DNA of 25,307 bases from Ilumatobacteraceae bacterium (lineage in GTDB: Bacteria > Actinomycetota > Acidimicrobiia > Acidimicrobiales > Ilumatobacteraceae), in assembly GCA_044233525.1 (NCBI GenBank), contig JBIIJW010000001.1, positions 1 through 25,307 on the forward strand. The letters are read 5' to 3'. A program made the translations under genes and the position numbers. A model generated the notes under the pieces. That model was not told the DNA's origin. It worked only from the letters and a program-made list of their open reading frames with translations, and ran no database searches. Shown here piece after piece: positions 1 to 25,307 of this stretch. How positions within the stretch are numbered: position 1 is the stretch's first letter; the number at the start of each line of letters is the position of its first letter.

Positions 1-192
1 CAAAAGTCGCTCGTATCGATCAACCATGGCCTTCACTTCATCGGTGGTTTGTGGCTGCTGAGCAATCGCGGGAATCTCTTTTCCTAACTGTCGGCAGAAG
101 GAGCTGCCCGTTCGTTCAGAACCGCCACAAGCAGAAGCGAACAATGCAAACGAGAGAATCGATGCCATGAGGGAGATTCTCTTCGTACACAT
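1..192 (-). CDS. Putative lipoprotein of unknown function, runs off the window (N-terminal 64 codons)
   Basis: Not in the ORF track. Manual reverse-strand translation from ATG 192 is stop-free to base 1: MCTKRISLMASILSFALFASACGGSERTGSSFCRQLGKEIPAIAQQPQTTDEVKAMVDRYERLL. It has a basic n-region, hydrophobic h-region and lipobox-like ASA|C followed by GGS. Alternative start ATG 168. Confidence 0.6.
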   Translation of the reverse strand, partial: MCTKRISLMASILSFALFASACGGSERTGSSFCRQLGKEIPAIAQQPQTTDEVKAMVDRYERLL

Positions 193-233
193 TCCTTTGA
201 TTATTTCAGACGGAGCATCAAGGGGGACTGCAC

Positions 234-1742
234 ATGTATGCAGCAATTGCATCTGCAACATTGGCGGGTGCGTCTGGATCACACATCATGGTGGAGGCTC
301 ACGTGGGGCCGGGTATTCCTGGGTTCACAGTCGTTGGGCTTCCCGATGAAGGATGCCGCGAATCACGAGACCGTGTTCGCGCAGCGATGTTGTCGAGTGG
401 GCTTGAGTGGCCCCAGCGCCGAATCACCATCAATGTGGCGGGAAGCGGCGAACGTCGCGGTGGCACTGGACTAGATCTTGCAATTGCAGTTGGCATTCTT
501 GTTGCGACGGGAATTGTGACATCCGAGTCTGTGCAGGACATCGCATTTCTCGCAGAGTTGGGGCTTGATGGCTCGCTTCGACCAACAACAGGAATCGCAC
601 CACTGGTTGCATCAGTCGAACATTTAGATGTCGTTGTGGCCGAGGGGTCCGTCCATGAGGCATCCATTGCCCAACCGCGCTCTGTTCGAGCGGTGTCAAC
701 GCTTGCTCAACTTGTTGATGTCTTGCATGGTGATGCGTCGTGGACGGTGATGGGCGATGTTCCTGTCGCAAGCGAATCTTGTGTCGACCTCCCCAACATG
801 TCGGATGTGCGGGGACAACCAATGGCTCGACTCGCACTTGAAGTTGCAGCCGCGGGAATGCATCACATGCTGATGATTGGACCTCCCGGTGCAGGGAAGT
901 CAATGTTGGCTCGTCGTTTGTCTGGATTACTTCCGCGTCTGTCACATGATCAGGCATTTCAAGTAGCCATGATTCGAAGTGCAGCGGGGCAATCAGTGGA
1001 CACGCGTCTCACAACAATTCCGCCGTATCGCGCACCGCACCACAGCATCTCAATGATGGGAATGGTGGGTGGTGGTACATCCAATGTTCGGCCTGGAGAA
1101 ATTTCACTGGCATCACACGGAGTTCTCTTTCTTGACGAGATGGGTGAATTTGCTCCCAGCGTTCTCGATGCACTGCGTCAACCATTAGAAGAACGAACGG
1201 TGCGTATCTCCCGTGCGCACGCATCAGTTGAGATGCCCGCTGATTTTCTGCTCGTTGCTGCAACGAATCCGTGCCCATGCGGAGTGGCAGTTCGCGCAAA
1301 TTGTGAATGTTCTGTCGTATCTCGTCAACGGTACTTGCGGCGCTTTAGCGGGCCACTTCTGGATCGTTTCGATATTCGAGTTCATCTCGCACGTCCCAGC
1401 ACGTCGGAGCTCACGGGAGCAACTCGCGGTGAATCAACTGAAGAGATCTCGGAGCGTGTGGCCTATGTGCATCAACGCGCATCCGAACGGCAAGGTTGCG
1501 TTAACGCACGAATCACCGGAGACATGTTGAATGAGGTTGCACCATTGTCTGAGTCTGCGCTGGCGGTTCTTCGTCAGAAGCTTGATGACGGAACATTGAC
1601 AGGTCGCGGTTATCACCGAGTGCGTCGTGTGGCGCGCACATTGGCAGATCTCAACGGTGAGTGGGGAGTGATTGATGAGAAGTGGGTTCAACTCGCTCTT
1701 CAATTCCGAGCCCGCTTGGAATCTGGGATTGTTCCCCGATGA
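234..1742 (+). CDS. comM: YifB/ComM family Mg-chelatase-like AAA+ ATPase
   Basis: N-terminal VGLPD..RESRDRVRAA; Walker A GPPGAGKS; PYRAPHHS; GEISLASHGVLFLDEMGEF; LRQPLEE; ATNPCPCG; SGPLLDRFD. SD-like AGGGGG precedes ATG 234. Confidence 0.93.
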   Translation: MYAAIASATLAGASGSHIMVEAHVGPGIPGFTVVGLPDEGCRESRDRVRAAMLSSGLEWPQRRITINVAGSGERRGGTGLDLAIAVGILVATGIVTSESVQDIAFLAELGLDGSLRPTTGIAPLVASVEHLDVVVAEGSVHEASIAQPRSVRAVSTLAQLVDVLHGDASWTVMGDVPVASESCVDLPNMSDVRGQPMARLALEVAAAGMHHMLMIGPPGAGKSMLARRLSGLLPRLSHDQAFQVAMIRSAAGQSVDTRLTTIPPYRAPHHSISMMGMVGGGTSNVRPGEISLASHGVLFLDEMGEFAPSVLDALRQPLEERTVRISRAHASVEMPADFLLVAATNPCPCGVAVRANCECSVVSRQRYLRRFSGPLLDRFDIRVHLARPSTSELTGATRGESTEEISERVAYVHQRASERQGCVNARITGDMLNEVAPLSESALAVLRQKLDDGTLTGRGYHRVRRVARTLADLNGEWGVIDEKWVQLALQFRARLESGIVPR

Positions 1743-2836
1743 CCCAATCGCTTCCTGAGTGGGCATATGCCGCAGCACTGGCGGCGTTGCCGTTGCAAAC
1801 GCATCATCGACTTCGCCGACTCCTCACAGAGGACAGCGCGCACAACACATGGCATGAACTCATGGGGACAACCAGAGCCCGCGCGGGTCTTGCGCTCGAG
1901 GTGTTGGCTACGTGGCGCAAGGTGGATGCTTGTTTTGTGGAGAGGGTGTACAACGACTGTTTAACCAGCAATATCTCGGTCATCACGCGCCACGATTCGG
2001 CCTACCCGCGACAACTCCTTCTCGATCCAGCTGCGCCCGCTGTGCTCTTTGTGCTTGGCTCACTTTCTTCAACTGCGGTCCGGCGGGTGGGCATTGTGGG
2101 GACGCGCGCCGCAACACAATTTGGAAAACATTTCGCCCAACAACTTGGACGAGAACTTTCCGACAATGGTGTGTGCGTTGTTTCTGGCTTAGCTCGGGGT
2201 ATTGATGTAGAGGCCCACTATGGCGCACTGCAATCAACAAGTGGTGCGGCGCCACTTGCCGTTGTCGCAAGCGGGCCAGACGTTGTGTATCCACGAGAGC
2301 ATCGCCAGATGTGGGAAGCCATGAAAACAAGTGGGGCCATCATCAGTGAATATCCGCCCCGTAGTCAGCCCGAGCCGTATCGATTTCCCCTTCGCAATCG
2401 AATTCTTGCTGGGCTGAGTGAAGTTCTCGTCGTGGTGGAGTCGCGATCAACCGGCGGGTCAATGTTGACGGTGAACGAGGCTATGAAACGTGGCATCACG
2501 GTTATGGCGGTGCCTGGTTCTCCACGAATGCGTCCGAGCGAAGGGACGAATGATTTGTTGCGCGATGGGTGTTCGCCTGTGACGAGTGTGGAGGATGTTC
2601 TTATGGCATTAGGACTAGATACGCAGCGAATTCATGGCACTGCAGAAGTGCGTGCACCACTTTCTTCAGAGCATCTACGCATCATCGATTCCATGAATGG
2701 AGAACCTCGGACAACTGATGAAGTCTCGCTTCTGACTGGCTTGCCGCTCATAGATTGTGCAGTCTCCTTGGGTCGTTTGGAAGAACAAGGATGGGTGGCG
2801 CACAGTGATGGTTGGTGGGAGGCACTCACTCGGTAG
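1739..2836 (+). CDS. dprA: DNA-processing protein DprA (Smf)
   Basis: YP..L, VGIVGTRAAT, VVSGLARGIDVEAH, ISEYPP, FPLRNRILAGLS, VVVES..GGS, AVPGS motifs and a C-terminal winged helix. Start placed at ATG 1739 (ATGA overlap with the comM stop) rather than the track's 1682. Confidence 0.93.
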   Translation: MTQSLPEWAYAAALAALPLQTHHRLRRLLTEDSAHNTWHELMGTTRARAGLALEVLATWRKVDACFVERVYNDCLTSNISVITRHDSAYPRQLLLDPAAPAVLFVLGSLSSTAVRRVGIVGTRAATQFGKHFAQQLGRELSDNGVCVVSGLARGIDVEAHYGALQSTSGAAPLAVVASGPDVVYPREHRQMWEAMKTSGAIISEYPPRSQPEPYRFPLRNRILAGLSEVLVVVESRSTGGSMLTVNEAMKRGITVMAVPGSPRMRPSEGTNDLLRDGCSPVTSVEDVLMALGLDTQRIHGTAEVRAPLSSEHLRIIDSMNGEPRTTDEVSLLTGLPLIDCAVSLGRLEEQGWVAHSDGWWEALTR

Positions 2837-2859
2837 CTCGTGAGAGATACCGTAGAGAC

Positions 2860-4176
2860 ATGAGCGGTGGAGTGAAGTCTCGTGTGAAGCAGGCTGACCG
2901 CTCCGTCTTTGAGGTGGACAAGTTTGTCCGTTCGTTGAGTTGCGGAGATGTGCTTCGCGAAACCCGACGAAGCGATTTGTCTCATGCCTGTGAAGATTTT
3001 CTGGCTCTCGGGGTGCAGGCTCCGCGTGATGTCACATCTGAACATGTGGATCTGTATGTTCGCAGTCTTGAGCAACGCGGCTATTCAGTAGAGACAGTTG
3101 AACAGAGACTTGGAACAGTGTCGTCGTACTTCACATGGTTTCTTCGCACCCATAAACCTGGTCGAGGCGATGAACCATTTCTTCATCCATCGAAAAAAAT
3201 CTTGCCGGCTCATTCTGCATCGTGTTCACAATGTGGTTCTGAATCATCAACCTCATTGAAAGGAGCATGCACTGTACGTGATGGACGCCTTTCAAATTGG
3301 ATGCCGTCAACATTTGAAGATTCCTTAACTGCATCTGCGGCCAATACTCGCGCTGCTTATCGTCGCGACATTGAACTGTTTGCTGAATGGCTCCTTGATG
3401 AAGATCAAGAGATGGCGCCATGTGACGTCACCAAGGAGATTGTTCGCGGATACTTGGCTCACTTGCATGAGTGTGGCGCAACGTCGCGAACTGTTGCTCG
3501 CCGAATCGCTGCGCTTCGTCGCTATTTCTTATGGGCTATTCGCAAGAACATTGCTTCTATCGATCCCACTGAAGCCGTTCATACACCAAAGACCAAGGGC
3601 CGTCTACCGCGACCACTTGATGAGAAAACGGTGGTGTCGCTCATTACAAGCGAAGATCCAGATGCCCCGCAGTGGCGGCGAGCACGTGATCGTGCCATCT
3701 TGGAAATTCTCTACGGCAGTGGCTTGCGTGTCTCCGAGGTGTGCTCACTCCATCTACAAAGCGCGTCATCAGATGGTGCGACATTGCGGGTGATGGGAAA
3801 GGGATCGAAAGAACGAATTGTTCCCCTCAGCGCGCCCGCACGTGAAGCGGTGGGCGAATGGTTGTCGGTTCGACGAGAGGTTGCTGATGAATCGTCAGGC
3901 AATGCCTTGTTCTTAAGTGCACGTGGTAAACCCGTTGGACGTCGCGATGTTGCACGTTTGTTAGATGAGGCATGCGCTCGAGCGGGAATTAGTGGCGGAA
4001 CTCATCCGCACGCCTTGCGCCACTCATTTGCAACTCATCTCATGGACAACGGCGCCGATACACGTTCTATCCAAGAGTTACTTGGCCATAGCGATGCTGC
4101 AACAACTCAGCGGTATACGCACGTGAGTAAAGAGCGACTTCGGGTGGCATATACAGAAACGCATCCCCGAGCATGA
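2860..4176 (+). CDS. xerC: XerC/XerD-family tyrosine recombinase with an extra N-terminal core-binding-like domain
   Basis: Catalytic set intact: GLRVSE (R), GKGSKER (K), HALRHSFATH (H-x-x-R), LGH, TQRYTH (Y). The canonical protein would begin near ATG 3301, but the frame is open from 2812. ATG 2860 is chosen as start; this is uncertain. The xerC rather than xerD call rests on position after dprA. Confidence 0.85.
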   Translation: MSGGVKSRVKQADRSVFEVDKFVRSLSCGDVLRETRRSDLSHACEDFLALGVQAPRDVTSEHVDLYVRSLEQRGYSVETVEQRLGTVSSYFTWFLRTHKPGRGDEPFLHPSKKILPAHSASCSQCGSESSTSLKGACTVRDGRLSNWMPSTFEDSLTASAANTRAAYRRDIELFAEWLLDEDQEMAPCDVTKEIVRGYLAHLHECGATSRTVARRIAALRRYFLWAIRKNIASIDPTEAVHTPKTKGRLPRPLDEKTVVSLITSEDPDAPQWRRARDRAILEILYGSGLRVSEVCSLHLQSASSDGATLRVMGKGSKERIVPLSAPAREAVGEWLSVRREVADESSGNALFLSARGKPVGRRDVARLLDEACARAGISGGTHPHALRHSFATHLMDNGADTRSIQELLGHSDAATTQRYTHVSKERLRVAYTETHPRA

Positions 4177-4925
4177 ACGCACGCCCTATCCGTTACACCA
4201 TTGAGACAGCGTGGGAAGCCTGGCATTCGTCGCAAGAAGTCACTGCGCGTGAGTGGTTGGTGGTTCACTATGCGTCTCTCGTGAAGTTCGTGGCAGGTCG
4301 TTTGGCGGCAGGTTTACCAAAGAGTGTTGACACGGGCGATCTCGTGAGTGCCGGAGTGTTCGGGCTGATGAATGCGATCGACAAATTTGATCCGTCGCAA
4401 GGGTTCAAATTTGAAACATATGCGGTGCCGCGCATTCGAGGTGCCATCTTGGACGGATTGCGTGCACTCGATTGGGTCCCTCGCTCTGTTCGTTCTCGTT
4501 CGCGTTCAGTGCAAGATGCCATCGCGCAACTTGAACACGAATTGGGTCGCACTCCCACAGACGAAGAAATCGCCACCGAACTGAAAATCACCGTTGAAGA
4601 GTTGGAGAAGTGGCTTGCTGATATTGCAGCTGGCTCTGTTGGTCCGTTAGATCACGTTGCAATGGACCGCGCACCTGCTGAAGCGGATGCACATCTTCAA
4701 CCTGGCCGTGCGATGGAAGATGGAGAACTGCGCGATGCCATGCGTGCAGAGATTTCCCGCCTTCCAGAGCGAGAGCAAGCAATTTTGATTCTGTATTACG
4801 AAGACGGATTAACACTGGCGGAAATTGGTGACGCGCTGGGTGTGACGGAGAGTCGAGTGTCGCAAATTCACACAAAGGCTGTGTTGCAATTACGTTCGCG
4901 ACTTGCCGCGGCAGGAATGGGATAG
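4173..4925 (+). CDS. whiG: FliA/WhiG family RNA polymerase sigma factor (sigma-28)
   Basis: LVKFVAGRL, DLVSAGVFGL..AIDKFDP, FETYAVPRIRGAILDGLRALDWVPRSVR, and region 4 LTLAEIG..LGVTESRVSQIHTKA. ATGA overlap with the xerC stop. Confidence 0.88.
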   Translation: MNARPIRYTIETAWEAWHSSQEVTAREWLVVHYASLVKFVAGRLAAGLPKSVDTGDLVSAGVFGLMNAIDKFDPSQGFKFETYAVPRIRGAILDGLRALDWVPRSVRSRSRSVQDAIAQLEHELGRTPTDEEIATELKITVEELEKWLADIAAGSVGPLDHVAMDRAPAEADAHLQPGRAMEDGELRDAMRAEISRLPEREQAILILYYEDGLTLAEIGDALGVTESRVSQIHTKAVLQLRSRLAAAGMG

Positions 4926-4958
4926 CCACGTCGTCACTTCTCTCGTGCACATTTGTGC

Positions 4959-5366
4959 ATGTTGGTGAAACTTCTTGCAGTAGGTGTCATCGCAACTGTT
5001 CCTATTTCGGGAACTGTGGTTCGACATTTTCAGCCGCCGGCGTGTGAACGATGTGCGGGCCATCGAGGGGTGACCTTGAAGACCGCGCCAGAGCAACCGG
5101 TGGTGGCCACGGCCGGTGGAGTGGTGGAATTTTCTGGCTCTGTTGGAGGGCGGTTGTATGTGGTGCAACGCCTTGGCCAACGGGTGCGGGTGACATATGG
5201 GGCACTCACCTCTACTTCTGTTCAGCAAGGACAGGAGGTGTCTGCGGGTGAGACGGTGGGAATCTCTGGCGAGTTCACCTACGTGAGTGTCCGAGTGGGC
5301 GATGTTCATGTTGAGCCCCTACGGGCCTTGGGTCTTGGGCGGCCCCGGCTCGTACCCACCATGTGA
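4959..5366 (+). CDS. Small exported M23/LytM-fold protein, probably non-catalytic
   Basis: Hydrophobic N-terminus, GHRG, V.A..GG.V.F.G, G..V..G..VG pattern of M23 domains; located upstream of rpsB as in other actinobacteria. Start TTG 4953 or ATG 4959. Confidence 0.7.
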
Positions 5367-5402
5367 CAGGGCCAGATTGTGGGGGTGCTGGGGTCTCCCC
5401 GA

Positions 5403-5408
5403 TAGTCT
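5403..5408 (+). promoter_or_regulatory. Candidate -10 element (TAGTCT) of the rpsB-tsf promoter
   Basis: TANNNT hexamer about 120 nt upstream of the rpsB start; no clear -35 seen. Confidence 0.35.
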
Positions 5409-5414
5409 TTCAAG

Positions 5415-5524
5415 GGCCTCGCGGAGCACTTGCACCGTGTGGCTACAAGAAATCATGCACATCGGCCAACTGCGGTCGCTTCGGCGTCGGACCGATGTGT
5501 GGACAACCGCAGAAGGAGAAAATC
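5415..5524 (+). ncRNA. Structured rpsB 5' leader (t44/S2-leader-like cis-regulatory RNA)
   Basis: CACATCGG 5458-5465 is complementary to CCGATGTG 5492-5499; CTGCGGT 5470-5476 to ACCGCAG 5506-5512; C(UUCG)G hairpin at 5477-5486; SD AAGGAG at 5513-5518. The 5' boundary is approximate. Confidence 0.55.
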
Positions 5525-6388
5525 ATGGCTGTCGTCTCAATGCGACAAATGCTCGAGGCTGGCGTTCACTTCGGACACCAGACCCGTCGTTGGAATCCGA
5601 AGATGAAGCAATTCATTTTCGGCGAGCGCAACGGAATCCACATCCTCAACCTCGACCAAACCGTCGAGCGCGTTGAAGTTGCTTACGCATTCGTGCGTGA
5701 CCTTGTCGCTAACGGCGGCACCATCTTGTTCGTCGGCACAAAGAAGCAGGCACAAGACCCCATTCGTAATTACGCAGAGAAGTGCGGCATGCACTACGTG
5801 AACGAGCGTTGGCTCGGCGGCATGCTCACGAACTTCGAAACCATTTCGAAGCGCGTTGGAAAAATGCAGGAATACGAGCGCATGAAGGCATCGGGCGAAT
5901 TCGACGCTATGCCAAAGAAGGAAGCACTCCTTCTCACACGCGAACTCGAGAAGCTGCAGAAGAACTTGTCCGGTATGGCTCACCTCAGCCGTCGTCCAGA
6001 TGCAATCTTCGTGTTGGACACAATGAAAGAACACATTGCTGTTACTGAAGCCAACAAGTTGAAGATTCCTGTCATCGCAGTTGTTGACTCGAACGTTGAT
6101 CCAGACGTCATTCAGTACCCAATTCCCGGTAACGACGATGCCATTCGTTCAAACGAACTGCTCACACGCGTCATTGCTGAAGCAGTCATTGAAGGTCGTT
6201 TCATTCATCAGAAGCGCAACCCAGCCGGAGCCGCAGCGTCTGCAGCCCCAGCAGTTCGCACACCTGAGGAAGAAGCAGTGTTTGCAGAACAGCAAGCAGC
6301 TGCTCGTGCACAAGCTGCCGCCGCACAGGCCGAGCGCGAAGCTCGCCTTGCAGCACAGAAGTCCACCGAAGCCCCTGCAGCGGAGTAA
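5525..6388 (+). CDS. rpsB: 30S ribosomal protein S2
   Basis: [47 protein letters not shown]. Strong SD before ATG 5525; the track's 5363 start is an over-extension. Ala-rich C-terminal tail. Confidence 0.98.
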
Positions 6389-6393
6389 TTCAC

Positions 6394-7182
6394 ATGTCAT
6401 ACACAGCAAAAGACGTCGCAAGCCTGCGCCAATCAACTGGTGCGGGAATGATGGATTGCAAGAAGGCCCTTGAAGAAAGTGGCGGAGACATCGAGGCTGC
6501 AAAGCAGTGGCTGCGCGAAAAGGGTCTTGCAGCAAGTGCAAAGCGCGACGATCGCGACAACGCACAGGGTGTTGTGTCCATCATTGTTGATGGCTTGCGT
6601 GCATCAATCGTGAAGTTGAAGTGCGAAACCGACTTTGTTGCTTCGTCCGACAGCTTCAAGGCAGAAAGCGATGCTCTTGCTGCAGCAGTGTTGGAAAAAG
6701 GCGATGCTGGCGTCGCAGATCGCACATCACAAATCGATGACCTCAGAATTCTCCTCAAGGAAAAAATTGAAGTCGGCGAAACAGTTCGTTTTGAAGCAGC
6801 CGCTGGAAACATCATTGAGTCATACGCCCATATTCAAGGTGGCCGTGGAGTCAATGGCGTGATTGTGGAGATGAGTGGCTCAACAACAGAGCTCGCACAC
6901 GACATCGCAGTGCACATTGCTTTCGCTCGTCCGAAGTACCTCACGCAAGACGAAGTTCCTGCAGATGTGGTTGCGAAAGAGCGCGAGACTCTTGAAACAA
7001 TCACCCGCAATGAAGGTAAGCCAGAACAGGCCGTCGCAAAAATTGTTGATGGCCGTATTGGTGGATTCTTCAAGGATGTGTGTCTCCTCGAGCAGCCATA
7101 TGCGAAGGACGACAAAGTCACCATCAAGCAACTGATTGGCGATGCAAAAATCGTCCGTTTCGCTCAGGTAGAAATCGGCTGA
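6394..7182 (+). CDS. tsf: Translation elongation factor Ts
   Basis: [54 protein letters not shown]. Confidence 0.98.
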
Positions 7183-7183
7183 T

Positions 7184-7909
7184 ATGAGTTCTCGACCACA
7201 GTGGTCCCGCGTTGTGCTGAAGCTTTCGGGCGAAGCACTTGCAGAGCCAAGTGGTTTTGGTCTCGACAACAACATCCTCACGCAAGTTGCAACGGAAGTT
7301 CGCGAAGCGCGTGAAGAGCTAGGCACCGATATCGCCATTGTTGTTGGTGGTGGAAACTTCTGGCGAGGTCTAAAAGGCGCAGGTCAAGGCATGGACCAAG
7401 CACAAGCCGACTTCATGGGAATGTTGGCAACGGTGATGAATGGTCTTGCTTTGCAGGATGCACTTGAACGTGTTGGTCAGCAGTCGCGTGTCATGTCGGC
7501 CATTGAGATGCCGAAAGTTGCCGAGCCCTACATTCGCCGTCGTGCTGAACGCCACATGGAAAAAGGTCGCGTTGTCATCTTGGCGGGCGGTACCGGTAAC
7601 CCGTTCTTCACCACAGATACCGCCGCAGCATTGCGTGCTGCCGAGATTGAGGCACAAGCCATCTTGAAGGGCACACACTCGGGGGTCGATGGGGTGTACA
7701 CCGCGGATCCGAAGCTAGATAAAAACGCCACTCGCTACGACCGAATCAGCCATATGGATGTCATCACGAAGGGCCTCAAGGTCATGGATGCCACCGCCAT
7801 TACGTTCTGTATGGACAAGCAATTGCCCATTGTGGTGTTCGACCTTCTCGCAGAGGGCAACGTGAAGTCCATTCTCAGGGGTGAGCCAGTAGGTACGCTG
7901 GTCGGGTGA
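7184..7909 (+). CDS. pyrH: UMP kinase
   Basis: [65 protein letters not shown]. Confidence 0.98.
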
Positions 7910-8463
7910 TTGAAGACACCCTGCTCGAGGCCGTCGACAAGATGGAACGAGCAGTCACCCATGTGCAGGCGCAGTTCTCGTCCGTGAGAACCGGTCGCGC
8001 AAACCCCGCTCTCGTGGAAAAGCTCCTCGTTGAGTACTACGGGTCCACGGTGCCTCTTCAACAGTTGGCTGGCTTTCAAGTCCCTGAAGCTCGCACCCTC
8101 GTGGTCAAGCCGCACGACCGTGGCTCGATGGCTGCCATTGAAAAGTCCATTCGCGAAAGCGACCTTGGCTTACAGCCGTCGAATGATGGTGTGGTGATTC
8201 GTTTGTCGTTCCCCGTTCTCACAGAGGAACGCCGCAAAGAGTACGTAAAGGTCGTGAAAAACATGGCCGAAGATGGTCGCATTGCCATTCGCAATATTCG
8301 CCGTGACGCGCGTAAGCAATTGGAGACGGCCGAGAAGAACTCTGAGTTCTCAAAAGATGATCTTGAGCGCGCAGAAAAAGAACTAGACAAGTTCACGCAA
8401 GAACACATTGAACAAATCGATAAAGCTTTTGCCCGAAAGGAACAAGAGCTGCTCGAGGTATAG
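7906..8463 (+). CDS. frr: Ribosome recycling factor
   Basis: [47 protein letters not shown] overlap with pyrH. Confidence 0.98.
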
Positions 8464-8510
8464 CAACTTGGGCAACTACGGTTGTCTCAGGAACCCGAAA
8501 GGGGAGAAAT

Positions 8511-9755
8511 ATGAGTGACGACATTTGGCGCCGCAAGGACGATACAAACGACGATTCTTACGGCACGGACTTTGGTTCAGACTTCGGAACCGTGCAGTTC
8601 GCAGACGACCCAACCGCAGAGCCTGCGCTTAGTTTCGGCAAGGGCGATACCGGCAACTTGCCGCATTGGACCGAACCAGCCACGGGCGAAATCCCCGTTG
8701 TTGATGAGGACGACGTGTGGGGCGCATTTGACGAACCCAGTGCACCAACGTCGCGGCCAGAGCGCTTAACAATCGGTACCGATCCCACGGGCGGGGCTCG
8801 TCGCGACGTCACTGGCGGATACGACCGTGATCCATCGCGCGACAACACCGGTGGTGTGCCACGTGGTGGACGTCCACAACCCGTTCGTCGAGTTGGTCCG
8901 CGCGGTCCACGCCCAGGAAATGTTGGTCGCGATATGCCAACGGCAGTCACCACAGCGCTGATTCTTGTTGCGGTCTTTATCGGCGCCATCATGTGGCGTC
9001 CTGCTGCAGTGATGTTGATTGTCATCGCTGTCGTTGGTTTGGCAGCTGTTGAGTTCTTCAGCAAAGTAACGGAGAAGGGTTATCGACCCGCAACGTTTGC
9101 TGGGCTCATCACATGTGTTGCTGCACCGCTTGCTGCATATTGGATTGGCGACGAAGCATTGCCATTGGTTCTGGCTTTCGGGTTCATGGCAATGTCCATC
9201 GGATTTATTGGCGCATCCAGTGTTCAAAGTGGCCCGATGCCAAACGTTGCCATCACCACAATGGCGATGATCTGGATTGGCCTCCTCGGCTCATTCGCCG
9301 CGTTGATGTTGCGTTACTCCGTGAACGGAGTTGGTGCACACGTTGGAACAGACACATTGTTCATGGTGGTGGTCGCTGTGATCGCTAACGATGTCGGAGC
9401 GTTGTTTGTGGGCGCATCTGTTGGTCGAACACCACTTCGTGAATGGGTGAGCCCCAACAAAACTGTTGAAGGCGCTATCGGTGGTGCGCTTGCAACCGTT
9501 ATTGCACTCGTTGTCATTGGTTCACAAAACGGCACATGGAACACCATGGGCGAATGGTTGGCACTCGCCTTCGTTGTGTCAGTCATGGCGCCACTTGGCG
9601 ACTTGGTGGAATCAATGTTCAAGCGCAATCTTGATGTGAAGGACTTTGGCACCATCGTTGCTGGGCATGGAGGTGTCCTCGACCGCTTCGACGGATTCCT
9701 CTTCGTACTTCCCGCCACGTACTACCTCATGCTGGTCCTTCAGCCCTGGGCATAA
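8511..9755 (+). CDS. cdsA: Phosphatidate cytidylyltransferase with a long acidic N-terminal extension
   Basis: Multiple TM helices from about aa 142; SPNKTVEG and DLVESMFKRNLDVKDFGTIVAGHGGVLDRFDG signature; SD GGGGAG before ATG 8511. Confidence 0.93.
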   Translation: MSDDIWRRKDDTNDDSYGTDFGSDFGTVQFADDPTAEPALSFGKGDTGNLPHWTEPATGEIPVVDEDDVWGAFDEPSAPTSRPERLTIGTDPTGGARRDVTGGYDRDPSRDNTGGVPRGGRPQPVRRVGPRGPRPGNVGRDMPTAVTTALILVAVFIGAIMWRPAAVMLIVIAVVGLAAVEFFSKVTEKGYRPATFAGLITCVAAPLAAYWIGDEALPLVLAFGFMAMSIGFIGASSVQSGPMPNVAITTMAMIWIGLLGSFAALMLRYSVNGVGAHVGTDTLFMVVVAVIANDVGALFVGASVGRTPLREWVSPNKTVEGAIGGALATVIALVVIGSQNGTWNTMGEWLALAFVVSVMAPLGDLVESMFKRNLDVKDFGTIVAGHGGVLDRFDGFLFVLPATYYLMLVLQPWA

Positions 9756-9807
9756 GCCACAGGCGTTCCGACGCCCCACTGACACACATCGCTGACAGAC
9801 TGACGCC

Positions 9808-10950
9808 GTGACTCTAAAGCGCGTTGCTATCGCCGGATCTTCTGGATCTATTGGTGTGCAAACAATCGACGTTGTGTCCGCAGAGCCCCACAACTATGTG
9901 GTCTCTGCGTTAGCTGTTGGATCCTCATCAGATGTCGTCATTCAGCAAGCCCAACAGTTGCGACCAGAACTTGTCGTTGTTACTGATGAGTCTCATCGTC
10001 AACGAGTTGCGGCTGCACTGCCTGGAATTACCGTCTCAGGAAATTTGTCGGACATTGTCGACGTCGCAGATGTTGTCATCAATGGTGTCATGGGATTTGC
10101 TGGGCTATCCGTCACGTTAGAAACTCTTCGTGGCGGCAAGACACTTGGGTTGGCCAACAAAGAAAGTCTCATCGCAGCTGGGCCAGTTGTGCAACCGTTG
10201 CGATCAACACCTGGCGCACAACTCATTCCCGTCGACAGTGAACACTGCGCGTTGCACCAATGTTTGCGGTCTTCCATCGACGCTGGTGCTGAATTATCGC
10301 GACTCATTCTCACCGCAAGTGGTGGCCCGTTCCGCGGCCGAAGCGCAGAGTCCTTAGCGCAGGTCACGGTGAACGAAGCGCTGAATCACCCCACCTGGAA
10401 GATGGGGCCCAAAATCACCATCGACTCTTCCACCCTCATGAATAAAGGTCTGGAAGTTATCGAGGCCCACGAGTTGTACGGAACTTCCTACGATCACATC
10501 GACGTTGTTGTTCATCCGCAGTCGGTGGTTCATTCAATGGTGGAGTTCACAGACGGATCCACAATCGCGCAACTGTCCATGCCAGACATGCGGTTGCCGA
10601 TCGGATACGCATTGGGCTATCCCTCAAGAATTGCTACGCCCTTTGGCCGTATCGATTGGGCAACGTTGTCGCGATTGGATTTTGAAGCACCAGATCGCGC
10701 AACATTCCGCTGCCTAGATCTCGCTTATGCGGCGGGTCGACTTGGCGGGTCTGCTCCTGCAGTTCTCTCGGCCGCCAATGAAGTAGTGGTGGACGCTTTT
10801 CTTGCCGGTGGCGTGAGATGGGCAGACATACCGGTGCTTCTCGAAAAAGTTCTGCATCAGCATTCGGTGTTTATGCCGACTGATGTTGACGGAGTAATGG
10901 CAGCAGATGCAGAGGGTCGCAGACTCGCTCAAAAGGAGATCGAACAATGA
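9808..10950 (+). CDS. dxr: 1-deoxy-D-xylulose-5-phosphate reductoisomerase
   Basis: GSSGSIG, LANKESL, PVDSEH, LTASGGPFR, HPTWKMGPKITIDS, NKGLEVIEA, PDMRLPI. GTG start. Confidence 0.97.
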   Translation: MTLKRVAIAGSSGSIGVQTIDVVSAEPHNYVVSALAVGSSSDVVIQQAQQLRPELVVVTDESHRQRVAAALPGITVSGNLSDIVDVADVVINGVMGFAGLSVTLETLRGGKTLGLANKESLIAAGPVVQPLRSTPGAQLIPVDSEHCALHQCLRSSIDAGAELSRLILTASGGPFRGRSAESLAQVTVNEALNHPTWKMGPKITIDSSTLMNKGLEVIEAHELYGTSYDHIDVVVHPQSVVHSMVEFTDGSTIAQLSMPDMRLPIGYALGYPSRIATPFGRIDWATLSRLDFEAPDRATFRCLDLAYAAGRLGGSAPAVLSAANEVVVDAFLAGGVRWADIPVLLEKVLHQHSVFMPTDVDGVMAADAEGRRLAQKEIEQ

Positions 10951-12194
10951 CGAATTTTTATCATCGCTTTCGCGCAGAGATGGCGGCAGGCGGCGCAGTA
11001 GATGAATCAGTCGAACCTAAGGCAACACGTTCCGGAGCCACAACCGGATTTGTCATGCTGGCACTCCTTGCATGGCTGGCTGTTGCAAACACCTGGACTT
11101 TTGTGTTCGTTGTTGGTTTGTTGGTCTCGGTCTTTTTGCACGAAGTTGGCCACTTCTCAACGGCGCGAATGACAGGCATGAAAGCCACACAGTTCTTTAT
11201 GGGGTTTGGTCCACGGGTATGGAGCCGAACGAAGGGCGAAGTGGAGTACGGCGTGCGCGCTTTGCCGTTGGGTGCATTTGTTCGCATCATCGGCATGAAC
11301 AACATTGATGAAGTTGAGCCTGAAGACGAGCCACGTGCGTATCGTTCGCAGTCCTATCCAAAGCGCATGCTGGTGATCACAGCAGGCTCGCTCATGCACA
11401 TCCTCATTGCATTTGTTTTGTTTTTTGGTGTCTATGCAACTGCTGGTCGTGAACAATCAACTGGCATCGCCACCATTCGTGGGTTAGACACAGTGGCTGG
11501 TCCCGCAGCCAAAGCTGGTCTCACGAGTGGAGACATCATTTTGTCCATCGATGGCACAAAGGTGTCAACGTATGACTCGGTGGTTGCTGCCATTACATCG
11601 CGTTCTCCAGGTGACGACCTTGCAATCGAGTACAAGCGCGGAGATGAAGATGCACAGACCGCAACGGTGAGATTGGCAGAGCATCCGACTGAGGCCAATC
11701 GCGCTTACCTTGGTATCTGGGCAGACGATTGGGGTTGGAAGCAGGTGAACCCACTGGTGGCTGCCGGCTATGCGGTGGGAGACATTGGTCGCACGGTGAG
11801 TGCATCGGTCACTGGCGTTTTCACTGCACTGAATCCCATGAACTCCATTCGTCATCTCACGGGAGAAGACACATCGCTTGAGACTCGTCCCACCACGGTG
11901 GTAGGAGTGAGCCAATTTGGCGGGGTCGTGGGAGAGTCCGACGGACTCAAGGGAATCCTGTTGCTCTTGGCCAGTGTCAATGTGTTTGTTGGGATTTTCA
12001 ACATGTTCCCGTTACTTCCGTTCGACGGAGGGCATGCGGCCATCGGTACATACGAGCGACTGCGGTCGCGCAAGGGAAAGCCATATCAGGCCGACATCAA
12101 CAAGATGGTGCCAGTAGCCACCGCCGTTGTTGGCCTGCTGGGGCTGTTGCTCATCACTGGTTTGTGGTTGGACATCACACAGCCACTCGGGTAA
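10947..12194 (+). CDS. rseP: M50 family site-2 intramembrane zinc protease with PDZ domain (RseP/Rip1)
   Basis: HEVGH zinc motif, GFGP, PLGAFVRIIGM, PAAKAGL..GD.I (PDZ), NMFPLLPFDGGH; canonical dxr-rseP-ispG position. Confidence 0.92.
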   Translation: MTNFYHRFRAEMAAGGAVDESVEPKATRSGATTGFVMLALLAWLAVANTWTFVFVVGLLVSVFLHEVGHFSTARMTGMKATQFFMGFGPRVWSRTKGEVEYGVRALPLGAFVRIIGMNNIDEVEPEDEPRAYRSQSYPKRMLVITAGSLMHILIAFVLFFGVYATAGREQSTGIATIRGLDTVAGPAAKAGLTSGDIILSIDGTKVSTYDSVVAAITSRSPGDDLAIEYKRGDEDAQTATVRLAEHPTEANRAYLGIWADDWGWKQVNPLVAAGYAVGDIGRTVSASVTGVFTALNPMNSIRHLTGEDTSLETRPTTVVGVSQFGGVVGESDGLKGILLLLASVNVFVGIFNMFPLLPFDGGHAAIGTYERLRSRKGKPYQADINKMVPVATAVVGLLGLLLITGLWLDITQPLG

Positions 12195-12225
12195 TTCGCC
12201 CCAAAAACTGACACACTGTTCATTG

Positions 12226-13437
12226 ATGTACGAGCGCCGAAATACCCAGCAGATCTTTGTAGGCAAGGTACCTGTCGGAGGTGGCGCGCCCATCACAGTG
12301 CAGTCCATGACCACCACGAAGACTGCAGATGTTGAAGGCACGCTTCAGCAGATTTACGCACTAGCGGCGGCTGGTTGCGACATTGTTCGGTGCACGTGCA
12401 ATGAACAAGAGGCGGCAGAAGGTCTTGCGCAAATTGTTCCGCGCTCACCAATTCCCATCGTTGCGGACATTCATCATCAGTACAAGATGGCACTAGCCGC
12501 CATGGAAGCTGGTGTTCATGGGCTTCGTTTGAACCCAGGCAACATACGTAAGCCTGAACACATCAAAGCTGTTGCATCGGAGGCACGCGATCGCGGGCTT
12601 CCGATTCGAATTGGAGTGAATGGTGGTTCATTAGATCCAGCGCTGTACGAAAAGCATGGTGGTCTCACTGCTGAAGCAATGGTGGAATCGGCGCTACAAG
12701 AGATTCATTACTTCCATGAAGTCGATTTTGACGACATCAAGATCTCTGTAAAGGCCAGCAATGTTCCGCTCATGGTGGATGCCTATCGTTTGATGGCCGA
12801 TGCTGTGAAGTATCCATTGCATCTCGGTGTCACCGAAGCGGGTCCACCGCCTGCTGGCTTAGTGAAAGCCACGGCGGGTATCGCAACGCTGTTGCTGGAA
12901 GGAATCGGCGACACCATTCGCTACAGCCTCACTGCCGACCCAGTGGAAGAGGCACGCGCAGGTCGACAGCTGCTGGAAGCACTTGGATTGCGCGAGCGCA
13001 AGAACGTGGATCTCATTGCGTGTCCTAGTTGCGGTCGCGCAGAAATCGACGTGATCGATGTAGCGAACCGCGCCATGAAGGCTTTTGAAGATAAAAAACT
13101 TCCGTTACAGATTGCGGTGATGGGTTGCGTGGTGAACGGACCCGGTGAAGCACGAGAAGCAGACCTCGGTATCGCAGCAGGCAACAAGCGCGGCCATTTG
13201 TTTGTGAAGGGCCGAAATGTTGCTGTTGTCCCAGAGCGTGAAATGGTGGAGGCTCTCGTTGAGTGGGCTGAATTTATTCACGAACACGGGACAGATGCTG
13301 CAATTGCGCGGGCAGACACCAAGTTGGCAGAACGTGAAGCTGCACGAGATCGTTCGCAGTTATTAGACGAAAAAGGCGACGACGCAAACGACGCTGGCTC
13401 AAAGATTGTGGAGATCCGCAAAACTATTTCTGATTAG
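12226..13437 (+). CDS. ispG: (E)-4-hydroxy-3-methylbut-2-enyl-diphosphate synthase
   Basis: VQSMTTTKT, PIVADIH, RLNPGNI, RIGVNGGSL, PLHLGVTEAG, GIGDTIRYSL, CPSCGR and MGCVVNGPGEA Fe-S motifs. Start placed at ATG 12226. Confidence 0.97.
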   Translation: MYERRNTQQIFVGKVPVGGGAPITVQSMTTTKTADVEGTLQQIYALAAAGCDIVRCTCNEQEAAEGLAQIVPRSPIPIVADIHHQYKMALAAMEAGVHGLRLNPGNIRKPEHIKAVASEARDRGLPIRIGVNGGSLDPALYEKHGGLTAEAMVESALQEIHYFHEVDFDDIKISVKASNVPLMVDAYRLMADAVKYPLHLGVTEAGPPPAGLVKATAGIATLLLEGIGDTIRYSLTADPVEEARAGRQLLEALGLRERKNVDLIACPSCGRAEIDVIDVANRAMKAFEDKKLPLQIAVMGCVVNGPGEAREADLGIAAGNKRGHLFVKGRNVAVVPEREMVEALVEWAEFIHEHGTDAAIARADTKLAEREAARDRSQLLDEKGDDANDAGSKIVEIRKTISD

Positions 13438-14456
13438 TTCTGAACGCACACGTATCCAAAGTGGGATGGAAAATCAGCACGGGTGCCGGCCTCAATGAAG
13501 ACCGGTTCAGCGTGGCGCAAGGTTCTGAAAGTCTTGTCCCAGTCCCCGAATTGACCATAAGCAATGCGATGGTGGTTTAGGAAGTCATCAACCACGCTGG
13601 CTACGCCAACGGTGAATTCGGGCGATGGTGATGGGTACATACCGTTTTCATCAACGTGCACCACTGGCTCTAGCAACGGTGTTGTGTCAACAATCCGAAG
13701 TAGTTCGTCAACGTCAACGTGCTTTGATGTAAATCCAGCTCTAATGACATTGTCAGATGAATTCATGATTTCAAGCCCGAAACCATGAAGGTATGCATGC
13801 AAGTTTCCCGCTGGCAACGCCAAAGCCTCGCCCTCATTCAGAACAACGTGGTTCAGCAGAGGCACAATTCGAAGAGCAGGGTCGTTTGGGTGTAGTAAGC
13901 GAAGGTTTTTCATCCACTTAGGTGCGCGCCAGAACCTCAATTTCTTGTCTTGCTGAAAGGCCCACGTCAGATAGCCCGAGATTCCGGTGTCGGCGAGAAC
14001 TTTTGCCTCACGTCTCCAACCTATTGACTTCAAAAATCTGACCGACTTGTCAATTGGTGCAAATCCGCACAGGGCTTCGAAACGCGACAGCGCAATGATC
14101 ATTTCTGGTTTATCTGATTCGTCTTTGTACATACGCTGTGGTGCATCTCGTGGGATGCCGAGTACTTCTTCGCGCGCGAAGCCCTCGCGTGCTTGCTGGG
14201 ACGTGGGATGTGTCTGTAGAGAAAGTGGTTGCTCGCACGACAACAACTTCACCAGCATGGTCATGTCGCCAGCGATGTCTCGCAGTGGTGGGCCGTGAGG
14301 TGAGTCGAGATGTGAGGATCCAAGTGGATGTGTGCCCAGCCAAAGCTCGGCAATTTTTGTTCCACGCGTTGATGACAGTCCGAGAGAGCGACGGATGGTG
14401 TCTTCGTCGCCCCAGTCGTAGTTCTTCTCGACACCGATGATGCGCCGAGGTGTCAT
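13434..14456 (-). CDS. manA: Mannose-6-phosphate isomerase, class I
   Basis: NYDWG, AELWLGTHP, PLSLQTHP (Q,H zinc ligands), KPE (E), HAYLHG (H), SSDNVIRAGFTSKHVD; shortened C-terminal part. Confidence 0.9.
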   Translation of the reverse strand: MTPRRIIGVEKNYDWGDEDTIRRSLGLSSTRGTKIAELWLGTHPLGSSHLDSPHGPPLRDIAGDMTMLVKLLSCEQPLSLQTHPTSQQAREGFAREEVLGIPRDAPQRMYKDESDKPEMIIALSRFEALCGFAPIDKSVRFLKSIGWRREAKVLADTGISGYLTWAFQQDKKLRFWRAPKWMKNLRLLHPNDPALRIVPLLNHVVLNEGEALALPAGNLHAYLHGFGLEIMNSSDNVIRAGFTSKHVDVDELLRIVDTTPLLEPVVHVDENGMYPSPSPEFTVGVASVVDDFLNHHRIAYGQFGDWDKTFRTLRHAEPVFIEAGTRADFPSHFGYVCVQN

Positions 14457-14459
14457 GAA

Positions 14460-16220
14460 TTAACTCCGCACCAACGAGACAACATGTTGCACCGCGGATG
14501 CAACAGCGATTGCCTCATTTGTTCCAGCATGACGGTCGCGCACCTCAACGTTGCCGTCGGCAAGTGATTTACCGACAACAACGATTGTTGGGATACCCAT
14601 CAACTCTGCGTCTTTGAATTTCACACCGGGGGAGACTCCATTGCGGTCATCCAGCAGAACTTCCAACCCTTGCGCTTCAAGATCTCGTGCAAGTTGTTCG
14701 CCAGCGACCGTGATGTCGTCTCCGTTCTTGCCGGTGACCACAACATGGACGTCTGCAGGTGAAATGGCGCGTGGCCACTTCAGTCCAATGTCGTCATGGA
14801 ATGCTTCGGCAATTGATGCAACAGCTCGTGATACTCCGACCCCGTATGAGCCCATGGTGACAACAACCTGTTTGCCGTTTTGGTCGAGCACGGTGAGCCC
14901 AAGTTTGTCGGCGTACTTCTTGCCGAGTTGAAAGACGTGGCCGATTTCAATACCGCGTGCAATTTCTAAGGCGTGTCCGCATCGAGGGCACGGATCACCA
15001 GCGGCAACTTCTACCGCTTCGATGTTTCCATCTGCAGAGAAGTCGCGACCGTTAACAAGGTTGATGACGTGTGTGTCGGCAACGTTTGCACCCGTCACCC
15101 ATGCACTCCCTGGCACAACGGAAGGGTCCAGCAGGTATGTGATACCTGACGCACTGTTGTTGCCGAGTACCTGTGGTCCGATGTAGCCGCGAACCAGCGC
15201 AGGGTGTTTCGCAAATGCAGCTTCATCCATGGGTTCTACTTCCGCAGGCGACACTTGGGCCTCAATGCGCTTGATGTCTACTTCGCGATGTCCAGGTACG
15301 CCGACCACAAGTGCACTCGTTGATCCGTCTGGTTGGCGAAGCGTGAGCACCACATTTTTCAGTGTGTCGCTTGCATCCCACGCACGGTCTGTTCGCGGCG
15401 CATTGGTATTCAGATACTCAACAAGTGATGCAATGGTGGGGCACTGTGGAGTTGACAGTGTGGTGGTGCTTGGGTGTTGCGTTGCGTCGGCTGCTAACGC
15501 ACCAGTCGTGACAGCTTCGGTGTTTGCTGCATAATCACATGAGGAGCAGCGAACAAAAGTGTCTTCGCCCACGGGGATGGGTGCCAAGAACTCTTCGCTC
15601 ATTGATCCGCCCATGGCGCCACTCATTGCTTTCACAATCACATAGGGCAAACTGAGACGTTGAAAGATTCGTTCATAGGCATCGCGATGATCGTTGTAGC
15701 TCTTTGAGAGCCCAGCATCATCAATGTCGAATGAATAACTGTCTTTCATTAAAAATTCGCGTCCGCGCAATAGCCCAGCGCGTGGTCGAGCTTCATCGCG
15801 GTACTTCGTTTGGATTTGGTAGAGCGATACGGGCAGGTCTTTGTAACTGGAGTACAAGTCCTTCACGAGAAGTGTGAACATCTCTTCGTGTGTTGGGCCC
15901 AAGAGGTAGTCGGCACCTTTGCGGTCGACGAGTCGGAACAAGTTGTCCCCATATTCGGTCCACCGTCCGGTGGCTTCATAGATGTCGCGTGGCAATAGGG
16001 CAGGGAAATGAACTTCTTGGGCGCCTATTGCGTCCATCTCTTCACGCACGATGTTTTCCACCTTGCGCAAGACCTTCCACCCAAGTGGGAGCCAGGTGTA
16101 CCCACCTGGGGCTGCCCGGCGGATGTATCCGGCACGGACGAGGAGGCGATGAGAGGGAACCTCAGCATCTGAGGGGTCATCGCGAAGGGTGCGAACGAAG
16201 AGATGGGAGAGACGAAGCAT
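14460..16220 (-). CDS. proS: Proline--tRNA ligase with editing insertion domain
   Basis: [76 protein letters not shown]. Confidence 0.98.
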
Positions 16221-16283
16221 CGGAGCGAAACCTTAGTTTGAATGGCTATCATTGGAGCCGTCCTTTGAAGTTCGGTGAACCGG

Positions 16284-16314
16284 AGGCACGGGTGACCCCC
16301 GTGCCTTTTGTTCT
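16284..16314 (+). terminator. Intrinsic terminator/attenuator hairpin in the rimP-nusA-infB leader
   Basis: AGGCACGGG 16284-16292 pairs with CCCGTGCCT 16298-16306 (5-nt loop), followed by an interrupted U tract TTTTGTTCT starting at 16306. The upstream gene is on the opposite strand. Confidence 0.6.
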
Positions 16315-16346
16315 GTTAGAGCCAGTTTTGGCGGGAGGTGAGCCAT

Positions 16347-16907
16347 ATGTCCAGCAATGTCATCGACACCGTCACGTCCATGTTGGCTCCAGTCCTCGCC
16401 GATCTTTCCCTCGAGCTCTACGACCTCGAGTTTGCCGGCGGCATCCTTCGTGTCACCATCGACACGCCCGCTGGCGGTCCCTCTGGTGTTGACATCGATC
16501 AAATCTCCCTCGTCACCCGTCTTCTCGGTCGCGAACTCGACCACAACGAAAATGCTGTCCCCGGACGCTTCACGTTGGAAGTCACCAGTCCAGGTCTCGA
16601 GCGCACACTTCGCACGCCGCATCATTTTTCTCGTGAAGTCGGCAAAGAGGTCACCATTCGTCTCAGCACAGACCTCGATGGTCGTCGCCGTTTTGCGGGC
16701 TTGCTTGTTGGTGCCACAGACACCACAGCATCGGTTCGTTTGTCGGACTCTGGCGAAACGGTAGAGATTCCGTTATCCATCATCGATAAGGCAAAAACAG
16801 TTTTCGTTTGGGAGTCACAACCCAAGCCAAATTCGAAGGCTGCGCGCGAGAAGCGCGCAACTCAGAAAAATACGTCCACACATCAAGAGGAGGCCAACGC
16901 ACAATGA
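16347..16907 (+). CDS. rimP: Ribosome maturation factor RimP
   Basis: LRVTID, GVDID, FTLEVTSPGLERTL, GKEVTI, RRFAGLL; SD GGGAGG before ATG 16347. Confidence 0.95.
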   Translation: MSSNVIDTVTSMLAPVLADLSLELYDLEFAGGILRVTIDTPAGGPSGVDIDQISLVTRLLGRELDHNENAVPGRFTLEVTSPGLERTLRTPHHFSREVGKEVTIRLSTDLDGRRRFAGLLVGATDTTASVRLSDSGETVEIPLSIIDKAKTVFVWESQPKPNSKAAREKRATQKNTSTHQEEANAQ

Positions 16908-18058
16908 GCAACCTAGATATGTCCGAAGCAGTACGCATGCTTGCCGATCACCACGGCATCAGTGTTGACTCCTTGTTGCAAGTTCTCGTCGAAGCACTTG
17001 CAAACGCATATAAGAAGCGTCCAAACGCAGCAGATGAAGTCATTGTCGAGATCAACCCAGAGAACCTCGACATGAAGTTCACTGCGTACGACGTCGACGA
17101 CGACGGCAACTGGATTAACGAGCGCGACGATACGCCAAGCAAGAATGACCTTGGCCGTATTGCTGCAGCAACGTTTAAGCAAGTGATGAGCCAGCGCATC
17201 CGTGAAGTAGAGCGCGATCGCAAGTTTGAGGAATACGCAAACCGCGAAGGCGACTTGGTCACCGGAATTATTCAGCAATCAGATGGTCGTTACGCATTGC
17301 TCGACCTCGGCAAAGTGGAAGCACTGTTGCCACAAGCAGAGCAAGTCCCTTACGAGCGTCCAGTCTCTGGCGACCGCGTGAAGGCCTACATCGTGGAAGT
17401 TCGCAAAACTGCGAAAGGCCCACAGATTGTTGTGAGCCGCACACACCCAGGTCTGATCAAGCGTTTGTTTGAACTTGAGGTTCCAGAAATTGCAGATGGC
17501 ATTGTTGAAATCAAGTCATGTGCTCGTGAGCCAGGCCATCGCACAAAGATTGCTGTTGCATCGAACGACGCAAATGTCGATCCTGTTGGCGCATGTGTTG
17601 GAGCACGTGGCGGTCGTGTACGCATGGTTGTTAATGAATTGCGTGGCGAAAAAATCGACATCGTCTCCTATTCAGAAGACATGCACGACTTCGTGTCCAA
17701 AGCGCTGTCGCCAGCAAAAGTCACCGAAGTTCGCCTCAGCGAAGACGGAACACAGGCAGATGTCATTGTTCCTGATTTTCAGTTGTCACTTGCCATCGGT
17801 AAAGAAGGACAGAATGCGCGATTGGCCGCTCGTCTCACTGGCGTGCGCATCGACATCAAGTCCGAAACACAAGCCGCTAATGAAGCGCAGGGAATCTTCG
17901 AACCCCGCGCACCACGGGGCGCTGAATACGCCGAAGGTGAATGGCGTACAAACGACGAAACCGGTGAGATGCAATTCCACGCAGCCGATGGTTCCGTTGT
18001 TACTCAACAGGAATGGGCCGATACGCCCTCCGATGATTCCGATAGCACGGAGGCCTAA
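16904..18058 (+). CDS. nusA: Transcription termination/antitermination factor NusA
   Basis: GRIAAATFKQV, S1 domain, SRTHPGLIKRLFELEVPEI, AREPGHRTKIAV, GACVGARG, SLAIGKEGQNARLAARLTG. ATGA overlap with rimP. Confidence 0.98.
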   Translation: MSNLDMSEAVRMLADHHGISVDSLLQVLVEALANAYKKRPNAADEVIVEINPENLDMKFTAYDVDDDGNWINERDDTPSKNDLGRIAAATFKQVMSQRIREVERDRKFEEYANREGDLVTGIIQQSDGRYALLDLGKVEALLPQAEQVPYERPVSGDRVKAYIVEVRKTAKGPQIVVSRTHPGLIKRLFELEVPEIADGIVEIKSCAREPGHRTKIAVASNDANVDPVGACVGARGGRVRMVVNELRGEKIDIVSYSEDMHDFVSKALSPAKVTEVRLSEDGTQADVIVPDFQLSLAIGKEGQNARLAARLTGVRIDIKSETQAANEAQGIFEPRAPRGAEYAEGEWRTNDETGEMQFHAADGSVVTQQEWADTPSDDSDSTEA

Positions 18059-18061
18059 CCC

Positions 18062-21004
18062 TTGGCAGCAAAGAAGATTCGCGTTTCCGAACTCGCAAAA
18101 GAGTTGGGCCTCACCAATAAAGAGGCTCTCGATTTGTCTGTCTCGATGGGTGTTCCTGTCAAGGCAATCTCATCGACCATGGAAGATGCACAGGCCGATC
18201 GTGTTCGCCGTCGAGCAGAACGCGATGGCCTCGTTCGCGACGCCCAGCCTGAAGAAGAAAAGCCCGCTAAAAAAGCAGCAGCCAAGAAAGCTCCTGCAAA
18301 GAAGGCTGCCGCAACGTCTACAGATGACTCCACAGAGGGCGTAGCGGAAAAGCCAGCAAAGAAGGCTGCGGCCAAGAAAGCACCTGCCAAGAAAGCAGCA
18401 GCTAAAAAAGTCGACGCAGCACCGGTTGAAGCGGACGCACCTGCTCCAGTGGTAGACGTCGTTGCTCCTGCACCTGAAGCGCCAGTTGTTCAAGTTGTCG
18501 ACACACCTGCGCCACCGGTTGCCGAGCCAGAAGCACCACAATCAGAAACGCAGCGTCCGGCTGCCTCTGGTGAGGGTCGAGTGATCTCAAGCGGTCGTCC
18601 AAGTCCCACAACGGGAACTCCACGTCCGCCAATCAATCAGCAGCCAACGCCGCGTCCAGCACCTCCGCAAGGTCGCCCCGGTGGAACTCCTCCAGGAATG
18701 CCACCAGGGATGCCGCCAGGTGCACGTCCAGGTGGGCGTCCCATTCCGCCACCCCCAGGTCCAATGTCTGCCACAGGGCGTCCCATTCCGCCACCCCCAG
18801 GCCAGCGGGTTGCTCCTGGGTCACGCCCAGCGAGCCCATCTGGGTTCCGCCCAGGTCCAGGTGCACGTCCTGGCCCAGGTAGTCGTCCAGGTCCCGGCAC
18901 GCGCCCAGGTCCAGGTAGTCGTCCAGGCCCTGGTGGTCCACGCCCCGGCGGCGGTCCAGGTGGTCCACGTCCAGGTGGCGGCCCAGGTGGCGCACGTCCC
19001 GGTTTTGGTGGTCCACGTCCCGGTGGCGGCCCAGGTGGCGGTCCCGGTGCAGGTGCACCTGGTGGTGGTCCACGTCCCGGTGGCGGCCCAGGTGGCGGCC
19101 CCGGTGGTCCACGCAATGGTCAACGTCGCGCACCGCGTAAGAAGTCACGTGCACGTCGTCGTCGCGAGTTCGATGAATTGCAGCCGCAGTTCACGCAGTA
19201 CTCAAACAGCAACGCACCAGTTCCAGAAGGCACCATCATTATCGAACGTGGCTGGTCGGCACAGGAGTTTGCTCCGAAACTGAATCGCACCGCAGCAGAC
19301 GTTGTTCGTTACATGTTGGAACACGGTGAAATGATCACCGCAACCATGAGTCTCAGCGACGATCAAATGGAATTGTTTGCACTTGAAGTTGGTGCAGAAA
19401 TTCTGTTGGTTGATCCAGGTCAGCAACAAGAAACCGAATTGCAGGCACTGTTCGACGATTCCGATGACGACGACGAGTCATTGCAGGAGCCACGTCCACC
19501 AGTCATCACTGTGATGGGTCACGTAGACCACGGTAAAACAACATTGCTCGACCGAATTCGTTCTGCAAACGTCGTTGCCGGCGAAGCTGGTGGAATCACT
19601 CAGCACATTGGTGCATACCAAGTGTTGAAAGATGGCAAGAAGATCACCTTCATTGACACGCCTGGTCACGCCGCGTTCTCAAAGATGCGTATGCGTGGTG
19701 CTCAAGTCACCGACGTTGTCGTACTTGTTGTGGCTGCAGACGACGGCGTCATGCCACAAACTATCGAGGCACTCAATCACGCAAAGGCTGCAGACGTTCC
19801 CATCGTTGTTGCTGTGAACAAGATCGACAAAGAAAACGCCGACCCGCAACGAGTTCTCACGCAGTTAGCTGAGTATGAACTTGTTCCTGAAGCGTGGGGT
19901 GGCGACACCATCGTTGTTGAAATGTCTGCACAGCAGAACCTTGGCGTCGACGACTTGCTTGAACAGTTGAATGTCGTTGCAGAACTTGAAGAACTCACAG
20001 CCAACCCGCAAGGTCGTGCAAAGGGTGTTGTGCTCGAAGCAAACCTCGACATCGGTCGTGGTCCTGTGGCAACAGTTCTTGTCGACAAGGGAACATTGAA
20101 AGTCGGCGACCCCATCGTGGCTGGAGCTGCATGGGGCAAAGTTCGTGCGCTCATCAACGAGCGTGGCGAGCAAGTAAAAGAAGCTGGTCCATCAACACCG
20201 GTTCAGGTTCTTGGCTTGTCCAGCGTTCCTCAGGCGGGAGATGAATTCCGTGCCGCACCAGACGAAAAGACAGCACGTCTTGTTGGTGATTCACGTGGTC
20301 AAACGCGTCGGGTACTGAACCAGCGAGGCGATGCACGGGTGCAAAGCGGCGTGAAGTTGGAAGACATCTTCAGCCAGATTCAGGCTGGCGAAGTTGCCAC
20401 CCTCAACCTTGTTATCAAGGCCGACGTACAAGGTTCACTTGAAGCGGTCACTGAAAGTTTGCGCAAGCTAGAGCGCGATGAAGTCAAGGTTGCATTCGTG
20501 CACCGTGGCGTTGGCGGAATCACCGAAAACGACATCACTTTGGCTGCAGCAACTAACGCAACACTCATTGGTTTCAATGTTCGTCCAGACCGTAAGTCTC
20601 GCGACTTGGCCGAAGCCGAGAAGGTAGAGATTCGTACCTACGAAATCATCTACAAACTCTTGGAAGATATGGAACGAGCAATGCTTGGTCTGTTGGCACC
20701 AGAGTTCGAAGAAGTGGTCACTGGCGAAGCAGAAGTGCGCGAAATCTTCCGCGTTCCAAAGATTGGCGCCATCGCAGGTTGTTTCATTCGTACGGGCGTC
20801 ATCACGCGTGGCACGAAGGTTCGCTTCTTGCGCGACGGCACCATCATCTGGAAGGGCTCCATTCAGTCGTTGCGTCGCTTCAAGGACGATGTCCGCGAAG
20901 TGCGCGAAGGTTTCGAATGCGGTATTGGTTTGTCCGACTTCCAAGATTTGAAGCCTGGTGACCTCATCGAAACATACGAAGAGCGCGAGATTGCTAGGGC
21001 ATAG
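18062..21004 (+). CDS. infB: Translation initiation factor IF-2
   Basis: RVSELAKELG N-domain; RPPVITVMGHVDHGKTTLLD, GGITQHIGAY, FIDTPGHAAF, NKID; SLRRFKDDV.EV..GFECGI. TTG start with GGAGG SD inside the nusA 3' end. Confidence 0.98.
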   Translation: MAAKKIRVSELAKELGLTNKEALDLSVSMGVPVKAISSTMEDAQADRVRRRAERDGLVRDAQPEEEKPAKKAAAKKAPAKKAAATSTDDSTEGVAEKPAKKAAAKKAPAKKAAAKKVDAAPVEADAPAPVVDVVAPAPEAPVVQVVDTPAPPVAEPEAPQSETQRPAASGEGRVISSGRPSPTTGTPRPPINQQPTPRPAPPQGRPGGTPPGMPPGMPPGARPGGRPIPPPPGPMSATGRPIPPPPGQRVAPGSRPASPSGFRPGPGARPGPGSRPGPGTRPGPGSRPGPGGPRPGGGPGGPRPGGGPGGARPGFGGPRPGGGPGGGPGAGAPGGGPRPGGGPGGGPGGPRNGQRRAPRKKSRARRRREFDELQPQFTQYSNSNAPVPEGTIIIERGWSAQEFAPKLNRTAADVVRYMLEHGEMITATMSLSDDQMELFALEVGAEILLVDPGQQQETELQALFDDSDDDDESLQEPRPPVITVMGHVDHGKTTLLDRIRSANVVAGEAGGITQHIGAYQVLKDGKKITFIDTPGHAAFSKMRMRGAQVTDVVVLVVAADDGVMPQTIEALNHAKAADVPIVVAVNKIDKENADPQRVLTQLAEYELVPEAWGGDTIVVEMSAQQNLGVDDLLEQLNVVAELEELTANPQGRAKGVVLEANLDIGRGPVATVLVDKGTLKVGDPIVAGAAWGKVRALINERGEQVKEAGPSTPVQVLGLSSVPQAGDEFRAAPDEKTARLVGDSRGQTRRVLNQRGDARVQSGVKLEDIFSQIQAGEVATLNLVIKADVQGSLEAVTESLRKLERDEVKVAFVHRGVGGITENDITLAAATNATLIGFNVRPDRKSRDLAEAEKVEIRTYEIIYKLLEDMERAMLGLLAPEFEEVVTGEAEVREIFRVPKIGAIAGCFIRTGVITRGTKVRFLRDGTIIWKGSIQSLRRFKDDVREVREGFECGIGLSDFQDLKPGDLIETYEEREIARA
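18257..18403 (+). repeat. Two copies of the 19-aa repeat EKPAKKAAAKKAPAKKAAA in IF2
   Basis: Copies at 18257-18313 and 18347-18403, identical in protein. Confidence 0.9.
18600..19115 (+). repeat. Pro/Gly low-complexity repeats in IF2 (RPGPGS, GGPRPGGGPG)
   Basis: Direct reading; includes an exact 26-nt direct repeat at 18734-18759 and 18776-18801. Boundaries approximate. Confidence 0.85.
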
Positions 21005-21006
21005 CC

Positions 21007-21648
21007 ATGGCAGATCTTGATTTCTTCTTCGATCCTGTGTGTCCGTGGGCGTGGATTACATCTCGTTGGGTGCGCGAGGTTCAGGACCTTCGGGCGTATG
21101 ACGTGCAATGGAAATTCATCTCGTTGAAATTCCTGAACGAAGACAAGATGGACTACTCAAAAATGCCCGAGGGTTACAAAGAGATCCATGCTGCTGGAAC
21201 TTCTGGTTTACGTGTTGCTGCACGCGCACGTGCTGAACAAGGTAACGATGCAGTGTCCACGGTGTACACCGCGCTTGGCACCAGCTTGCACAACCGCGAA
21301 GAACGTGCATTGTTTGTTGCGGACACAGTTGGTCATGTTGGTGGTTTGTTGGAAGCAGCCGGTTTGCCATCAGAGTGGGCGCAGTCGGTGAATGATGATT
21401 CATTCGATGCGTTAATTCGTAGCGAGACCGAACTTGCACTTGAGCGCACTGGCAAAGACGTGGGAACACCCATCCTCACGTTCCGCCCGGGTGCGTCAAA
21501 CGAAGGCTCGTTCTTCGGCCCTGTTATCTCAGCGATTCCTCGTGGCGATGAAGCGCTGAAGTTGTGGGACGCGGTGGAGACGTTGGCAACAACATCTGGC
21601 ATGGCAGAGCTGAAGCGTTCGCTTCGCGCCCGCCCCAGCTTTGATTAG
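21007..21648 (+). CDS. DsbA-like thioredoxin-fold protein, Rv2466c family (putative mycothiol-dependent reductase)
   Basis: DFFFDPVCPWAWITSRW, DVGTP (cis-Pro loop), FFGPVIS.IPRG.EA.KLWD, ELKR and terminal FD match the Rv2466c pattern as I recall it. Confidence 0.85.
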   Translation: MADLDFFFDPVCPWAWITSRWVREVQDLRAYDVQWKFISLKFLNEDKMDYSKMPEGYKEIHAAGTSGLRVAARARAEQGNDAVSTVYTALGTSLHNREERALFVADTVGHVGGLLEAAGLPSEWAQSVNDDSFDALIRSETELALERTGKDVGTPILTFRPGASNEGSFFGPVISAIPRGDEALKLWDAVETLATTSGMAELKRSLRARPSFD

Positions 21649-21654
21649 CCGACG

Positions 21655-22674
21655 CTACGCCTTCTTGAGTGCGTCGATCACTGGCATCCATGTTTCTGGG
21701 TCTGCCTTGTATGGCGCATAGAAACTGATGCGGCTGATCACGTCGCTGTAACGACGGCTGAGCTCTGGTGCAACCTGTGACGGCTCTCCAACAACTGCGA
21801 ACGTGTTGAGAATCTCATCAGTAATGAGTTCGCCCATCTCTTTCCACTTGCCACCTTTCGACAACGTGTTGAGCTCGTCCTGTAGTCCGCCCCAGCCGTG
21901 TGCTTCAAGCACGCCACGGTAAGCAGGAGTAGATCCGTAGAACGCAATTTGCTGACGAGTGCCCGCAGAAGCGGCCTTCAATTGTTCTTCGGTTGTACCG
22001 GTCACGACAAATGACGGCCCAACAATCTCGAAACCTTCCATTGTTTTTCCGGCCTTCGCACGACCTCGCGCAAGGGCTGGAATAGTGACTTCACGCAGGT
22101 ACTTCTCGGTGGTGAAGCCGTGGCACAAGAATCCGTCGCATACTTCGCCTGCAACTTCGGTCATCAATTCACCAACACCAGCGAGATAGATCTTTGGTGG
22201 CCCAAATGGCGATAACTCTTTTGCATCAGGCGTAAAGAATGGCGTCATCAACGTATGTGTGTAGAAATCGCCACGGAAGTTGAGTTGAGTTCCGTTTTGC
22301 CAGCAATCCCAAATGGCGCGCATCGCCAAAATCATTTCGCGCATACGTGCAGCAGGGTGACTCCACTCCATCGAGAAACGCTTTGTGATGTGTGGCTTAA
22401 TTTGGCTACCAAGCCCCAACATGAATCGACCCTGCGAGTAGGCCTGCAAGTCCCAACCGATGTTGGCGAGTGTCATTGGGTTTCGAGCAAAAGCCACCGC
22501 GATGGAGGTTCCTAACTCCAATGTTGAGGTGTGTTCTGCGCCAAGAAGAAGCGGGAAGAACGGATCATGTGCTGTTTCTGCAGTCCATGCACCGGCGTAA
22601 CCAGCAGATTCCAATTCTTTAGCTGCTTGTGGAACCTTTGTGAGGTCAAAGCCAAGTCCACCGTCTACCTTCAT
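21655..22674 (-). CDS. LLM-class, probably F420-dependent oxidoreductase (TIGR03617-like)
   Basis: AETAHDPF, GTSIAVAFARNPM, GRFMLGLGSQIKPHITKRFS, FYTHTLMTPFF, AFYGSTPAYRGVL. Confidence 0.85.
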   Translation of the reverse strand: MKVDGGLGFDLTKVPQAAKELESAGYAGAWTAETAHDPFFPLLLGAEHTSTLELGTSIAVAFARNPMTLANIGWDLQAYSQGRFMLGLGSQIKPHITKRFSMEWSHPAARMREMILAMRAIWDCWQNGTQLNFRGDFYTHTLMTPFFTPDAKELSPFGPPKIYLAGVGELMTEVAGEVCDGFLCHGFTTEKYLREVTIPALARGRAKAGKTMEGFEIVGPSFVVTGTTEEQLKAASAGTRQQIAFYGSTPAYRGVLEAHGWGGLQDELNTLSKGGKWKEMGELITDEILNTFAVVGEPSQVAPELSRRYSDVISRISFYAPYKADPETWMPVIDALKKA

Positions 22675-22675
22675 G

Positions 22676-23563
22676 TCATTCTCCTAGTTGTTGGTCTCGC
22701 AAGAACTGCTCGACTTCTGCGGCTAATTCATCCACTGTAGGGATGTTGCTGGTGTCGTCATTTATTGGCGCACCATGCGTCTCATCATATGCGGCCTCTA
22801 ATTGCTGCAACATTCCTGCGTGCTCGGGATTATTCGCAACCAGTTGGTCCAGGCGTTCGCGTTGCACAGCAGATTCGCGTCGCAAGCGTGACGAATCGAA
22901 ATGTAATCCATTATCTGCACACAGTGCTTGAATGAGTGCGTCACTGGCCAGCGGGTAGGCCATTGATGCGACATAGTGGGGGACTTGTGCCCACAAACTG
23001 ACGGCTTCAATGCCACAGTTCATCAACGTGTGTTCAAGGAGAGACTGCACACCAGCTGGCGCATCGAGGGTGCTGCGTGACAGGTCTAGTCGTTCAATCA
23101 CTGCTGGATCCGCAGACGTTGCGGTGATTCCCACTGGTCGTGTGTGGGGCGCTCCAAATGGGTATGCGCCGAGCCCAACCATTTTTTGTACATTCATCTG
23201 CTGTGCGAGTTCGCCAACAGTACGCGCAAAGAAGTTCCACGCCATATCCGGTTCTGGTCCGGTGAGAAGCAACACATCGCGACCTTTGGCATCGCGACCT
23301 ACTCGAATCTCGGGAACGCTCCATTCAATGTTGGTATTGACGCCATCTCGTAATTCCATCACTGGTCGACGCGCGCGATAGTCGATGAAGGTGTCGCCAT
23401 CGAAAGTAACAAGACGGCTGGAGTGTGATTCAGTGCTGAGTAATTCCATAGCCGCCGCTGCAGCACCACTCGCATCTATCCATCCAGCGAACTGGGTAAT
23501 GAGAATTGGCGAGTGAAGTTCTGGAAGAAGACCATCAACAGTGAAGGGGAGTCCGTTTGGCAT
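22676..23563 (-). CDS. PAC2 family (proteasome assembly chaperone-like) protein
   Basis: FAGWIDASGAA, FIDYRARRP, LLTGPEPD..W, GAYPFGAPHTRP, WAQVPHY, LE..YD, ELAAEVEQFLR. Confidence 0.85.
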   Translation of the reverse strand: MPNGLPFTVDGLLPELHSPILITQFAGWIDASGAAAAAMELLSTESHSSRLVTFDGDTFIDYRARRPVMELRDGVNTNIEWSVPEIRVGRDAKGRDVLLLTGPEPDMAWNFFARTVGELAQQMNVQKMVGLGAYPFGAPHTRPVGITATSADPAVIERLDLSRSTLDAPAGVQSLLEHTLMNCGIEAVSLWAQVPHYVASMAYPLASDALIQALCADNGLHFDSSRLRRESAVQRERLDQLVANNPEHAGMLQQLEAAYDETHGAPINDDTSNIPTVDELAAEVEQFLRDQQLGE

Positions 23564-23565
23564 TT

Positions 23566-24597
23566 TTAACGGAGATTCTCAAGAATTGAGGCGGCGCGCT
23601 GTGATGCGCCTTCCACTTGAAGTCTGAATGGCTCTAGCTCTGCAGGGTCTTTCTGGCCAAGTGCACCACCGAGATAACGGGCGTAGACGCCTTCGATGAT
23701 GCAGGCAAGTTTCCAGAATGCGAACGCAACATAGAAATCGAGTTGTGAAATATCGCGACTAGACACCTTTCCATAGCGTTCTGCTAACTCGGCGCGGTTC
23801 AAGAAACCCTCGGCTGTGTTCACGGGGTTTGCCCATGCGCTTGCATCATCTTGAGGTCCAGTCCAGTACACCATCAACAATCCAAGGTCTGCCATAGGGT
23901 CACCGAGAGTGCAGATTTCCCAATCAAGAACTGCGATGACTTTGCCCGATGCATCGACCATGCAGTTGTCTAAGCGATAGTCGCCGTGCACCAATGTCGC
24001 CGCACCTTGTGCGGGGATGCGGTTCATTAATTCTTGGTACACACTGTCAACGAGAGGAAGGTCTCGAGTGCGCTGTTCCACGATGTTTCCATGCCAGCGC
24101 TTCAGCTGGCGCGCGATGTAGTCCTCGTGCTTGCCGAGATCATTCAGTCCGGCGGCGACGAGATCAACATTGTGGATTGCCGCCATCGTGTCAACGATTG
24201 ATTCGCTGGCGCGACGACAGCCGTCTCGGCCGAGAAGAGTTTCTGCCACCGACTTCTCCCGAACAACGTGGCCATCAACAAATGACATCACATAGAAGGG
24301 GAGTTCGTTGATGTTGTTATCTGTACACAAACCCAATGCGGGAGCAACGGGAACATTTGTATTCGCTAATCCGGCAATGATGCGATGTTCGCGAGTCATG
24401 TCGTGAGCACTTGCGAGGCGATGGCCAAGAGGTGGGCGACGTAAAACATATGAATGTCCTACGGCATCGTCCACCTTGAACGTGAGGTTTGAGTGACCGC
24501 CTGCAATCTGTGTGTAACGAAAGGGTGCTGTTGCTCCGGGAATGTTGGCCACTAGCCAACCTTCAACGTTTTCACTGATGCCATGGGGAAGACTCAC
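23566..24597 (-). CDS. APH/choline-kinase-like phosphotransferase, ACAD10/11 N-terminal type
   Basis: IAGGHSNLTF, VLRRPP, AHDMTREH, PFYVMSFVDG, LVHGDYRLDN, VLDWEICTLGDP.ADLG. GTG start. Confidence 0.85.
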   Translation of the reverse strand: MSLPHGISENVEGWLVANIPGATAPFRYTQIAGGHSNLTFKVDDAVGHSYVLRRPPLGHRLASAHDMTREHRIIAGLANTNVPVAPALGLCTDNNINELPFYVMSFVDGHVVREKSVAETLLGRDGCRRASESIVDTMAAIHNVDLVAAGLNDLGKHEDYIARQLKRWHGNIVEQRTRDLPLVDSVYQELMNRIPAQGAATLVHGDYRLDNCMVDASGKVIAVLDWEICTLGDPMADLGLLMVYWTGPQDDASAWANPVNTAEGFLNRAELAERYGKVSSRDISQLDFYVAFAFWKLACIIEGVYARYLGGALGQKDPAELEPFRLQVEGASQRAASILENLR

Positions 24598-24626
24598 GAC
24601 TCAAAAACTACCTGTATCGTGCCCGT
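24598..24626. promoter_or_regulatory. Candidate bidirectional leaderless promoter
   Basis: + strand TATCGT 24615-24620 lies 6 nt before ATG 24627; - strand TAGTTT (24610-24605) lies 7 nt before GTG 24597; no SD for either gene. Confidence 0.5.
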
Positions 24627-25307
24627 ATGGCCCTCACCGTCACTGATGCAACCTTCCAGACCGAGGTCATCGAACGATCGCTCACCACACCAGTCATTGT
24701 GGATTTTTGGGCGGAGTGGTGCGGTCCATGCAAAACCTTGACACCGATCCTCGAAAAGGCAACAGATGCCACCCAGGGTCAAGTTGTTCTCGCCAAGGTT
24801 GATGCCGATTCCAACCCTGGATTAATGCAGGCGTTTGGGATTAAGTCAATTCCCACTGTTGTCATTTACAAAGACGGACAACCCATCGATGGCTTCATGG
24901 GTGCAAAGCCTGAACATGTCATCGAACAACTGGTGACGGCTCTTTTGCCGAACCCCACCGATCTGCGTGTCCGAGATTTGTTGCAAACGGGGACAGAAGA
25001 GTCTCTTCGCGATGCTGTTGCACTTGCTCCGGGAAATGAAGATGCAGTGTGTTCGCTTTCCGAGCATCTTGTACGCAATGGTCAGGCGGAAGAAGCACTC
25101 ACGTTGCTGGCACGTCTTCCTGAGACAGATCGCGTTCGACGCATTGCAGCCAATGCTCGGTTGTCATTGAATCCCGTCGATAATTTCGATGACGAACTCG
25201 TTGCGCTCCTCGACCGAGTGAAGGCAGATGAAGTTGCTCGTCAAGAGTTCTTAGACATCTTGGAGTCCATGGGGCCAGACGACCCTCGCACAGCGAAATA
25301 TCGCAAA
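24627..25307 (+). CDS. Thioredoxin domain plus TPR-like helical protein (CnoX/YbbN-like), runs off the window
   Basis: Not in the ORF track (no stop in window). Manual translation: MALTVTDATFQTEVIERSLTTPVIVDFWAEWCGPCKTL...IKSIPTV...helical region...ARQEFLDILESMGPDDPRTAKYRK; 227 open codons. Confidence 0.88.
   Translation, partial: MALTVTDATFQTEVIERSLTTPVIVDFWAEWCGPCKTLTPILEKATDATQGQVVLAKVDADSNPGLMQAFGIKSIPTVVIYKDGQPIDGFMGAKPEHVIEQLVTALLPNPTDLRVRDLLQTGTEESLRDAVALAPGNEDAVCSLSEHLVRNGQAEEALTLLARLPETDRVRRIAANARLSLNPVDNFDDELVALLDRVKADEVARQEFLDILESMGPDDPRTAKYRK

Follow-up and report, generated by a model that had tools for sequence, protein, structure and literature searches.

A lineage-restricted N-terminal module with a second core-binding domain in the housekeeping XerC of one freshwater Ilumatobacteraceae genus

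Background

The xerC locus in the window (the whole 25,307-nt stretch of Ilumatobacteraceae DNA analysed here) raises the question of what an additional N-terminal segment is doing on a housekeeping recombinase. XerC untangles chromosome dimers, and together with XerD it is the textbook example of a simple tyrosine recombinase, with control thought to be external, via FtsK or accessory proteins. Simple tyrosine recombinases consist of a core-binding (CB) and a catalytic (CAT) domain only (PMC8138268). The original prediction was that this gene encodes a CB-CB-CAT protein at the housekeeping dprA-xerC-sigma factor locus, with a tandem duplicate of the CB domain that could read an extended or accessory site. 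The features considered are listed below.

1682..2836, + strand: dprA, the upstream neighbour (PF02481, E 1.2e-62), with its stop 23 nt before the xerC ATG
2848..2853, + strand: TACCGT hexamer, 6 nt upstream of the xerC ATG, -10-like and suggestive of a leaderless transcript
2860..4176, + strand: xerC, 438 codons plus stop (tail, CB1, zinc-type linker, CB2, CAT)
2899..3156, + strand: CB1, a degenerate SAM-like four-helix core-binding domain, residues 14-99 (from HMM, model fold and dN/dS)
3157..3300, + strand: basic linker with a putative HCCC zinc knuckle, residues 100-147 (from invariant residues, charge, pLDDT and dN/dS)
3211-3213, 3223-3225, 3232-3234 and 3268-3270, + strand: linker motif codons for His118, Cys122, Cys125 and Cys137, respectively
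3301..3579, + strand: CB2, the canonical XerC core-binding domain, residues 148-240 (from PF02899 and the canonical-CB HMM)
3616..4134, + strand: catalytic domain, residues 253-425 (PF00589, E 9e-47)
4173..4925, + strand: sigma-70 family factor of WhiG/FliA type with regions 2, 3 and 4, its ATG overlapping the xerC stop (ATGA)

Results and discussion

One gene, translated from the upstream ATG

The ORF listing places the xerC gene, with its ATG at 2860, in a stop-to-stop frame spanning 2812-4176, and the 438-aa product is also returned by other gene callers. Orthologues in 20 genomes of the genus have a single open frame of 441-484 aa (one of 608), which remains uninterrupted, every indel being a multiple of three, while identity within the extension ranges from 34 to 71%; the exception is genome G022, where the frame changes within CB2, away from the domain junction. 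Values of dN/dS are 0.03-0.20 for CB1 compared to 0.01-0.08 for CB2 and CAT, and 0.07-0.37 for the linker (unsaturated pairs; 0.07-0.18 in the five closest), and mean pairwise identity is 42-44% in the extension vs. 65-75% in the core. The extension contains 13 invariant residues besides Met1. On this comparative evidence the N-terminal module is translated and under purifying selection. A single short metatranscriptome contig, of 166 nt, matches 3177-3342 exactly; it is weak evidence and does not place the translation start.

Single contigs from three further lake metagenome runs (separate studies) cover 2600-4300 with 2-3 substitutions and no indel, all three being near-identical to the window, such that any of them may be its source. 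An assembly artefact or a pair of adjacent genes was rejected on the basis of these contigs and of the single frame in all orthologues except G022; the single gene assumed in the original prediction is what both orthologues and metagenome assemblies contain.

The start codon was also considered. XerC of the sister genera starts 1-5 residues before the Trp equivalent to Trp147 (this Trp being residue 3-6), and since the ATG at 3301 lies after Trp147, a start at Met148 would delete a conserved Trp of the XerC N-terminus. A Met at this position occurs in 2 of 20 orthologues, namely in the window genome and one other, and an internal start at 3301 was rejected for both reasons. The ATG at 2860, from which the original prediction had the frame translated rather than from 3301 alone, is aligned in 30/30 named genomes, and a TACC[GT]T hexamer lies 6-7 nt before it at the same aligned position in all 30 named Ilumatobacteraceae genome loci. 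The hexamer resembles the -10 element of a leaderless transcript. A comparable layout is found beside dif, where CCTAAGGT is followed by an ATG a few nt on.

The extension contains a second core-binding domain

The N-terminal extension proved to be real, but its length is 147 codons and not the ~145 first proposed. A BLASTP comparison of residues 1-147 with residues 148-438 recovered the predicted internal repeat, aligning residues 53-96 to 185-228 (3016-3147 and 3412-3543) with 17/44 identities, no gaps and E 4e-7, and the echo seen upstream of it (FVRSLS..RSD and FEDSLT..RRD) also aligns. When the extension was scanned alone, PF13495 matched residues 43-97 (E 1.6e-5; 25.6 bits against a cut-off of 27 bits). 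A canonical-CB HMM, built only from CB domains of XerC and XerD with CB1 left out, matched residues 18-97 over nearly the whole profile (positions 5-85; E 3.4e-11).

The AlphaFold2 model of residues 1-147 has a pLDDT of 83.5, with 83-95 over residues 11-100. Aligned to solved CB domains by VIA-align, the CB1 model scores Z 12.7 with 3nrw, Z 12.0 with lambda Int and Z 12.2 with the CB domain of XerD (1a0p; rmsd 1.8 over 86 residues); its best 24 structural matches are tyrosine-recombinase-type CB (SAM-like) domains, and the first unrelated fold scores 6.8. Both the profile match and the fold expected for 2860-3150 are present, and the CB-CB-CAT architecture in one protein at this locus is borne out by profiles, model fold and orthologues.

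Residues 148-438 are a normal XerC. PF02899 matches residues 160-229 (E 8e-17) and the canonical-CB HMM matches CB2 with E 4.6e-37. The catalytic domain is intact, as stated from the start, with its PF00589 match and all R-K-H-R-H and Tyr residues in place: R290, K314/K317, H384, R387, H410 and Y419 are invariant in 30 sequences, and Foldseek matches to XerA and XerD structures have E values of 1e-10 to 1e-11. The protein scores above the cut-off of the NCBIfam XerC/XerD subfamily model NF001399 (305.6 vs. 279 bits) and below those of the XerC equivalog TIGR02224 (319.1 vs. 335.15) and the XerD equivalog (304 vs. 329.6). The dprA-xerC synteny is kept in 28 of 29 sister genera, and the WhiG/FliA-type sigma factor gene is syntenic in 24 of the 29.

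CB1 has lost most canonical basic positions and is followed by a His/Cys3 motif

Across 52 canonical CB domains, seven columns are Arg or Lys in at least 80% of cases, and CB1 keeps a basic residue at just one of them. The invariant residues of CB1 are Glu71, Glu78, Val80, Gln82 and Trp93, of which Gln82 takes the place of the universally conserved CB arginine and Glu78 that of another arginine. The last helix, which contacts DNA in CB domains, presents an acidic/polar invariant face, Y-[ST]-V-E-T-V-E-Q-R, in place of conserved arginines, and the net charge of helix D is -0.07 in CB1 vs. +6.6 in CB2. Near-invariant Arg33 and Arg36 are retained in helix B, as are Arg83 and Arg96, and a short basic tail (charge +1.5) precedes the domain. 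In Cre and XerD, helix B also inserts into the major groove, and because Arg33 and Arg36 lie in it, CB1 may still bind DNA in a non-canonical manner.

For the linker (residues 100-147), Pfam, NCBIfam, PDB, AFDB clusters and ESM Atlas returned neither a family nor a fold match. The linker is modelled with a pLDDT of 76-92 in the full-length model, has a mean net charge of +4.5 and contains eight residues (Pro110, His118, Cys122, Cys125, Cys137, Arg140, Arg143 and Trp147) that are the same in 28/28 sequences, the most distant of which are 34% identical. Four of them, which are among the 13 invariant residues of the extension, form the pattern H-x3-C-x2-C-x11-19-C, in which the spacing from Cys125 to Cys137 varies from 11 to 19 and the four residues themselves are constant in all 28 sequences. 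The last 48 residues of the extension are more than a plain linker, and the motif had escaped the original prediction. His118, Cys122, Cys125 and Cys137 may bind one zinc ion, as a putative knuckle.

A canonical dimer-resolution system surrounds the long XerC

Exactly two tyrosine recombinases, the long XerC and a XerD of 307-314 aa, were found in four of five genomes checked, and the fifth has one further weak tyrosine-recombinase match. The FtsK gamma domain is encoded in 23 of 24 genomes of the genus. The idea that the module compensates for a missing gamma domain was rejected, as the domain is present.

A dif candidate was identified in 53 of 61 genus genomes, with a single match in 52 and zero control matches. 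The genus dif is 28 bp long with a 6-bp central region, TACGCCCATAA-TGTCCG-TTATGTAATT. Profiling 60 nt on each side in 30 genus genomes revealed no conserved accessory motif beyond the 28-bp core. Conservation drops to background within about 3 nt, most clearly in three genomes with a non-syntenic left flank. To the left of dif, most genomes have the 3' end of a conserved gene; conservation there looks 3-nt periodic by eye, and this coding sequence could conceal a short accessory site. Conservation to the right is explained by the next gene, whose promoter-like element and start codon lie there. The remainder of the dimer-resolution system (CB2, CAT, XerD, FtsK gamma and one dif) is canonical. 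With one of seven basic positions left in CB1 and a plain 28-bp dif, the proposal that a copied CB domain serves to read an extended or accessory site is weakened.

The module arose once and is confined to one genus

The module is present in 22 of 24 genomes of one freshwater Ilumatobacteraceae (acIV) genus of abundant, uncultured lake-water bacteria with streamlined genomes of 1.3-2.5 Mb. In 29 sister genera, the XerC encoded at the syntenic dprA-xerC locus has one CB domain and lacks the module, and a search of 300 genomes from the same order gave no full-length match to the long XerC. In a set of 1.84 billion representative proteins, one full-length representative and four fragments matched, and the module was not found outside the genus. 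The CB1 sequences group in a single clade (SH-aLRT 95) and branch in the order seen for CB2. By phylogeny and distribution, the module has a single origin, is vertically inherited and is restricted to this lineage.

CB1 is closer to XerC-type than to XerD-type CB domains, and a tandem duplication of the gene's own CB2, as originally proposed, is plausible but unproven, since the long CB1 branch falls outside CB2 as well as outside the XerC CB domains of the family. A search for a donor elsewhere in the genome returned only the module itself and CB2.

Possible roles of the module

The explanation that we favor, and to which we would give about an even chance, is that of a housekeeping XerC with a regulatory or architectural N-terminal module gained in the ancestor of the genus. 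In this ancestor the 147-residue module would have been fused directly onto the old XerC N-terminus at Trp147. CB2 and CAT would carry out ordinary XerCD recombination at dif, and CB1 would offer a protein-contact or regulatory surface instead of acting as a canonical DNA reader; it might control synapsis, act on XerC activity via XerD or FtsK, or mask CB2. The putative basic zinc knuckle, directly N-terminal of the first helix of CB2, may add non-specific DNA contacts next to the XerC arm of dif. An aid to DNA binding is supported by the four invariant ligand-type residues, by the linker charge of +4.5 and by a CB2 that is less basic in the long-XerC genus than the XerC CB domains of sister genera (+3.4 vs. 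+7.9), this charge compensation between linker and CB2 being a correlation only.

A rather doubtful, though tenable, alternative is an arm-like accessory module, in which CB1 and the zinc knuckle would recognize a second DNA element (an extended dif flank or a distant site) and thereby make XerC heterobivalent or widen its footprint, so that a CB copy would serve the function of a lambda-type arm domain. CB folds are DNA-binding modules, and the retained Arg33, Arg36, Arg83 and Arg96, the basic tail (+1.5) and linker (+4.5), and an N-terminal placement like that of arm-binding (AB) domains are all in line with such a function, as is the existence of metagenomic tyrosine recombinases with 2-4 tandem CB domains, which makes CB arrays a recurrent design. 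Set against this are the loss of six of the seven canonical basic positions, with invariant Glu and Gln instead, and an all-helical fold unlike that of known AB domains. Moreover, the 30 genomes yielded no motif past the 28-bp dif core, the three non-syntenic flanks share nothing beyond about 3 nt, and the right-flank conservation is explained by the promoter-like element and start codon of the neighboring gene.

That Cys122-x2-Cys125, His118 and Cys137 act as a redox- or metal-gated switch, sensing oxidation or zinc availability and altering the packing of CB1 on CB2 so as to couple dimer resolution to cell state in sunlit oxic water, seems improbable to us. The hosts are lake-water bacteria, and a CxxC with two more ligand-type residues is invariant in a segment that averages ~44% identity; nevertheless, the idea is speculative and comes from the motif only, a thioredoxin-like fold was not detected, and the invariant four-ligand set is equally consistent with structural zinc. 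Much less credible still is a mis-called start or a near-neutral leftover, with XerC beginning near 3301 behind read-through or a decaying partial duplication. The ATG at 3301 in the window genome and one other, and the faster evolution of the extension relative to the core (42-44% vs. 65-75% identity), are what one might cite for it. The frame nevertheless stays open with indels in threes even at 34% extension identity, dN/dS is far below 1, 13 residues besides Met1 are invariant, Met148 is missing in 18 of 20 orthologues and a start there loses the conserved Trp, and the ATG with its upstream hexamer is conserved in 30/30 genomes.

Comparison with known recombinases and CB-derived proteins

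Compared with XerC/XerD as represented by E. coli XerD (1a0p), the lake genus shares the catalytic residues, the dprA-xerC locus, XerD, FtsK gamma and a single 28-bp dif, whereas its XerC departs from the two-domain CB and CAT layout by the addition of the conserved 147-residue module. Lambda Int and the Tn916/Tn1549 Int likewise have an extra N-terminal domain before CB and CAT, a position that suits control of synapsis or directionality. The AB domain fold is a small beta-sheet, whereas the extra domain here has the four-helix CB fold. No arm-type sites were found around the genus dif (60-nt flanks, 30 genomes), and the long xerC is inherited vertically as a housekeeping gene, outside any mobile element.

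Reuse of the CB fold outside catalysis is known from the plant ALOG domain (8p5q), the SPbeta protein MrpR (8a0a), the phi3T protein SroF (9rd5) and FliZ, and the CB1 model aligns with MrpR at Z 9.2, SroF at Z 10.7 and ALOG at Z 6.0. The ALOG domain is a CB-like helical bundle with a zinc ribbon. E. coli FliZ is a CB-derived DNA-binding or regulatory protein (PMC3367168). In these cases the CB fold either stands in a protein of its own or comes without an active catalytic domain, while CB1 precedes a complete, active-looking XerC, and the Cys/His motif comes after helix 4 of CB1 and is not inserted in the bundle.

A similar domain order is found in the uncharacterised metagenomic recombinases P0115, P0124, P0103 and P0134, in which 2-4 tandem SAM-like/CB domains are followed by CAT, as here. 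They are unrelated in sequence to the module, showing only generic CB similarity (E 1e-5 or weaker against the profile), and do not have the His/Cys3 motif, as checked by eye only. P0115 has another integrase as its neighbor, in surroundings of hypothetical genes that resemble a mobile element.

Conclusions

Searches of the open-access literature for tandem CB domains, for zinc motifs in Xer proteins and for XerC in Acidimicrobiia returned nothing, and we found there no earlier description of a CB domain with a zinc-type motif on a Xer enzyme. Since the organisms are uncultured, study of the protein would need heterologous expression. The retention of the module in streamlined genomes of 1.3-2.5 Mb argues that it does something.

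Under the favored explanation of a regulatory or architectural module, if synapsis or catalysis is what is regulated, this would be a new way of controlling chromosome dimer resolution and a natural case in which a CB domain lost its DNA-reading residues and was put to another use. The compact His/Cys3 segment may represent a zinc motif not described before. A bolder version, which we consider unlikely, is that the module is an accessory control domain built into the recombinase itself, the first such case for a chromosomal Xer protein, and that it gates dimer resolution. CB1 and the knuckle would then bind a second DNA element or a partner, or sense zinc or redox state, and the gating would act in addition to, or instead of, the FtsK-XerD trigger. 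If true, a housekeeping enzyme would have arrived independently, by way of a CB domain, at the arm-domain logic of phage integrases.

The xerC gene and its surroundings

The xerC gene of the window encodes a protein of 438 residues (P0001) in which an N-terminal extension, made up of an extra core-binding (CB) domain (CB1, residues 14-99) and a linker (residues 100-147), precedes the canonical CB domain (CB2, residues 148-240) and the catalytic domain (CAT).

Features of the xerC locus (window positions) and of XerC (residues)
234-1742: comM-like gene, upstream of dprA
1682-2836, + strand: dprA (PF02481, E 1e-62)
2812-4176, + strand: stop-to-stop frame holding xerC, a single frame between dprA and the sigma-70 family gene
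2860 (ATG), + strand: start of xerC, 438 residues, open frame
4173-4925, + strand: sigma-70 family gene with regions 2, 3 and 4, downstream neighbour of xerC
Residues 43-97: second SAM-like match, PF13495 (E 1.6e-5), in the extension, weaker than PF02899
Residues 160-229: usual SAM-like core-binding domain, PF02899 (Pfam)
Residues 253-425: catalytic domain, PF00589 (Pfam, E 9e-47)

With the extension scanned alone, PF13495 scored 25.6 bits against a cut-off of 27 bits. The gap between dprA and xerC is only 23 nt, and an ATGA at 4173-4176 combines the xerC stop with the start of the sigma factor gene. The order comM-dprA-xerC-sigma is kept family-wide, with dprA found in 28 and the sigma gene in 24 of 29 sister genera.

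A second core-binding fold in the extension

The repeat on which the original prediction was built is recovered in its predicted place when the extension is compared by BLASTP with the remaining XerC (17/44 identities, ungapped, E 4e-7). A canonical-CB HMM, trained on 20 CB2 copies, 28 sister-genus XerC CBs and 4 XerD CBs and no other domains, matched residues 18-97 at E 3.4e-11 over nearly its full length. The AlphaFold2 model of the extension (28-sequence alignment, pLDDT 83.5) has four helices, at residues 14-25, 30-49, 60-72 and 77-97, and in an exhaustive comparison with 48,161 PDB representatives its top 24 matches were all tyrosine-recombinase-type CB (SAM-like) domains, among them 3nrw (Z 12.7), lambda Int (Z 12.0) and XerD 1a0p (Z 12.2, rmsd 1.8, 86 residues); unrelated folds began at Z 6.8. 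Foldseek searches of PDB, AFDB clusters and the ESM Atlas returned mostly CB domains and integrases, with the weak E-values to be expected of a short helical query. HMM scan and predicted fold both identify the second CB domain that had been proposed, and the extra segment is, as modelled, a full CB fold.

Distribution and origin

The hosts belong to the acIV lineage of Ilumatobacteraceae (class Acidimicrobiia), uncultured bacteria of fresh water that are represented by metagenome-assembled genomes only; these come from many lakes, Mendota, Erken, Baikal, Pavin and Biwa among them. Several genomes of the clade (loci L112, L119, L122 and L127) are filed publicly as Bifidobacterium (breve or sp.), an apparent mislabelling. 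The orthologous dprA-xerC-sigma locus encodes only one CB in 29 other genera of Ilumatobacteraceae, and the distance from the end of the dprA match to the start of the xerC core is ~60-140 nt in these sister genera versus ~465 nt here. Among 300 genomes of the order the full-length match is confined to the genus, and when 1.84 billion representative proteins were searched with a profile, a single full-length representative (P0022, 445 aa) came up, together with four same-clade fragments. The remaining matches of that search cover the CB part only, and the His/Cys motif of the linker was absent from all seven non-clade matches inspected for coverage of the linker region.

CB1 forms one clade in the CB-domain tree (SH-aLRT 95) with internal branching that mirrors CB2, which indicates that the domain was gained once, before the genus radiated, and then inherited vertically. 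Since the CB1 profile gives E-values of 1e-15 to 1e-7 for XerC-type CBs but only 1e-6 to 1e-3 for the XerD CBs of the genus, the source of CB1 was XerC-like. Derivation from the gene's own CB2, as a tandem duplicate, is plausible at most, because the long CB1 branch is placed outside both CB2 and the XerC CBs of the family.

Translation and selection of the extension

The extension is translated and under selection. Of 24 genomes sampled from the genus, 22 carried it (the two without a match are 57% and 71% complete), always in a single open frame with the remaining XerC and at 34-71% identity, and every indel among xerC orthologues is a multiple of three. For unsaturated pairs dN/dS was 0.03-0.20 in CB1 and 0.01-0.08 in CB2 and CAT, and for the five closest pairs it was 0.07-0.18 in the segment after CB1. 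The same 438-aa protein was called by gene callers on other assemblies. Contigs of three further lake metagenome runs, from separate studies, span 2600-4300 without indels, being near-identical to the window, so that any of them could be the source of the window. A 166-nt metatranscriptome contig matches 3177-3342 exactly, which shows the presence of RNA or DNA, not the translation start. At one locus (L016, G022:C46:3400-7400) the xerC frame changes within CB2, with residues 3-210 in one frame and 196-438 in another, reflecting either a sequencing or assembly error of this metagenome-assembled genome or a pseudogene.

An ATG stands at the position equivalent to 2860 in all 30 named genomes. 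An internal start at 3301 (Met148) was rejected: the Met occurs in 2 of 20 orthologues, and XerC of 25 sister-genus genes starts 1-5 residues ahead of a conserved Trp equivalent to Trp147, which is therefore part of an ancestral N-terminus that such a start would remove. At a distance of 6-7 nt before the xerC ATG, all 30 named genomes have a TACC[GT]T hexamer (window 2848-2853; loci L105-L134), which occupies ~6-13 nt upstream of each ATG in otherwise variable sequence. In Actinobacteria a TANNNT hexamer at such a distance is typical of leaderless transcripts, and this one resembles the -10 element of such a transcript; if so, xerC would have its own promoter, apart from that of dprA.

The His/Cys segment

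Residues 100-147, not recognised in the original prediction, are no loose linker. Pro110, His118, Cys122, Cys125, Cys137, Arg140, Arg143 and Trp147 are invariant in 28 sequences, down to 34% identity, in the pattern H-x3-C-x2-C-x(11-19)-C-x2-R-x2-R-x3-W, with all three cysteines fixed and a Cys125-Cys137 loop of variable length. The segment is basic (mean charge +4.5), has a pLDDT of 76-92 in the full-length model, and found a match neither among Pfam and NCBIfam families nor among solved folds. Its pattern suggests a putative four-ligand zinc knuckle.

XerD, FtsK and dif

The remainder of the dimer-resolution system is ordinary. Of five genomes checked, four have just two tyrosine recombinases, namely the long XerC and one XerD of 307-314 aa, and the fifth has one additional weak match; this XerD carries the usual XerD motif at its N-terminus, and FtsK with its gamma domain is present. 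We found the dif candidate, TACGC[CT]CATAA-T[GC]TCCG-TTATGTAAT, in 53 of 61 genomes of the genus, with just one match in 52 of them, whereas a reversed control gave zero matches.

Features at dif in the window's own genome
G000:C35:4257-4284 (= L095:1498-1525): dif copy
L095:1595-2845: open reading frame of the next gene to the right

The XerC arm of dif shares bases with the stop codon of a conserved gene upstream, and three genomes have dif and xerD on one contig, 40-60 kb apart. Comparison of 30 genus loci (L065 and L074-L102) revealed a conserved CCTAAGGT element to the right of dif, followed within a few nt by the ATG of the next gene (L095:1560-1600; same place in other dif loci), a second instance of leaderless-type layout. 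In genomes with non-syntenic flanks conservation around dif is at background within ~3 nt; in the other loci it is explained by the 3' end of a coding sequence to the left and by the start codon and promoter-like element to the right.

Comparison with known recombinases

Tyrosine recombinases have been split into simple ones with CB and CAT, Xer included, and complex ones with an added N-terminal arm-binding domain (PMC8138268). The window protein is a Xer protein in its catalytic domain, context and partners but breaks the two-domain rule. Identity as a lambda-type heterobivalent integrase was rejected, as the extra domain is of a different fold and arm sites were not found. The CB fold has been put to another use in FliZ (PMC3367168), and the reused CB folds MrpR and SroF were among the structural matches of the extension, with ALOG at Z 6.0; unlike here, none of MrpR, SroF, ALOG and FliZ is an intact Xer to which a CB has been added. 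Uncharacterised metagenomic tyrosine recombinases (P0115, P0124, P0103 and P0134) place two, three or four CB (SAM-like) domains in tandem ahead of CAT, so the idea of a repeated CB is not itself unique, but by eye these show no His/Cys motif, and none is a housekeeping Xer gene. P0115 (L135:5001-6368) adjoins a second integrase amid hypothetical genes, a context resembling a mobile element. In the open-access literature we found no paper on a XerC with CB-CB-CAT and His/Cys architecture.

Possible functions of the module

The original prediction, that the extra domain could read an accessory site, entails retained DNA-reading residues and a conserved site near dif. CB1 does keep Arg33 and Arg36 of helix B, the zinc-type segment is basic, and CB2 of the genus (window 3301-3579) is less basic than sister-genus XerC CBs (mean +3.4 versus +7.9; L036-L064), a deficit roughly offset by the linker charge. 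However, in a comparison of 72 domains, seven columns are Arg/Lys in 80% or more of the 52 canonical CBs, and CB1 is basic at only one of these columns, with an invariant Gln82 where Arg is conserved in 52/52 and an invariant Glu78 in place of another canonical Arg; its helix D has a net charge of -0.07 versus +6.6 in CB2, and the genomes with non-syntenic flanks offer no conserved site beside dif. A true accessory DNA-binding domain thus appears rather unlikely.

We see about an even chance that CB2 and CAT perform ordinary XerCD-dif recombination, that the basic putative knuckle, directly before the first helix of CB2, gives extra DNA-backbone contacts beside the XerC arm, and that CB1 is a protein-contact or regulatory surface. 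CB1 would act through its invariant acidic/polar Y-S-V-E-T-V-E-Q-R face, possibly in inter-subunit synapse contacts, in contact with XerD or FtsK, or in masking of CB2. A redox or metal switch is improbable, and an untranslated or neutral remnant, given the single frame and the dN/dS values, most improbable of all. The extended XerC is real, conserved and lineage-specific, and it matters in that Xer is a textbook enzyme family and the added module is clearly selected.
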